From positions 1 through 51,332 of the forward strand of contig JACROD010000018.1 of assembly GCA_016214605.1 (NCBI GenBank): a DNA stretch of 51,332 nucleotides, given 5' to 3'. This DNA comes from Candidatus Kaiserbacteria bacterium (GTDB taxonomy: Bacteria; Patescibacteriota; Minisyncoccia; Phycocordibacterales; UBA2100). The notes beneath the pieces are model-generated. The model had not been told where the DNA came from. It was given only the letters and a program-made list of their open reading frames with translations, and made no database searches. This document shows, one piece after another, positions 1 to 51,332 of the stretch; position 1 is the first letter of the stretch; each line of letters starts with the position of its first letter. Both the position numbers and the translations under genes were made by a program.

Positions 1-125
1 AAATCCTACAGATATTGAGCGTGTCGCTATTCGACAAAAACGGCTTGGTTGAGCTATTTTCCGAGCGCAAGCTACAAAACAACGTCAAGGGTTTTGAAAA
101 TATGGCTTCGTTGTTTGATTTTTAA
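1..125 (+). mobile_element. IS4-family transposase, 3' fragment (truncated by window edge)
   Basis: The frame from nt 3 reads ILQILSVSLFDKNGLVELFSERKLQNNVKGFENMASLFDF*. This resembles the C-terminus of DUF4372-type IS4 transposases (ILQILS..LF..; ending LFD). The stop codon lies inside the terminal inverted repeat. Confidence 0.75.
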
Positions 126-138
126 CGGGACACGAGTG
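115..138 (+). repeat. IS4 right terminal inverted repeat
   Basis: TTGATTTTTAACGGGACACGAGTG is the reverse complement, apart from one T indel, of 51194-51216. Confidence 0.8.
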
Positions 139-207
139 GTAAATAATAATGCTCACATTATACACGCGATGTACGTGTGTTTCTAATACGTCCACAAGAC
201 ACGCTAC

Positions 208-245
208 ATACACTAACCCTACGCACGTGCGTAAAGTTAGTGTAT
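208..245. promoter_or_regulatory. 38-bp palindrome, copy 1 (putative PaaX-like operator or recombination site)
   Basis: ATACACTAA-CCC-TACGCA-CG-TGCGTA-AAG-TTAGTGTAT; same arms and spacing as 7926-7963 and 8607-8644. Confidence 0.75.
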
Positions 246-268
246 GTACATTCTTTATGAGGAGATTT

Positions 269-310
269 TTATGAATCAAACCTCTTGTTGTACAAGATCA
301 CATCGGTCTC
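269..310 (-). repeat. Duplicated 3' end of the FkbM gene (att-like direct repeat)
   Basis: 276-310 matches 2689-2723 at 33/35 nt. The minus strand encodes ETDVILYNKRFDS*, versus ETDVILYNKKFES* in the intact gene. Confidence 0.85.
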
Positions 311-505
311 ACCACAAGGGCATGGCCATTTTACTAAAGCGGCTTACCGCTAAGAAAAATTGATCTCAAGGAGCTACGGCACCGTGGTGCGCCAGATTTT
401 CTTGACGGTACCCCCGTCTTAGAAAATCCAGTGCAGATCGTACTCGATCTGCCAGAATTGAGCACAATTCTGCCTCTATGAGATACGGGAAGGTGCCCGC
501 CCGCG

Positions 506-1630
506 TTATGCCAGTAGGCCCGTAGCTGAAGCCTTGGTCACCACCTCGATCGAACTCCCGGGATACAGCTCGCCAAACCGCCGTGCTGCCAGCGCCACAG
601 ACCCATCCGACCACTTGCATTCATATCCGTACAATGCACCATCGCGATCCTCAATAAGATCGATCTCTTTCTGATCTGTCGTACGCCAGAAGTAGTGACT
701 CGCCGCGACACCCTCATTACTCAATCGTTTGATCCTCTCGACGATAAAATAGTTTTCAAAAAGAGCACCTACATCCTGCCGAATATCCATCGGATTGTGA
801 TTCTGCAAGATACTGTTGCGCATGCCGATATCGAGGAAATAAACTTTGTACCCCTTCCGTATCTCCTTGCCAGGGTTGCGCGAAAATGCGCGCAATCGTG
901 TGATGATAAACATCTTTTCGAGTATGTCGAGATATTTTGATATGGTCACCAGGCTCGTGTTGAGGTGATTGGCGAGTGAATGCGCCGATACCTCCGATCC
1001 AGTGCGGAGCGCAAGTAGTTTGAGCAGATCCACCAATACCTGCGGTTTGCGCACGCCTTCGAGCGCAAGTATGTCTTTGTAGAGGGCGTTTGCCTGCAAG
1101 CTTTCAAGATCAGCGGTCTTCTTGTCCTCGGGGGCACCGATGATGCCGGGGTAGAATCCGTAGCGAAGGAATATCTCGTACCGTTCATCAAACGCCGCAC
1201 GGCCGATAGTGCCGATGACTTCGGCGACCGATAGCGGGTATAGGATATATTCGCGCGTTCGCCCTGCCATTGATTCGGCGGTTTTCCGGGCGAGGTCAAA
1301 GCTCGACGAACCCGTCGCAATGATCTGCACCTCCGGATAACGATCATGAAATACCTTGAGCGTACGCCCGATATCGGGCACGTATTGCGCCTCATCGAAT
1401 ATGACCATGCGCGCGTCCCCGATGCGGGCCTTCACGACATCCGGATCGGGCACAAGAAAGTCGTGGACGGTACGCACCTGACAGTCAAAATAAAGTCCTC
1501 CTGCACCGTGTTCGGCAAGGATCTTCTTCGCAAGTGTCGTCTTACCTACCTGCCGTGCACCATAAATAATGATCACCTTTCCGTGATGCAGATCGGAGAC
1601 GATTCGTGGCTCAATAGCGCGCTTATACAT
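506..1630 (-). CDS. AAA+ ATPase with DUF4143 C-terminal domain (AAA_14 type)
   Basis: Walker A GARQVGKT, Walker B IFDEAQ, ATGSS motif, GALFENY and WRTTDQKEIDL..ECKW PD-(D/E)xK-like tail. Confidence 0.9.
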   Translation of the reverse strand: MYKRAIEPRIVSDLHHGKVIIIYGARQVGKTTLAKKILAEHGAGGLYFDCQVRTVHDFLVPDPDVVKARIGDARMVIFDEAQYVPDIGRTLKVFHDRYPEVQIIATGSSSFDLARKTAESMAGRTREYILYPLSVAEVIGTIGRAAFDERYEIFLRYGFYPGIIGAPEDKKTADLESLQANALYKDILALEGVRKPQVLVDLLKLLALRTGSEVSAHSLANHLNTSLVTISKYLDILEKMFIITRLRAFSRNPGKEIRKGYKVYFLDIGMRNSILQNHNPMDIRQDVGALFENYFIVERIKRLSNEGVAASHYFWRTTDQKEIDLIEDRDGALYGYECKWSDGSVALAARRFGELYPGSSIEVVTKASATGLLA

Positions 1631-1739
1631 ATATATACCTTATTCCTAAACTATGCTTCAGGAAAAGTATACCAAAAACTAAACCAGGCGCAAGGTTTGG
1701 CTATATAATAACAAAAACTCACTTATCAACCCCTCAGCC

Positions 1740-1765
1740 TGCCGAAAAGTCACGACTTTTCGGCA
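1740..1765. repeat. Perfect 12-bp inverted repeat in divergent intergenic region
   Basis: TGCCGAAAAGTC-AC-GACTTTTCGGCA. Confidence 0.7.
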
Positions 1766-1832
1766 TTTCGCTGTAGAATAGTCATGCTACGGGGTGCCTT
1801 TGTTGGCGTGGATTTTATGCTATTATGTGGAT

Positions 1833-2231
1833 ATGAAGTCAATTAACGCAGAGGTGCTGAAGGGTCTCGCCGAGAAACACGGACTTTCACTCGTGGTGCT
1901 TTTTGGTTCGCAGGCCACCGGCAAGACCCATGCGGGATCCGACACAGATATCGCCTTCTTTTCGATACAACCCAAAAACATGCTCGAGATCGCCGAGATG
2001 CAAATGGAGTTTACGGAAAAGCTCCGGATCAAAGACCTTGAGCTCGTGGACCTCGCCGGCAAAGCTCCCCTCTTTCTCAAGCAAGTGGCGGATCAAGGGA
2101 TCGTCCTATACGAGAAAGATCCGAGCGTGTTTGATGAATTCCAGATCTACGCATTCAAGCGTTATGTCGAGGCGAAACCGCTCTATGCCATGCGAGAAGC
2201 GGCGCTTCACAAGTACCTGCAGACAGTATGA
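1833..2231 (+). CDS. mntA: Minimal nucleotidyltransferase antitoxin (MntA-like)
   Basis: GSQATGKTHAGSDTD matches GSX10DXD. Overlaps a HEPN gene (ATGA). Start placed at the ATG 6 nt after TGcTATTAT. Confidence 0.88.
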   Translation: MKSINAEVLKGLAEKHGLSLVVLFGSQATGKTHAGSDTDIAFFSIQPKNMLEIAEMQMEFTEKLRIKDLELVDLAGKAPLFLKQVADQGIVLYEKDPSVFDEFQIYAFKRYVEAKPLYAMREAALHKYLQTV

Positions 2232-2647
2232 TCAGCCACGAGGTCGTCATCAATAAGCTGGTCGCCGTCAAAGATTACCTCGGCGAGCTTCAGCCACTCC
2301 TTCAAAGAGAGTCGCGCGAGATCATCGACGACAGTGTCGTGCTCCATGCCATTGAACGCCTTTTCCAGCTCATAGTCGATACGTCTATCGATATCAATAC
2401 CTACATCATCGGTGAGTCGGGCTTCAATGTACCCGAAGATTATCAAAGTACATTTATCACGCTCGGGGAACACGGCGTGATCCCGACGGACTTTGCACGC
2501 AAGATCGCGCCTTCTGTCGGGCTACGTAATCAGATCGTGCACAAATACGGCAAAGTCGATCTGAAATTCATGGTGGATCAGATCAAGGGAGAGATCGGAG
2601 ATTATGCGCAATACCTAAAGCACATAGACGAATTTCTCAAGAAATAG
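2228..2647 (+). CDS. hepT: HEPN/DUF86 RNase toxin (HepT-like)
   Basis: RNQIVHKY matches RX4HXY; translationally coupled to the MNT gene. Confidence 0.88.
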   Translation: MISHEVVINKLVAVKDYLGELQPLLQRESREIIDDSVVLHAIERLFQLIVDTSIDINTYIIGESGFNVPEDYQSTFITLGEHGVIPTDFARKIAPSVGLRNQIVHKYGKVDLKFMVDQIKGEIGDYAQYLKHIDEFLKK

Positions 2648-2681
2648 TCTGGTTGCGCGATCCCTGTAATTACAAGATCCA

Positions 2682-3476
2682 CTAGGACTCAAACTTCTTG
2701 TTGTACAAGATCACATCAGTCTCTATGAGGTATGGGAAGGTACCGGCGTTGTTGGGGACGAAGGTGCTGAGCTCGAAGCCTTTGGAGCGATAAAAGGCGA
2801 TCACCTCGGTATAATCGGGGATCCCCTCGTAGAGCTTCTTGATCGAAAGCTCGCTCTGGATCCCGACAAAATGCTCGAGTATCCCCTCTGATCCCTGTGC
2901 GATCGCGAGGTCGCTCCCCTGGGTGTCCATCTTGAGATACGGGCGCTTGAAGCCGAGCTTGGCCTGGTATTTGTCGTACATCTCCTTGAGTGTCACGGTC
3001 TTGACAGGGATCTCGGTGACGAGCGTGTTGCTCTTCTTGAGTGTATTGCCAGCCTCTTTGTCAGAGGGCATGTTGAGCGAGCTGAACTGATCGATCGCCA
3101 TGACCTTGAAGGTCGTATCGCGCGCGGTGCTATCGAGCGCGACCGCCTCGACAAACCAATTGGGATCCTTCTTGGCATTCTTGCGAAGCTTCTCGAGGGC
3201 CCGCGGGACCGGCTCGAAAGAAATGATCGGGCCCTTGTATCCGGTGCGGCGGAGCATCATCGCGTACTGGCCTTCATTGGCTCCCACATCAAAGACGCAG
3301 TCCACCCGGTAGTGCGGGAGGAATCGCTTGAGGTGCACTTGCTCAAAGATCACGCCGATGCGGCGCGGCTTCATGATACGGACGCCAAAGACCCGCTCGA
3401 CGATCGGAGCGTCGAAGATCACTTCGGTATAGTTCACATGTTTGAGCTTGTTGATGATTTTCTTGAGAGTGTTCAT
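2682..3476 (-). CDS. FkbM-family SAM-dependent methyltransferase
   Basis: VFDVGANEGQ, SFEP and LKMDTQGSD motifs. Confidence 0.9.
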   Translation of the reverse strand: MNTLKKIINKLKHVNYTEVIFDAPIVERVFGVRIMKPRRIGVIFEQVHLKRFLPHYRVDCVFDVGANEGQYAMMLRRTGYKGPIISFEPVPRALEKLRKNAKKDPNWFVEAVALDSTARDTTFKVMAIDQFSSLNMPSDKEAGNTLKKSNTLVTEIPVKTVTLKEMYDKYQAKLGFKRPYLKMDTQGSDLAIAQGSEGILEHFVGIQSELSIKKLYEGIPDYTEVIAFYRSKGFELSTFVPNNAGTFPYLIETDVILYNKKFES

Positions 3477-3503
3477 GGCTATGAATCGAATGGGGTGTGG
3501 CAA

Positions 3504-5150
3504 TTAATTAGACACTGTGAATGTCCCATTCGACGTAAACGTATGAATCGTATAATCACCGAGCGTTGTAACAACTCCACCAGTGGCGTTCACAGATCCC
3601 GTAGGATATCGAATGATCACAACACCTGAGCCCCCTGCTCCACCTGATGCTCCGAATCCATTCGCGCCACCTCCGCCGCCACCTGTATTCGGTGTTCCTG
3701 CACCACCTGTACCAGTGGTATTAAGGGGCGCTCCATTACCTCCACCACCATAACCTCCATTAGCAGTAGCGGTCCCATCGGCCACACTACCGGCTCCCCC
3801 GCCAGCGAGATAGTACGTTCCTGATACATTTTCACCCACCGTAGAACCCGTGATTGGATTTACAATACCTACACCTCCATTAGCATTGTAGATACCGCCG
3901 GTGCCCGGAGTATCCCCGACACCACCGGCCCCGCCGCCACCGCCACTATATCCACCCACCCCAGTACCACCCCCGTATCCTTCACTTCCAATCGGACTGC
4001 CGCCTGAGTTCACGAGGAACCCTCCTCCGCCCCCTGATCCACCGTCACCTCCAAGCGCTGCTCCTCCTACGGAGTTAGTACCATTTCCTCCCGCACCTCC
4101 GCCATGCGCAATTATCGAACCAAAAACAGAATCGCTGCCTGTTGTATGTGCAGCACCTCCAGCTCCGACTGTAACCGTATATGATCCTGTTGTTACAGCA
4201 TAACTACTTCCTGTTTTAACACCACCTGCCCCTCCTCCACCGGTCCCGTTACCACCATCATTGGTCTGACTAATACCACCTCCCCCTCCTCCCGCAACTA
4301 CCAGATAGTCAACGAGATTCGCGGAGGCTGTACTCGTGGCATATTTGAGCGCGTAAGATCCAAGATAAAATCCATCCACGTCTTTCACAAAATTAATCAC
4401 GTCTTTTCCATTTGTAGTTGTTGTTACGGATGGCTTTGCGCCGCTATTCGGCCATTGAATATCGGATGGCCAGTTTGTGTGCCAACCACCGGTACTGTCT
4501 TGTTTAAGAATGAGTTTGTACACGCCGCCTGCCTGTCCACCTGTGAATGTCAGCGTAGTACTGGCAGTAAGGGTGAATGATTGCACATTGCCATTGTTCC
4601 AATTGATCGTAGAGGACGTAGCTGTCACCAATCTACTATAGATTGCACCAGATACGTCGAGTGCATGTGCGGGAGTTGAATTACCAACGCCTACATTGCC
4701 AGAAGATTTGACATACAAAGCAGGTAATCCTCCGGATGTGGCGACATTGAGCAGATCGAGACTACCCGATCCTTTGATATTCACTTTTGCGGCGGTCGCT
4801 GTGCCGCCAATACTCAAAATGCTGTCGGTATTATTCCAATAAAGCTGACCGTTATCCTGAGCGAAGACCCCTCCCCAGATGAATGGTATTGATCCTTCGG
4901 TAAATGAGGTCGCGCCAGTGCCTCCTTGCGCCAAAAGCCATGGAGTCGCATCCCACTGGAATGTGTGTGTGTTTGAAGCACTGACAATCTTCATATGCAT
5001 CGTGGTCGTAGACGCGGTCGTTGTGGCTAGGGTCTGCGCGGTGCCACTCTGGCCATTTATACTTAATACCACGGCAGATGCGCTGCTCGGCACCACTACA
5101 AGGACCAATGCCGCGATCCCAGAAACAAGGAGTCCATTGAATTTGTTCAT
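3504..5150 (-). CDS. Secreted glycine-rich surface protein with phage-tail-fibre-like segments
   Basis: Signal peptide (…VVVPSSASA), GNVGVGNSTPAHALDVSG repeat, and a DYLVVAGGGGGG…GGSGVVIIRY glycine-rich C-terminal domain. Confidence 0.75.
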   Translation of the reverse strand: MNKFNGLLVSGIAALVLVVVPSSASAVVLSINGQSGTAQTLATTTASTTTMHMKIVSASNTHTFQWDATPWLLAQGGTGATSFTEGSIPFIWGGVFAQDNGQLYWNNTDSILSIGGTATAAKVNIKGSGSLDLLNVATSGGLPALYVKSSGNVGVGNSTPAHALDVSGAIYSRLVTATSSTINWNNGNVQSFTLTASTTLTFTGGQAGGVYKLILKQDSTGGWHTNWPSDIQWPNSGAKPSVTTTTNGKDVINFVKDVDGFYLGSYALKYATSTASANLVDYLVVAGGGGGGISQTNDGGNGTGGGGAGGVKTGSSYAVTTGSYTVTVGAGGAAHTTGSDSVFGSIIAHGGGAGGNGTNSVGGAALGGDGGSGGGGGFLVNSGGSPIGSEGYGGGTGVGGYSGGGGGAGGVGDTPGTGGIYNANGGVGIVNPITGSTVGENVSGTYYLAGGGAGSVADGTATANGGYGGGGNGAPLNTTGTGGAGTPNTGGGGGGANGFGASGGAGGSGVVIIRYPTGSVNATGGVVTTLGDYTIHTFTSNGTFTVSN

Positions 5151-5254
5151 GTAAAAATAGAAGCAAATAATAATGCCTACATTATACACTCAGAAAAATC
5201 ATTCCAACAATACAAGTGGGTGTGATATTATACAAACACAACAAGAAAGCACTT

Positions 5255-5959
5255 ATGAAAAACATAATCAAGACTATCGGTCGTCGGCTCGGAGTGAAGA
5301 TACTTAAGATTGATACTCCCATGCGCTCATTGGACATGGGGTTGGAGAAACTGTCTCGGATTATCACTCCTTCGCATGTGATCGATGTAGGCGTCGACTA
5401 CGGCTCGCCTGAATTGTATGCGACCTTCCCCCCTACCAAACACAAATACATCCTCATAGAAGCCGACCCGGCCAATGCGGAGCGACTAAAAAAGATCGAA
5501 CAGTCTCTCGGCCATGGTGCACGATCTGCAAATGTCTTTTGCGGACCGGAAGAAGGCAGTGTCACTCTGTATACCTATGACAATCATGCATATTCGACTG
5601 CATACAAATCGGATTATCTGAGTGATCACAAACCAGTACAAGTACCCGTAAAAACACTTGATTCTATAGTACAGCCCGAGATCGATTCGGGCGCATCTTT
5701 CTTGCTCAAGATCGACGTCGAAGGCGCCGAGATGGATGTATTGCGCGGTGCGACCGAAACCCTCAAGAAATGCGTCGCTGTGGTCACCGAATTATCGGTC
5801 TCACGAAAATACGAGGGCGGAGCGGAATTGGGCGATGTGGTCTCCTACCTGCGCGATCAGGGATTCTCGGTCTACGACCTGTGCTCAGGCTTCGACCGCG
5901 ATGACAAACTCTACCAACTCGATGCAATATTTGTGCGGACCGACGCGGATTTTCGGTAG
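5255..5959 (+). CDS. FkbM-family methyltransferase
   Basis: VIDVGVDYG, KTLDS and LKIDVEGAEMDVLRGA motifs. Confidence 0.9.
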   Translation: MKNIIKTIGRRLGVKILKIDTPMRSLDMGLEKLSRIITPSHVIDVGVDYGSPELYATFPPTKHKYILIEADPANAERLKKIEQSLGHGARSANVFCGPEEGSVTLYTYDNHAYSTAYKSDYLSDHKPVQVPVKTLDSIVQPEIDSGASFLLKIDVEGAEMDVLRGATETLKKCVAVVTELSVSRKYEGGAELGDVVSYLRDQGFSVYDLCSGFDRDDKLYQLDAIFVRTDADFR

Positions 5960-6043
5960 AATTAACTAAACCGCGCCACGATCCACGCCACACGGGCGGA
6001 CCAGCTGTATTTCCGAGCTACTTTGTGTGGTATAATTGTTTTT

Positions 6044-6325
6044 ATGGTAAAAGCTGAAATTCAATCAAAAATAGTGCCTATTTTGGAACGCGCCCATGTG
6101 CGGAAGGCGGCGATATTTGGCTCAACAGCGCGCGGAGACGATACCTCTGCAAGCGATGTCGATATTCTCATAGAAATGCCGCGGCCGTACAGTTTGTTTT
6201 CATTTTTGACGATCAAAAACGACCTCGAAGATTCGCTCCAAAAAAAAGTCGACCTGATCGAATATGGGACGGTCAAATCTGCGCTTCGAGAACGGATCCT
6301 CAACGATGCCGTCGATATTCTATGA
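6044..6325 (+). CDS. mntA: Minimal nucleotidyltransferase antitoxin (MntA-like)
   Basis: FGSTARGDDTSASDVD. Extended -10 TGgTATAAT lies 7 nt before the ATG. Confidence 0.9.
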   Translation: MVKAEIQSKIVPILERAHVRKAAIFGSTARGDDTSASDVDILIEMPRPYSLFSFLTIKNDLEDSLQKKVDLIEYGTVKSALRERILNDAVDIL

Positions 6326-6666
6326 CTTCCGCTCCTCGCGATGTAAACGTGTATCTCGACGACATCATTACCGCGATCACGCGCATCGAGACATATGTCG
6401 AGGGATTGAACATCGATCAATTTCGTGCCGACTCAAAGACCACCGATGCCGTCGTGAGGAACCTGGAGATCATCGGTGAAGCCGCAAAGAAGATCCCCGA
6501 CGAAATACGCACGGCACATCCGCATATCCAATGGCGTCCGGCCGCCGCGATGCGTGATTTTCTTATTCACGATTATCCATCCGTCGATATCGACGCCGTT
6601 TGGAACACCATCAAAAGTGACTTGCCTGTTTTACGAACAGGGATCGAAGAAATGCGGCGGGGCTAA
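6322..6666 (+). CDS. hepT: HEPN/DUF86 toxin (HepT-like)
   Basis: DAVVRNLEIIGEAAK and RDFLIHDY (RX4HXY); ATGA overlap with the MNT gene. Confidence 0.9.
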   Translation: MTSAPRDVNVYLDDIITAITRIETYVEGLNIDQFRADSKTTDAVVRNLEIIGEAAKKIPDEIRTAHPHIQWRPAAAMRDFLIHDYPSVDIDAVWNTIKSDLPVLRTGIEEMRRG

Positions 6667-7784
6667 AATAGGCTTGTGATCCGGTCTACACGAGCGGCCC
6701 AGCTGTGGGCTTGGGCTGATCGGAGATTTCTCTCCATGGTGTTTGGATTGGGCTCGGTGATCGCTCGCTCGGTCGCTCGGGCGAGACTCTCGGCATCGTC
6801 GGGCTCGTACCAGATGGCATCCGACTCTCCGATGATACTCGTGAGCGCAGGGGTATGGGAGGCGACGATGGGGCGGCGAGCGGCCATATATTCATAGACC
6901 TTCATCGGCGCGGTGTGGCGATATGACTGGTCATTGTGCTTGGTGCCGAGGATGAGCAGTGTGTCGGCGGCGGCGAGCCACAGGGGCACGTCGCTCGGCT
7001 CGCACTCGCCTGCAATGTGGAGATTGGCCGGGAGTGAGGTCCGCCCGGTGACCTTGGTAAATACTTCGGTCGTATCCCCCACCACGTACCAATCCAGCGC
7101 AGGTGCCTGCTTTGCGGCATCGACGAGGATATCGAGACCTTTCCATTCGTAGAATCGCCCCACGTAGAGTGCGATCTTTTTGTCTTGCGGAATATGAAGT
7201 CGCTTTCGCACTTCCCCCTGCGAAGAAGCATGAGCAAAGAGATCAAGGTCGACACCATTGGGCTCGATGATGGTCTTGTCTGATGAAATATCAAATCGAT
7301 CACACAGTGCATCTCGAATCTGCGTATTGGTCACCACAAGCAACTTCACGTGCTTGAAGAAAAATCGCGTGAATATATTGCATGGCTTGATATCATGCAT
7401 CTCGGCCACGACAGGAAACCCGAGGAGCGGGAGTAACGAAAAAGAAAACGTATCCATGTCTATTGTGTACACAATGCACCCCTCTCCTCGCATACGCTTC
7501 CACAGCAGATAGATACTGCTCGTGATGATAAATACGCACGAGCTGATAAAAAATGGGATGCGGCCGGAAGCATACAGGTCGAGCCCGGGAAGGATCGTGG
7601 TCGGTATATCGACGCGGAGTTTGTAGGCATCCTTGAGTGTCGCGATCGACGAGGCGTGCGTGCGCGGGATCACAAGCTCCAGATCGATCTCCGCTTCGAC
7701 AAAAGCCTCGCACATCTTGGCGACCTGTATGCCATAAGCCTTTTTGTTGGGCAGGCGCGCATTTACTATGTAAACGATTTTCAT
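6663..7784 (-). CDS. Glycosyltransferase family 4
   Basis: YVGRFYEWKG and PMKVYEYMAARRPIVAS GT-B motifs. Confidence 0.9.
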   Translation of the reverse strand: MKIVYIVNARLPNKKAYGIQVAKMCEAFVEAEIDLELVIPRTHASSIATLKDAYKLRVDIPTTILPGLDLYASGRIPFFISSCVFIITSSIYLLWKRMRGEGCIVYTIDMDTFSFSLLPLLGFPVVAEMHDIKPCNIFTRFFFKHVKLLVVTNTQIRDALCDRFDISSDKTIIEPNGVDLDLFAHASSQGEVRKRLHIPQDKKIALYVGRFYEWKGLDILVDAAKQAPALDWYVVGDTTEVFTKVTGRTSLPANLHIAGECEPSDVPLWLAAADTLLILGTKHNDQSYRHTAPMKVYEYMAARRPIVASHTPALTSIIGESDAIWYEPDDAESLARATERAITEPNPNTMERNLRSAQAHSWAARVDRITSLF

Positions 7785-7925
7785 ATTTCAATTGACCTTT
7801 TGTGGATACCTAAATATCATACACATACATTTGGCATTAGCCACGTCCCCTTCGCCGCAAGCGAAGGGATTTGCTTTTTACCTCCACACCCCTACTCATC
7901 AGCTCCACACCCACTCTTCTGATCT

Positions 7926-7963
7926 ATACACTAATTTTGCGCGGTCGCGTAAAGTTAGTGTAT
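7926..7963. promoter_or_regulatory. 38-bp palindrome, copy 2
   Basis: ATACACTAA-TTT-TGCGCG-GT-CGCGTA-AAG-TTAGTGTAT, downstream of the PaaX-like gene. Confidence 0.75.
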
Positions 7964-7997
7964 GCGATATTTGCTGCAAAATTACAGTCTTTGCAGT

Positions 7998-8042
7998 ACT
8001 TACGACACTTATGATACTTGTGATGTTCGTGGCACTTGCAAC
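7998..8042. repeat. Degenerate 9-bp tandem repeat (5 units)
   Basis: ACTTACGAC ACTTATGAT ACTTGTGAT GTTCGTGGC ACTTGCAAC, abutting the PaaX-like stop codon. Confidence 0.6.
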
Positions 8043-8608
8043 TACCCTATTTTGAAATATTTTTTGAGATGCCAATCTCCTTCCAACTCTTCGACGATCA
8101 TATACAACATGTCTTTACCTACCTTGAAGTCGGCTTTCAGAAGCGCGATCAAATCCTCGCAATCATACGGATAAGCCCATACACTATTTTGAAGCCTCAC
8201 AAAACCAATACTGCGGAGTGCACGGCGCACCTTGTCTCGCAATCCCTTTCGGTACTCGGGAATATCAAATATAAGTACTCGCCACTTACCATCCCATCGT
8301 TTCGGCGCCTGCGATGCAAAATCTCGAGCTTCTAGGCGGCGGAGTACCGCCTCTCCCTTAGAGGTCAGCTTTAGTTTGAAACCATCACGCTCTAAGAGCC
8401 CATCTCGCACCAGACGATCGCGAGCACGATTAATAATCTCTTTTTGGCGACGACCGGGGACAAGTCCGAGCTTCCCCATTGCACTAAGAACGTTTGGTGC
8501 CACCATGGCAACCCCGAGCATCCCCGTGAGAGCAACCGTGCCCAACACAAAAGACGTAACGTCTTTCCGTCTTTTTCTTTTTCTTCCTGATTCTTCTATT
8601 TTTCCCAT
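8042..8608 (-). CDS. PaaX-like regulator (winged HTH + Cas2-like domain), CPR type
   Basis: LTSKG wing, WDGKWRVLIFDIPE, LRSIGFVRLQNSVW. No cas1 or CRISPR array nearby. Confidence 0.85.
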   Translation of the reverse strand: MGKIEESGRKRKRRKDVTSFVLGTVALTGMLGVAMVAPNVLSAMGKLGLVPGRRQKEIINRARDRLVRDGLLERDGFKLKLTSKGEAVLRRLEARDFASQAPKRWDGKWRVLIFDIPEYRKGLRDKVRRALRSIGFVRLQNSVWAYPYDCEDLIALLKADFKVGKDMLYMIVEELEGDWHLKKYFKIG

Positions 8609-8644
8609 ACACTAAGTATACGCGACCGTGCACGTTTAGTGTAT
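8607..8644. promoter_or_regulatory. 38-bp palindrome, copy 3, containing the -10 box and overlapping the start codon of the PaaX-like gene
   Basis: ATACACTAA-GTA-TACGCG-AC-CGTGCA-CGT-TTAGTGTAT; the minus strand reads TATACT-tagtgt-ATG. Confidence 0.8.
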
Positions 8645-8767
8645 ATCCGTCTCCTACCAAATGAAAGCAGCCTAAGACTTTGCGAGTAGTCTGCTTTTAA
8701 TGGGTGGGTGGTTTGGGTTAGGTTGGGTGCGAGGAATAGTCGGTGGAGGCAATTGGTAGGGATCAGT

Positions 8768-10588
8768 TTACAGGGTAATGCGATACTGCTTCGCCCAGGA
8801 CTGGAAGACCATGAGTGCCCAGAGCATGGTGAGGTGATACTCGCTCGAATCCTGATGCCCTTTGAGCATCGCCTCGATCTCGTCCCACTGGAAGAGATCA
8901 CGCGTCGCTTCGCAGTATGAGGGAGAAAGTATCTCGCGCGCGAGCGCGCCGAAGCGCTCGTGGCGAAGCCACCTGCCAGCAGGCGGAAACCATCCGCGCT
9001 TAGGCTCGCTATAGAGATACTCGGGCAATCTGCCGCGGAAGGCGCGCTTGAGCATGCGCTTGGACTGTGTGAGGGTGAGTTTCTGCGAGCGCGGTATGCG
9101 CGCCGCAAAGGCGACAACTTCGTTGTCGAGAAAAGGCACGCGCGCTTCTACACCCGCCGACATCGACATCTTGTCAGTCTGCATGAGACTTTCGTCGACG
9201 AGCCAGGACCGCCGATCGACATCCATGAATATATCTTCGAAACTCCCCTTCATGGGCTTCGCAAAGAATTTGTCCTTGAAAAAGGAGCGCGTCACGTCGA
9301 GCTGGGTCCCAGACCGGAGCACCCGCGTGAGCACATCGTCCTTCTGAAAGAGAAACCGAGCAAAACGATCAACTCCCGGCGCGGTATCGAGCTTTCCAAC
9401 CTTACTATTGAGTCGATCTCCGATCGCGCGCAGCGGCGGCGGCAACATGCGGTAATACGAGGAGAGCAGACTCAATCGGTAGCGCTCATATCCGCCAAAG
9501 AGCTCGTCTCCGCCGTCGCCGCCACAAACGACCGTGGCCAGGGGCTTGGTGAAATGGGCGAGGCACATCATCGGGATCGCAGTCGTATTACCGGTGGGCT
9601 CGTCGAGGTGCCACACCATTCTTTCAAAAATCTCCGCAACATCGTCGCTAGAGAGCATCACCTCGTGATGTGTCGCACCATAGTATTCGGCAGTGCGACG
9701 GGCGAGTGCTTGGTCGGTGTTGTATTTCTCGGGCGTCTCGTCAGCATCAAGTGTGAAGCCCGTACTAAAGGTATTGATGGAGCTACGTACTCGCGAAGCA
9801 CTGTCGAGGATGATCGACGAATCGAACCCTCCCGATAGGTAAATACCAAGCGGACGGTCTGATACAAGCTGGCGCGTGACGGCGGCATCGATCACCTCGC
9901 GCAGTGCCGTATCGGTGATCCTGCCTGTATACGCACCATGCGCAGGATCGACGAACGACCGCATGGACATGACGCCGCCCTGGAGCGTGAGCATATGCCC
10001 GGGCTCGAGCTTCTTGATCTGCCTAAACATGGTATGCGGTGCGGGCACATAGAGCACGCGCAGGTAGTGCACGAGCGATTCGCGATCGAGCTCGCGCGCG
10101 ATGTCGTGATCGAGAATCGCTTTGATCTCGGAAGAAAATATCAGCCGCTTGCCGTCGGAGTGATAATAGAGCGGTTTGACGCCGCCGCGATCGCGCGCGA
10201 GGATGAGCTTCTTCTGGGCAGCATCCCAGATCGCAAAAGCAAAGATGCCGTTAAGCCGGGTAAAGGCATCAGTCCCCCATTTCTGATATGCGGCGAGGAT
10301 CACCTCGGTATCACCCATAGTCTTGTACGGATAATCGGCGAGCTCTTTTTTTAATTCTTGAAAATTGTAGATCTCGCCGTTGAAGACGATTGTCGTATTG
10401 CCATCGGCGCTCGTCATCGGCTGAGCGGCCTCGGGCCGCAGGTCGATGATCGCGAGCCTATTGTGCCCGAGCGATACACCACCCCCACAATACGCACCCG
10501 TCCCATCGGGACCGCGATGCTTGGTGGTATCGTTCATCTTGTCGATGAGCTCACGCTCTTCCCAATTGAATCCGTTAATTCCACACAT
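8768..10588 (-). CDS. asnB: Asparagine synthase (glutamine-hydrolysing) family amidotransferase
   Basis: N-terminal MCGING, HRGPD, FNGEIYN, LSGGFDSS, GDGGDELFGGY, EARVPFLD. Confidence 0.95.
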   Translation of the reverse strand: MCGINGFNWEERELIDKMNDTTKHRGPDGTGAYCGGGVSLGHNRLAIIDLRPEAAQPMTSADGNTTIVFNGEIYNFQELKKELADYPYKTMGDTEVILAAYQKWGTDAFTRLNGIFAFAIWDAAQKKLILARDRGGVKPLYYHSDGKRLIFSSEIKAILDHDIARELDRESLVHYLRVLYVPAPHTMFRQIKKLEPGHMLTLQGGVMSMRSFVDPAHGAYTGRITDTALREVIDAAVTRQLVSDRPLGIYLSGGFDSSIILDSASRVRSSINTFSTGFTLDADETPEKYNTDQALARRTAEYYGATHHEVMLSSDDVAEIFERMVWHLDEPTGNTTAIPMMCLAHFTKPLATVVCGGDGGDELFGGYERYRLSLLSSYYRMLPPPLRAIGDRLNSKVGKLDTAPGVDRFARFLFQKDDVLTRVLRSGTQLDVTRSFFKDKFFAKPMKGSFEDIFMDVDRRSWLVDESLMQTDKMSMSAGVEARVPFLDNEVVAFAARIPRSQKLTLTQSKRMLKRAFRGRLPEYLYSEPKRGWFPPAGRWLRHERFGALAREILSPSYCEATRDLFQWDEIEAMLKGHQDSSEYHLTMLWALMVFQSWAKQYRITL

Positions 10589-10620
10589 AAATAATCTTAG
10601 GCGACCATATAGAGTTGGTC

Positions 10621-11628
10621 TTATTTTCCATGGACAATATATTCATTGAGACGAGTGATGAGTGCTCGTAGTCCGTGACGACTTTCAACAATAGCGCGCA
10701 GATCGTTGTTTTTATATGTATTGATCTTTTGTGACAATATCAACTGAGCTACGCTCTCGGGTGTATCTTTTTCAGGATACACGTCTATGCCGATGGCCTG
10801 CGCATTGCCTTTTGTCGTTATGGGAAACACGCCAAAAAGCATCCCTTCAAGCATGGTTTTATCAATGGTTTCTGATGCCATGTTGATCATTATGGAGTAT
10901 TTAGGGTAAACATATTTTAAGTCCCCCATAGGAACCGGGCCCATAAAATGCACGCGTGATTCGAGGTTTTCTTTTTTCACGAGCGCGAGTAACTCTTTAT
11001 AATATTCTTGATCCACCGGTCGACCGTACACAGTAAGTGAGTACTGGCTTGGTAACAGTGCGATGGCGTGAATTGCGATGTCCAGTCGTTTTGAACGACT
11101 CAGTCTGTGAACCGAAATGATCTCATGGACTGATTTTGTAACAGGATGTGTGTCCACTTCCGACAACCAATACTGAGTGTCAATTCCATGACCGGTAACG
11201 ACTTTTTTGGGATTTCCATCGTATTGAGGCATGCTTTGTGAAGTGGCGGCAAACATTTTCCTAGCGAATATCCCTGCCAACCACAGATGTATATGCATAG
11301 TGTAGTGGGTATACCATATATAGAGAGGCTTCTTAGTGAGCCACCACCATCCGCCAAGCGTTACATATTCCATATTCATATGAACGAATACCGCATCATA
11401 CTCCAAAGAAAAAATGAGCTTAAAAAAGCGCATTATGCGGGTAAACAGACCCGCTCCGCGTTCCTTATATAACGAATGTACCGGGAATGAATCGTCAAAT
11501 ACGCCTTTTTCAAGACAAATGACCTGAACATCTACCCCTTGCCGAATAAATTCCTGCACCCACAAAATAGTGAACGCAAGGTCATCATCATCTTTGTGTA
11601 TTTTCTGTGTGATGAAAAGCAGACGCAT
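10621..11628 (-). CDS. Glycosyltransferase family 4
   Basis: MRLLFITQ start just after the upstream stop; HRLSRSKR and ETIDKTMLEGM motifs. Confidence 0.85.
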   Translation of the reverse strand: MRLLFITQKIHKDDDDLAFTILWVQEFIRQGVDVQVICLEKGVFDDSFPVHSLYKERGAGLFTRIMRFFKLIFSLEYDAVFVHMNMEYVTLGGWWWLTKKPLYIWYTHYTMHIHLWLAGIFARKMFAATSQSMPQYDGNPKKVVTGHGIDTQYWLSEVDTHPVTKSVHEIISVHRLSRSKRLDIAIHAIALLPSQYSLTVYGRPVDQEYYKELLALVKKENLESRVHFMGPVPMGDLKYVYPKYSIMINMASETIDKTMLEGMLFGVFPITTKGNAQAIGIDVYPEKDTPESVAQLILSQKINTYKNNDLRAIVESRHGLRALITRLNEYIVHGK

Positions 11629-11629
11629 A

Positions 11630-12463
11630 TTAATTGTCACCGTATACCCCATATAATAAATCAAGATCTTTTTTTGAAATCTTTAGCAAACTGATATTTT
11701 TTTGTTCAGCGGCTTCGAGGAAGGCCAGACCATCAACATCATTAACATGTTCCGCAAAAAATCCACGGAGCGCCGCCATATCTTTGATCAAACAATGCCC
11801 TCCGGCACCGCGACCGCTTTTATGAATAGGGTTTGCGAATCTACTGGGAATATTTGGATCGGCGCGCATCGCCTGCAAGATCGGTCCCCAATCCGCGCCA
11901 AGTTTTTGCGCAAGATCATAAAACACATTGAACGTCATGATATCAATATATCCCGAAACATTCTGTGCATATTTTATTAACTCAGCTTCCGTGCTGGTAC
12001 ATATAATAGACGCAGCCGCCTTAGGTAGCAGCGAAAGCACCTGTTCTGCAGCCTCACGATGCACGACGTGTGTCTTCGAATAACCAACAATATTAGAATA
12101 GGGATGTGCGGCATCTTCTGCTGCAGTAACTTCACGCAAAAATTCAGGTGAAAATAGAAATACAAATTGCGGGTATTTCGCCTGAAACTGCTCGGTCATC
12201 CCCGGTAGGATTGTCGACTTAATAACCACAATTGCGCCATCCTTTATAAGTGAGAACGTTCCTTCCAATATTTCTGCATTAAATCCTTTTGGAGTACTCG
12301 GCGTCGGGACGGCAATGAACACAACATCGCATTCCTTAATGCGCGATTTATTTTTTATATAGGGTTCCTCAAGCGAATAGCGAACTACAGAAAAACCCCG
12401 ATTTTCAAAATCATTGGCATAATTTTTCCCTACATATCCTTGTCCAATAAAACCTATGAGCAT
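11630..12463 (-). CDS. UDP-glucose/GDP-mannose dehydrogenase family protein (lacks C-terminal domain)
   Basis: GFIGQGYVG, IAVPTP, IKST, FSPEFLRE, GAGGHCLIKD; only 277 aa. Confidence 0.85.
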   Translation of the reverse strand: MLIGFIGQGYVGKNYANDFENRGFSVVRYSLEEPYIKNKSRIKECDVVFIAVPTPSTPKGFNAEILEGTFSLIKDGAIVVIKSTILPGMTEQFQAKYPQFVFLFSPEFLREVTAAEDAAHPYSNIVGYSKTHVVHREAAEQVLSLLPKAAASIICTSTEAELIKYAQNVSGYIDIMTFNVFYDLAQKLGADWGPILQAMRADPNIPSRFANPIHKSGRGAGGHCLIKDMAALRGFFAEHVNDVDGLAFLEAAEQKNISLLKISKKDLDLLYGVYGDN

Positions 12464-12467
12464 AAAT

Positions 12468-13625
12468 TTATTTGCGGTTTAAGTAATCAATACACAACGA
12501 AACGATTTTTTCCGCCGCATGACCATCGCCATACGGGTTTACTGCCTCAGACATTGAAGCATAAAAACCGGGATCAGTCAGTAATTGCGAGCCTAGGGAG
12601 ACAATTTTCTCATTATCGGTACCAACAATAACAGCATTCCCGGTCCTGACACCTTCAGGACGCTCTGTAACTGCACGTGTAACCAGTATTGGTTTTCCCA
12701 AAGATGGAGCCTCTTCTTGGATACCCCCAGAATCAGTAATGATAAAAGTGGAACGCTTCATGATCCACACAAACGGTATGTAGCTCAACGGCTTTAAAAG
12801 ATAGATATTGGGCAATTGATCAACTTGTAAAACACTGTTTGCAGCATTCTGCACTTCGGGATTTAGATGCACAGGATACACGAAGTCGACATCTGGAAAT
12901 TCTTTGGCAAGCGTATAAATTGCTTTGCAAATCCTCTCCAGCCCCCCGCCAAAACTCTCTCTCCTATGCCCGGTAATAAGCACGACTTTGCGTGTTGAAT
13001 CAAAGATTGAAGGCGGTAGTATCTGTTTTAGTACATCCTCCTGCGTCGATGCATACATGAGCGCATAGTTCAGAGCGTCAATCACTGTATTGCCTGTTAT
13101 AAAAATATCTTTTTGAGAAACTCCTTCTTTAATGAGAGCTTCTTGAGCATGTTCTGTGGGGGCAAAGTGTAGCGTACTGAGACGGCTTGTAAGCACACGA
13201 TACCCCTCCTCAGGCCACGGCGCGGTAAGATCGTAAGTGCGCAAACCTGCCTCAATATGTCCAAAAGGAATTTTTTTATAAAAACATGAAAGAGCAGTCA
13301 CAAAAACAGTCGTTGTGTCTCCTTCAGCCAATACGAGATCAGGCTTTACCGTATCTAAATAGTCACTCATCGAAGTGAGCAGGGTGGCAGTAAGTTCTGA
13401 AAGATTTTGATGGTGCTTCATGACAGAAAGATCCACATCAGGATTGATATTGAATATTTCTAATACTTGATCGAGCATTTCTCTATGTTGACCAGTGACA
13501 CAAATGTGAAATGCGATATCATCTTGATTTCGCAACACATGCACAATAGGAGCGATTTTTATCGCTTCTGGTCGTGTACCAAAAACTAGTGAGATGAGTT
13601 TTTTTCTTTTCATGTTCTCATGCAT
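12468..13625 (-). CDS. wecB: UDP-N-acetylglucosamine 2-epimerase (non-hydrolysing)
   Basis: FGTRPEAIK, TGQHREML, HIEAGLRT, TGHRRESFG, TDSGGIQEEAP. Confidence 0.95.
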   Translation of the reverse strand: MHENMKRKKLISLVFGTRPEAIKIAPIVHVLRNQDDIAFHICVTGQHREMLDQVLEIFNINPDVDLSVMKHHQNLSELTATLLTSMSDYLDTVKPDLVLAEGDTTTVFVTALSCFYKKIPFGHIEAGLRTYDLTAPWPEEGYRVLTSRLSTLHFAPTEHAQEALIKEGVSQKDIFITGNTVIDALNYALMYASTQEDVLKQILPPSIFDSTRKVVLITGHRRESFGGGLERICKAIYTLAKEFPDVDFVYPVHLNPEVQNAANSVLQVDQLPNIYLLKPLSYIPFVWIMKRSTFIITDSGGIQEEAPSLGKPILVTRAVTERPEGVRTGNAVIVGTDNEKIVSLGSQLLTDPGFYASMSEAVNPYGDGHAAEKIVSLCIDYLNRK

Positions 13626-13793
13626 ATCATACTATGATTTACTCAAACGACCTCGTAACTCGCAGACTGTTTACTTGTGAAATCCACGGGCGCTGTTTAC
13701 ATTTCAACCGATACAATGCAGAATAAGAAACATAGCCGCAGTTTCTTATGTAGTATCAAATCGTCGATACTTGATGAGTCATCGCATACGAGA

Positions 13794-14627
13794 TCATGAT
13801 TTGTGTCGACCAAAATCGTCTTCGAGGCGCACGATGTCATTTTCGTCGAATTCGCCTATCGCGATCTCGATCAGGACACCACCCTTCTTGGATTCGAGCC
13901 GATGGATCGTACCGAGCGGCACATGGAAGAGCTCGTTCTTGACCAGTTTGGTCTGTGTGAGTGTGCGGCCATTGGTACCCGTGGTCGCAGTGGCATCACC
14001 CTCGACGAGCATCCAGTATTCGCTGCGCTGATTGTGGTATTGCAGGCTCAAGCGCTTTTTGGGTTTGATGTGGAGGGTCTTGAGGTACCACTGCGTACCT
14101 CGATTCCACCCATAAAATTCTCCCCATGGTCGCACGCCGCGTACGCTCGCACGGATCGCATCGCGTACCATCCACGAAGACGACTGCACCTTGCCGCCTT
14201 GGCCGACACCAAAGACCATTTCAATGCCGCATTCTTTGCAGGCAAGCTGATCGGCATTCAAAGATGACGCCGGATTCTTCGCGTCTTTGGTGTCTCGATC
14301 GCCACCATTGGCATAGATCGCGGGCTTGAGCTTGCGGAGCGCGCGTGCGACCGATCGATCAGGGTCGCTTGGCTTGTGGTCGGTAAAGACTACCTTGTCG
14401 ACGAATGGGAACGCACCGATCAGCTCGGCGCGCTCTGCTTGCGGCATAAAAACGAAGCCTTTTTTGTTGCGCAGCCAGTTGTCGTTGTTGAGTATGACCA
14501 CGAGCTTGTCGCCCAACTTGCGCGCCTCCTGAAGCATACGCACATGCCCGATATGGAGCGGATCGAAGCCGCCCGACACCGCGACCCATTTGACGGGAGC
14601 ATTTTGAGTGGTCTTTTTGACTGCCAT
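13794..14627 (-). CDS. Cytidylyltransferase-like domain fused to a mannose-6-phosphate-isomerase-type cupin
   Basis: SGGFDPLHIGH (HIGH), ANGGDR, SSS; C-terminal RPWG…RLSLQYHNQRSEYW…DIVRLEDDFGR. Confidence 0.88.
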   Translation of the reverse strand: MAVKKTTQNAPVKWVAVSGGFDPLHIGHVRMLQEARKLGDKLVVILNNDNWLRNKKGFVFMPQAERAELIGAFPFVDKVVFTDHKPSDPDRSVARALRKLKPAIYANGGDRDTKDAKNPASSLNADQLACKECGIEMVFGVGQGGKVQSSSWMVRDAIRASVRGVRPWGEFYGWNRGTQWYLKTLHIKPKKRLSLQYHNQRSEYWMLVEGDATATTGTNGRTLTQTKLVKNELFHVPLGTIHRLESKKGGVLIEIAIGEFDENDIVRLEDDFGRHKS

Positions 14628-14741
14628 AGATAATCTCACAATATCACCGAATCCAGAGTGAGGCGAGTATCTACAGCGTACACAAAACGACCTTCGTCAA
14701 GTAGTCGGGCCCAAAACTATCGTGATACAATCGCTCCACTT

Positions 14742-16007
14742 ATGGGAGCCGTCTTGAAGCGAAATACCTGCCGCATATCGGGCGAGCCACTCATCCCACT
14801 CTTTTCGCTCGGTGATCTCTATCTTTCCGGCTTCTTGCCAAAAGACGCACAACCTACTCTTTCCCAAAAAGTCCCGCTCGAAATGATGCTCGCACCAAGC
14901 TCAGGCCTCGTCCAGCTCGCACATACCGCGCCGTCGGACGAGATGTACCGCGAATACTGGTACCGTTCGGACACCAATGAATCGATGGTCGAAGAGCTCA
15001 AGCAGATCGCCACGTCGACCGCCAAACAAATGCGCGTCGGCAAAAGCGATCTCTGGATCGACATCGGCTGCAACGACGGCACACTCCTCTCGCATGTACC
15101 AAAAGAAGTGATTCGCATCGGCTATGATCCCAACGACTACAAAGAGATCTCGCAGAAGCATGCGAATCTTATCGTGAATGACTATTTCAACGCCGAAGCT
15201 TTTCGCACATCACCGTACAAAGATAAGCGCGCCAAGGTCATCACCTCGATCGCAATGTTTTACGATCTCGAAGATCCGCACACTTTTGTACAGGATATCT
15301 ATGATGTGCTCGACGACGACGGCATCTGGGTCATGCAGATGAGCTACTTGCCGCTCATGCTCAAACAGCTCGCCTTCGACAACATCTGCCACGAACACCT
15401 CAAATACTACAGCCTGAGCGCGCTCAAATTCCTCGTCGACTCGCACGATCTTGAGATCGTCGATTGCCAACTCAACGATGTGAACGGTGGCAGTTTCCGT
15501 GTCTATATGCGCAAGGCCAGTGCCGACCCGACCACATTTGCATCCGCTCCCTATCGCGACGTCGCCGAGTATCGTGTACAGTCGATTCTTGCATACGAAA
15601 AAGAACTTCGACTCACTGATCCGCAGACCTACCTGGATTTCTATCAGCGATCCTGCGACCTGCGCGATGAGACCTTGCAATTCCTCCGCACCGAAAAGGC
15701 CAAGGGCAAGAAGATCTGGGGCTACGGCGCCTCGACCAAGGGCAATACGCTCCTCCAGTGGTGGGGCATCGACAACCGCCTCCTCGACGGCATCGCAGAG
15801 CGCCAGCCTGCCAAATATGGCCTCAAGACCATCGGCACCAACATCCCGATCGCATCCGACGAAGACATGCGCAAGGCCAAGCCTGATTACCTCTTCGTGC
15901 TCCCGTGGCACTTCATCGAATCGTTCGTCCGCCGCGAACAAGACTTCCTCAAAGGAGGCGGTGCCTTCATCGTCCCCTGCCCGAGATTCGAGGTGATCCG
16001 CGGATGA
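14742..16007 (+). CDS. NDP-hexose C-methyltransferase family (class I SAM)
   Basis: DIGCNDGTLL, FDNICHEH, VNGGS, GYGASTKGNTLL and VLPWHF motifs. Confidence 0.88.
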   Translation: MGAVLKRNTCRISGEPLIPLFSLGDLYLSGFLPKDAQPTLSQKVPLEMMLAPSSGLVQLAHTAPSDEMYREYWYRSDTNESMVEELKQIATSTAKQMRVGKSDLWIDIGCNDGTLLSHVPKEVIRIGYDPNDYKEISQKHANLIVNDYFNAEAFRTSPYKDKRAKVITSIAMFYDLEDPHTFVQDIYDVLDDDGIWVMQMSYLPLMLKQLAFDNICHEHLKYYSLSALKFLVDSHDLEIVDCQLNDVNGGSFRVYMRKASADPTTFASAPYRDVAEYRVQSILAYEKELRLTDPQTYLDFYQRSCDLRDETLQFLRTEKAKGKKIWGYGASTKGNTLLQWWGIDNRLLDGIAERQPAKYGLKTIGTNIPIASDEDMRKAKPDYLFVLPWHFIESFVRREQDFLKGGGAFIVPCPRFEVIRG

Positions 16008-16044
16008 TGTTCTGAGGATCGAAAACACGGAGTATATTCATATC

Positions 16045-16686
16045 ATGACAAACTCTACCCTCTTCCTTTTTGTCCGGCATGGGCAGGCGGAAGGAAACGT
16101 ATCGGATCTTGTCTTGGGGACACAAGAGTCTCCATTGACTGATCTCGGCCGCAAACAAGCACTCGAGCGCACCACCGCGATAAAACATCTCAACCTTATC
16201 GCCGTGTACTCATCAGACCTAAACAGAGCATTGGAGACGGCTACGATCATCGGAAATGAGGTTAGGGTCGTACCGATCATTGATCGGCTTCTACGCGAAC
16301 GCTTTGTCGGTGATGCGCTTCAAGGACGCACGAATGAAGAGGTCAAATTGTTGCTCACAGATGAATACCAACGACTCCAGGGAATGAGGCTGGCCGATCA
16401 GCTCGACTATCGCTATTCAATGGCCCCCGATGCCGAAACACCACGAGAAGCCGTTGATCGACTCCTATTATTTATGACCAAGAGGAGTCTCCAATACCAT
16501 GACAGTGATGGACCAATCGTATGCGTGACACATGGCGCGATACTAGGTAACTTCCTGGCACTCTTCGGTAAAATTCGCTTTGAAGGGATCTTTGGAGCTG
16601 CCGCGATCGGCAACGCCGAAGTGTGCGCTGTCACGTTTGATCGCTCGACCAACGAGATCGTGGACATCACACTCAATCTTTCGTAA
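16045..16686 (+). CDS. Histidine phosphatase (phosphoglycerate mutase family)
   Basis: VRHGQ, YSSDLNRALETA, LRE and VTHG motifs. Confidence 0.9.
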   Translation: MTNSTLFLFVRHGQAEGNVSDLVLGTQESPLTDLGRKQALERTTAIKHLNLIAVYSSDLNRALETATIIGNEVRVVPIIDRLLRERFVGDALQGRTNEEVKLLLTDEYQRLQGMRLADQLDYRYSMAPDAETPREAVDRLLLFMTKRSLQYHDSDGPIVCVTHGAILGNFLALFGKIRFEGIFGAAAIGNAEVCAVTFDRSTNEIVDITLNLS

Positions 16687-16694
16687 ATCCATCC

Positions 16695-16728
16695 AAAGCC
16701 GCAGGCGACCCCTGCGGCGCTTTTTTAT
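16695..16728 (+). terminator. Intrinsic terminator, near-identical to 18866-18889
   Basis: GCCGCAGG-CGACC-CCTGCGGC followed by a T-run. Confidence 0.8.
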
Positions 16729-16757
16729 TTGACAACGACACATTTTTAGTATATGGT
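16729..16757 (+). promoter_or_regulatory. sigma70-type promoter for the SDR gene
   Basis: TTGACA-17 nt-TATGGT, then AGGAG before ATG 16792. Confidence 0.6.
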
Positions 16758-16791
16758 TTTCTTTAGAAAAATCGAACTACAGGAGCAGCGG

Positions 16792-17625
16792 ATGGTGGCA
16801 AACTATCCTACCCAGACTACAGACACGGTCTTCAACTTCAAGGATAAAGTCGTGGTGATCACCGGCGGCGTGTCGGGGATTGGCAGGGCTACTGCAGAGA
16901 TGTTCGCCAAAGCCGATGCAAACGTGGCGGTGCTCGACCTCGATGACACGGAAGGCAAGGTCTTCGCGGAAGACGTCGGGATGTTCATACATACGGATGT
17001 GTCCCATGAAATAGATGTTGCTCGTGCAATACAGACAGTAGTCGCCACCTTCGAGCGAATCGATGTCCTCGTAAACAACGCGGGTATCGAATTCAACGAC
17101 CGTGGCAACTTGATCGACATGCCTCGTGAGGACATGCGGCGGATCATTGAGGTGAACCTCTTCGGGTACATTAATATGGTCCGCGCTTGCGTGCCACATA
17201 TGCGCCCCGGTAGCAAGATCGTCAACGTGAGCTCTGTGCAAGGACTCGCGGCACATGCGCCAGGTACGAGCTATCAAATCGCGAAATCCTCTATCCTTGG
17301 ATTGACTCATTCGCTCGCTATCGAGCTCGCGCCCAAAGGAATCAATGTCAACACTGTCATCCCTGGGGCGATCAAGACCGAAGGTATGGGAGCGGTACGT
17401 GCGAGCAGTTCTTCTATTCTCGATCCGTATCGCAGACGCATTCCGCTCGCACGGCGCGGATGGGCCGCAGAAGTAGCCGGTCCTATCCTCTTCTTGTCGT
17501 CGAGCCTTGCAAACTATATGACGGGAAGCACTTTGGTCGTTGACGGCGGATATCTGATCAATCTCACGCCGGATATGGGTGGTGAAGTGCCGACCCATGG
17601 ACAAGCGGAAGACCCAGATCTTTGA
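16792..17625 (+). CDS. Short-chain dehydrogenase/reductase (SDR)
   Basis: TGGVSGIG, NNAG, YQIAK and VVDGG motifs. Confidence 0.92.
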   Translation: MVANYPTQTTDTVFNFKDKVVVITGGVSGIGRATAEMFAKADANVAVLDLDDTEGKVFAEDVGMFIHTDVSHEIDVARAIQTVVATFERIDVLVNNAGIEFNDRGNLIDMPREDMRRIIEVNLFGYINMVRACVPHMRPGSKIVNVSSVQGLAAHAPGTSYQIAKSSILGLTHSLAIELAPKGINVNTVIPGAIKTEGMGAVRASSSSILDPYRRRIPLARRGWAAEVAGPILFLSSSLANYMTGSTLVVDGGYLINLTPDMGGEVPTHGQAEDPDL

Positions 17626-17638
17626 TCAGGAAAAATTG

Positions 17639-17682
17639 AGAGCCTCGCACAGAATCATCTGCGTGAGGCTCTTTTCTTTTTT
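17639..17682. terminator. Bidirectional terminator
   Basis: AGAGCCTC…GAGGCTCT hairpin plus T-run, between convergent genes. Confidence 0.7.
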
Positions 17683-17697
17683 AGGATCACACCGTGA

Positions 17698-18102
17698 TTA
17701 GTGTCCGTTACGATTTCCGCGACCAAAATTTTCGAGCTCGGATAACGAATACGGCAATGGATCTGAACCTAATGGGACCCATGTGCACTCTTGTGCTTCG
17801 AAACTTGCTTGAAGAAAATCCGCACCAGCCTCAAGATCGCGTCTATTGAGCAGAAAGTTGACTTCATAGGGATTGCCGAGACCATCGTCGACAGTAGCCT
17901 TGAACAACACCCCCGAACAGCTCCCGATCATAAGTGTCTTCCACTGGGTTTCGATAATGCCGGCACAGAAGTCGCTCCGTATAGCTACGCAATCCCTTTT
18001 AGAAAGATGTAGATCGCACGCCGTCATCTGGAGCGCCTGCTGCACCTTTTCGTCGACCATACCCGGTCCACCTCGGACCATTACACATACCAATGAACTC
18101 AT
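17698..18102 (-). CDS. Hypothetical protein
   Basis: Fills the intergenic gap; AAAGGAG SD upstream; no recognised motif. Confidence 0.6.
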   Translation of the reverse strand: MSSLVCVMVRGGPGMVDEKVQQALQMTACDLHLSKRDCVAIRSDFCAGIIETQWKTLMIGSCSGVLFKATVDDGLGNPYEVNFLLNRRDLEAGADFLQASFEAQECTWVPLGSDPLPYSLSELENFGRGNRNGH

Positions 18103-18245
18103 CACCTTACTCCTTTCCGGACAGATCAAGCGATCTTTCTTTTACCATAAAAATGGTACGATTGCAAGTCACTCGATATTGACTTCTCATACTCATATGA
18201 TATCATATTTTTAGACACAGGGATGTTGCTGAGTAGCAAGGAAAG

Positions 18246-18854
18246 GTGGGAAAGATGCATATATCTCCTCTGCACGCAGCCGACGGATCTTTGGATCCGG
18301 AGGTAAACGTAAGAGCACGAACAGTGATCAAAGAGAAATTCATCCGGCCTGATGATGCGACCTACACGGGAATCCTCCGTGGTACTGTCCGCAACTGCGT
18401 GGATGTGATGGTGCTCGATGATCACAATCATGCCCTTATGGGCTTTCGCGTCAACGAACCATGGAAGGGGCATTGGCATCCTTCGGGAGGCGGGCAAGTG
18501 CCTGGCGACAGCTACCACGAGACTGGGGCACTTCATCTGAAGCGCGATCTCGGTCTCATCGTGGATCCGGCAAGGCTTCACTTCGTCAACAGTGCCTCAT
18601 TCCCATGGAGCACGTCGGCGCAGGGCGTCCCGTGCCATATGAATGGGATTCTCATGGTCGTGCATCTCGAAGACATCGAGCTACGCGAACGAAGCATCCC
18701 TCAAAAGGGTGACTTCGCGAAATCTGGTTTCTTCCCGCTCACCGCGGTGACAGGAGAAAACGGCTTTCATCCGGCGATCGCGCTTGGTGCGCGGATGATC
18801 ATCCGCAACAAACAGAAAGGCCGCTTGGGCACGATCGATCCTGATCTTCTGTGA
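18246..18854 (+). CDS. NUDIX hydrolase, GDP-mannose mannosyl hydrolase-like (degenerate box)
   Basis: RVNEPWKGHWHPSGG…LKRDLGL; adjacent to the gmd genes; TTGACT-16-TATCAT upstream. Confidence 0.65.
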   Translation: MGKMHISPLHAADGSLDPEVNVRARTVIKEKFIRPDDATYTGILRGTVRNCVDVMVLDDHNHALMGFRVNEPWKGHWHPSGGGQVPGDSYHETGALHLKRDLGLIVDPARLHFVNSASFPWSTSAQGVPCHMNGILMVVHLEDIELRERSIPQKGDFAKSGFFPLTAVTGENGFHPAIALGARMIIRNKQKGRLGTIDPDLL

Positions 18855-18865
18855 AAGAAGTGACG

Positions 18866-18901
18866 AAAGCCGCGGGCGACCCCTGCGGCTTTTTATTTTT
18901 T
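18866..18901 (+). terminator. Intrinsic terminator
   Basis: GCCGCGGG-CGACC-CCTGCGGC followed by a T-run. Confidence 0.8.
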
Positions 18902-18906
18902 GCAAA

Positions 18907-19896
18907 TCATGTGGTCACTTTGTCGGCCCGCACCATCATTTCGACGAGATCATGGAATGATGTCTGCGGTTTCCAATCGAGTATTTCTTTGGCATGTGAA
19001 ATATCCCCCCGACGGACATGCGTCTCGACAGGGCGATAAAAATCCGGATTCACCTCGACGACCACACGCCCCTGTGCGTCGAGAGCTTTTTCATCCACAT
19101 CCTCCCCTTGCCAATGGAGATCCATGCCGAGGCACCGTGCGGCGACCTGGACAAACTCGCGTACCGTATGTACTTCACCCGAAGCAAAGACATAAGTCCC
19201 TGGAGCATCATGCTGTAGGGACATCCACATACCCTCGACAATATCTCCTGCATAGCTCCAATCGCGCTCGGCGTCGAGATTACCGAGCTGGAGCACACCC
19301 GATCCGCTCTGTGCGATCGCGGCAAGCGTATGAGTGATCTTGCGTGTGACGAATCCAAGCGGCCGACGCGGAGATTCATGATTGAAAAGAATACCCGAGA
19401 CCGCAAAAGTGCCGTGACTGTTGCGATACATCTCGGTCATGTTGTGCGCGAAGAGTTTGGCTGCGCCGTAGGGATTCACCGGGGCGAAGCGCGTCTGCTC
19501 GCTCTGCGGACTCTCTGTCACACTGCCGTACATCTCGGCGGAAGATGCCTGGAAAAATCGCGTCTGGGGCGAAAATTGCCGAATCGATTCGAGAAAATAG
19601 AGCGGTGCCATACCTGCCACCTGTGCGACAGCGATCGGGTCTTCCCAGGGCTTCGCGACCGTCGCGATGGACGCCATGTTGTAGATCTCATCGGGCTTGT
19701 AGCGAGCGATCAAGTGCTCGACGAACGAGCGATCAGAGATATCGCCACGCTCGTATTCGACACCCTCAGTCGGAGCCGGCACATCCTGGATCGTCACCCC
19801 GATGAGATGATACTTCTTGTTCCGGAGCAATTCTGAAAGATACGAACCATCCTGTCCGGAAATCCCCGTAACGATCGCTGTTTTATTGCTGGACAT
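18907..19896 (-). CDS. gmd: GDP-mannose 4,6-dehydratase family paralog
   Basis: TGISGQDGSYL, QASSAEMYG, YGAAK, FNHESPRR, LGNLDAERDW. Confidence 0.85.
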   Translation of the reverse strand: MSSNKTAIVTGISGQDGSYLSELLRNKKYHLIGVTIQDVPAPTEGVEYERGDISDRSFVEHLIARYKPDEIYNMASIATVAKPWEDPIAVAQVAGMAPLYFLESIRQFSPQTRFFQASSAEMYGSVTESPQSEQTRFAPVNPYGAAKLFAHNMTEMYRNSHGTFAVSGILFNHESPRRPLGFVTRKITHTLAAIAQSGSGVLQLGNLDAERDWSYAGDIVEGMWMSLQHDAPGTYVFASGEVHTVREFVQVAARCLGMDLHWQGEDVDEKALDAQGRVVVEVNPDFYRPVETHVRRGDISHAKEILDWKPQTSFHDLVEMMVRADKVTT

Positions 19897-20926
19897 ATTC
19901 TTGGGTGCCTCCTATGAGACGCAGGTCGGCCTGCACCATCATCTCGACAAGTTCCTCGAATGATACCTCCGGCTTCCAACCAAGCTTGCGCTTGGCCTTG
20001 CTCGCGTCTCCTTGTAGCGCATCGACTTCGCGCGGGCGATAGAATTTTTTGTCGATGGATACGCGAATGGTGCCATGCTCGTCCTTGCCTACTTCTTTGA
20101 GACCCTTACCCTCCCAATGGATCGGCATGCCGATCACGGAGCCGACCGTCTCAATCAGCTGACGCACGGAGTGGGCCTCTCCTGTAGCGATCACGTACGT
20201 ATCGGCTTTTTTCTCCTGAAGCATCATCCACATCGCACGGACATAATCACCGGCAAATCCCCAATCGCGCTCAGCATCGAGATTCCCGACCGTGACGTGA
20301 TCCTGCATACCGTATTTCATCTTGGCAAAAGCGTGCGTGAGCTTGCGTGTGACGAAGTGCTTGCCGCGACGCGGTGACTCATGATTGAAAAGGATACCGG
20401 AAGCCGCGAAGTACCCCTGAGCGCGATACTCCTCGATGAGGTGATGTGCCTTGAGCTTTGCTTCGGCGTAAGGACTCACTGGAGCAAAGACGGTCTTTTC
20501 ACTTTGGGGCGGTGGGGTCGAGCCAAACATCTCACTCGTAGAGGCCTGATATATTCTTATTTTTTTGTTGTGCTTGTAGGCGACTGTGAGCAATCGCTCA
20601 ACGCCCATATAATTGATATCCCATGTCTCATCCGGACAAAGGAACGAAACGCCAACATGTGATTGCGCCGCGAGATTATAGATCTCGTGTGGATCGGATT
20701 CTTCGATCGCACGCTCGATCGTCGGTAGGTCACGCATGTTGCCATAGATCAGCTTGAGCGCCCCACTCACATGCAAATGCTCGATACGAGCAAAAGGATC
20801 CGTACTCGTACGGCGCATGAAGCCATATACCTCATAGCCTTTGTTGATCAAAAATTCGGCAAGATAGGAACCGTCCTGACCTGTGATACCGGTGATGAGC
20901 GCGCGCTTTTTCTTCATAAGAGTCAT
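19883..20926 (-). CDS. gmd: GDP-mannose 4,6-dehydratase
   Basis: TGITGQDGSYLAE, NLAAQSHV, QASTSEMFG, YAEAK, FNHESPRRG. Confidence 0.93.
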   Translation of the reverse strand: MTLMKKKRALITGITGQDGSYLAEFLINKGYEVYGFMRRTSTDPFARIEHLHVSGALKLIYGNMRDLPTIERAIEESDPHEIYNLAAQSHVGVSFLCPDETWDINYMGVERLLTVAYKHNKKIRIYQASTSEMFGSTPPPQSEKTVFAPVSPYAEAKLKAHHLIEEYRAQGYFAASGILFNHESPRRGKHFVTRKLTHAFAKMKYGMQDHVTVGNLDAERDWGFAGDYVRAMWMMLQEKKADTYVIATGEAHSVRQLIETVGSVIGMPIHWEGKGLKEVGKDEHGTIRVSIDKKFYRPREVDALQGDASKAKRKLGWKPEVSFEELVEMMVQADLRLIGGTQEYVQQ

Positions 20927-21018
20927 AGTTTATCACGACATTTCAGACATTTGAAGCAAAGAAAAACCGGACCCTGTCAAGGGGCCCGGCTATTATAATC
21001 ATCGATCCACCGTCTTGG

Positions 21019-21531
21019 TCAGACGTCCATTTGACCTGGGATCAGGAGCAGGTCGACACGCCGCCGATCCTTCCCGTGGACCTTGGACTCGTAGGCATAG
21101 AAGCGCCACTGACGCGTCTCGGTACTCCAGAAGAATTCAATGAAGAAATCTTGGAGAACGAGGCGGTAAACGGTGCCAGTACAGTCCATAGGACCGACTT
21201 TGCCGTCAAGCTGGAATTCGACGAGACCACGCAGTATGTAAACTGCACGAACGAGATCACACTGCGATTCAAGCGGTATCTCATCCTGCAACTGATCGTT
21301 GGTTGCCTGGCCCCCACCGACTTCCCACCCCAGGACATCGAGCGGCAGATCACGACGCCACGGAAGCTCGCGGTCCAGCGACTTGACGAGTTTAGCAAAA
21401 AGTTCGTTGCCCCATATGCCGGGACGCGGTTCAAAGAACTTGCCCATATTGATCATGCACTGCAGGGCCGGGATAGTGATTTTCTTCACGAGTCTCGTAC
21501 AGACAGACTTGATCCGAGTCGTCATGGTCAT
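21019..21531 (-). CDS. Hypothetical protein (solitary cassette)
   Basis: AAGGAG SD, TTGACT upstream, hairpin at 20962-20991 downstream. Confidence 0.6.
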   Translation of the reverse strand: MTMTTRIKSVCTRLVKKITIPALQCMINMGKFFEPRPGIWGNELFAKLVKSLDRELPWRRDLPLDVLGWEVGGGQATNDQLQDEIPLESQCDLVRAVYILRGLVEFQLDGKVGPMDCTGTVYRLVLQDFFIEFFWSTETRQWRFYAYESKVHGKDRRRVDLLLIPGQMDV

Positions 21532-21599
21532 CTCTCCTTGGTTACCTTCGCTACCCGCAAGCAACCATACTACAGGTACATCCACACAGTCAAGAATGG

Positions 21600-22838
21600 T
21601 CAGATGCCAATCTTGAGATACTTCCTCATTGCTTCTATGAGCATATGATCATTTGCTTCCCAAGTAAAAAGCTCGCGCGCAACCTGGATCGAATTTTGTG
21701 AGAGCTTGGTGCGCAAGTCCGGGTCGCGCAGGGCAAGCAATTTTTCAAAATACTCATCCTCGGAATCGGCTCCCATGTAGTGCACCCCGTCTTCGAAGGG
21801 ATAGCCGCCGAGATTGCATCGTGGCGTGATCAGCGAGATCCCGCGGCAGAGCGGCTCGTAGACCTTTTGTTGCATGCCGACATATTTTGGTGTCGGCGAG
21901 AGCGCGATATCCATGCGATCCATATATGCATCAAACTTGTCGGCATCGATATATCCCTCATTAATGAGGGTTGTGCCATCAAACCGCGAAAGGTACTTCG
22001 CCGGAATGCGCGCGCCCGAAATATGGAAGACAAATGCGCCTGGACACTCCCGGGCGGCCCTTTGTGCAAGTACTCCCGTAACAAGATCGAGTCCACGCTC
22101 ATTGTGTGCGACCGAGTAGGCCGATCCCATAAAGAAAACATGCAACGGCGACCCCCACCGGATCTCGTGATCATCTCGAATCAAGGGCGGCAGACCGCGA
22201 AGCGGCACTACCATGATCCGCTTCGCACCGATCCTGCGATACACACTCGCCTCATACGGAGACAGCGCGAGGATGAGCGTACTTTTCCAAATCGTGATGA
22301 TCTCGCTCAGAAGCTTGGGAATGTACTTGAGATAATTGACCAGACTGCGTCCATCCTCTTCGAGAAAATGCGTCGGTTCAAAATTGAGACTGCGCGTCAC
22401 GATGGGGACACCGCGCTTCTGTGCCATAGCATAAAGCGGCCAGAGATATGAATAGTCGAACCACGCGATGTCGGGTTTGAAGCTCTCGATCTGTTCGCGA
22501 TAGATGCGCTGTATCTCGGGCTCGGCGTATTCATAGGCCGCACCATCGAGGTAGAGCGGATTTTTGAGCTTGCCGAGATTGTTGAAAAACCATTCTTTGC
22601 GCGAGAAAGCACGCCGACTGTAACGATACGGTACGGTGATAAGCCGCACGCCAAGGCTCTCGGCCGCCCCCTTGAGGTATTCATGATCGGCATGCACCCC
22701 TACCTTGGTGATCACGGTCACCTCGTATCCGAGCCGCACGAGCTGGCGCATACCACCTGCGCGATCCGCCTGATCGCATCCTGTCTCCGGCATGGGAAAT
22801 ACCGGAGTCACGAGAAGTATCTTCTTTTTTGCTTCCAT
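21600..22838 (-). CDS. Glycosyltransferase family 4
   Basis: KKILLVTP start after a GAGG SD; GMQQKVYEPL GT-B motif. The upstream extension in the ORF track overlaps the neighbouring gene. Confidence 0.82.
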   Translation of the reverse strand: MEAKKKILLVTPVFPMPETGCDQADRAGGMRQLVRLGYEVTVITKVGVHADHEYLKGAAESLGVRLITVPYRYSRRAFSRKEWFFNNLGKLKNPLYLDGAAYEYAEPEIQRIYREQIESFKPDIAWFDYSYLWPLYAMAQKRGVPIVTRSLNFEPTHFLEEDGRSLVNYLKYIPKLLSEIITIWKSTLILALSPYEASVYRRIGAKRIMVVPLRGLPPLIRDDHEIRWGSPLHVFFMGSAYSVAHNERGLDLVTGVLAQRAARECPGAFVFHISGARIPAKYLSRFDGTTLINEGYIDADKFDAYMDRMDIALSPTPKYVGMQQKVYEPLCRGISLITPRCNLGGYPFEDGVHYMGADSEDEYFEKLLALRDPDLRTKLSQNSIQVARELFTWEANDHMLIEAMRKYLKIGI

Positions 22839-22863
22839 AACCTCACTAGTGTACAGGAAAAAA

Positions 22864-24579
22864 TTATGGCGTATATACGACGATATCTCCATCCTCGAAT
22901 ACCTTATGTAGTCCTTGTACCGTATCAATACGCCACTCGGGATGCGTCGCACGATCAGAGACCACATAATCGACGCGATATTGCGAAAGGATCTGCATGA
23001 AGGAATAGCTTTTCTGTGCCTGCCATTCTTGTATGAGCGATGCGATATCGGCCTCCGGATAACGCTCGACAGGAAGTGGTGAAAGACCGAACACGCGACG
23101 GAGCTTGTTGAGACTCCGCATATGCGCCGACATCTCGATGTAGTAATTGCCATAGACCTGTCGCTCCATCGAGAGGCCGTCGGTCATGATCTCGCGCGTG
23201 AGCGCAGGGTCGAAATAATGTGCGGCCAAGAACCGTGCGCGCATATCCGACTGCGGCATGATGTAGAGGCCGGCTGCTCCCGAAAAGAACACATTGTCAT
23301 GCGTGTATGCAGGCATGATATTGGAAAGCGTCTGATCTGTATACACCACATCATCTTTTTTTGTATACTCATTGAGCCAATGAAGCACCGGTGCATACCG
23401 TTGCGCTGCAATAAAGGCGGGCGTGGCAACGATCTGACGCTGCATGGTCTGGAGCGCACTTGCGAGCGAAAACGCGATAATAAATGAGAGGATGACCTGC
23501 TCGAGAAAATCCCGCCATGAGCCGACGCGTCGCAAGAGCGCCTGCACACAAAGCGCAATCGCGAAAAAGTCCGCGTACATCGATATGAGATGGTAGTGCG
23601 ACGAAAACTCGAGGTTGAGTCCGGTCACGATGTGCTGGTTGGTCACGATAGGACCGGCCAAGACACCCGCCGCAGCGACAAGCGAAACCGGCGTGAGCGG
23701 AAGAATGCGCGTACGCCACAGCACCCCCATGAGAAGAAGGGTTATCGCGCCCGCCGCGACGATAAATATCCCGGACGGTGAGTGCGTCGTGATCATGCCG
23801 ACGCGCGCGAGCGATTCTTGGTAATACGCCAGGGCGGCCGTTTCCCGCAGCATCAAAAAGTACGGGATGCCCAATACGAGACCGATACCAAACACCTTCG
23901 CGATCGTCTCGTGTATACGCTCCTGCCGCATCCATACGAATGATGCAGCACCCGCAAATCCTAAGAATACGAATGCATATGTCCAGTAATACGTGTAGAC
24001 GTAGAACAAAGAACCAAGCGAAAGCGCGGCCATGATCGTCCAGGAGCGCTTGCGCGTGATGATCGCTTGCAGAAACAGCGCGAGAAACGCGAGGTAAAAA
24101 ACAAAATTAAATTGCGGCGAAGGCGAACGGTTGAACACCTCAAGATAGAGTCCGATCGATGCAAACCCTGTGAGCGAAAGTGCAACGAGGTGTTCACGCG
24201 TATAGAGCATGAGGACCGCATATGTGAGCAGGACGATCACCCCCGGCAAGACGAAATCCCATGCCATGGCGCCGGTATGCACGTCGCGAAAGATACCGTA
24301 ACTCCCCCACGCAAGAATCGCGTCGGGGATCCATACTTGCAAACCCGGCTCATCCTTGTGTTCATAAAGATACGGATTGCCGAGGGTCACATGGCCGTCG
24401 ATCACGTCTTGCTGGCGCGTCATATAGTATCCCTCGTCAGGATTCATCTCCTGGCGAATACCGGCATACTGACCCCCGAGCGATCGATAAAGGATGACCT
24501 GCGGTGCAAGCGTGAAAACGCCCGCAAGCACTGCGACGAGCATCACACCTGCGTAGCGTCTGTAGAAATCAGACATCAT
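22864..24579 (-). CDS. Polytopic membrane protein, GT-C/GtrC-like
   Basis: Many hydrophobic helices, an early PDEGYY acidic motif, and a soluble C-terminal domain (WLNEYT…YRVDYVV). Confidence 0.65.
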   Translation of the reverse strand: MMSDFYRRYAGVMLVAVLAGVFTLAPQVILYRSLGGQYAGIRQEMNPDEGYYMTRQQDVIDGHVTLGNPYLYEHKDEPGLQVWIPDAILAWGSYGIFRDVHTGAMAWDFVLPGVIVLLTYAVLMLYTREHLVALSLTGFASIGLYLEVFNRSPSPQFNFVFYLAFLALFLQAIITRKRSWTIMAALSLGSLFYVYTYYWTYAFVFLGFAGAASFVWMRQERIHETIAKVFGIGLVLGIPYFLMLRETAALAYYQESLARVGMITTHSPSGIFIVAAGAITLLLMGVLWRTRILPLTPVSLVAAAGVLAGPIVTNQHIVTGLNLEFSSHYHLISMYADFFAIALCVQALLRRVGSWRDFLEQVILSFIIAFSLASALQTMQRQIVATPAFIAAQRYAPVLHWLNEYTKKDDVVYTDQTLSNIMPAYTHDNVFFSGAAGLYIMPQSDMRARFLAAHYFDPALTREIMTDGLSMERQVYGNYYIEMSAHMRSLNKLRRVFGLSPLPVERYPEADIASLIQEWQAQKSYSFMQILSQYRVDYVVSDRATHPEWRIDTVQGLHKVFEDGDIVVYTP

Positions 24580-26182
24580 GCACTTTGCGCGCGATCACAA
24601 ACATATTGTCGCGGAGATTGATCGGAAGCTTGATACGGCGGAAGAAGGCATTGTCGGTCATGCGCGCAAGGAGATCCCAGATCGCGAGGCCCTGCCAGCT
24701 CCAAAGCATCTTGAAGACGTACGGCACCGAAAAGGTCTTGCCCATGCGCGAGGATTCGACGAGCTCAAAGCCGGTCTGACCCAAGAGCATATTCATGTTG
24801 CGGCGCGCGTAGTAGTGCACGTGCTCGGGCGGTACGAGGAGCTGCCATTTGCCCTTGAGCATGCGGGCCCACACACTGCCGACATCCGGCGTATTGATCA
24901 CGAGCAGGCCGCCCTTGTGAAGCATCTGATTGGCGGCCTTGGCCAGTGCGCGCGGGTCGGGCACATGCTCGATCACATCCCACATAGTCACCACATCTAC
25001 TTTGGGCAGATTGATCATCGTCGTGATATCACCCAGGATCATGTTGTGCCCGCGCTCGGCGGCTTCTTTGGCCCCGTATGCGGAGATCTCACTTCCCTGC
25101 GTATTCCATGATCGGTCGCGTGCGACATCCAAGAAGTATCCGGTCGCGGCGCCGATGTCGAAGACCTTGCGGCCCTTGGTCTTTGCCTCTACCTTGGCGA
25201 GTGCCCATTCAAAGGCGCCGCGCATCGGCTCCTTGTCCTTGTCGTAGTCGGTGTAGCCGTGCGAATCCTTCTGATCGACATTGTGGAAATATTCCTCGCC
25301 GTAGATGGCTTCGAGATCAGACGGCATCGGGTAGACGAATACCAGATCGCAGTCCTTGCATTGGAAGAGCTGGTACCCGCGCTTCTTGCAGTAGTAACGG
25401 ATCTCGGGAGAACCGCAGACAGAGCACGAGAACGGCAATGTCGATGACGCATTGCCGAGCAGACGACGCCTACTGAAGCGGCGTAAGAAGAGACTGAACG
25501 GTACACGGAGACCTTCGCGCACAATATGGGAAGATATCTTCGACTCCCCTTCGCGGCGCGGCTTGAGCTGTATCGGGATCTCTTTGACCGAACCGCCCGC
25601 GTCATGAATCGCATGAAATTTAAGCTCCATCAAAAAGGCATAGCCAGATGCAGGCACATGATTGAGATCCATACGCTCGAGAAGTGCCTTCTGAAAACAG
25701 AGAAACCCTGCGGTCAGGTCTCGCACAGGGAGGCCGATAAGCGTGCGTGCATAAAAGTTGCCGCCGCGCGAAAGGATACGACGCCAGAGCACCCACTTGC
25801 CGACACTGCCGCCTTTGACATAGCGGGATCCCATGACGAGCTCGTATTTTTGGCTCTGTGAGAGCATCTCTTTGAGGTGCTTGGGGTCGTGTGTGCCGTC
25901 GGCATCCATGGTGATGACACGGTCGAATCCACCGAGCGCCAAGACATGCCGTATACCATGCTTGTACGCGGCCCCGAGGCCCTCTTTTTTCTCGCGACTG
26001 AGGAGCGAGAGATTGGGGTACTTCTTTATCATCTCGTGCACCGCTCTGCCGGTCTGATCCGGAGAATTGTCGTCGATGACGGTGATATGGAGGTCGGGAT
26101 AGGCAGCGAATATCTTGGGTATGATGTACCTGACATTCTCCCGCTCGTTGTAGGTCGGCATCAATATAACGGTTTTTGACAT
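24569..26182 (-). CDS. Polyprenol-phosphate mannose synthase (GT2) fused to Zn-ribbon + class I SAM methyltransferase
   Basis: PTYNEREN, IDDNSPDQT, MDADGTH, GSRY; then CSVC…CKDC, DIGAATG, WDVIEHV. Confidence 0.9.
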   Translation of the reverse strand: MSKTVILMPTYNERENVRYIIPKIFAAYPDLHITVIDDNSPDQTGRAVHEMIKKYPNLSLLSREKKEGLGAAYKHGIRHVLALGGFDRVITMDADGTHDPKHLKEMLSQSQKYELVMGSRYVKGGSVGKWVLWRRILSRGGNFYARTLIGLPVRDLTAGFLCFQKALLERMDLNHVPASGYAFLMELKFHAIHDAGGSVKEIPIQLKPRREGESKISSHIVREGLRVPFSLFLRRFSRRRLLGNASSTLPFSCSVCGSPEIRYYCKKRGYQLFQCKDCDLVFVYPMPSDLEAIYGEEYFHNVDQKDSHGYTDYDKDKEPMRGAFEWALAKVEAKTKGRKVFDIGAATGYFLDVARDRSWNTQGSEISAYGAKEAAERGHNMILGDITTMINLPKVDVVTMWDVIEHVPDPRALAKAANQMLHKGGLLVINTPDVGSVWARMLKGKWQLLVPPEHVHYYARRNMNMLLGQTGFELVESSRMGKTFSVPYVFKMLWSWQGLAIWDLLARMTDNAFFRRIKLPINLRDNMFVIARKVHDV

Positions 26183-26229
26183 GGAGGGATAGTACCGCAC
26201 CCGCACCAATGGGGCAAGAAAAACGGCCC

Positions 26230-26706
26230 CTATGCGATCGGCACTTGCGGATCACTCGGATTCGTGTCGTGGTCCTTGCTCGCCCGAAAGGTGATCGCCC
26301 GATTGGTGAGGAAGCTCAACCCCGCGACCACAACGACAATGGAGGATTCAGCGACCAGATACCAGATACGGAAGAAATCCACTTGCGCATTTTCGAGAAG
26401 CACCTTGGTGACCGAAAGTGAAAAGGTGTTGATGAAAAGAGACGCAAGCGCGATCATGGTGTACCAGAAAAACTGCCGCGGTACTTTGTGGTGGGCACCG
26501 TCGCGGAAGCTCCAGTATTTTTGGAGCGGAAACGTGATCGCGAGCGCGGTACAAAAACCGATGACGACGCCCCACAAGTACTGATCGTGCAAACCGAGTA
26601 CGCTCACCCACAGCCACAATGTAAAAACCTGGACGAACGCACCGAACACACCAATCATCCCGTATCGAATGAGAAGAAGATATTTCTCTGGGATCAGATC
26701 GGTCAT
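26230..26706 (-). CDS. GtrA-family flippase-like membrane protein
   Basis: 158 aa, four hydrophobic segments, LQKYWSFR motif. Confidence 0.85.
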   Translation of the reverse strand: MTDLIPEKYLLLIRYGMIGVFGAFVQVFTLWLWVSVLGLHDQYLWGVVIGFCTALAITFPLQKYWSFRDGAHHKVPRQFFWYTMIALASLFINTFSLSVTKVLLENAQVDFFRIWYLVAESSIVVVVAGLSFLTNRAITFRASKDHDTNPSDPQVPIA

Positions 26707-28709
26707 ACGCCGATCGCGCGGGCGCCGTTGCTACTCGGATAGATCGCCTGGAATATGTTGGGGATGATGACCGAGAGGGCGTGCTCGCGCTCGACATACG
26801 CGCGCAACGCAGCGCTCTCTCGTGAGCGCTCCTGAGGCGAGAGTTTCGTCGCTGCATGAATAGCCCGCGCAAACGCTTCGGGAGTCGCTTCATCGACGAA
26901 GAGGTCTTCACGCACCACCCGACGCATACTCGGCTCGGAGGTGACGACGATACAGCCTGCGGCCATCGCCTCAAAGAGCGATTTGTTGAATCCGGTGACC
27001 GACCCACCATGCACAAAGATATCGTGAGTCGCATATATCTGCGGCGTCTGTGCATGCGGCACACTTCCGCAAAATGAGATTAATCCCTGTTCTTCGAGCG
27101 GTTTGTATGTGGCGCGAAGCTCTGTCTCAAATGCACGATCGTCCGCTATCACCGGAGCACCGTAGATATCGAGATGAAGCCCGAGAGTGTGTTTGGCCGC
27201 ATGTACGACCGCATCAATGCTTGTATTGAGACGTTTCTCGCGCGCGATCCGCCCCGCAAACAGGAGCGACCCGGGCTTGGCGTCGCGAGTCGTTTGCACA
27301 TAGGGACCCGTAGCGATACCGGAAGCGATCCGCTGAGCGCGCGGCAAGCGCGCAGCCATAGCATGATCGTCGGTATAAAAAAGTACGTCAGCGAAGTATG
27401 CGGCAATATTCATTTTCCAGTGCGATTCTTTTGCATTTGAGATCATCGCGACCTTCTTGCCGAGCAAGCGCCAAAGCAGGCCGCCGAGGATCACGTATTC
27501 GGTATTGATATAGACGAGCACCGTATCGTACTCGCGTCGCTCGCGCCACGCATACCACCAAAAGCGCACCGTGTAGCGCGCACGCTTCCAGAGCTTGGGT
27601 CCGCGTAGCGTGTCTTTGCCGAGCGAAAATGCGCGGACATTGTCGGGCAGACCCGCGGCCTTGCCCTGCAGATACGCGAGCGACACATGCTTGGTGCGCC
27701 GTGCAAGCTCGTCGACCCACGCATGGAAGAATCCGAGCGTGGGATCGCTCACGTCGGCCGACTGTGCGCAGACGAGGAGGCGGATGTCCGCGACCGGGAT
27801 GCGCGATTCAGGCGGGCGAGGTGCAGGCACCTCGCCCGCAAGCACATCCGCTCCGTATACTCCCGCGAGCAGGTCGAGATCCTTGCCACTCCCACGCAAG
27901 AGAGCGATGTTCTTCTGCTCATTGGCATGCATGAGCGCGATACCTGCGGCATCATGCGGCAGAGTCTTTTCGTAGATCTCGCGCAGTGCCGCATAGTCTT
28001 TGATGAAGCAATGACCACCCGCGCCACGGCCGCTCTTGTGCACCGGCTGGGCGTAGCGATTGGGGATGAAGGGATCCGACAAGACCGCGCGATGCACGAC
28101 GCTCCAATCCTCGCCCATCGAGGTCGTCAGGTCGTACATCATGTTGAAAAACATGATCTGCGTGTATGCGCTCGCGTTGTGCGTGTATTTGATGATCTCG
28201 GCCTCGACACTCTTGCAAGTGATCGACGTAGGCGTCGAGGGTAGCACCTTGTGGACGAGTCCCGCGGCGGCGCGCTGCCGAGCGGAGTCCTGCGTCATAC
28301 CGATGATATTGAAAAAAGGATTGGCGGCGTCGTAAGCGGCTGTCGCTTCGCTCAAGAATTCGGGCGAGAAGAGTACGACCTGCTCGGGATGCTTTTGCTG
28401 AAATCCTACCGATGTACCCGGGAGCATCGTCGATTTGATCACCACAATCCTCCCCGCTCCCACGAGATTGATCGCACCATCCACGATCGAAGCATCGAAT
28501 CCTCCCTCAGGCGTGGTCGGTGTCGGTACCGCGATGAAGACGATGTCGCAGTCCTTGATGCGGTCTTTGTTGGCGCGGTAGGGCTCCTCGAGCGCATAGC
28601 GCACGGTCTGAAAGCCGCGGCGGTCGAAATCATCGGCATAGTTCTTGCCGATATATCCCTGTCCGATGAAGCCAATGAGGGGGTTTTGACCGGTCATAGT
28701 ATTTGGCAT
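26703..28709 (-). CDS. Ugd-like dehydrogenase fused to GT4 glycosyltransferase
   Basis: GFIGQGYIG…GAGGHCFIKD, a proline-rich linker, then GRIAREKR and NKSLFEAMAAG. Confidence 0.85.
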   Translation of the reverse strand: MPNTMTGQNPLIGFIGQGYIGKNYADDFDRRGFQTVRYALEEPYRANKDRIKDCDIVFIAVPTPTTPEGGFDASIVDGAINLVGAGRIVVIKSTMLPGTSVGFQQKHPEQVVLFSPEFLSEATAAYDAANPFFNIIGMTQDSARQRAAAGLVHKVLPSTPTSITCKSVEAEIIKYTHNASAYTQIMFFNMMYDLTTSMGEDWSVVHRAVLSDPFIPNRYAQPVHKSGRGAGGHCFIKDYAALREIYEKTLPHDAAGIALMHANEQKNIALLRGSGKDLDLLAGVYGADVLAGEVPAPRPPESRIPVADIRLLVCAQSADVSDPTLGFFHAWVDELARRTKHVSLAYLQGKAAGLPDNVRAFSLGKDTLRGPKLWKRARYTVRFWWYAWRERREYDTVLVYINTEYVILGGLLWRLLGKKVAMISNAKESHWKMNIAAYFADVLFYTDDHAMAARLPRAQRIASGIATGPYVQTTRDAKPGSLLFAGRIAREKRLNTSIDAVVHAAKHTLGLHLDIYGAPVIADDRAFETELRATYKPLEEQGLISFCGSVPHAQTPQIYATHDIFVHGGSVTGFNKSLFEAMAAGCIVVTSEPSMRRVVREDLFVDEATPEAFARAIHAATKLSPQERSRESAALRAYVEREHALSVIIPNIFQAIYPSSNGARAIGV

Positions 28710-28777
28710 TATGCCGTTTTTGGCACCATTGCGCAACGAATCGCCGAAAGAGCGGTCGTGTCTCTTTTTAATAGGGA

Positions 28778-31126
28778 TTATCGATCTGTCGCCGTGCACG
28801 CCGCGATGTCTTGTGCATACGCTTTCGCGTATTCTTCAAAATTCTTGTACGGATAGTTGGCGAGCCCGGTGGCGCGTGGAATGTCGGGCCTGACCGCAAA
28901 CCACGCGGCGAGCGCTTGCGCAAAATGCGACGGCTCGGCGATGGTCGCTCCCATAGAGCGCGCGACCCCGACATCGGTCGAGATCACGGGCTTGCCTGCG
29001 GCGAGCGCCTCGACGATCACCAGCCCATAGCCTTCGTAAAGCGACGGCACGAGCACGAGATCCGCGGTCGCATAATACGGCAGAGCGTCTTTTTCATTCT
29101 CAAAAAATACTTTATCAGCGATCTTGAGCATATGTGCCAGCGTCACCAGATGCCCGTGGTCGCTGCCGTCGCCGACCACGATGAGACATGCTTCGGCGGG
29201 CGCTACCTGTGCAAAGGCATGGATCGCAAGCGCGACGTTCTTCTCCGCTTCCAATCGCGCAACGACAAGAAGCTTATATTTGAATTGCGAGAACCGTAGC
29301 GACAATACTTCATCAGGCACGATATGCTTCATGCGCTCGATGTCTGCAAAGATCGGCAAGACAGTGATCGGTGTGCGTATCTTCCATTGCTCTTCCAAAC
29401 TTTTCTTGATGCGGTCTGACACGACACGGATCCGCGCGGCGCGCGGCAATACGATCCACGCGACAAACACGCGCACACGATTGAGCAGCGAATGCCGCGC
29501 ATAGGCCGGAGCGAGCAGATCGGTATGCACCTGTACATGGAATGGCACGCCCATCACGATCGCCATACACATACCCAAGAGTCCTGTCTCGAAAGGATCC
29601 TGTACCGAGATTGCGTCCGGTTTAGAGAGTCTGCGCGCGATACGTATGGTATCGAGTCCATAGAAAAGCCGCGACATCGAATTGGTGGGATAGATGTGGA
29701 CCTTGGGCGACGGGCTAAACGGCGCACACGTATCGCTCGCAAGTGAAAAACCAATGATGTCGAGTGAATCAAAATGCTCGCCATATCCGACTTGTCGCGC
29801 GACAGCTGGACTGTCGGGATACAGAATACCGCGCTTAGAACGATCAGCTCCGATCTGTAGGATCCGCAGGCCGGCCGGAACCGCACCATCGACCACAACA
29901 GTGGTATCGGCCGGTGCGAGGCTCGGCACCGCGGGTACATGTGCGGGAGCGACCGCCGCGATAATACTGTCGAAGATCGTCATGTGTTCATTCACGACCT
30001 TGTCCCAATCCTGATCAAAATGGATTGCGTTGAAATCGGCGGCGAATACCGCATATCGCCCGTCATCTGCCAACATCTTTAATTTTTCCGCAATGTCCTC
30101 GACCGACCGCGGATCGACCATGTCGGGCAGTTGATCATGCACGGGCAAATAATTTTCTTTGGTCACCAGCGCGGGCAACTTCATCTTGAGCGCCTCATAC
30201 ACCTGATTGGGCGATATATCGGTCCAGCTCGGCAGCACGTATGCGCGCGCATTTCTCACACGTCTGAGTGCATCCTCTTTGGACATGGCGGGCTCGACAT
30301 GGACGCGCCCCTCGAGATGCAGTTCTTTTATCAGATTCAGTAGGGGCGCTTTTTGCGGACCGTCGCCGATGATCGCGAGCGTGTATTCCGCGGGCAGTGC
30401 CGCCTGGCCGAATGCGCGGATGAGCGAATCGATATTTTTCATCACGATCAAACGGCCCCAATAGACGATCTCCTTGGAAGGCGCATCGCGCACCATCACA
30501 CCCGCATCGATATGCGGGATCGGATTATAGATCGTCGAAATCGCATCGGCATTGAGATTATAGTAACGCGCATAGAGCATGCGCTGCGCATCGGAATTGA
30601 AGACCACTTGGACGGCGCCGCGCAAAACGGCTCGTATCAGATAAAAAGCCGGCATGTAGACCATGCGAGCATAGAGGCGGTACTCATAAAAATCTTTGAG
30701 CGAAACCGGCGTCTGACCTGATTCGAGATACTTTTGTTCCCACAGATAATCCCCTCCTATGCGCACCACATAGGGCTTGTTCGTGATCCACGCGGCGATC
30801 GCCACAGGAAGCCCGGCGGCAAACCAGTCGAGCGTGTAGACCACATCACTGTCGTGTATAGCCATATACACTGCCAAGAAGAATTTGAGGCGGCCGAGTA
30901 TTTTGCCGAGCCCTGTCGTAGCTTTATGCGAAGCAGGGTTGCCACGTACGACGCGTACGAGCTTAAAATGGTACGCTGTATCCGTCTCAAAGTACTCGCG
31001 ATCGGAATATGTGATCACCGTCACCTTGTGTCCGAGCGCGACGAGCTTCGCCGCAAGCTGCGGCGTATAGGTGGCAGGCCCGCCGGACTCGGGCTCAAAG
31101 ATGCCAGTCGTGATCAAAATACGCAT
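28778..31126 (-). CDS. Tandem double GT4 glycosyltransferase
   Basis: Two GT-B units (GGPATY…ISPNQVYEAL; RLEAEKN…EGYGLVIVEALAAG) joined by an Ala/Pro linker. Confidence 0.9.
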   Translation of the reverse strand: MRILITTGIFEPESGGPATYTPQLAAKLVALGHKVTVITYSDREYFETDTAYHFKLVRVVRGNPASHKATTGLGKILGRLKFFLAVYMAIHDSDVVYTLDWFAAGLPVAIAAWITNKPYVVRIGGDYLWEQKYLESGQTPVSLKDFYEYRLYARMVYMPAFYLIRAVLRGAVQVVFNSDAQRMLYARYYNLNADAISTIYNPIPHIDAGVMVRDAPSKEIVYWGRLIVMKNIDSLIRAFGQAALPAEYTLAIIGDGPQKAPLLNLIKELHLEGRVHVEPAMSKEDALRRVRNARAYVLPSWTDISPNQVYEALKMKLPALVTKENYLPVHDQLPDMVDPRSVEDIAEKLKMLADDGRYAVFAADFNAIHFDQDWDKVVNEHMTIFDSIIAAVAPAHVPAVPSLAPADTTVVVDGAVPAGLRILQIGADRSKRGILYPDSPAVARQVGYGEHFDSLDIIGFSLASDTCAPFSPSPKVHIYPTNSMSRLFYGLDTIRIARRLSKPDAISVQDPFETGLLGMCMAIVMGVPFHVQVHTDLLAPAYARHSLLNRVRVFVAWIVLPRAARIRVVSDRIKKSLEEQWKIRTPITVLPIFADIERMKHIVPDEVLSLRFSQFKYKLLVVARLEAEKNVALAIHAFAQVAPAEACLIVVGDGSDHGHLVTLAHMLKIADKVFFENEKDALPYYATADLVLVPSLYEGYGLVIVEALAAGKPVISTDVGVARSMGATIAEPSHFAQALAAWFAVRPDIPRATGLANYPYKNFEEYAKAYAQDIAACTATDR
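30911..30938. repeat. REP-like imperfect palindrome inserted in frame in the GT4 gene
   Basis: CCCTGTCGTAGCTTTATGCGAAGCAGGG, encoding PASHKATTG. Confidence 0.6.
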
Positions 31127-31143
31127 TCCTCCACTATAACAAG

Positions 31144-31180
31144 AAAACGACCCCGTATCTCACGGGGCCGTTTTGTTTTT
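31144..31180. terminator. rpsP terminator
   Basis: AAAACGACCCCGT…ACGGGGCCGTTTT hairpin. Confidence 0.75.
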
Positions 31181-31188
31181 CATTTTAT

Positions 31189-31599
31189 TTATTCGGTGGC
31201 GACTTTCTCCTCTGCAGAATCCTCGGTCGTGGCCGGAGCGCTTTCGGTGATCTCTTCTTCGCGAGCCTCTTCGGCCTCGACAGCTTCGGCGATAGGAGCG
31301 GCAGCTTCCTCAGCCGGCTTTTCTGGAGCAACAAACTTCGGAAGGACGTTGATCTTCTTGCCGGAGATGATACCTGCATTGATGAGCATATTGTGCATAG
31401 TAGCGGATGGCTGAGCACCCTGGGAGATCCAGTATTTGATGCGGTCGGCATTGAGCATCTGCTCCTTGGTCTTGGGGTTGTAGTTGCCGACCTTCTCGAC
31501 GAAATTGCCCGTCTTGGGGCCGCGGGTGTGCTCGGTCACAATAACCCTATAACTAGGGCTATTAATACGCCCGACGCGCTGTAATCGAATCTTTAACAT
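31189..31599 (-). CDS. rpsP: 30S ribosomal protein S16 with acidic C-terminal tail
   Basis: MLKIRLQRVGR…YRVIV…VGNYNP…WISQGAQPS; promoter TTGACC-17-TACAGT. Confidence 0.97.
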   Translation of the reverse strand: MLKIRLQRVGRINSPSYRVIVTEHTRGPKTGNFVEKVGNYNPKTKEQMLNADRIKYWISQGAQPSATMHNMLINAGIISGKKINVLPKFVAPEKPAEEAAAPIAEAVEAEEAREEEITESAPATTEDSAEEKVATE

Positions 31600-31639
31600 A
31601 GTTGCGCCACTGTATCAGACTGGCCCCAAAAGGTCAATA

Positions 31640-31697
31640 TTGGTATAACATATTGGTATAACATTGGTATAACATTTGTAATAACGTTGGTATAACA
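31640..31697. repeat. Array of five 11-bp repeats TTGGTATAACA
   Basis: Exact copies at 31640, 31653, 31664 and 31687; degenerate copy at 31675. Confidence 0.9.
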
Positions 31698-31705
31698 TAT
31701 TGGGC

Positions 31706-31778
31706 AAAAAAGGAGACCCTAGCGGTTAAACTAGGGTCAAGTTGAGTGCCCGGACGACCTGGGCGGAAGAACAGGCAC
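31706..31778 (-). ncRNA. Candidate ~73-nt small RNA (or 13-aa leaderless peptide)
   Basis: TTGCAA-16-TATCAT promoter, 5' stem GUGCCUG/CGGGCAC, terminator GACCCUAG/CUAGGGUC followed by U6. Confidence 0.5.
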
Positions 31779-31854
31779 AAATTCATGATACGCCGATGAG
31801 GCTATTTTGCAAGCTGCCCCGCAAAACAAGCAGGCTTGTCGCGGGGCAGGTCCC

Positions 31855-34080
31855 CTATTTTGCCACCTTTTCTGCTTCGGCAAGCTTGACCGAGAGGAGC
31901 TTGGAGACGCCATCGGAGCTCATGGTCACACCATAGAGCTCGCCGGCGGCGGCCATGGTCGCGCGATTATGCGTGATGACGATGAGCTGGCTGTGTGCGC
32001 CCAAGATGCGGATCATGTCGGCATAGCGTTTGCTGTTGGCCTCATCGAGCGCGGCATCGGTCTCGTCGAGGATGAGGAACGGCGGCGGATTGACCTGCGA
32101 CATGGAGAAGATGAGCGCAATCGAAGTGAGCGCGCGCTCGCCGCCGGAGAGCACTTCGAGTCCGCGGACCTTCTTACGTGGGAGCGACACCGAGATCGAG
32201 AGGCCCGCATAGAGCGATTCTTCTTCGGGTATGGTCTCCCCGAGGTCTTCGTCGTCGAGATCGGCGGGGCCTGCCCCGTGGCGCGCTTCGCGCGCTTTAC
32301 GGGGCGTCTCTACGGTGAGCTTGGCCTCTCCCCCGCCAAAGAGCTTGGAGAAGAATTCGCCGAGTGCGACGTTGATGTGTTTGAGGCCCTCGGTAAAACG
32401 TTGGTCGATCGTCTTTTCGAGCTCGGCAATGATATCGCGCAAGGATGCGGCGGACGTCTCAAGATCAACAAGCTCTTTGGTGAGGAATTCGTCGCGTTGT
32501 TTGGTCTGGTTGAATTCCTTCACGACCGCATCGCTATTTCCTATACCCGCCTCTTCGATCTTGATCTTGAGCCGCTCCATCGCGCGGCGACGCCTCTCTT
32601 GGACCGAGCGATCCTCGCTGAGCGATCCTTGTGGGATCTCGCTACGCTGCCATCCGTGGACGGCCGCGCCAATCAGCGCGATCCCCTCGCGCACTTCTTC
32701 TTCGAATCGCTCGCGCGCGACCGCCACGGCCGCGCGCGAGTTTTGGACCATCGAGAGCTTGCTTTGCGCTTCACGCAATTGCGCTTCAAGCGCGATCACG
32801 TCGCGCTCGGCGACAAATCCCGATTCGCGGGCACGCGACAATTCTTGACGCAACATCTCAAGCTCTGCTGTTGCGGCAGTCTCTTGTTTTTGGATCTGTG
32901 CGAGCTGCGCCGAAAGATCAACAACATGCTGTGTGTGTGCGGTATCAGGTTTGTGCACTTTGTCGGCGAATCCTTCGATGAAGGATCGTATCCTGTCGCG
33001 CACTCGTTCAAGGACCAAGCGCACCTCACTGAGGTCTTCGGTGTCTTCGGCATCATCAAGCGCTTCTTCGATCTCGCGCGCGAAATCACGGGCTGAAGAT
33101 GCGGAAATACTTTCCGTCACCGTGACACTCACTGCTTCGAGTGCACCTTCGGCACGTCCGAGTTCGCGACTCACGCGCTCCCCTTCTTGACGCACCTGTG
33201 CAAGCGCATGCTCCGCACCGCGCAACTTGGATTGGATCTCGCTGACGACAGCGTCGTTGCCGCCCGTACGGCGAGCGCGTGCATCCTCCAGCGCACGGCC
33301 AGCATCGCGGATCTGTGTATCGTACACGCGCGCTTCGTCAAGAAGACGCGCGTCTTCCTGTGTGATCCACGCGTGCTCGCGCGCAAGATAGTCGTTTATC
33401 TGGTGCGCGAGCTCTTCGCGCAGTTCGCGCGCCTTCTCGAGTCTTTCGACCTGCATGCGCAGGAAATGCAGGTGCGGTCCGATCTCGCGGCGCAAAGACT
33501 TGGTCTTGTCGATATTGACCGCCGTCTCTTCGAGCTTGCGCTCGCTCTCGGCCTTTTTGTGTTGGTAGAGCTTGAGACCAAGCGCATCCTCTACCATTTC
33601 GCGCCGCTCCTTGGGGCTGGCATTCAAGATGCGATCGGCTTCGCCTTGCGAAATGATCTGATACCCCGACCCACCGATATTGGCGCCAGCGAGGAGGCGG
33701 ATCACATCCTTAAGGCGGACCTGCGTGCCGTTGAGCAGATACTCATTGGCCCCGTCGCGGTGCACGACGCGTTCGATCATCACCTCGGGAAAATCGATGT
33801 CGAGCAGACGCTTGGAATTATCAAACACAACTTTAACAGAGGCGCGGTTCGCCCGCGCAAGCGCGGGCGAACCGCCCCAAATGAGGTCTTCGCCTTTTTT
33901 GGAGCGGAGCGATTTCATCGACTGCTCGCCAAGCACGAAGCGGAAAGCCTCGGCGACGTTGGACTTGCCGCTACCATTGGGCCCAACGATCGACGCGATC
34001 GAGGAGGTGAACACAAGCTTTTCTTTCTTGCCGAAAGATTTGAAGCCCAAAAGCTCGATTGATTTCAAATACATTGCCAT
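31855..34080 (-). CDS. smc: SMC-family ATPase, short form without recognisable hinge
   Basis: GFKSF, GPNGSGKSN, ISQG, LSGGE and LDETDAALD motifs around a coiled coil; 741 aa. Confidence 0.93.
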   Translation of the reverse strand: MAMYLKSIELLGFKSFGKKEKLVFTSSIASIVGPNGSGKSNVAEAFRFVLGEQSMKSLRSKKGEDLIWGGSPALARANRASVKVVFDNSKRLLDIDFPEVMIERVVHRDGANEYLLNGTQVRLKDVIRLLAGANIGGSGYQIISQGEADRILNASPKERREMVEDALGLKLYQHKKAESERKLEETAVNIDKTKSLRREIGPHLHFLRMQVERLEKARELREELAHQINDYLAREHAWITQEDARLLDEARVYDTQIRDAGRALEDARARRTGGNDAVVSEIQSKLRGAEHALAQVRQEGERVSRELGRAEGALEAVSVTVTESISASSARDFAREIEEALDDAEDTEDLSEVRLVLERVRDRIRSFIEGFADKVHKPDTAHTQHVVDLSAQLAQIQKQETAATAELEMLRQELSRARESGFVAERDVIALEAQLREAQSKLSMVQNSRAAVAVARERFEEEVREGIALIGAAVHGWQRSEIPQGSLSEDRSVQERRRRAMERLKIKIEEAGIGNSDAVVKEFNQTKQRDEFLTKELVDLETSAASLRDIIAELEKTIDQRFTEGLKHINVALGEFFSKLFGGGEAKLTVETPRKAREARHGAGPADLDDEDLGETIPEEESLYAGLSISVSLPRKKVRGLEVLSGGERALTSIALIFSMSQVNPPPFLILDETDAALDEANSKRYADMIRILGAHSQLIVITHNRATMAAAGELYGVTMSSDGVSKLLSVKLAEAEKVAK

Positions 34081-34195
34081 TGCGCTTATTGTATCAAAAA
34101 AATGAGGTGCCTGAGACGGACCTGGACATACGTGGCTTATTGGTGTCTAATGGCGACGGAAGTTGAACACCCATGTCTTTTCCTTGGAGAGGGTC

Positions 34196-34453
34196 ATGAA
34201 AGAGGCGTATGCACAGCTGAGCATCGGACAGGCGCAAGATGCGATCCACACCATCATCCTCGAGGTCTACAAGGGGCCCAACCCGAGCAAAGAAAAGGTG
34301 AACGCCGCCCTTATGAATAGGTTTGGGATCAGGCTCCTCGAAAACGGATTCAGGGTCACTAAGATCGATAGGGGCAACGGAGATTTCGAAGTGCGGTGCA
34401 TTTTTAAAGCTCCTGCTCCTGATGGAAAGAGTTTTCTCGGGATATGGGTCTGA
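34196..34453 (+). CDS. Hypothetical protein
   Basis: GGAG SD before ATG 34196; ends at a shared hairpin. Confidence 0.5.
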   Translation: MKEAYAQLSIGQAQDAIHTIILEVYKGPNPSKEKVNAALMNRFGIRLLENGFRVTKIDRGNGDFEVRCIFKAPAPDGKSFLGIWV

Positions 34454-34470
34454 GGACCGCGCACAGAAAG

Positions 34471-34498
34471 AGCCGCCGTGTCTGCAGACGCGGCGGCT
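34471..34498. terminator. Bidirectional terminator hairpin
   Basis: AGCCGCCG…CGGCGGCT between convergent ORFs. Confidence 0.65.
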
Positions 34499-34522
34499 GA
34501 ATCTTTCTCCAAGAACAAAGCT

Positions 34523-34819
34523 CTACGCCACCAACCCCTTGGTCACGCACATCGACACAAAATCGATGAAAGCATCTTTCTGTGTCAGATCTTTGTGTAT
34601 TGCGTGATAACGCAAGAAGGCGTTCCAGATCGTCGACGCATCATCAGGAGTCTTGCTGAGAAAAGCTTCCATTTCCTCATCGCTGAAGAGCCGCTTTTCA
34701 GCCCACTCCCTCCATAGAGACGCACGAAGCTGGGGGATGTCGTTCGTACGTTCCCACACCCGCGTCGCGAGATTCTTGATGCTTAGATGTGCGGCAACCC
34801 TTTCTATAAATACCTCCAT
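34523..34819 (-). CDS. Hypothetical protein
   Basis: Purine-rich SD region; TTGACT-16-TATAAA upstream. Confidence 0.55.
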   Translation of the reverse strand: MEVFIERVAAHLSIKNLATRVWERTNDIPQLRASLWREWAEKRLFSDEEMEAFLSKTPDDASTIWNAFLRYHAIHKDLTQKDAFIDFVSMCVTKGLVA

Positions 34820-34920
34820 GGGTCTACCCTTTCCTGTTTCCTGTTTTTAACCGTATCTCGCCCCATTTATACATGCGACTCATGAGGAGTCAATGAAGTA
34901 TTCACCACGGGTGGAAAAAA

Positions 34921-35376
34921 TTATCGAACGATTTCAATCGGCGTCGTGCGCGGAATAGCGGATTCGGTCGTCGTTGCGATCACGTGCACACGGCCGTTTA
35001 CGTCTTGATATATAGAGTATCCCGTATTGGTTCCCGACCCCGCGATCGGATCGAATGGCAGCGCGGACAAATACATTGGAACGAGGCAGCCGAGTTCTCC
35101 GGAGGATGATCCAGAGGTCGTCATGATCGTCGTGGTACTTGGCGGCAATGCATTGCATCCACCAACTGCAAAGACTCCTTTGTTGTCGACCATTTTCTGA
35201 CCGACGGCATTGAGTATCGTCTGAATGTCGCTTTGTCGTTGCGCATCGCGCGCTTGTGCGAATTGTCGAGCAGGATTAATGGCCACCAGGACGATCCCCG
35301 CAAGGATCGCGATCAGACCGATCACGATTAATATTTCAATAAGAGTAAAACCCGCGCTTGGTTGTTTTGATATCAT
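34921..35376 (-). CDS. Type IV prepilin (probable major pilin)
   Basis: GFTLIEILIVIGLIAILAGIVLVAINP…ARDAQRQSD. Confidence 0.92.
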   Translation of the reverse strand: MISKQPSAGFTLIEILIVIGLIAILAGIVLVAINPARQFAQARDAQRQSDIQTILNAVGQKMVDNKGVFAVGGCNALPPSTTTIMTTSGSSSGELGCLVPMYLSALPFDPIAGSGTNTGYSIYQDVNGRVHVIATTTESAIPRTTPIEIVR

Positions 35377-35599
35377 GCGCGCATTTATAGCATACTCATC
35401 TACCCAAGGCGAGTTTCTGATAATCAAGAACCTCGGTACAAAGCACCGAGGTATGAATGCGGGTGCGATGAGGGGTTAAAAGACCGATGCAAAGCACTGA
35501 GGTATGGGGAATACAATCACCCGACATCATTATCTCCCACATACATGTATTCTATGCTATAGCATAAGATACGTGTATACGGGAACAAACAGCAAAATG

Positions 35600-36058
35600 C
35601 TATGGGACGATACACGTCGGTCCGGAATACACGCTTACCTCGCTCCAGCTGGTCACCAAAAAATTCTCGGTGGTGAGGGATCCTTTGACCTGCACGTTCG
35701 AGTATGCGCCATTGATCACCGCACGCGTAGTGATCGAATATTCACTGCCCCTCAAAACGACCGAACAGATCTTGCATACTCTTTCGGCTCTCGGCGTACC
35801 GCAGATATCGGACGCGCTTATGCATTCACCGCCGGAAGCAGGTACGTAGTCGGCATCCTGTGCGATCTTCAATATCGCCATATTCGCGCAAGTCTCGGCG
35901 AGGTCCAGACTCGCCCGCTTGCTCTCAGTATCAAACGTATCAAACCGATCGAAGAACGACGCGATACCGAGCGTGAATATGAGCATCAGTAAGATCGCCG
36001 AAATGACGATGACAGACATGAGAGCGACAAACCCGCGCTGTGATGATCGGTCGTTCAT
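35600..36058 (-). CDS. Minor pilin, PilX/GspK-like
   Basis: QRGFVALMSVIVISAILL (no Glu5), LAETC. Confidence 0.8.
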   Translation of the reverse strand: MNDRSSQRGFVALMSVIVISAILLMLIFTLGIASFFDRFDTFDTESKRASLDLAETCANMAILKIAQDADYVPASGGECISASDICGTPRAERVCKICSVVLRGSEYSITTRAVINGAYSNVQVKGSLTTENFLVTSWSEVSVYSGPTCIVP

Positions 36059-36060
36059 GT

Positions 36061-36552
36061 TTACTTCCGTATATAGCGCGTCGTCGACGCCGACTGCGTA
36101 ATGTTCATTCCATTGGAGATCTTCGTGCTTGCCGTTATATGCATCTCGACACCCTCAACACCCGATCCCACACCGACGCGCACGAACGAAAGATCCCCGA
36201 CCGTCACGTTCGTATTGTTCAGTCTATCGGCGTTGATGTACACGTCACTACCCGTGGTACTGACGGTCAGATGGGTCGAATCGTATCGAGTGATCGCCAG
36301 AGTATGCTTGGAAAGATCCACGCCTGAAGCGCCGTCTAAAGCCCACGCGATCTTTGCCAGAATAAACTTCTCTTCTTCCTGCAACATCGCCTTGGTCTGG
36401 TTGCGGTCGACCGACTCCAGTAGCACATACGCGGCGGATACAAGGCCGCCGATGATGAGTGTAAAAAGTCCGATATAAACGAGAGTCTCAATCAGGGTAA
36501 ATCCTGCCCGCGAGCACATGCTGTTATGTTGTGTATTCATAGTCATGATCAA
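36061..36552 (-). CDS. Minor prepilin (PilW/GspJ-like)
   Basis: AGFTLIETLVYIGLF. Confidence 0.88.
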   Translation of the reverse strand: MIMTMNTQHNSMCSRAGFTLIETLVYIGLFTLIIGGLVSAAYVLLESVDRNQTKAMLQEEEKFILAKIAWALDGASGVDLSKHTLAITRYDSTHLTVSTTGSDVYINADRLNNTNVTVGDLSFVRVGVGSGVEGVEMHITASTKISNGMNITQSASTTRYIRK

Positions 36553-37985
36553 TAAAATATACGGAGTGCATCGTCGGTTCTACTTGCAATGTAAACCCTG
36601 TTATTGCTGTATCGAATGCCGTTTGCAACCGGACCAGGAACATCGGAGACCGTATGTGCACCTGTAAGCGCATCGGGATCCGAATCATACACCTGGAACC
36701 CTTGGTGTGCCTTGGTCGTGGAGAGAAAGGCGAAGCGTCCGCTCACGGCGAGCCCGATCACTCCTGCACCAATATTTTGCTGGCCGATCATACGCAGACC
36801 GTTCCATGGCGTCTTGGCATCAAAGACGAAGAGTTCCGATGCGCCACCGGAGAGCCTCCCTAGGTACAAGTCATCTCCGCGCAGATACACGCTTGCACCA
36901 TCCTGATTTCCCGGTACATTCTGATCCGCGAAGATGATCTCCGCGATCGCCGCAGGATTCGTGATATCGAGTACCGTAAGCTCTGCTGCATTCTTGTCGG
37001 TCGCGAGATATGCATAGTAATGATCCGATCCGGCATACAACTTCTTGGTGATGACCATACTTTCCACCGTCCTATTGATCGCATACCCATTACCGAGTTC
37101 AACGGGTGCAGATGGTGTCGATACGTCGAAAATGTGAAACTCGCTGCCGGCGGTCTCGCGCGTCGTGATATACAACCGTGTATCGTAATAGTACACGCGA
37201 AATCCTTCCGGGAATGAACCGCTGACATTTGCCAAGGTGCTTGAAGCAACAAGAACAGGGTCATTAATGTCGGTCACATCTATGACACGAAGTTGTTTGG
37301 TCGAAGAATTCGCTGCGACAAATGCATATACAGAACCATTGATCCTAGCGACACGAATATCATTGAGTTGGACTCCGGCGTCAAAAGTCCCCGTGTTTAC
37401 AAAGAGTCCGCTGTTTTGTCCGAGCGTGGCATATGTCGTACTCGCAATAAATAGATAGGGCGCATGATCTCCGGTCATGTACACCGATCCTTGAAACACA
37501 TCGATCCCCGTCGGCTTGCCAGTGTCAAAATTACTCGAAGCGAACAATGCAGGCGGATCCCATTCGCCTATCGGCGGCGACATATCGCATCCGCCGCCAA
37601 GAGCAAACATCTGCGGCACATCGACAACAGTGGTCGTAGCGTCAACACTCAGCATGCGCCCATACGCACCCGCCCACGATACACTGACAGTGACGACTTC
37701 ACTGCACTGCGCCGCATAAGCGACGGGAGTGGCAACCCTCTTCTGATAGCAAAATCCGTCTCTACACTCGATCGCGGTACTTGACGCATTCGCAGGATAC
37801 TCCCCGCGTGATTCAGCATTGATTTGTTCGGTCAGATCCTGCGATTGACGCATGGCTTCGGCGCCAATCTCACTATCACTGATCGTCAAACCAAATCCGC
37901 CGGAAGCCGAGACCGCACCACTGATCACCATGACCGCAAGCGCCATCGCGATGAGAACTTCAATGATAGAAAGACCGCGATTCAT
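36549..37985 (-). CDS. Prepilin-like protein with LVIVD-type beta-repeat C-terminal domain (putative tip adhesin)
   Basis: RGLSIIEVLIAM; repeats QLRVIDVTD, EFHIFDVST, ELTVLDITN, ELFVFDAK. Confidence 0.8.
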   Translation of the reverse strand: MNRGLSIIEVLIAMALAVMVISGAVSASGGFGLTISDSEIGAEAMRQSQDLTEQINAESRGEYPANASSTAIECRDGFCYQKRVATPVAYAAQCSEVVTVSVSWAGAYGRMLSVDATTTVVDVPQMFALGGGCDMSPPIGEWDPPALFASSNFDTGKPTGIDVFQGSVYMTGDHAPYLFIASTTYATLGQNSGLFVNTGTFDAGVQLNDIRVARINGSVYAFVAANSSTKQLRVIDVTDINDPVLVASSTLANVSGSFPEGFRVYYYDTRLYITTRETAGSEFHIFDVSTPSAPVELGNGYAINRTVESMVITKKLYAGSDHYYAYLATDKNAAELTVLDITNPAAIAEIIFADQNVPGNQDGASVYLRGDDLYLGRLSGGASELFVFDAKTPWNGLRMIGQQNIGAGVIGLAVSGRFAFLSTTKAHQGFQVYDSDPDALTGAHTVSDVPGPVANGIRYSNNRVYIASRTDDALRIFY

Positions 37986-37986
37986 A

Positions 37987-38493
37987 TCAGTGTGTCCAAG
38001 CGATCTGCCCGGCCACACTCACGGTGATCGTCGATATGTGCCCCGCCTGATCGTCCAAAACGACTGTCGTAAACGAACTTGATCCCGATAATTGCGAGAA
38101 GACGAACTCCGACGCGCCGCTTGTGGTAGCGACATCCAATTTGAAAACCGAATCAGCACTGGGATCACGCGTCGAATACGCAGGACCTTGAAAGAGAGTA
38201 ATCGTATTATCGGATAATATCTTAACACCGTGCGACGTACCGTCCGTACAATTCCCGCCGATACATATGTTGTTCATCGCTTCGGCGCGAGCACGCTGAA
38301 GCACCGCGACAAACGTATTGCGATCTGCGTGAAAACTCGATCCATGGAAAGATGCCATGCTCGCAAAAAGCGCCGATCCGCCGAGCAAAACGACTATTCC
38401 CACGACGATGAGTACCTCAAATATCGTGAATCCGGCACTTTTTGAAACGCCTTTTTTCGAAGAACTATGCGCGAATCTTTTGCGATATTTCAT
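37987..38493 (-). CDS. Minor prepilin (FimT/GspH-like)
   Basis: AGFTIFEVLIVVGI…LQRARAEAM…C-terminal VSVAGQI. Confidence 0.85.
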   Translation of the reverse strand: MKYRKRFAHSSSKKGVSKSAGFTIFEVLIVVGIVVLLGGSALFASMASFHGSSFHADRNTFVAVLQRARAEAMNNICIGGNCTDGTSHGVKILSDNTITLFQGPAYSTRDPSADSVFKLDVATTSGASEFVFSQLSGSSSFTTVVLDDQAGHISTITVSVAGQIAWTH

Positions 38494-38494
38494 A

Positions 38495-39568
38495 TCAGCG
38501 CGGACCGAGGCTTTGCGTGATCGAGTAGATCGGAGTAATGATCGATACCGCAATAAAACCGACAATGAGACCCATAACGATCATGAGCACCGGCTCAAGG
38601 AGCGTCGTGAGGTTTTTGGTCAGTTCACTGATCTCCTCTTCATAGATCTCCGCACTGTATTCAAACGCATCACTCAGGCTTCCTGTCGACTCCCCTATGA
38701 CGATCATTTGCACGAACATTTCTGGAAAGAGCCTCGGGCTCTGCCTGAAATACTGGGATATGTCTTGTCCTTGAATGACGCGGTCGCGCGCTACAACAAG
38801 CGCACGTCGATATGCAAGATCACGCGTCGAAGCGGCAGCTAGGTCGAGTGCAGCAACGATGCGGACGTCGCTCCTCAAAAGAAGCGCCATTGTGCGTGAA
38901 ATATTCGCGAGATTATAGTAGCGCGAAAGCGCGCCAAACAGCGGTATATGCAAAAGAAGGTGATCAAACCAGTAACGAACATTCGGTATACGCATGAGAA
39001 AGATGAGACAAAACACGAACGCAGCAACACCGAAGAAAAGCAACACGCCCCATGCGCTCAAGAAATTCGAGATAGTGATGAGTACGCGCGTCGAGAGCGG
39101 CAAGGTCGTTTTTACACTCGCGAAGATCGGGATGATCTTGGGAAAGATATAGATCGTAAGCATGGTGACGATGCCGATCGTTGCGACCACAATGACCGCC
39201 GGATACACGAGAGCGCCAACGACTTTGCGCCGCAATGCCTGCTTTCGCTTCATATCTTCGGCAAGGTATTCGAGATTCTCCCGCAGAGTACCCGACGCTT
39301 CTCCGACGCGAATGATATTGACGCAGAATTCGCCGAAGTGTCGCTCGAATCGAGCCAATCCGCTCGAAAGCGATTGACCATTGGAGACATCGGCGATCAA
39401 ACTCTTATAGATATATGTTGAGGAGCGCGTACGAGATTCGTCACCGAGCATACGGAGCGCCTCCATCAAAGGGATCCCCGAACGCATGATCATCCCAAGC
39501 CGCTTCATAAAAAGAATACGATCCTGCAGACGGAAGCGCACAAATATCGGCTGTTTTATTCTATTCAT
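38495..39568 (-). CDS. pilC: Type IV pilus platform protein PilC/GspF
   Basis: SGIPLMEAL, VGEASGTL, ALVYP, IGESTGSL, LLEPVLM. Confidence 0.93.
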   Translation of the reverse strand: MNRIKQPIFVRFRLQDRILFMKRLGMIMRSGIPLMEALRMLGDESRTRSSTYIYKSLIADVSNGQSLSSGLARFERHFGEFCVNIIRVGEASGTLRENLEYLAEDMKRKQALRRKVVGALVYPAVIVVATIGIVTMLTIYIFPKIIPIFASVKTTLPLSTRVLITISNFLSAWGVLLFFGVAAFVFCLIFLMRIPNVRYWFDHLLLHIPLFGALSRYYNLANISRTMALLLRSDVRIVAALDLAAASTRDLAYRRALVVARDRVIQGQDISQYFRQSPRLFPEMFVQMIVIGESTGSLSDAFEYSAEIYEEEISELTKNLTTLLEPVLMIVMGLIVGFIAVSIITPIYSITQSLGPR

Positions 39569-40832
39569 AACGCATGCGTAGCACTTCTTCTATCGTAGTG
39601 ACCCCTTGCGCCGCCTTGCAAAAACCATCGACGATCATCGGCATCATTCCGTTTTTGATCGCCCGCGACTGTATTTCGCCCGCGGAAGCTTTGCTCAAAA
39701 TCGCATCGCGGATCGTTGTGTCGATCTCAAGCACTTCATGTATGCCTGCACGACCCCGATAGCCGGTACCATTGCATGTGACACATCCCGCTCCGACGTA
39801 AAAGGTCCCGTGCTCGAAAAGCAGCTCCGACGGTATGATCTCGCTGAGACTTCGGCGTTCGAGCTCGGAGAGCGGACGCGTCTTTTTGCATTGTTTGCAA
39901 ATACGGCGCACCAGACGTTGGCCGATCGCGATACTGACCGTCGATGCGATGAGATATGGCTCGATCTTCATGTCGAGCAAGCGCGGCAACGTGGTCGACG
40001 CGTTGTTGGTGTGAAGCGTCGAGAGAATAAGGTGGCCGGTAAGCGCCGTATTGACCGCGATCCCCGCCGTCTCCTTATCGCGGATCTCTCCCACCATGAC
40101 GATATTGGGATCTTGGCGCAGTACGCTGCGCAGTCCATTGCCAAAAGTGAGTCCAGTGCGATCATTTACTTGTATCTGGTTGACCCCTTCGAGCGAATAT
40201 TCGATTGGATCTTCGATCGTAATGATCGAAACATCAGGCTGATTGAGCATCTTGACCAAGGTGTAGAGCGTCGTAGTCTTGCCGCTGCCCGTCGGGCCGG
40301 TCGCGAGGATCATGCCGTACGGTTTGCGCGCCGCCTTCAATATCTTTGCGCTATTGTCCGGCGTGAAGCCGAGCTTTTCGAGTGTAAACTCTTCAGCCTG
40401 ATCTGAGAGCAGGCGCATAACGACATTCTCACCATGATACGTCGGTATGATCGAGACGCGTACATTAAGTGAAGGTCCGGCACCTGACACTGCTCGAAAG
40501 CGACCATCTTGTGCCGCCTGATGTTCGTCGGTACGCAACCCCGAAAGCACCTTGATACGCGAGATGATCTCGGCATGGACAGAGAGCGGCAATATCTGCG
40601 ATTCCTGCAAAGATCCGTCGATCCGCAACCGAACCACCACTCCCCCTGGCCGCGGATCAAGGTGTATGTCAGAGGCTCGCGCGACACAGGCCGATTCGAT
40701 CAGATCGTCCACCAGACGCACCACAGATCCTTCAATTCCCTTGGACGCCTCACGCGTCACGCCTGACCCATCCCTCACTACAGCAGTGGACGCCCTTTTT
40801 GATCTAAAAGGATGGAGACCCCTTATTTTCAT
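39561..40832 (-). CDS. pilB: Type IV pilus assembly ATPase PilB/GspE (short N-terminus)
   Basis: ASDIH, QDGR, GPTGSGKTTTLY, IEDPIEY, LRQDPN, TGHLILSTLHTN, CxxC…CxxC. Confidence 0.94.
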   Translation of the reverse strand: MKIRGLHPFRSKRASTAVVRDGSGVTREASKGIEGSVVRLVDDLIESACVARASDIHLDPRPGGVVVRLRIDGSLQESQILPLSVHAEIISRIKVLSGLRTDEHQAAQDGRFRAVSGAGPSLNVRVSIIPTYHGENVVMRLLSDQAEEFTLEKLGFTPDNSAKILKAARKPYGMILATGPTGSGKTTTLYTLVKMLNQPDVSIITIEDPIEYSLEGVNQIQVNDRTGLTFGNGLRSVLRQDPNIVMVGEIRDKETAGIAVNTALTGHLILSTLHTNNASTTLPRLLDMKIEPYLIASTVSIAIGQRLVRRICKQCKKTRPLSELERRSLSEIIPSELLFEHGTFYVGAGCVTCNGTGYRGRAGIHEVLEIDTTIRDAILSKASAGEIQSRAIKNGMMPMIVDGFCKAAQGVTTIEEVLRMRYE

Positions 40833-40979
40833 GGGGCCCATCATACACGGCGCGAGCGGCAATGCCAAAACAGAGATTTTACATATCGCACGGGGTTACC
40901 GCTCCAGTAGTCCTAAAAAGAAAAAGGCCGCAATACGTGTGTATCGCGGCCCTTTGTTCGTTAACCCCGAACGGAGCAT

Positions 40980-41945
40980 TTAGCTTCCTCGAAAGATTGG
41001 CAAGAACCACATGAAGACTTCTATGCGCCAGCTAGACGCATACGCAAGCCATCTCGTTACCTCGATCCACTCGCGCAGCTCTCGCACGAAGAGTTCCTTT
41101 TGCAGCTCGTGATCATTCACCGCGACCGAAGGACGCAGTTTGTAGATTGCTTCTCGAGTCTCGTTGATCACTCGGATCATCTCTCCCAAGGGGCTCTCAG
41201 TTGTTGGAATTTGGAAGTTACCCTTTCCTATTTCCTTTCGACAAGAACGCCGACTCAAAGATTTTGGCGTGGGCGTCTCAGTGAGGCAGCGCTGTCGAGC
41301 ACTCTGCAAACGCGGAAGCGCCTTTTGGAGCACTCTGATGATCGCATCTTCGTACACCATGTCAGGGACCTTCTTGATTGCCTGCACGCAAGAGTACATC
41401 ACATTGTCGAGGTTTTGCCGTACTCCCTCGACCTCGGAGATACCCTTGGTCGTGCCGACATATTCTGCCAACACGTGATCCAAGCGTTCCGTCCCTGTGC
41501 CCATTTTGACTCGATCGGTACGAGAAAGTGCGCGCAGCGCACGTTCGATCTTGCCAAGCATGTCAGGCGCCTCGAATTTTGACACCACACGCCGCACTCC
41601 GAATTCACGCAAAGACTTGGATAGCCCCCGCATCACTTCGGCAGCGAGGATGTCGGTCTCTTTCTCGGCAAGAAATTGAGCTCTTTCCGCGAATCGAAAC
41701 GCCGCGGCCCCAGCTGCTCGCTTGGTCTGTTCGCAAGGCATTCTCATACCCGATCCGAACACACACTTATGCAATTCCCACATCCTCCAAAAAAAGAGGA
41801 GTAGGATCACAAAGAATGCGACCGTCAGCATGCCCGTAGCAATCCAGAGCGGAAATAGGTTGATGATCGTCACCACCCCATCGCCAGCCTGGGTCGTGTC
41901 ATGACTTGCATGAAGATCGATGATCTTCTCGTTTAGATCAAACAT
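40980..41945 (-). CDS. Hypothetical membrane-anchored helical protein
   Basis: AAGGAGG SD, TTGACG-17-TATTCT promoter, one N-terminal TM, terminator at 40926-40951. Confidence 0.65.
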   Translation of the reverse strand: MFDLNEKIIDLHASHDTTQAGDGVVTIINLFPLWIATGMLTVAFFVILLLFFWRMWELHKCVFGSGMRMPCEQTKRAAGAAAFRFAERAQFLAEKETDILAAEVMRGLSKSLREFGVRRVVSKFEAPDMLGKIERALRALSRTDRVKMGTGTERLDHVLAEYVGTTKGISEVEGVRQNLDNVMYSCVQAIKKVPDMVYEDAIIRVLQKALPRLQSARQRCLTETPTPKSLSRRSCRKEIGKGNFQIPTTESPLGEMIRVINETREAIYKLRPSVAVNDHELQKELFVRELREWIEVTRWLAYASSWRIEVFMWFLPIFRGS

Positions 41946-42078
41946 GACTCCCTCCTTTCTGTGTGGGGTCTCTGTCGTGACTCTATACATACTATCTTCT
42001 AAAGGAGAGAATACGGTGAGATTGACTTCACGTCAAGTGCATGAAGTCCCGACCAAACGATGTCGCAACAGAGCCCTA

Positions 42079-42768
42079 TTACCAACCCTTGGCTGTGATC
42101 GCCTTTTGCGCGGCATCTTGCTCGGCCTCCTGCTTGGATCTCCCCTCGCCCATCGCGGCTTTGGTGCCGCCGAGGAAGACCGCGATCATGAAGCGTTTGT
42201 CATGATCGGGACCGACCTGATTGATCAGCTCGTAGGTCGGCGTGACACCCATCTTGTCCTGCGCCACTTCTTGCAAGCGGCTCTTCGGGTCCTGCCACAG
42301 GCGCTTCTCCACGATCTCATCGGCCTTGTACAGTATGTGCTTGTCGATAAAATCGCGCGCAGTCGCGTACCCATCGTCGAGGTAAAGCGCGCCGATGAGC
42401 GCCTCGAAAGCATTGGCGAGAATGATCCCGCGCGCACGACCGGTGTCCTTGGCCTCTCCACGCGAAAGGAGGAGGTAGTCGTTCATCCCGAGCTTCGTTG
42501 CCGCGTCCGAAATACTGACCGTGTTGACCAAGGCCGCACGATACGCAGTCAGATCACCCTCGGGCTTGTCGGGATACTTGGCGAAGAGGAATTCGGTGGC
42601 CACAAGCTCCAAGACTGCATCGCCGAGGAATTCGAGACGCTCGTTGTGCTCGCGCCCCGGCGCGCGATTTTCATTCAAATATGACCGATGGGTAAAAGCC
42701 GCCTCGAGCAAACGCCGATCTTTGAAGGTATATCCGATCTTTTCCTCGAAAGTTGAGAAGGTGGGCAT
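42079..42768 (-). CDS. rnc: Ribonuclease III
   Basis: HRSY, NERLEFLGDAVLEL, FEALIGALYLD, dsRBD DPKSRLQE. Confidence 0.97.
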   Translation of the reverse strand: MPTFSTFEEKIGYTFKDRRLLEAAFTHRSYLNENRAPGREHNERLEFLGDAVLELVATEFLFAKYPDKPEGDLTAYRAALVNTVSISDAATKLGMNDYLLLSRGEAKDTGRARGIILANAFEALIGALYLDDGYATARDFIDKHILYKADEIVEKRLWQDPKSRLQEVAQDKMGVTPTYELINQVGPDHDKRFMIAVFLGGTKAAMGEGRSKQEAEQDAAQKAITAKGW

Positions 42769-42836
42769 GTTCGATAAGTAATTAGCCACTAGGGTATAGC
42801 CACTAGTAAAAACTCAATTAAATCAGCCCCTAAACC

Positions 42837-43781
42837 CTAATCGCTAGTGGCTAGTGGCTGTTTTTTTGCGAGGATATTGATAGCGGGAATGATGATCTTG
42901 AGCGTGTCTTCGTAAAAATTGAGGTCGCCGACCGCCGCGAGCGGAAACCACTGCGCATCATCCAGACCACCGGTCTTCTTGAGGTGCACATCGGTGAAGG
43001 GAGACTCGGCGAGGAAGTAGCTCACGTGTTTGCGCTTCTTGCCGCCGGGGATGTTGGCGTCGTTGGCGGTGTATTCGTTTTCACCGAGTTTTTCTTTGAT
43101 CACAATGTCGAGGTCCATTTCTTCTTTGATCTCGCGCACGGCGGCCTCCTCGATACTCTCGTCCTTAAACTCTTCTTTGTCGCCCACCTTGCCCTTGGAG
43201 ATGGTCCAGTGTCCAAAAATGTCGTGGACAAACGCGAGATAGATCTCGTCTTCGGAGCGCGCAAAGACCACTGCCCCGGCAAGATATTCGGTCGGCATCT
43301 TGTGGATCTTTTTTTGCTTTTCGTCCTTGTGCTGACTACCATCGGCCTTACCGGGACTCCCGAGCTCGATGTAGACCGCACCCAAGACGCCGTTGACAAA
43401 CCGGCTCGATGAAGCACCACCGAAGCCCTTGGCGAGTTCAATTGCTTCGTTGATCGCGACCTTGGCCGGCACCTGTGAACGATCCGCAAAGAGGAGTTCT
43501 GCGAGACCGACGCGCAGAATATTGCGATCGATCGCCGCGATCTTTTCGAGCGGCCATTCCGGTGCGGCGCGCACGATCACTTCATCGATCTCTTTTTGTT
43601 TGGAGATAACGAGCTGAAGCAGCTGCTTCATGAAGGGCATATCGGATTCACGCGTGCCAAACTCGGCTCCATAATCCGCAAGGCGGCTCACGCACCGATC
43701 CGCTGTCATGGTCCCACCGGACTGATCGCGCTCGAAGAGAGCTTGGAGAACGACAGATCGAGCTAGATGTCTGTTTGCCAT
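42837..43781 (-). CDS. nusB: Transcription antitermination factor NusB fused to a NUDIX domain
   Basis: RHLARS, IDRNILR, VAINEAIELAK, FVNGVLG; then WTISKGK…EEAAVREIKEEMDL. Confidence 0.93.
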   Translation of the reverse strand: MANRHLARSVVLQALFERDQSGGTMTADRCVSRLADYGAEFGTRESDMPFMKQLLQLVISKQKEIDEVIVRAAPEWPLEKIAAIDRNILRVGLAELLFADRSQVPAKVAINEAIELAKGFGGASSSRFVNGVLGAVYIELGSPGKADGSQHKDEKQKKIHKMPTEYLAGAVVFARSEDEIYLAFVHDIFGHWTISKGKVGDKEEFKDESIEEAAVREIKEEMDLDIVIKEKLGENEYTANDANIPGGKKRKHVSYFLAESPFTDVHLKKTGGLDDAQWFPLAAVGDLNFYEDTLKIIIPAINILAKKQPLATSD

Positions 43782-43824
43782 TTTGATTGAGATCAGGGGA
43801 TAAAGAGCAAGGTTCTGAGTGATT

Positions 43825-44091
43825 TTATGTCTTGGCTGGTTCTAATTCTTGGTCGGTATTTTGTGAGACTGGCTGATCGACACTGCGGCGCTTAGCGCGT
43901 CGGGCCTCGCGCTCGGCGCGGGCGACCACGTCGACTACTATTTTATCATTATATTTGCCGCATGCGGGGCAAACACGGTGAGACTGGCGCAGAGCGCCAC
44001 ACGAGCATGTAGAAAGACGCACACCGGAGATAGCGTGATGGCTGCGTCGTTTGCCTGTTTTTGAGCGGTTTACCCGCATTCGTACTACCAT
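43825..44091 (-). CDS. rpmF: 50S ribosomal protein L32
   Basis: RRSHHA…CSCG…HRVCPACGKY. Confidence 0.92.
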   Translation of the reverse strand: MVVRMRVNRSKTGKRRSHHAISGVRLSTCSCGALRQSHRVCPACGKYNDKIVVDVVARAEREARRAKRRSVDQPVSQNTDQELEPAKT

Positions 44092-44139
44092 AAGCGCGAT
44101 TATAGCTTATATCCTTGCCTTTGCAAGTATACTGCTTTT

Positions 44140-44646
44140 TTACTTGATCACGATGGGGATAGTGACCGAATCATCGTTTTCCGGAAGACCAGACGGATTG
44201 TCGCGCAGAAGAATGAGGTCCGCCGGACCCTTATAATTACCTTCGATATTGACCGCAGCGGTAAAGGATACGAGATTGGTTGTCATCCAATCACCTTGCG
44301 CATTGGCATGGCTGCGGCCGATCACATTACCCTCCTGATCGCGAACTTGGATCGGAAACGATGCCTCAAAATACCAATTGCCGGGAGCCTTGCCGGATAT
44401 TGAAAATGTGGCTTCGACCGAAGCGCCGGAAGCAGGCTCCGCGACGGACACACGCTCCGAAAGCGGTGTGGTCGAGGTCGGTGTCGCCGCTACAGGAGCC
44501 GTCGTGGCTGCAGGAGTCTCAGTGAGATTCGTGGTAGACGGCTGATCGGCAACCCTCGGCAGCTGAGCAAAGATGATCCAACTCAAGACCCCGATGACTA
44601 CGAGTAAAAAGAGGACGATAACGAACCAGATGAAATTTGCTCTCAT
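44140..44646 (-). CDS. Gmad2 immunoglobulin-like domain membrane protein
   Basis: N-terminal TM, Thr/Pro linker, GNWYFEASFP, WMT, DNPSGLPEN. Confidence 0.85.
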   Translation of the reverse strand: MRANFIWFVIVLFLLVVIGVLSWIIFAQLPRVADQPSTTNLTETPAATTAPVAATPTSTTPLSERVSVAEPASGASVEATFSISGKAPGNWYFEASFPIQVRDQEGNVIGRSHANAQGDWMTTNLVSFTAAVNIEGNYKGPADLILLRDNPSGLPENDDSVTIPIVIK

Positions 44647-44727
44647 GTTTTCATTATACCATTTGGCGTGTATTTTTATTTCAAAAGATCGACCGCGCGA
44701 ACATGTGTCGAGCGGTCTTTTGATCGT

Positions 44728-45006
44728 TCAGTAGATAATGGGCCTGCCGTCCTTGTCGCGGTGAATTTTCGAATAATTCGCCGCCACAGGTATGTTGTTT
44801 TCTTCGAGCGACAGCGTGTTCAGACGGCTGTGGAAAATCACGAGCAAGCCGTCGACGATGGCTCTATTGGACCCCGACGATGCCACAAACGTCATCCGCC
44901 CCTGCATTTCCTGGACCTGTTTATGCAAGTTCTTCAGGTCTTGTTGGACGCGTGTTAAAGCCGGATTTGGCGCGGGATTCGGATAATCATACGGGATACC
45001 GACCAT
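44728..45006 (-). CDS. Hypothetical protein
   Basis: AGGAG SD, TTGACG-17-TACGGT promoter, hairpin at 44691-44717. Confidence 0.6.
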   Translation of the reverse strand: MVGIPYDYPNPAPNPALTRVQQDLKNLHKQVQEMQGRMTFVASSGSNRAIVDGLLVIFHSRLNTLSLEENNIPVAANYSKIHRDKDGRPIIY

Positions 45007-45091
45007 ATTGATCTCTCCTGTTCTCTATGCTCTATGCTGGCGTACCTGAATGTACCGTACCACCTACAGAAATGTACGTCAATAATCTGCA

Positions 45092-46081
45092 CTATTGCGT
45101 TCCCGCACTGATCATCGACCAATAGTCGGCAAGTTTGCTCTCGAGCACCGAGATGGGACTCTGCGCACAGACTCGATCAAGCTCTTGAACATCGCCTTTG
45201 GTGAGCGCGATCTTGGCACCCTGATTGAAAGCTGCCATGACTGCTTGATTATCGTCGACGTGATCGAGTCCGATCGCATGACCCATCTCGTGCGCCAAGA
45301 CCCGCACAAGCTTGGTATGATTCTCGTATTCAAAAATAGTGATCGTGCGCTTGCCGAGGCCGCTCTCGTATACCCCCTGCTCGAATTCCCCGTCCGCAAG
45401 CGCGCCGATCGTGTTGTACTTGCCAACGTCGAGATTGAGCGTCTTGGCCAGAGCGTTGATCTCGCCGACGAGCACATTGATCGTATCAACGTCGGTATTG
45501 ACCGATGTCTGCGATTGCCGAAGCTGCGCTTGTTTCTCCGTGAGACGGTTCTTTTCCGCCTGCAGTTGTGCGTAGACATCTTGAGGAGCGCCGCCACGCA
45601 CGTTCCACGAATCTACTTCGGACTGGTATTGCGCGGCGTCTTTTTTGAACGTATCGTTCGCCGCAATAAAAGCGGTTTTCTTCTGTTCGTAGCTGGCATA
45701 TAGATCGGCGTACTGCCGCTTGAGCGCGTCATACGATGCGCGGTCTTGATCGACACTTTGACCGATGGTACTAAGCTTCTGCGTCGTCTCTTGGCGCGTG
45801 TCGTATTCAAAACTAACGACGACGTACCCGTGCTCTTGATCGTATGACAGGAGGCCACGATCAGCATTCCACAGACTTGCCGCTTCTTTCATGTCGGCGA
45901 GAGCGGTCGATGTCGAGAGGCCGAATTGCGGATCAATCGTGCCGAGCCGATAGGTGATCGGCACACGGCACGGAAAAAGCACCGCGTATGTCTGCATAGA
46001 GACAGTGTAGAGCGGGGCTCGCCATGCGTATATGGCGAGCCCCGCTACTATAGCTACCGCGAGCGTCTTGAGGATTTTCAT
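45092..46081 (-). CDS. Matrixin-family (metzincin) metalloprotease with coiled-coil insert
   Basis: HEMGHAIGLDH followed by Met-turn AVM; N-terminal membrane anchor. Confidence 0.88.
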   Translation of the reverse strand: MKILKTLAVAIVAGLAIYAWRAPLYTVSMQTYAVLFPCRVPITYRLGTIDPQFGLSTSTALADMKEAASLWNADRGLLSYDQEHGYVVVSFEYDTRQETTQKLSTIGQSVDQDRASYDALKRQYADLYASYEQKKTAFIAANDTFKKDAAQYQSEVDSWNVRGGAPQDVYAQLQAEKNRLTEKQAQLRQSQTSVNTDVDTINVLVGEINALAKTLNLDVGKYNTIGALADGEFEQGVYESGLGKRTITIFEYENHTKLVRVLAHEMGHAIGLDHVDDNQAVMAAFNQGAKIALTKGDVQELDRVCAQSPISVLESKLADYWSMISAGTQ

Positions 46082-46107
46082 ACGTCGAGACCCCACGCAC
46101 TTGGTGA

Positions 46108-46560
46108 TTACTTCTTTTTCGCTACCGCCTTCTTGACGGCCTTCTTCACCGTTTTCGCGCTCTTGGCGGCACTCTTCTGGACGGCTTTGGAGGTCTTTTG
46201 GGCGCCCTTACCCAATTCTTCCGCGAGCTTCTTCCAGTTGGCCTTGAGCTCCTTGGTCGCCTTGGCAAGCTCCTTGGGGTCGATGTTTTTCACCGCCTTG
46301 TATTTCTTGCCGGCTTCCGCGACTATCGCGGTCATGATCTTACTATCGAGCTGCTTGACCTTCTTGGCCTGCTTGACCACATCATCTTTGAAGTCCTTGG
46401 CCCACTTCTTGGCGATCTTGCGATGCTTGACCGCATCCTTGCTCGCGTAGAAATAATATCCGACCGCAGCTGCACCGGTAGCAGCGACCGCGCCGACCAC
46501 CGCGCCAATCCCGGCTGCCTGCTCCGTACTCATCCCCTTGTTCGTATTACCGTTTGCCAT
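46108..46560 (-). CDS. Lys/Ala-rich small membrane-anchored protein (YtxH-like)
   Basis: GAVVGAVAATGAAAVGYYF followed by a basic amphipathic tail. Confidence 0.75.
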   Translation of the reverse strand: MANGNTNKGMSTEQAAGIGAVVGAVAATGAAAVGYYFYASKDAVKHRKIAKKWAKDFKDDVVKQAKKVKQLDSKIMTAIVAEAGKKYKAVKNIDPKELAKATKELKANWKKLAEELGKGAQKTSKAVQKSAAKSAKTVKKAVKKAVAKKK

Positions 46561-46641
46561 AAGCTTTCAGTATTAAACATTGCTAACCAATAAATACTCC
46601 TGCCTATTTGCGCGACCAGATTTTCTTGACGGTACTCCGTC

Positions 46642-46935
46642 TTAGAAAATCCGAGTACCCTTGCGGTGCTTCTTGCGCGTAAAACGGCCAAGAGTCAAAG
46701 AGTAGAGGTCGAACAAATTCTTGAATTTGAGACCTTTTTCGCGCACATTCTTGCGCAGATCGGCGATATCCTCACGCATGAGCTTACTCTCTTCTGAAAA
46801 TTCGTGAGAGATGTGTTCGACCTCCGTGAGGATCTGATAGATGCGGAAAAAGATAAAAGCGAGCAAAAGACCGAGGATCGCGACCGTCACCGTAGTCACC
46901 AAAAAGAATATGTGCATTTGGGCAAAGTCGGTCAT
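46642..46935 (-). CDS. Hypothetical membrane protein
   Basis: Single TM plus coiled coil; TACAAT 6 nt before the ATG. Confidence 0.7.
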   Translation of the reverse strand: MTDFAQMHIFFLVTTVTVAILGLLLAFIFFRIYQILTEVEHISHEFSEESKLMREDIADLRKNVREKGLKFKNLFDLYSLTLGRFTRKKHRKGTRIF

Positions 46936-46947
46936 GAGACTATTGTA

Positions 46948-47343
46948 CTACTTCTCCTCCAAATCCAAACATACCGAATTAATACAGTACCGCTTGCCTG
47001 TGGGAGTGGGGCCGTCGTCGAAGATATGCCCGAGATGCGAGCCACACCGCGCACAGGTGATCTCGGTGCGGGTCATGCCATGACTGGTATCGGAGTGTGT
47101 CTCGACCGCGCCGGGCAAGGCCTGGTCAAAAGAAGGCCAGCCGGTGCCGGAGTCAAATTTTGCATCCGAGCTAAAGAGCGGATTGCCGCAAGCGGCACAA
47201 GCATAGGTACCGTCTGCCTTCTCATGTACATATTCACCCGTAAAAGGCGCCTCGGTCCCCCGCTCGCGCAAGACCGCGTACTGCTCGGGGGTGAGCATTT
47301 TCTTCCAGTCTTCTTCATGTTCGGGCATGGGTTTTTTGGTCAT
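46948..47343 (-). CDS. msrB: Peptide-methionine (R)-S-oxide reductase
   Basis: [35 protein letters not shown]. Confidence 0.97.
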
Positions 47344-47412
47344 ATCTATATTATAGCAAATCGACCAAAGAAAAACCGCTCCATTTTACGGGAGCGGTTT
47401 GCTATCTGGCGA

Positions 47413-47823
47413 TCATTTGTCCGAAGGTTCATCGGAATACACGATCCCGCATTGTCCTTCGACGAATCCGGCATCACGAGCATCCTTGCGAGCCGTCCAC
47501 CTACCCCAATGGACAAAAACCTCTTCCTTTGGTGTGAATCCGACAAAAGTCTCCTCATGCCCCCGACTGTCATTACAATGCAGGGCATAGATCGTCGTGT
47601 CGGGCCGCACATGATACGGTCGGCAATCCGAATGAGTCTCAAACACACACCGAGTAAACGATTCGATGAGCGCTTCGTCTATCGTATTCTTCTGATCGCT
47701 CGTCGTGACATGGCCGCTTCGCGACACGGCCCACCCGACCCAAGGACCCCTCGGATCCACTTCGGCGCGCGCCGTGGCGCAGAGCCCCAGCGTGAGCGCA
47801 ATGATACCGATGATCTTGATCAT
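47413..47823 (-). CDS. Secreted Cys-containing hypothetical protein (possibly DUF4189-like)
   Basis: Signal peptide …ATARA, paired cysteines, AAGGAG SD, TCGACA-17-TACTAT promoter. Confidence 0.6.
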   Translation of the reverse strand: MIKIIGIIALTLGLCATARAEVDPRGPWVGWAVSRSGHVTTSDQKNTIDEALIESFTRCVFETHSDCRPYHVRPDTTIYALHCNDSRGHEETFVGFTPKEEVFVHWGRWTARKDARDAGFVEGQCGIVYSDEPSDK

Positions 47824-47936
47824 ATGACATCTCCTTTTTGCCTCGATAGTATCCGCGTACGATAGTAACGTTGATCATCTCCCATGTCGAGGAAAAAGAA
47901 AACCGCGCCGGCCCTTGAGGGGTCGACGCGGCTGGA

Positions 47937-49118
47937 TCAGGTCTCCGCCCGATCATTTTCGCACGAGATTGCCATATGGCTCTCGATAAAGAGCTCGGCG
48001 TTTAACAACATTTTCTGTAAGGGACCGAAGAGGGCGAACGGATCCGCCGCCTTATCGATCTGATCCACCAGATAAAATGCCGTTCCGAATTGCATCATTC
48101 CGATGCTTCCATACCAAAGCGCGACACACAAAGCGGCGATTTTCGTCACTTCAAGCACCACATCGCGCACAAGCATGTTGTATCGGAGCAACCGAATCTC
48201 AGAGTCGAGAAACTTCTTTTCGAAGTCATCCCAAGCACCGGCGAACTGGTCAGTATCTACCGACGAGCGTCTCATGAATAAGAGATTGAACATCGAGAAA
48301 TTCCGCGACCTGAGAAGGTCGTTGAACACTTGCTGTTCCTCCTCTTGGAGAGCCATGAAGGCTGATTGCTTCTCGCGAAACAACCTACCCAGTTTGATAC
48401 CGATACTGACGGTGATGGCGCCATATATCGCAATACCAAACAACGAGACAAATGCGAACCACGGCGCCTCCAGAGCAAGCCACGCGAAGTACAGGTTCAT
48501 ACCAATACCTCGAATATACAGTGGTGCATCGAAGACTGCCGTCATTTTGAGATTCGCAATCTCCTCGCGAGACACCTGAAGCCAGGCCTGCAAGTTCTTA
48601 CCTGCGACAGCAAGCAATTGCTTCAATTTGGCCCTATCGATGTTATCAATGTTCACCGCGGCATTCACGCTCAACGCCTTTTTATCCGCAATCATCAGGC
48701 GTGTTCGACGCTTGTTGATGAAATACGGCAACAAGATGTTGTGGAGCGCGCGGCTTACAATGATCGCAACGATAGTGATCGGCACATAGTCCGACATCGG
48801 CAGCCTTTTTAGAGGATCTTGCTCTGTCGCACAGTCGACCAAATATTTCATTGGCAGACCAAACAAAATGCCGACACCTGCCCAAACAGCACTAATGACG
48901 AAGCCCTTGAGCATCTGCATTCGATTCTCGCGCGTAAGTTTGTACGCATACGTCAAGATCTTGAGGATCCGACGCGGCGTCAAACCAGGATGCAGACTAT
49001 CGGCCTTGACGGCCTGATTTTCTGCAACCTGCGTCCCCCCTCGGTTCCATTTAAAGAACTTCCAGGGAGGTTTGATCGTCTCTGCAAAGGACACAAGGTC
49101 CTCCTTTCTGTATCTCAT
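47937..49118 (-). CDS. ABC-exporter transmembrane-domain-like protein without NBD
   Basis: About six TM segments with long cytoplasmic helices; no Walker motifs; TTGACA-16-TATAAT promoter. Confidence 0.6.
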   Translation of the reverse strand: MRYRKEDLVSFAETIKPPWKFFKWNRGGTQVAENQAVKADSLHPGLTPRRILKILTYAYKLTRENRMQMLKGFVISAVWAGVGILFGLPMKYLVDCATEQDPLKRLPMSDYVPITIVAIIVSRALHNILLPYFINKRRTRLMIADKKALSVNAAVNIDNIDRAKLKQLLAVAGKNLQAWLQVSREEIANLKMTAVFDAPLYIRGIGMNLYFAWLALEAPWFAFVSLFGIAIYGAITVSIGIKLGRLFREKQSAFMALQEEEQQVFNDLLRSRNFSMFNLLFMRRSSVDTDQFAGAWDDFEKKFLDSEIRLLRYNMLVRDVVLEVTKIAALCVALWYGSIGMMQFGTAFYLVDQIDKAADPFALFGPLQKMLLNAELFIESHMAISCENDRAET

Positions 49119-49213
49119 GCGTTCTCAAGGAACACACCGTGCGCCATTATACTCATATATTGACGTATGTCAATAGATGTGTCAATGCCTTTCCGGGATT
49201 TTTGGCACAAGAG

Positions 49214-49242
49214 GGGGGCCGCGGATCTGATCCGCGGCCCCC
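49214..49242. terminator. GC-rich hairpin after typA
   Basis: GGGGGCCGCGGATC-T-GATCCGCGGCCCCC. Confidence 0.7.
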
Positions 49243-49265
49243 ATTCCTCCCCTCTAAAGCACTTA

Positions 49266-51050
49266 TTAGCGCTTGGATCGGGTACGGTCGATCTCGGTGA
49301 GGCCTTGCTTGCGTAGGCGGACCGATGATGGGGTGATCTCGAGGTATTCGTCTTCGGCAATCACTTCGAGGCCGCGCTCGATGGTGAGCTCAAACGGAGG
49401 CACGAGCGTGAGCGCCTCGTCGGAAGACTTTGAGCGCATGTTGGTGAGCTGTTTGCCCTTAGTGGGATTCACCGTCATCTCTTCGCCCTTGGAGGTATTG
49501 CCGATGACCATGCCTTCGTAGACTTCCACGGCAGGATTGATATAGAGCACACCGCGATCCTGGAGATTCCACAGAGAGAAACCGAGTGCCTTGCCACTCG
49601 CCATCGAGATCATCGAGCCGACCTGGCGGCGCTTGATCTCGCCAGCGTACGGTTTGAATCCGACGACACGAGACGACATGATCCCCTCACCCTTCGTGTC
49701 GAGGACGAACTGGTTGCGGTAGCCGAGCAGGCCGCGCGTCGGACCTTCGAAAATGAGCCGCACGCTCGCCTCATGCACTTTGAGATCTTTCATGACGAAT
49801 TTGCGCGTACCCAAGCGCTCGATGATCGCGCCCTGATAGGTGCTCGGCGTGTCGATGATGACCTCTTCAAATGGCTCGAGCTTCTCGCCACCCTCTTCGT
49901 GGAAGATCACCTGCGGTTGCGAGACCTGCATTTCGTAACCTTCGCGGCGCATGTTTTCGAGCAGGATCGCGATATGAAGCTCGCCGCGGCCGGAGACTTT
50001 GTAGGTCTCGCCCGAGTCGAAGTCGACCTTGAGGCCGACGTTGATCTCGAGCTCGCGTTCGAGGCGCTCGCGGATCTGGCGCGACGTGACAAATTTGCCT
50101 TCGCGTCCGGCAAACGGAGAATTGTTGACGAGGAAGTTGAGTGTGATGGTCGGTTCGTCGATTGCGATCGCGGGAAGCGGTGCAGCACTTTCATCCGTTG
50201 TGATCGTCTCGCCGATGAAGATGTCGGGGAGGCCGGCGATCATCGCGATATCACCCGCCTGCACCTCGGTAGCATCGATCTTTTGGAGGCCTTTGAAGGT
50301 AAACATCTTGGTGATTTTGCCGGTACGGGTCTCGCCAGTCGGTTTCTTCACAAATACCGTGTCCCCGGTCTTGAGCACACCTTCGTATGCGCGCACGATT
50401 GCGAGACGCCCGAGGAAGTTGTCGTAACCGAGGTTAAAGGGCTGGAGCTTGGCGAGGTGATTGAGCGCACCTTCGGTCGAAGCTACGGGAACATGCGCGA
50501 GGATCGTATCGAGAAGCGGGGTGAGATCGCTCGATTCATCGGTCAACTTCATCTTGGCGATCCCCTGCTTGCCTATCGCATACACGACCGGAAAGTCCGC
50601 CTGTGCATCGTTGGCACCGAGCTCGAGGAACAACTCAAGTACAGACTCTTCGCACTGGTCAGGATCCGCGGCTGGCTTGTCGATCTTGTTGATGACGACG
50701 ATCGGCTTGAGGCCGAGCTCGAGGGATTTTTTGAGGACGAACCGCGTCTGTGGCATCGGGCCTTCCTGGGCATCGACGACGAGAAGCACCGAGTCGATAC
50801 TGCGGAGCACACGTTCGACCTCGGAGCCAAAGTCGGCATGGCCGGGCGTATCGACGATATTGATCTTAGTGTCCTTGTAGAAAACAGCGGCGTTCTTGGA
50901 GTAGATAGTGATGCCACGCTCCTTTTCGAGCGTGTTGGAGTCCATTGAGACTCCTTCTTCGGCAACACCGGTCTGGCGCAACAGTGCATCCGTCAGCGTG
51001 GTCTTGCCGTGGTCAACGTGAGCTATGATGGCAATGTTGCGAATATCCAT
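49266..51050 (-). CDS. typA: Translational GTPase TypA/BipA
   Basis: [41 protein letters not shown]. Confidence 0.98.
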
Positions 51051-51193
51051 AAAAGTTTATTTTTTCAAAAGAAAACACCCCGTAAGATAGGCCTAGGCCG
51101 CCATCTCTCGGGGCATCGGTGAGACCATTGTGCACGAATCAGAGCAATTAGTCAAATCTTCATAAATTGGGGCCCGTACCTTTGGTACGGGCC

Positions 51194-51332
51194 CACTCGT
51201 GTCCCGTTAAAATCAACATGACACAAAAAATATCCAGCAAACGCGGGATATTTTCATCATTTACGCCGTACACGATTTGAATTCGCCGTCGACCGGCTCG
51301 GGCGATACTGGAGGCATACCAGCCTCCTAACC
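51194..51332 (+). mobile_element. IS4-family element, left end (IR 51194-51216), truncated by window edge
   Basis: CACTCGTGTCCCGTTAAAATCAA is the inverted complement of 115-138; it sits against the hairpin at 51170-51194. Confidence 0.72.

Follow-up and report, generated by a model that had tools for sequence, protein, structure and literature searches.

Displaced gene tails around toxin-antitoxin cargo in a Candidatus Kaiserbacteria genome: possible scars of integrase-free, homology-anchored insertion

The window analyzed here, a stretch of 51,332 nucleotides from a Candidatus Kaiserbacteria assembly, carries near its left end a gene for an FkbM-family methyltransferase of 264 residues (2682..3476, minus strand; Pfam Methyltransf_21, E 1e-12). 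It has orthologs (P0002 and P0003) at 83-84%, and in its structure model (pLDDT 89) the last predicted β-strand spans residues 252-259; the FkbM alignment, searched against PDB sequences, returned 0 matches. Downstream of it is a plus-strand gene pair, namely a MntA-type nucleotidyltransferase antitoxin with the GSX10DXD motif (1833..2231; Pfam Polbeta/NTP_transf_2) and a HepT-type HEPN toxin with RNQIVHKY as its RX4HXY motif (2228..2647; Pfam HepT-like, E 3e-23). As in the class I type VII toxin-antitoxin (TA) systems described in PMC7641770, a PF01934 gene adjoins a PF01909 gene, both motifs are present and the antitoxin lies upstream; by these sequence features the pair belongs with the type VII systems, and its activity is predicted. 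The pair is followed by a full-length AAA_14 + DUF4143 ATPase of 374 residues (506..1630, minus strand; Pfam; PADLOC candidate family PDC-S01, E 2e-124), which equals in length its homologs at 82-89% and whose stop codon forms the left junction of the islet.

Beyond this cargo the end of the FkbM gene recurs. Positions 270-310 match 2683-2723 at 37/41 nt with a spacing of 2413 bp, whereas the 2.7-kb downstream region, shuffled 1000 times, gave 26/41 at best; read on the minus strand, the copies encode ETDVILYNKRFDS (269-310) and ETDVILYNKKFES (2682-2723), with both stops in register. The first-pass annotation had reported this recurrence of the last codons some 2.4 kb downstream, and correctly so, but had made the repeat too short. 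A second block (474-500 versus 2721-2747, AGTFPYLIE) is identical at 23/27 nt (shuffles ≤19), and on reading the sequence it runs on via a 4-nt tandem repeat to the AAC codon of N243 (507-505), which overlaps the ATPase stop codon (506-508). In total, about 69 bp of the FkbM end, from N243 to the stop (2682-2750 in the current gene), are duplicated in two minus-strand blocks: a proximal one reading N-A-G, 4 extra nt and T-F-P-Y-L-I-E (474..507), and the distal one described above (269..310). A genome-wide search with the 43-mer of the FkbM end, a check which that annotation had proposed with a 35-mer, gave one strong second match, the next best being 21 nt long (E 0.023). A longer decayed FkbM paralog as the source of the remnant, the case that the annotation had set against its own reading, was rejected: tblastn finds only the two short blocks, and the remnant ends at the ATPase stop codon. 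The insert measures 2.2 kb and contains no recombinase match, in line with the lack of an integrase noted earlier.

The tail copies are 86% identical, and their last 66 nt show 9 differences, of which 8 fall in the third codon position and 7 are silent, while the K>R and E>D differences match orthologs. This predominance of third-position differences indicates that both copies were once functional alleles. The duplicated part contains the last predicted β-strand together with the invariant F247, P248 and D254, which bears out the earlier proposal that the insertion restores the C-terminus of its target. The locus was not flagged by a DGR filter (mismatches confined to the adenines of one copy), which flagged three other loci.

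Within the remnant lies a 163-bp nested-hairpin repeat composite (311..473, unstranded; fold z = -7.1), bounded by a 3-bp repeat (308-310, 474-476), whose modules occur at 19 loci genome-wide, the FkbM remnant included, and also in many genomes of the genus. Since it separates the remnant blocks, the ATPase and the TA pair are indeed cargo between the copies but not, as first thought, the only content there. By splitting the displaced tail in two, the composite postdates the duplication; taken alone, the islet is an old and partly disrupted scar that is not expected to affect the enzyme. Outside the islet, a palindrome (205..248, unstranded) belongs to a family flanking a PaaX-like gene (8042-8608), with copies at 208, 7926, 8607 and C5:6456. 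The first 138 nt of the window (1..138, unstranded) are the terminal part of a multicopy insertion sequence found identically at at least 8 other contig ends among the matches listed, and a 9-bp flank common to both suggests that contig C3 continues the locus beyond it.

FkbM is not the only such locus: this 1.09-Mb Patescibacteria genome (G000; 96.8% complete) contains at least 17 tail-duplication islets, the FkbM one included, and they make up 1.9% of its DNA. At least 16 genes besides FkbM are targets, among them recA, rpoD, tsaD, rplL, lysS and a POR/DUF6537 oxidoreductase gene, which had been mistaken for dnaE. At the DNA level, 16 genes not flagged by the DGR filter have a tail copy downstream and 1 has a copy upstream, with one further gene set aside by eye; a protein-level scan gave 19 downstream, 2 upstream and 0 on the reverse strand, and added two targets. 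The same-genus sister genome (G062) has about 13 islets per Mb, compared with 0-1 in each of six other relatives and 0 in 400 kb of E. coli, and 79 non-CPR loci (1.23 Mb) show 4 downstream versus 4 upstream. The cut-off for these repeat scans was set at 35 bits because a 30-bit scan was noisy in high-GC controls (19 downstream, 12 upstream). Left out of the G000 count were the three DGR-flagged loci and C25:4421 (DGR-like by eye), and elsewhere a 26-bp palindrome pair in G062 and an in-frame REP-like repeat in G011; one G062 row classed as HEAD_up was counted as a tail after re-reading. The polarity of the remnants tracks the gene on majority- and minority-strand targets alike, and a replication-direction model was rejected because targets occur on both.

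Across 15 target genes of G000 (17 aligned blocks), third positions account for 104 of 158 differences (p 8e-17 versus 1/3), which argues for divergence as working alleles rather than neutral decay; the bias is weaker in G062 (59/129, two frameshifted pairs included). Remnant start points vary across genes from -24 to -155; at rpoD, 6 relatives have remnants of 11-27 codons, and G000 has two stacked ones, of 12 and 38 codons. Foreign-like sequence in the proximal rpoD remnant extends upstream of the boundary of the distal one, which calls for an anchor in the gene body. The islets are rich in TA genes, holding 3 of the 4 RelB matches and 1 to 3 of the 4 HepT matches of the genome; that the TA pair might stabilize the FkbM islet was a conjecture of the first-pass annotation. 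Other targets do have sites with a single tail (secY in G000, lysS in G062), as do recA and rplT at 29/30 loci (within up to 1.5 kb).

In G062 the same FkbM tail is duplicated around a different cargo, a Fic gene, so that what lies between FkbM and the glycosyltransferase downstream of it differs between the two genomes, with the gene order to the glycosyltransferase kept. Despite the difference in cargo, boundaries are common to both: that of POR/DUF6537 lies at -46 in each (2/2), and those of rplL and FkbM agree within a few to about 14 bp (FkbM 2/2). The sister allele agrees with the gene copy at 43 sites and with the remnant at 33, the balance being 20 versus 2 at one rpoD remnant and 3 versus 5 at FkbM; on which copy is the older tail, the evidence is therefore mixed, which counts against the reading favored below. 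A DNA search found FkbM in 1 of 115 other genomes of the genus; a G099 match proved to be an unrelated gene. The empty site that the first-pass annotation had hoped for in related genomes did not emerge in clean form, as the sole close ortholog in the genome collection has other cargo and its own tail duplication, and a search of the metagenome collection for the FkbM locus returned the same contig only. A donor locus, with FkbM adjoining the TA-ATPase block, was not found among the genome, metagenome, genus and order sets searched. Searching 400 other genomes from the order (E 1e-12) gave no match to the ATPase region, no relative of the ATPase was found in viral contigs, and the closest ATPase among the 115 genus genomes is at 44%.

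On balance, and with a confidence a little above even, we read the FkbM islet as a scar left when DNA from a relative was inserted without an integrase, anchored by homology, and displaced the old tail; the at least 17 scars likely reflect such integrase-free capture of relatives' DNA by recombination at gene ends. The incoming DNA, from a related lineage, would have carried an allele of FkbM with the TA pair and the ATPase behind it. This allele would recombine by homology into the resident FkbM, and the far end, at the ATPase stop codon, would use a few matching bases to join the resident FkbM about 69 bp before its stop; with that joint inside the resident gene, the gene would stay whole and its former tail would be pushed downstream. 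The joint may have used microhomology, which in homology-facilitated illegitimate recombination (HFIR) spans 3-10 bp; about 4 nt would be in common if the resident allele resembled that of the sister. Entry could have been by natural transformation through ComEC, DprA and RecA, all encoded in the genome, and diverged DNA might have been tolerated through the absence of MutS, which was not found in 5/5 genomes searched, G000 included. Competence genes and RecJ are common across the genus (a recJ match in 35/35 genomes, on which RecJ loss was rejected as the cause of the high islet load), and MutS is also missing in three islet-poor genomes; hence, none of these explains the higher load in G000 and G062. 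Counting against this reading, HFIR as described in PMC3240628 usually couples an insertion with a deletion, and most duplications in its E. coli test arose through circularization and a single crossover; at FkbM no recipient deletion is seen, the order to the glycosyltransferase being kept. Selection in a gene-dense genome might have acted against the commoner deletion outcome. Thereafter, ordinary double crossovers in the flanks would spread a cassette or remove it, and would also refresh the remnant with functional alleles.

In a related route, the incoming DNA would first form a circle, in which the end of the cargo is connected to a short stretch of the FkbM tail, and one crossover inside the 69-bp tail would then integrate it. 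Duplications made in this way have a precedent in E. coli (56/60 clones, 109-950 bp in the 14 sequenced; PMC3240628), the release and re-invasion of repeat-flanked RM units has been hypothesized (PMC2853133), and the route predicts mosaic copies, in keeping with the mixed sister-allele comparison. Even so, we hold it unlikely here, since a single crossover would have had to work with arms of 24-70 bp at 76-90% identity, which is short, and foreign sequence at rpoD extends upstream of the older remnant's boundary; a circle joint was not seen in low-depth contigs either, a weak test. Less probable still is that each islet is the decayed attL/attR remnant of a phage or integrative element whose site-specific integrase has since been lost, that is, something akin to a CIME, the decayed form of an attL/attR-flanked integrative element. 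The boundaries common to G000 and G062 around different cargo would fit site-specific integration, as they would one old event; moreover, streptococcal ICEs use the 3' ends of rplL and lysS, both targets here (PMC4701971), and patescibacterial prophages with predicted att sites are known (PMC13059738). Against this stand the at least 17 unrelated targets, none of whose islets holds a fragment of an integrase, the variable rpoD boundaries (11 to 38 codons), and the rarity of FkbM in the genus, which makes it a poor candidate for a primary att site. The genome has one Xer-type tyrosine recombinase, on another contig, which matches only itself by tblastn, and no serine recombinase match; viral contigs likewise gave no match to degenerate patterns for the FkbM, rpoD and POR/DUF6537 tails in exact-pattern scans of limited sensitivity. 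Thus, of the two origins offered by the first-pass annotation, attL/attR-like or homology-driven, the latter is favored. Its suggestion that excision would swap the methyltransferase tail holds formally only if the crossover falls within the distal 41 bp, and this would yield just K>R and E>D, and the remnant is interrupted. Because of this, and because four low-depth contig sets from one study showed no excised joint, restored attB or circle joint (a weak test), the FkbM repeat is probably not an active att site.

It is improbable that a HUH (Y1/REP-associated) transposase made the non-homologous joint at DNA hairpins while homology supplied the other end. The genome does have six Y1_Tnp matches, one of them cargo at rpoD, strong hairpins lie ≤60 nt from 6/15 junctions, and hairpin elements sit within the FkbM remnant and within a duplicated gene copy of G062; however, the excess of hairpins near junctions falls short of significance (p 0.08), the FkbM islet junction at the ATPase stop has no hairpin, and no junction motif common to the islets is visible. 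Finally, the tail might have been duplicated in tandem on the spot, with cargo inserted and neutral decay setting in afterwards, or the repeat might be an artefact of assembly. The pairs that are 94-100% identical would suit this, but we consider it highly improbable: the strong third-position bias contradicts it, the second genome has the same architecture, and public-run contigs from the same study, possibly of the source sample, span 110-503 and 274-532 without differences.

Patescibacteria gain many genes horizontally, and natural competence has been proposed for them (PMC12455944), but how non-homologous genes enter their compact genomes is an open question for which allele-like duplicated tails give a countable footprint. 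In the literature searched, mostly without subscription papers, we found no account of such a pattern for Patescibacteria. A phylum-wide survey of the footprint is feasible, and for cultured strains the footprint predicts that one-sided homology at a gene end gives rise to tail duplications; conversely, a duplicated 3' end by itself is no proof of an integrase att site. Extending homology-anchored insertion to the clade is tentative, and we give it rather less than an even chance: almost any gene end might serve as a docking anchor for the integrase-free capture of relatives' neighbouring genes, driven by competence and RecA in the absence of a mismatch-repair check and perhaps with the help of a HUH nuclease, with displaced tails kept, building a dispersed, renewable array of TA/defence cassettes as a genome-wide version of Rhs-type tip displacement.

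Several known systems share parts of this architecture. In the ICE and phage attL-attR arrangements described in PMC4701971 a replacement 3' end likewise restores the target, with repeats of 12-54 bp and rplL and lysS as targets, whereas our islets have no integrase or fragment of one, variable boundaries, a rare accessory target and repeats of up to 151 bp. The minimal mobile elements of Neisseria also carry variable cargo between conserved flanks exchanged by homology, but their definition as given in PMC3787668 is without terminal duplication. HFIR and the sequential displacement at T6SS/Rhs loci (PMC3240628, PMC5361080) resemble the islets in having a homologous anchor at one end with short or no homology at the other, in moving the old 3' end downstream and in building arrays by repeated events; however, HFIR normally deletes about what it inserts (PMC3240628), while here the tail is duplicated, and the targets are housekeeping and polysaccharide-locus genes rather than toxin tips (PMC5361080). 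The best reading places the islets, as a variant, with the "insertion with long target duplication" of Furuta, Abe & Kobayashi (2010; PMC2853133), with which they share an insert of <20 kb, a repeat of >30 bp, unrelated targets and the lack of a mobility gene. The cases in that account are mostly from naturally competent species and were defined by R and M genes in the insert; the addictive cargo here is instead TA (HepT/MntA, with the ATPase), so that the class is resembled without this being an RM case. The cases also differ in that our repeats are in-frame gene 3' ends diverging like alleles (86% at FkbM, versus 44/46-47/47 in its Table 2), that at least 17 occur in one genome, versus 9 in 760 locus pairs, and that, unlike in the cases set out there, a target can be used again with new cargo and remnants can stack.

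The repeat at the end of the FkbM gene (2682..3476, minus strand) is real: 37 of its 41 positions match, against at most 26 of 41 in 1000 shuffles, and it has one strong second match in the whole genome. The first-pass annotation had read it as the last FkbM codons; these are indeed present, but the 41 bp represent only the distal block of a longer displaced tail copy (the remnant). A second, proximal block at 474-500 (AGTFPYLIE, 23 of 27 nucleotides matching) is separated from it by a 163-bp nested-hairpin insert (311-473), and, as read from the sequence, the match runs on past a 4-nt repeat up to the N243 codon. In the remnant this codon overlaps the stop codon of the islet's ATPase gene; since that gene is full length, its stop codon marks the precise junction of the islet. 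Within their final 66 nt the two tails show nine differences, eight at third positions and seven silent, and their two conservative residue changes agree with orthologs. Both the final predicted beta-strand and three invariant residues fall in the duplicated part, so that an insertion here needs a replacement tail.

Regarding the cargo, MntA and HepT display the class I type VII signatures (GSX10DXD and RX4HXY, respectively), and the ATPase matches PDC-S01, a candidate family only, in PADLOC. At 0.60-0.65, the GC3 of the cargo is close to the genome median (0.64) and lower than that of FkbM (0.79), and so does not point to a distant donor. Within the stretches read from G062, a sister genome in the same genus, the nearest HepT and MntA homologs (58% and 48%) lie at C3:37843-40880 (stretch L158), between a small gene and its second copy, which is split by a hairpin element.

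We recovered this FkbM in one other genome of the genus, on stretch L011 of G062 (the same as G062:C14), with 83% identity; the median protein identity between G062 and G000, the genome under study, is 74%. There too the tail is duplicated, over 88 bp at 94% identity and with two coding differences, both silent; the remnant starts within about 14 bp of that in G000, the cargo is a Fic gene and the downstream glycosyltransferase is orthologous to one on contig C3 of G000. The cargo carried at this site has thus differed between the two species. No FkbM with a single tail was found in the genus genomes searched.

G000 comprises 1.09 Mb in 34 contigs (96.8% complete), the window being contig C13. 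The FkbM locus lies on the margin of a polysaccharide gene cluster, and the top FkbM homolog in a homology search is labeled Candidatus Kaiserbacteria, which makes the source a member of the Patescibacteria. Positions 1-138 are the terminus of a multicopy insertion sequence, found again from 51193 onward, at which many contigs of the assembly break off. The end of C3 and the start of C13 share a 9-bp flank, which indicates that C3 continues the locus. Two paralogous 560-aa glycine-rich proteins lie on either side of the islet, at 3504-5189 (the copy assigned to Gly_rich_2) and C3:75802-77490, with similar promoter sequences at 5165-5189 and 141-165; neither is present at the sister locus. A palindrome family flanks a PaaX-like gene (8042-8608), with copies at 7926-7964 and 8607-8644, at C5:6456, and at 205-248, the last without an adjoining PaaX gene and upstream of the promoter of the glycine-rich gene on C3. 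Modules of the 163-bp insert occur at 19 loci in G000. This nested, modular hairpin family is also found in many genus genomes, its members inserting beside or within one another and within dead remnants; six Y1_Tnp matches in G000 are candidate mobilisers.

Self-comparison of the genes called in G000, 961 in all, revealed 16 with a same-strand tail copy downstream, besides three loci flagged as diversity-generating retroelements (DGRs); one was set aside by eye as DGR-like, leaving 15. Only one upstream copy was seen, within a repeat protein. A protein-level scan (19 downstream, 2 upstream, 0 reverse-strand) added two, bringing the targets to at least 17. By Pfam these include Hsp20, RpoD, TsaD, two UvrD-type helicases, RecA, RodA/FtsW, MgsA/RarA, a POR/DUF6537 oxidoreductase, a class I methyltransferase, a class II tRNA synthetase (interpreted as lysS) and an HGTP-anticodon synthetase (interpreted as hisS); others we take, from their sequences, to be rplL, rplT, rpsG and a PilB-like ATPase. 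The remnants span 24-151 bp; the inserts range from 46 bp to 3.3 kb, adding up to 21 kb. Tail islets hold three of the four RelB matches and one of the four HepT matches; another HepT match lies in the 4.3-kb insert of the one convincing head duplication, at rmuC (C17:230-368 versus 4653-4791; 140 bp, 79%). A further one lies in 5965-6666, probably a second tail-duplication islet around a second MntA-HepT pair (6023-6666): the end of the glycosyltransferase gene (6663-7784, minus) recurs weakly (5965-6008 versus 6663-6706), in frame and with a stop nearby, matching at 23 of 29 nt against at most 21 in shuffles, though borderline genome-wide. DGR-like variable/template pairs lie at gene ends at C12:50731, C16:87257, C18:75718 and C25:4421, three of them flagged by a single-base mismatch filter, and C20:68637-71456 is an array of about 2.8 kb with roughly 62-bp units of about 75% identity.

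Elsewhere, G062 has 9-10 tail duplications in 727 kb and the relative G011 one in the 200 kb sampled, while none were found in G060 (400 kb), G116 (200 kb), three order-level genomes (400 kb) or an E. coli control (400 kb); a control of 79 non-CPR loci gave 4 downstream versus 4 upstream. Among genus loci, G000 included, remnants within up to 1.5 kb accompany rpoD in 7/30, recA in 1/30 and rplT in 1/30. By these counts, the load is concentrated in the G000/G062 clade.

Tail-copy differences of the G000 targets fall at third positions in 104 of 158 cases, a codon pattern that rules out local duplication with neutral decay and implies separate lineages of origin for the two tails. Two remnants are stacked at rpoD: the proximal is AT-rich at third positions and differs from the sister allele, to which the distal one is closer. 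Judged from sequence, such stacking is what successive displacement would give, and this here requires homology with the donor on the upstream side of the older boundary. Whichever strand they lie on, the repeats have their 3' ends at a stop codon or close to one, and it is at stop codons that relatives cease to share homology. G000 encodes ComEC, DprA and RecA, and no MutS match was found there. Together with the many targets and variable starts, these features incline us towards anchoring by homology within the gene body, combined with a microhomology joint: a relative's DNA would pair with the target gene body, and its far end would join at microhomology just upstream of the stop codon. Against this anchored joining, homology-facilitated illegitimate recombination as described deletes and does not duplicate (PMC3240628), and the duplications in the E. 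coli test reported there came from circles, which would instead favor circularised DNA with a single crossover, a route we regard as unlikely. Also counting against anchored joining, MutS is missing in islet-poor genomes as well, the sister-genome test gives a mixed answer as to the older copy (43 versus 33), and some remnant boundaries recur exactly between genomes. The POR/DUF6537 remnant begins at exactly -46 in both G000 C16:2020-2836 and G062 C1:10217-11164, where the islets hold unrelated toxin-antitoxin pairs in opposite orientations and each remnant is 97-99% identical to its own gene.

That the islets are decayed integrase elements bounded by att sites is quite improbable given the many unrelated targets, the variable start points and the failure of genome searches to find integrases for the islets of G000, and above all where the target gene is as rare as FkbM is here. 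The earlier proposal that excision swaps the FkbM tail holds for a crossover in the distal block, which would leave an intact FkbM ending in RFDS; in the proximal block, a crossover would disrupt the gene. Four contig sets of low depth, a weak test, showed no excision joint.

No description of this pattern in Patescibacteria turned up in the literature searched. The present analysis adds the controlled census of tail duplications, the finding that a target can be used again for other cargo, the stacked remnants and the concentration of toxin-antitoxin genes in islets. Restriction-modification cargo aside, the architecture fits insertion with long target duplication (PMC2853133); it also fits the model of displacement at T6SS and Rhs loci (PMC5361080).

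What the first reader, a model, noticed from the sequence alone, without database searches (positions are those of the whole stretch)
7926..8644. PaaX/Cas2-like gene bracketed by inverted 38-bp palindromes, with a third copy 7.7 kb away
Seen: three ungapped copies (208-245, 7926-7963, 8607-8644) of ATACACTAA-N3-TRCGCR-N2-YGYGYA-N3-TTAGTGTAT. Copy 3 carries the gene's -10 (TATACT) and overlaps its ATG. Copies 1 and 2 carry the same TAnnnT-tagtgt-ATG geometry on the plus strand, so copy 2 could fire antisense into the gene. The central dinucleotides of copies 2 and 3 (GT, AC) are reverse complements. The outer flanks also mirror each other: C-rich at 7881-7915 and G-rich at 8701-8755. Established: characterised PaaX repressors bind widely spaced (~40 bp) inverted repeats, and CPR homologues with a Cas2-like fold are largely uncharacterised. 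Inference: this is either the operator and regulon of this family (autorepression, looping, control of glycan genes) or the ends of a small mobile or invertible unit.
Basis: partly seen in the sequence, partly recalled or inferred. Interest (0 to 1): 0.85.

Follow-up and report, generated by a model that had tools for sequence, protein, structure and literature searches.

The report
Palindrome-bracketed DNA-binding gene module
A small gene for a DNA-binding protein with a Cas2-like domain sits between two copies of its own 38-base palindrome, an arrangement repeated in hundreds of relatives in ultra-small groundwater bacteria and apparently undescribed.

Summary
Three exact ATACACTAA-N20-TTAGTGTAT palindromes lie at 208-245, 7926-7963 and 8607-8644, and a fourth lies on another contig. 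Two of them bracket a 188-aa gene with a winged helix and a Cas2-like PaaX_M domain.

- **Paralogues:** all 7 paralogues in this genome are bracketed by their own, different palindromes.
- **Other genomes:** so are 24 of 28, 6 of 6 and 74 of 80 homologue loci, against 4 of 150 control genes.
- **Promoter:** in 60 of 100 loci the upstream dyad centre lies exactly 17 nt before the ATG. A TAnnnT -10 box sits at -12..-7 in 43 of those 60, against 17 of 60 at the mirror position.
- **Recognition:** outer-arm sequence co-varies with the recognition helix.
- **Precedent:** the footprint (38 bp) matches the E. coli PaaX operator (39 bp).

Best reading: the palindromes are paralogue-specific operators of an autorepressed, leaderless gene.

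The antisense-promoter geometry, the GT/AC inversion and control of glycan genes are not conserved or not supported.

Modules and solo palindromes change position between close relatives, so a selfish or mobile layer remains open. The role of the downstream copy is unexplained.

The parts
8042..8608 (-). [quoted passage not shown] It lacks the PaaX C-terminal ligand domain.
   Evidence: PF20803 at 1.8e-19; NCBIfam cas2 27.8 bits (cut-off 24.5); PaaX equivalog 36.7 bits (cut-off 264.55). AF2 model pLDDT 74.8. Top Foldseek PDB hits are E. coli PaaX 8a39 and Rv0674 3kfw, then Cas2 chains.
8607..8644 (-). Its dyad centre lies 17 nt before the A of the ATG, and its outer arm ends in the ATG.
   Evidence: The same centre position occurs in 60 of 100 family loci.
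8615..8620 (-). -10-like hexamer TATACT at -12..-7, inside the gene-proximal half of the upstream palindrome. It implies a leaderless or near-leaderless transcript.
   Evidence: Read directly. TAnnnT occurs at this position in 43 of 60 loci, against 17 of 60 at the mirror position. The sigma-70 scan that requires a -35 box did not call it.
7926..7963 (-). It is a second cognate site whose role is unresolved.
   Evidence: A matching downstream palindrome is present in 57 of 60 loci, at a median of 15 nt after the stop.
208..245 (.).
   Evidence: Window 1-141 is shared with 8 other contig ends; 270-310 duplicates 2683-2723; 298-369 is a dispersed repeat.
7881..7915 (+). Tract that is C-rich on the + strand, so G-rich on the gene strand, just outside the downstream palindrome.
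   Evidence: Family-wide GC skew on the gene strand is +0.21/+0.15/+0.14 at +80..+200, against about 0 in 300 control genes. Function unexplained.
8701..8755 (+). Tract that is G-rich on the + strand, so C-rich on the gene strand, just outside the upstream palindrome.
   Evidence: Family-wide GC skew is -0.16/-0.21 at -120..-41. Function unexplained.
35540..35579 (.). Solo palindrome of a sister family. It is cognate to the paralogue on contig C32 and lies 113 nt upstream of a pilin-like gene.
   Evidence: Genome-wide palindrome scan; neighbouring genes; N_methyl motif.
46935..46948 (.). Empty site. In the closest relative, G044, the orthologous module (75% aa identity, same arms) is inserted between the two genes that abut here.
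   Evidence: G044 contig C5 is colinear with window 15-44 kb.

Best explanation
The 38-bp palindromes are the cognate binding sites of the protein encoded between them. This protein is a minimal PaaX-type regulator. Its N-terminal winged helix reads the 9-bp outer arms. Its Cas2-like domain presumably forms the dimer that spans the site.

The upstream copy covers the gene's own -10 box and its start codon. Binding there would therefore shut off a leaderless promoter, which is classic autorepression. The downstream copy, placed shortly after the stop codon, is a second site for the same protein. Its role is inferred only; looping with the upstream site, or acting as a barrier, are possibilities. 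Solo copies elsewhere are further binding sites.

Each paralogue has evolved its own arm sequence together with its recognition helix.

- **Shown:** the architecture, its conservation, the promoter geometry and the co-variation.
- **Inferred:** binding, dimerisation, repression and any looping.
For: 1. **Not chance.** There are 3 exact copies where 0.01 are expected.
2. **Paralogue-specific sites.** All 7 PaaX_M paralogues of the genome have their own up- and downstream palindromes with different arms.
3. **Conserved bracketing.** Up- and downstream flanks share at least 26 of 36 bases in 24 of 28 loci from relatives, 6 of 6 loci in G044 and 74 of 80 loci from species genomes across Patescibacteria. 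Only 4 of 150 control genes do so.
4. **Promoter geometry.** The dyad centre is exactly 17 nt before the ATG in 60 of 100 loci. TAnnnT lies at -12..-7 in 43 of 60, against 17 of 60 at the mirror position.
5. **Co-variation.** Arm similarity tracks the recognition helix plus wing (Spearman 0.389; partial 0.29) more than the Cas2-like domain (0.327; partial 0.126) or the N-terminus (0.156). E[Y/F] in the helix goes with ACG in the arm in 15 of 15 loci, against 0 of 40 for other helices.
6. **Family precedent.** The E. coli PaaX operator is given as TGATTC-N27-GAATCA, 39 bp overall (review PMC9493321, passages read). The fold search puts PaaX 8a39 first.
7. **Motif and protein co-occur.** The motif is found in 4 of 41 relatives, among them all 3 that have a homologue of 66% identity or more. 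The closest relative G044 has an A-type protein and 5 A-type sites, and no family-B sites were found there with the one pattern tried.
Against: - No binding, dimer or expression data exist. The dimer prediction gave no verdict.
- A plain autoregulator does not need a downstream site, yet 57 of 60 loci have one. That site usually lacks promoter features.
- Solo sites show no functional theme. They are absent upstream of glyA and relA/spoT in 5 of 5 other genomes of the genus. That is odd for a regulon and suggests the sites arrive by insertion.
- Modules sit at different places in colinear relatives.
- Even the two syntenic orthologue pairs between G000 and G044 have different arms.
- An Asp matching the Cas2 YDI motif is invariant in 37 of 37 members. 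It is not conserved in E. coli PaaX (alignment). This hints at a function beyond dimerisation.
- The Mantel-type tests do not correct for shared ancestry.
- With a stricter palindrome criterion, only 4 of 28 loci had both sites.
Confidence: 0.65

Rival explanations
1. The unit is a selfish or mobile module, analogous to REP/RAYT, and this reading could coexist with autoregulation. The protein would act on its palindromes enzymatically, for example by Cas2-type metal-dependent cleavage at the dyad. That action would relocate the gene and seed solo palindromes. Autoregulation would then be only the housekeeping layer of the element.
For: - Copy number varies from 0 to 7 per genome within one genus.
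- 4 of 6 modules in G044 lie at sites that are empty or different in G000, inside otherwise colinear DNA.
- At one locus, next to a gene that reads like threonyl-tRNA synthetase, two genomes hold different paralogues in opposite orientation and G000 holds none.
- Each protein family has its own dispersed palindrome family of 2-9 copies.
- Family-B solos upstream of glyA and relA/spoT are missing in 5 of 5 relatives. A near-perfect 40-bp palindrome is unlikely to arise by point mutation (inference).
- The Cas2-type Asp is invariant in 37 of 37 members.
- A truncated gene remnant lies beside a palindrome at C3:49543-49652.
Against: - No two gene copies in the genome are near-identical; the closest pair is 67.6% identical. 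There is therefore no sign of recent transposition.
- Indel borders do not coincide with the palindromes, and no target duplication was seen.
- No HUH, DDE, serine or tyrosine recombinase signature was found in the Pfam or NCBIfam hits.
- Copy numbers are far below those of REP families.
- No alternative joints appear in public contigs (low depth).
- No relatives were found in viral contigs.
- The modules often lie in variable islands, where passive gain and loss is common.
Confidence: 0.25
2. The palindromes act as RNA or single-strand hairpins rather than duplex operators. The downstream copy would be a terminator or stabiliser of the gene's mRNA, possibly bound by the RRM-like Cas2 domain.
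For: - The downstream copy begins at a median of 15 nt after the stop codon.
- The sites fold as DNA hairpins well beyond shuffled controls, with z-scores of -4.9, -6.4 and -13.8 for three of four sites.
- Cas2 relatives include RNases; SSO8090 and SSO1404 are among the fold hits.
Against: - No T-run follows the downstream copies of the 7 paralogues (read). The terminator scan did not call copy 2 or copy 3.
- The 3-nt spacers are not complementary in most family-A copies (sequences), so pairing is not what is conserved there.
- The upstream copy would lie outside a leaderless transcript.
- Copy 3 folds weakly (z-score -2.3).
- Arm co-variation with the recognition helix points to DNA reading by the winged helix.
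Confidence: 0.08
3. The unit is an invertible or excisable switch. The two palindromes would be crossover sites whose central GT/AC dinucleotide sets polarity, as in serine-recombinase sites.
For: In this locus the centres are GT and AC, which means inverted orientation. The module is inverted relative to conserved flanks between two genomes at one locus, though those are different paralogues.
Against: - Among 17 loci with GT/AC centres at both sites, 10 have the same orientation and 7 the opposite.
- Most centres are symmetric (AT in 33 of 57 upstream sites).
- No recombinase gene lies in the unit.
- Public contigs bridge copy 2 and copy 3 colinearly, with no joints there (contigs only, depth about 3-5).
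Confidence: 0.02

Closest known systems
PaaX, the phenylacetyl-CoA-responsive repressor of E. coli and Pseudomonas (PDB 8a39; relatives 3l09, 3kfw)
   Same: Both have a winged helix followed by a Cas2-like middle domain. The target is a widely spaced inverted repeat of about 39 bp overall (TGATTC-N27-GAATCA; review PMC9493321). PaaX represses its own promoter by occluding RNA polymerase (same review).
   Different: - The protein here has 188 aa and no C-terminal ligand-binding domain.
- It scores far below the PaaX equivalog cut-off (36.7 against 264.55 bits).
- It keeps the Cas2-type Asp that E. coli PaaX lacks.
- The site is composite: 9-bp outer arms plus a GC-rich inner palindrome.
- The gene is bracketed by two sites.
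- There are up to 7 paralogues per genome, each with a distinct specificity.
- There is no link to aromatic catabolism.
Cas2, the CRISPR adaptation protein and metal-dependent nuclease fold
   Same: The fold is shared, as is the beta1 F/Y-D-I ... Q-x-S-V signature. NCBIfam cas2 scores 27.8 bits, above its 24.5 cut-off. Cas2 chains are among the top fold hits. Some database records name members 'CRISPR-associated endonuclease Cas2'.
   Different: The protein is fused to a winged helix. None of the 7 paralogues lies beside cas1 or the CRISPR array, which sits at C20:68.6-77.5 kb and has its own 93-aa cas2-sized ORF. The palindromes are unlike the CRISPR repeat. The Pfam CRISPR_Cas2 score is below its cut-off (21.3 against 23.8).
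REP elements with their RAYT genes
   Same: A single-copy gene is flanked by two copies of a short palindrome. Each gene family has its own dispersed palindrome family in intergenic DNA.
   Different: The protein is not a Y1/HUH transposase. Copy numbers are 2-9, not hundreds. The flanking orientation is not fixed. The upstream copy is integrated with the promoter and start codon at single-base precision.
Repressors that loop between operators several hundred bp apart, such as DeoR and LacI (from recall)
   Same: Two cognate palindromic operators lie about 640 bp apart around or near the regulated promoter.
   Different: Here the second operator lies behind the regulator's own stop codon and the loop would enclose the whole gene. 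No evidence for tetramerisation was obtained.

Membership tests
PaaX (NCBIfam TIGR02277 equivalog) | Full-length match above the curated cut-off | tested here: not met
   36.7 bits against a cut-off of 264.55; only residues 58-157 match.
PaaX (NCBIfam TIGR02277 equivalog) | C-terminal ligand (phenylacetyl-CoA) domain | tested here: not met
   The protein ends at residue 188, directly after the PaaX_M domain. No PaaX_C hit at E <= 1.
PaaX-like architecture (wHTH + PaaX_M, Pfam PF20803) | PaaX_M Cas2-like middle domain above the gathering score, preceded by a winged helix | tested here: met
   PF20803 scores 70.1 bits against a cut-off of 24. The model shows helix-helix-helix-wing before the domain. 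The best fold hit is 8a39. The winged helix has only weak Pfam hits (HTH_45 at 0.21).
PaaX-like architecture (wHTH + PaaX_M, Pfam PF20803) | Binds a widely spaced inverted repeat overlapping its own promoter | not testable with these tools
   Geometry and co-variation fit, but binding itself needs an experiment.
Cas2 (CRISPR adaptation) | Sequence match above curated cut-offs | tested here: inconclusive
   NCBIfam cas2 scores 27.8, above 24.5. Pfam CRISPR_Cas2 scores 21.3, below 23.8.
Cas2 (CRISPR adaptation) | Encoded beside cas1 and a CRISPR array | tested here: not met
   Cas1 and a 46-repeat array lie at C20:68.6-77.5 kb. The paralogues lie at C13, C21, C10, C6, C32, C20:94 kb and C20:34 kb.
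REP/RAYT | Y1 (HUH) transposase-like protein | tested here: not met
   There are no such Pfam or NCBIfam hits. No His-hydrophobic-His motif is among the invariant columns.
REP/RAYT | Gene flanked by cognate palindromes that are also dispersed in the genome | tested here: met
   Copy numbers are only 2-9.
Insertion sequence / MITE | Terminal inverted repeats at the indel borders, with target-site duplication | tested here: not met
   Indel borders lie 40-450 bp outside the palindromes, and no duplication was seen at three compared sites.
Serine-recombinase inversion switch | Inverted crossover sites with an asymmetric central dinucleotide, plus a recombinase | tested here: not met
   Orientation is the same in 10 loci and opposite in 7, and most centres are symmetric. 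There is no recombinase in the unit.
Intrinsic terminator | GC-rich hairpin followed by a T-run | tested here: not met
   Copies 2 and 3 were not called by the scan. No T-run follows the downstream copies of the 7 paralogues.

The most novel reading that the evidence does not exclude
The wHTH-Cas2-like proteins of Patescibacteria may be autonomous, site-specific DNA enzymes. They would recognise a composite palindrome through the winged helices and cut or nick it at the dyad with the conserved Cas2-type Asp pair. That activity would spread their palindromes and move their own gene. This would be a new kind of minimal selfish element, and a free-living relative of Cas2 that already pairs a Cas2 fold with palindromic repeats.
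Probability: 0.15. Interest if true: 0.85.

Novelty: new variant of a known kind. Interest (0 to 1): 0.66.

Why it matters
Patescibacteria (CPR) have very few recognisable transcription factors and none that has been characterised. This family is large: 2217 clusters at E <= 1e-5 and at least 591 loci in species genomes found with a single motif pattern. It has up to 7 paralogues per 1-Mb genome, and its members are currently labelled 'hypothetical', 'PaaX' or 'Cas2'.

The comparative data give three things at once:
- a predicted binding site for every member;
- a readable recognition code, for example an aromatic residue after the helix Glu pairing with ACG in the arm;
- a leaderless promoter model for these organisms.

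All three can be tested directly with purified protein.

The rapid relocation of the modules, the lineage-specific solo sites and the invariant Cas2-type Asp raise the further possibility of a new kind of selfish element built on a Cas2 fold. It would also correct a recurrent mis-annotation as CRISPR Cas2.

Tried and rejected
**Public reads.** Three groundwater runs from one study were available, as Logan contigs only, at depth about 3-5. One contig bridges copy 2 (7299-8250) and one bridges copy 3 (8327-9777), both colinear. No joints fall at the palindromes. This is too shallow to exclude rare inversion or excision. No RNA holder was listed.

**Dimer prediction.** The result was 'no answer' (0.31 against a mark of 0.42). 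It is not used as evidence either way.

**Strict palindrome detectors.**
- (at least 15 of 20 matches) missed many sites.
- (a perfect 8-mer arm) found both sites in only 4 of 28 loci, upstream only in 3, downstream only in 8 and none in 13. Of 300 control genes, 23 had an upstream hit, 28 a downstream hit and 4 both.
- I replaced these with a measure of similarity between the up- and downstream flanks.
- In that control, 4 of 150 genes reached 26, two of them scoring 34 and 36. I did not check whether those are family members.

**Rho-type insulation by the C-rich tracts.** No Rho RNA-binding domain was found in the genome, which is 96.8% complete. I dropped the idea, and the mirrored skew stays unexplained.

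**Heat-shock regulon for the dnaK-linked paralogue.** Its sites lie near dnaK and lemA, but also near an Obg-downstream ORF, an MGMT-like gene and a convergent gap. No theme emerges.

**Glycan regulon for family A.** Not supported.

**CRISPR link.** The CRISPR locus is separate with a different repeat, and its 45 spacers hit nothing but the array itself.

**Small ORF after copy 1 (244/271-363).** Window 270-310 duplicates 2683-2723 and 298-369 is a dispersed repeat, so this is probably not a gene.

**Solo palindromes as footprints of lost modules.** The G000 sites that correspond to G044 modules hold no palindrome. The orphan palindrome at C18:49161 is unrelated to the G044 module at that island.

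**Empty-site test at the window's own module.** In G044 only the asparagine synthase gene is conserved there, so the test is uninformative.

**Alignment of glyA upstream regions.** The regions could not be aligned.

**Viral contigs.** 19 pattern matches were found, none of them a relative.

**Literature.** These searches returned 0 papers each: PaaX + 'Cas2-like', PaaX + operator + 'inverted repeat' + spacer, PaaX + Cas2 and PaaX + Patescibacteria. PaaX + repressor + palindromic returned 8 papers, none on this family judging by titles and abstract starts. From I read only passages of PMC9493321. The primary PaaX operator and structure papers were not read. I did not ask for supplementary files.

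**Names from recall.** ThrRS, MsrB, RecJ-like, the Cas12a-type repeat and REP/RAYT are my own reading or recall. None was tested with a family search.
Full report
**1. The observation**

The pattern ATACACTAA-N20-TTAGTGTAT occurs three times in the 51,332-nt window, at 208-245, 7926-7963 and 8607-8644. Every copy has 0 mismatches although 3 were allowed. The expected number is 0.01, and no shuffle out of 100 reached 3.

The window is a complete contig of a 1.09-Mb, 34-contig genome. Across the genome there is a fourth perfect copy at C5:6456-6493 and two 2-mismatch relatives at C3:49615 and C21:2613. The 9-mer half-site occurs 13 times in the genome, 10 of them inside these six sites. It is therefore a low-copy motif, not a high-copy repeat.

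**2. The gene**

ORF 8042-8608 (-) encodes 188 aa.
- Pfam finds PaaX_M, described as the 'PaaX protein central Cas2-like domain', at 1.8e-19. The hits to CRISPR_Cas2 and to winged-helix models are weak.
- NCBIfam gives the PaaX equivalog 36.7 bits (cut-off 264.55) and cas2 27.8 bits (cut-off 24.5).
- By sequence, the only solved relatives are E. coli PaaX 8a39 (E 0.01) and Rv0674 3kfw.
- An AlphaFold2 model built on a 37-member alignment has mean pLDDT 74.8. The C-terminal domain scores 80-93 and the N-terminal third 50-65. The model shows three helices and a wing followed by a beta-alpha-beta-beta-alpha-beta domain.
- Foldseek against the PDB ranks PaaX 8a39 first, then 3kfw, then a series of Cas2 chains.

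The protein ends where PaaX's ligand-binding C-domain would begin. It is therefore a minimal relative with PaaX architecture, not a PaaX orthologue.

The very hydrophobic stretch at residues 17-41 after a basic N-terminus could be mistaken for a membrane anchor. I read it as helices 1-2 of the winged helix by analogy with PaaX. This is inference, and the model is weak there.

**3. Every paralogue has its own palindromes**

The genome holds seven full-length paralogues, 28-68% identical to the window protein, plus a 25-aa C-terminal remnant. For all seven, the 260 nt before the start and after the stop contain palindromes of 36-44 bp with the same layout. The outer arms are specific to that paralogue, the short spacer is variable, and the inner palindrome is GC-rich around a centre such as GGTC, TATA, AATT or GGCC.

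A genome-wide scan for this layout recovered further solo members:
- Family A, the window's family, has 4 copies.
- The family of the C32 paralogue has 9 copies, counting one seen only. One of them lies in this window at 35540-35579.
- The family of the dnaK-adjacent paralogue has 6 copies.
- The other families have 2-4 copies.

All of these sites are intergenic.

**4. Conservation in other genomes**

The protein was found in 27 of 41 related genomes, G000 included, with 0-7 matches per genome.

I tested whether the 250 nt upstream and the 300 nt downstream of a gene share a similar 36-mer.
- 24 of 28 loci from relatives reached at least 26 of 36, against 4 of 150 random genes of this genome, whose 95th percentile was 23.
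- All 6 paralogues of the closest relative G044 scored 27-33.
- 74 of 80 loci reached it in species genomes labelled Kaiser-, Taylor-, Zambryski-, Ryan- and Nomurabacteria, Paceibacterota and others.

Nearly all the shared segments are palindromes of the layout described above. A stricter detector that demanded a perfect 8-mer arm performed much worse, finding both sites in 4 of 28 loci. I report this because it shows that many sites are imperfect.

The family is large, with 2217 clusters at E <= 1e-5. Sources name its members 'hypothetical protein', 'DNA-binding transcriptional regulator PaaX' or 'CRISPR-associated endonuclease Cas2'.

**5. Promoter geometry**

Among 100 loci whose alignment starts at a clean ATG, 60 have the upstream dyad centre exactly 17 nt before the A of the ATG, as in the window. 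A further 11 loci have it 15-21 nt before the ATG.

In those 60 loci, positions -12..-7 read T49 A54 n A37 A40 T45 (counts out of 60). TAnnnT is present in 43 of 60, against 17 of 60 at the mirror position in the distal half. The outer arm then runs into the ATG.

A -10 box whose last base lies 7 nt before the start codon implies a leaderless or near-leaderless mRNA. It also means that a protein bound to the palindrome would cover both the -10 box and the start site. The generic sigma-70 scan, which requires a -35 box, does not call this promoter.

**6. The protein reads the arms**

Across 55 non-identical loci with the same register, similarity of the distal 10-nt arm correlates with identity in different parts of the protein as follows:
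- recognition helix plus wing: Spearman 0.389, partial 0.29 given the Cas2-like domain;
- Cas2-like domain: 0.327, partial 0.126;
- N-terminus: 0.156.

All permutation p-values are <= 0.003, but these tests ignore shared ancestry.

A simple rule is also visible. Helices with E-Y or E-F go with arms containing ACG in 15 of 15 loci. Helices with another residue there go with ACG in 0 of 40.

The motif and the protein also co-occur across genomes. The family-A pattern, allowing 1 mismatch, is present in 4 of 41 relatives. Those include all three that hold a homologue of 66% identity or more, plus G006, whose best homologue is 60% identical. G044 holds a 75%-identical protein and five A-type sites.

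**7. Comparison with PaaX**

A review of the phenylacetate pathway (PMC9493321; I read the passages on PaaX) gives the E. coli PaaX site as TGATTC-N27-GAATCA. It also states that PaaX represses its own promoter by hindering RNA polymerase. That site is 39 bp overall, against 38 bp here.

The mechanism I favour is therefore the family's known one. A dimer, held together by the Cas2-like domains, places two winged helices about three helical turns apart. This is inferred. The dimer prediction gave no verdict.

**8. What is not conserved**

A matching downstream palindrome exists in 57 of those 60 loci. It begins at a median of 15 nt after the stop codon, with a range of -9 to 166; in the window the distance is 78 nt.

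The downstream palindrome rarely carries promoter features.
- TAnnnT occurs in the outward direction in 12 of 57 loci and in the inward direction in 18 of 57.
- TAnnnT together with an ATG occurs in the inward direction in 5 of 57.

Where both centres are GT or AC, they have the same orientation in 10 loci and the opposite orientation in 7. Overall identity is better in the direct orientation in 25 loci, better in the inverted orientation in 17, and tied in 15. The GT/AC inversion in the window therefore looks incidental.

The mirrored composition is a real tendency. On the gene strand, GC skew averages -0.16 and -0.21 at -120..-41, and +0.21, +0.15 and +0.14 at +80..+200 over 35 loci. In 300 control genes it is about 0, with sd about 0.25. 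I have no explanation for this. A Rho-loading role is unlikely, because no Rho RNA-binding domain was found in the genome.

**9. Solo sites**

- The fourth family-A site lies between divergent genes for a PEP-utilising dikinase and a methylpurine DNA glycosylase.
- Copy 1 lies in a patchwork of repeats next to an IS-like contig end.
- Sister-family solos lie 25-250 nt upstream of dnaK, lemA, glyA, relA/spoT, ruvA, an FAD oxidase gene, secD, a holB-like gene and a pilin-like gene. One lies in a convergent gap.

No functional theme emerges, and nothing ties family A to the glycosyltransferase genes apart from adjacency.

In five other genomes of the genus, including G044 whose GlyA and RelA are 87% identical, no palindrome with at least 15 of 20 matches lies within 330 nt upstream of glyA (0 of 5) or relA/spoT (0 of 5). 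The solos are therefore lineage-specific.

**10. Turnover**

G044 contig C5 is colinear with window 15-44 kb. Yet its family-A module, with 75% aa identity and the same arms, lies between an MsrB-like gene and a small membrane-protein gene. In the window those two genes abut at 46935/46948. The window's own module lies 39 kb away, next to an asparagine synthase gene whose G044 orthologue has different neighbours.

Two further G044 modules sit at sites that hold 58 bp and 234 bp in G000. A fourth lies in a variable island. Only two of the six are syntenic, and even those have diverged arms.

Downstream of a gene that reads like threonyl-tRNA synthetase, two genomes carry different paralogues in opposite orientation and G000 carries none.

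The indel borders lie 40-450 bp outside the palindromes, and I saw no target duplication. No two gene copies within G000 are closer than 67.6%. No relative was found in viral contigs. Public contigs show no rearrangement joints, but at depth 3-5 that carries little weight.

**11. Weighing the readings**

The module's internal logic is well supported by independent comparative signals: cognate sites, one of which overlies a leaderless promoter, read by the winged helix. I put specific binding with autorepression at about 0.65.

The purpose of the system is less clear. Several facts fit a self-contained, frequently relocating module better than an ordinary regulon:
- the near-universal second site behind the stop codon;
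- the lineage-specific solos, which as near-perfect 40-bp palindromes are unlikely to arise by point mutation (inference);
- the rapid relocation;
- the Asp that is invariant in 37 of 37 members, aligns with the YDI Asp of this genome's own Cas2 (a weak profile match) and is not conserved in E. coli PaaX (alignment).

I give a selfish or enzymatic layer about 0.25, and it could coexist with autoregulation. I give an RNA-hairpin role about 0.08 and an inversion switch about 0.02.

**12. Novelty**

Full-text searches for PaaX with 'Cas2-like', with Cas2 and with Patescibacteria each returned 0 papers. A search for PaaX with repressor and palindromic returned 8 papers, none on this family judging by their titles and abstract starts.

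Within the limits of that library, I did not find the module architecture, its paralogue-specific code or its turnover described. Supplements were not consulted, and subscription papers such as the primary PaaX operator and structure papers were not held or read.

I class it as a new variant of a known kind: a PaaX-type autorepressor with a widely spaced operator. There is an open chance that it is something more unusual.

Noticed in passing
G000 contig C20:68642-77500 (locus L094:6641-15507): A complete CRISPR-Cas locus in this small Patescibacteria genome. It has 46 copies of a 36-nt repeat at 60-63-nt spacing, followed by ORFs of 93, 318 (Cas1, E 9.8e-49), 179 and 1291 aa. The repeat resembles Cas12a-type repeats (recalled, not tested). 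The 45 spacers match nothing else in the genome or in the fetched loci.
   Followed up: partly
window 1-141 and 51192-51332 (contig ends): Nearly all 68 contig ends fall into groups that share about 140 identical nt. The group containing the window's start has 9 ends. Two groups end in the same ~20 nt, as the two inverted ends of an insertion sequence would. The genome appears rich in IS-like repeats that break the assembly.
   Followed up: partly
window 298-369: A 60-70-nt dispersed repeat, 80-95% identical, with further copies at 7 places on 6 contigs (C20 twice, C1, C8, C12, C10, C11). It contains a short hairpin followed by an AAGGAG motif. Logan contig depth is 3-5 times higher over window 1-400.
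   Followed up: no
window 270-310 versus 2683-2723: A 41-nt, 90% identical duplicate of the 3' end of the gene at 2682-3503 lies just after copy 1. This suggests a past rearrangement there.
   Followed up: no
G000 C6:10033, C12:6261, C18:43098, C23:4480 (and near the C24 end): A different repeated palindrome built from GGAAGGTCTGACCTTCC units occurs at four or more intergenic places. It is unrelated to the PaaX_M family sites.
   Followed up: no
locus L006 (G001:C32:29876-30436): The 70%-identical orthologue in genome G001 carries one in-frame TGA at codon 10 while both of its palindromes are intact. This could be a pseudogene, a sequencing error or read-through.
   Followed up: no
G000 C3:49543-49652: A remnant of the last 25 codons of a C21-like paralogue is still attached to its downstream palindrome. 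It sits next to a duplicated gene cluster shared with C21 and C10.
   Followed up: partly
window 7792-7868 (+): A promoter-like site (TTGACC-17-TATCAT) is followed about 30 nt later by a terminator-like hairpin with a T-run. It lies between the glycosyltransferase gene and copy 2, and could be a tiny transcript or chance.
   Followed up: no
window 1794-2647 and 6023-6666: Two pairs of adjacent, overlapping small ORFs read like nucleotidyltransferase/HEPN (DUF86-type) toxin-antitoxin pairs inside the glycan gene cluster. This is my reading of the translations and was not run through Pfam.
   Followed up: no
G000 C5:6447-6502: The fourth family-A site is a 56-nt near-perfect palindrome with 27-nt arms and only the central AC unpaired. 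It has A5/T5 runs at its ends and a DNA fold z-score of -13.8. It extends 9 nt beyond the family consensus on each side.
   Followed up: partly
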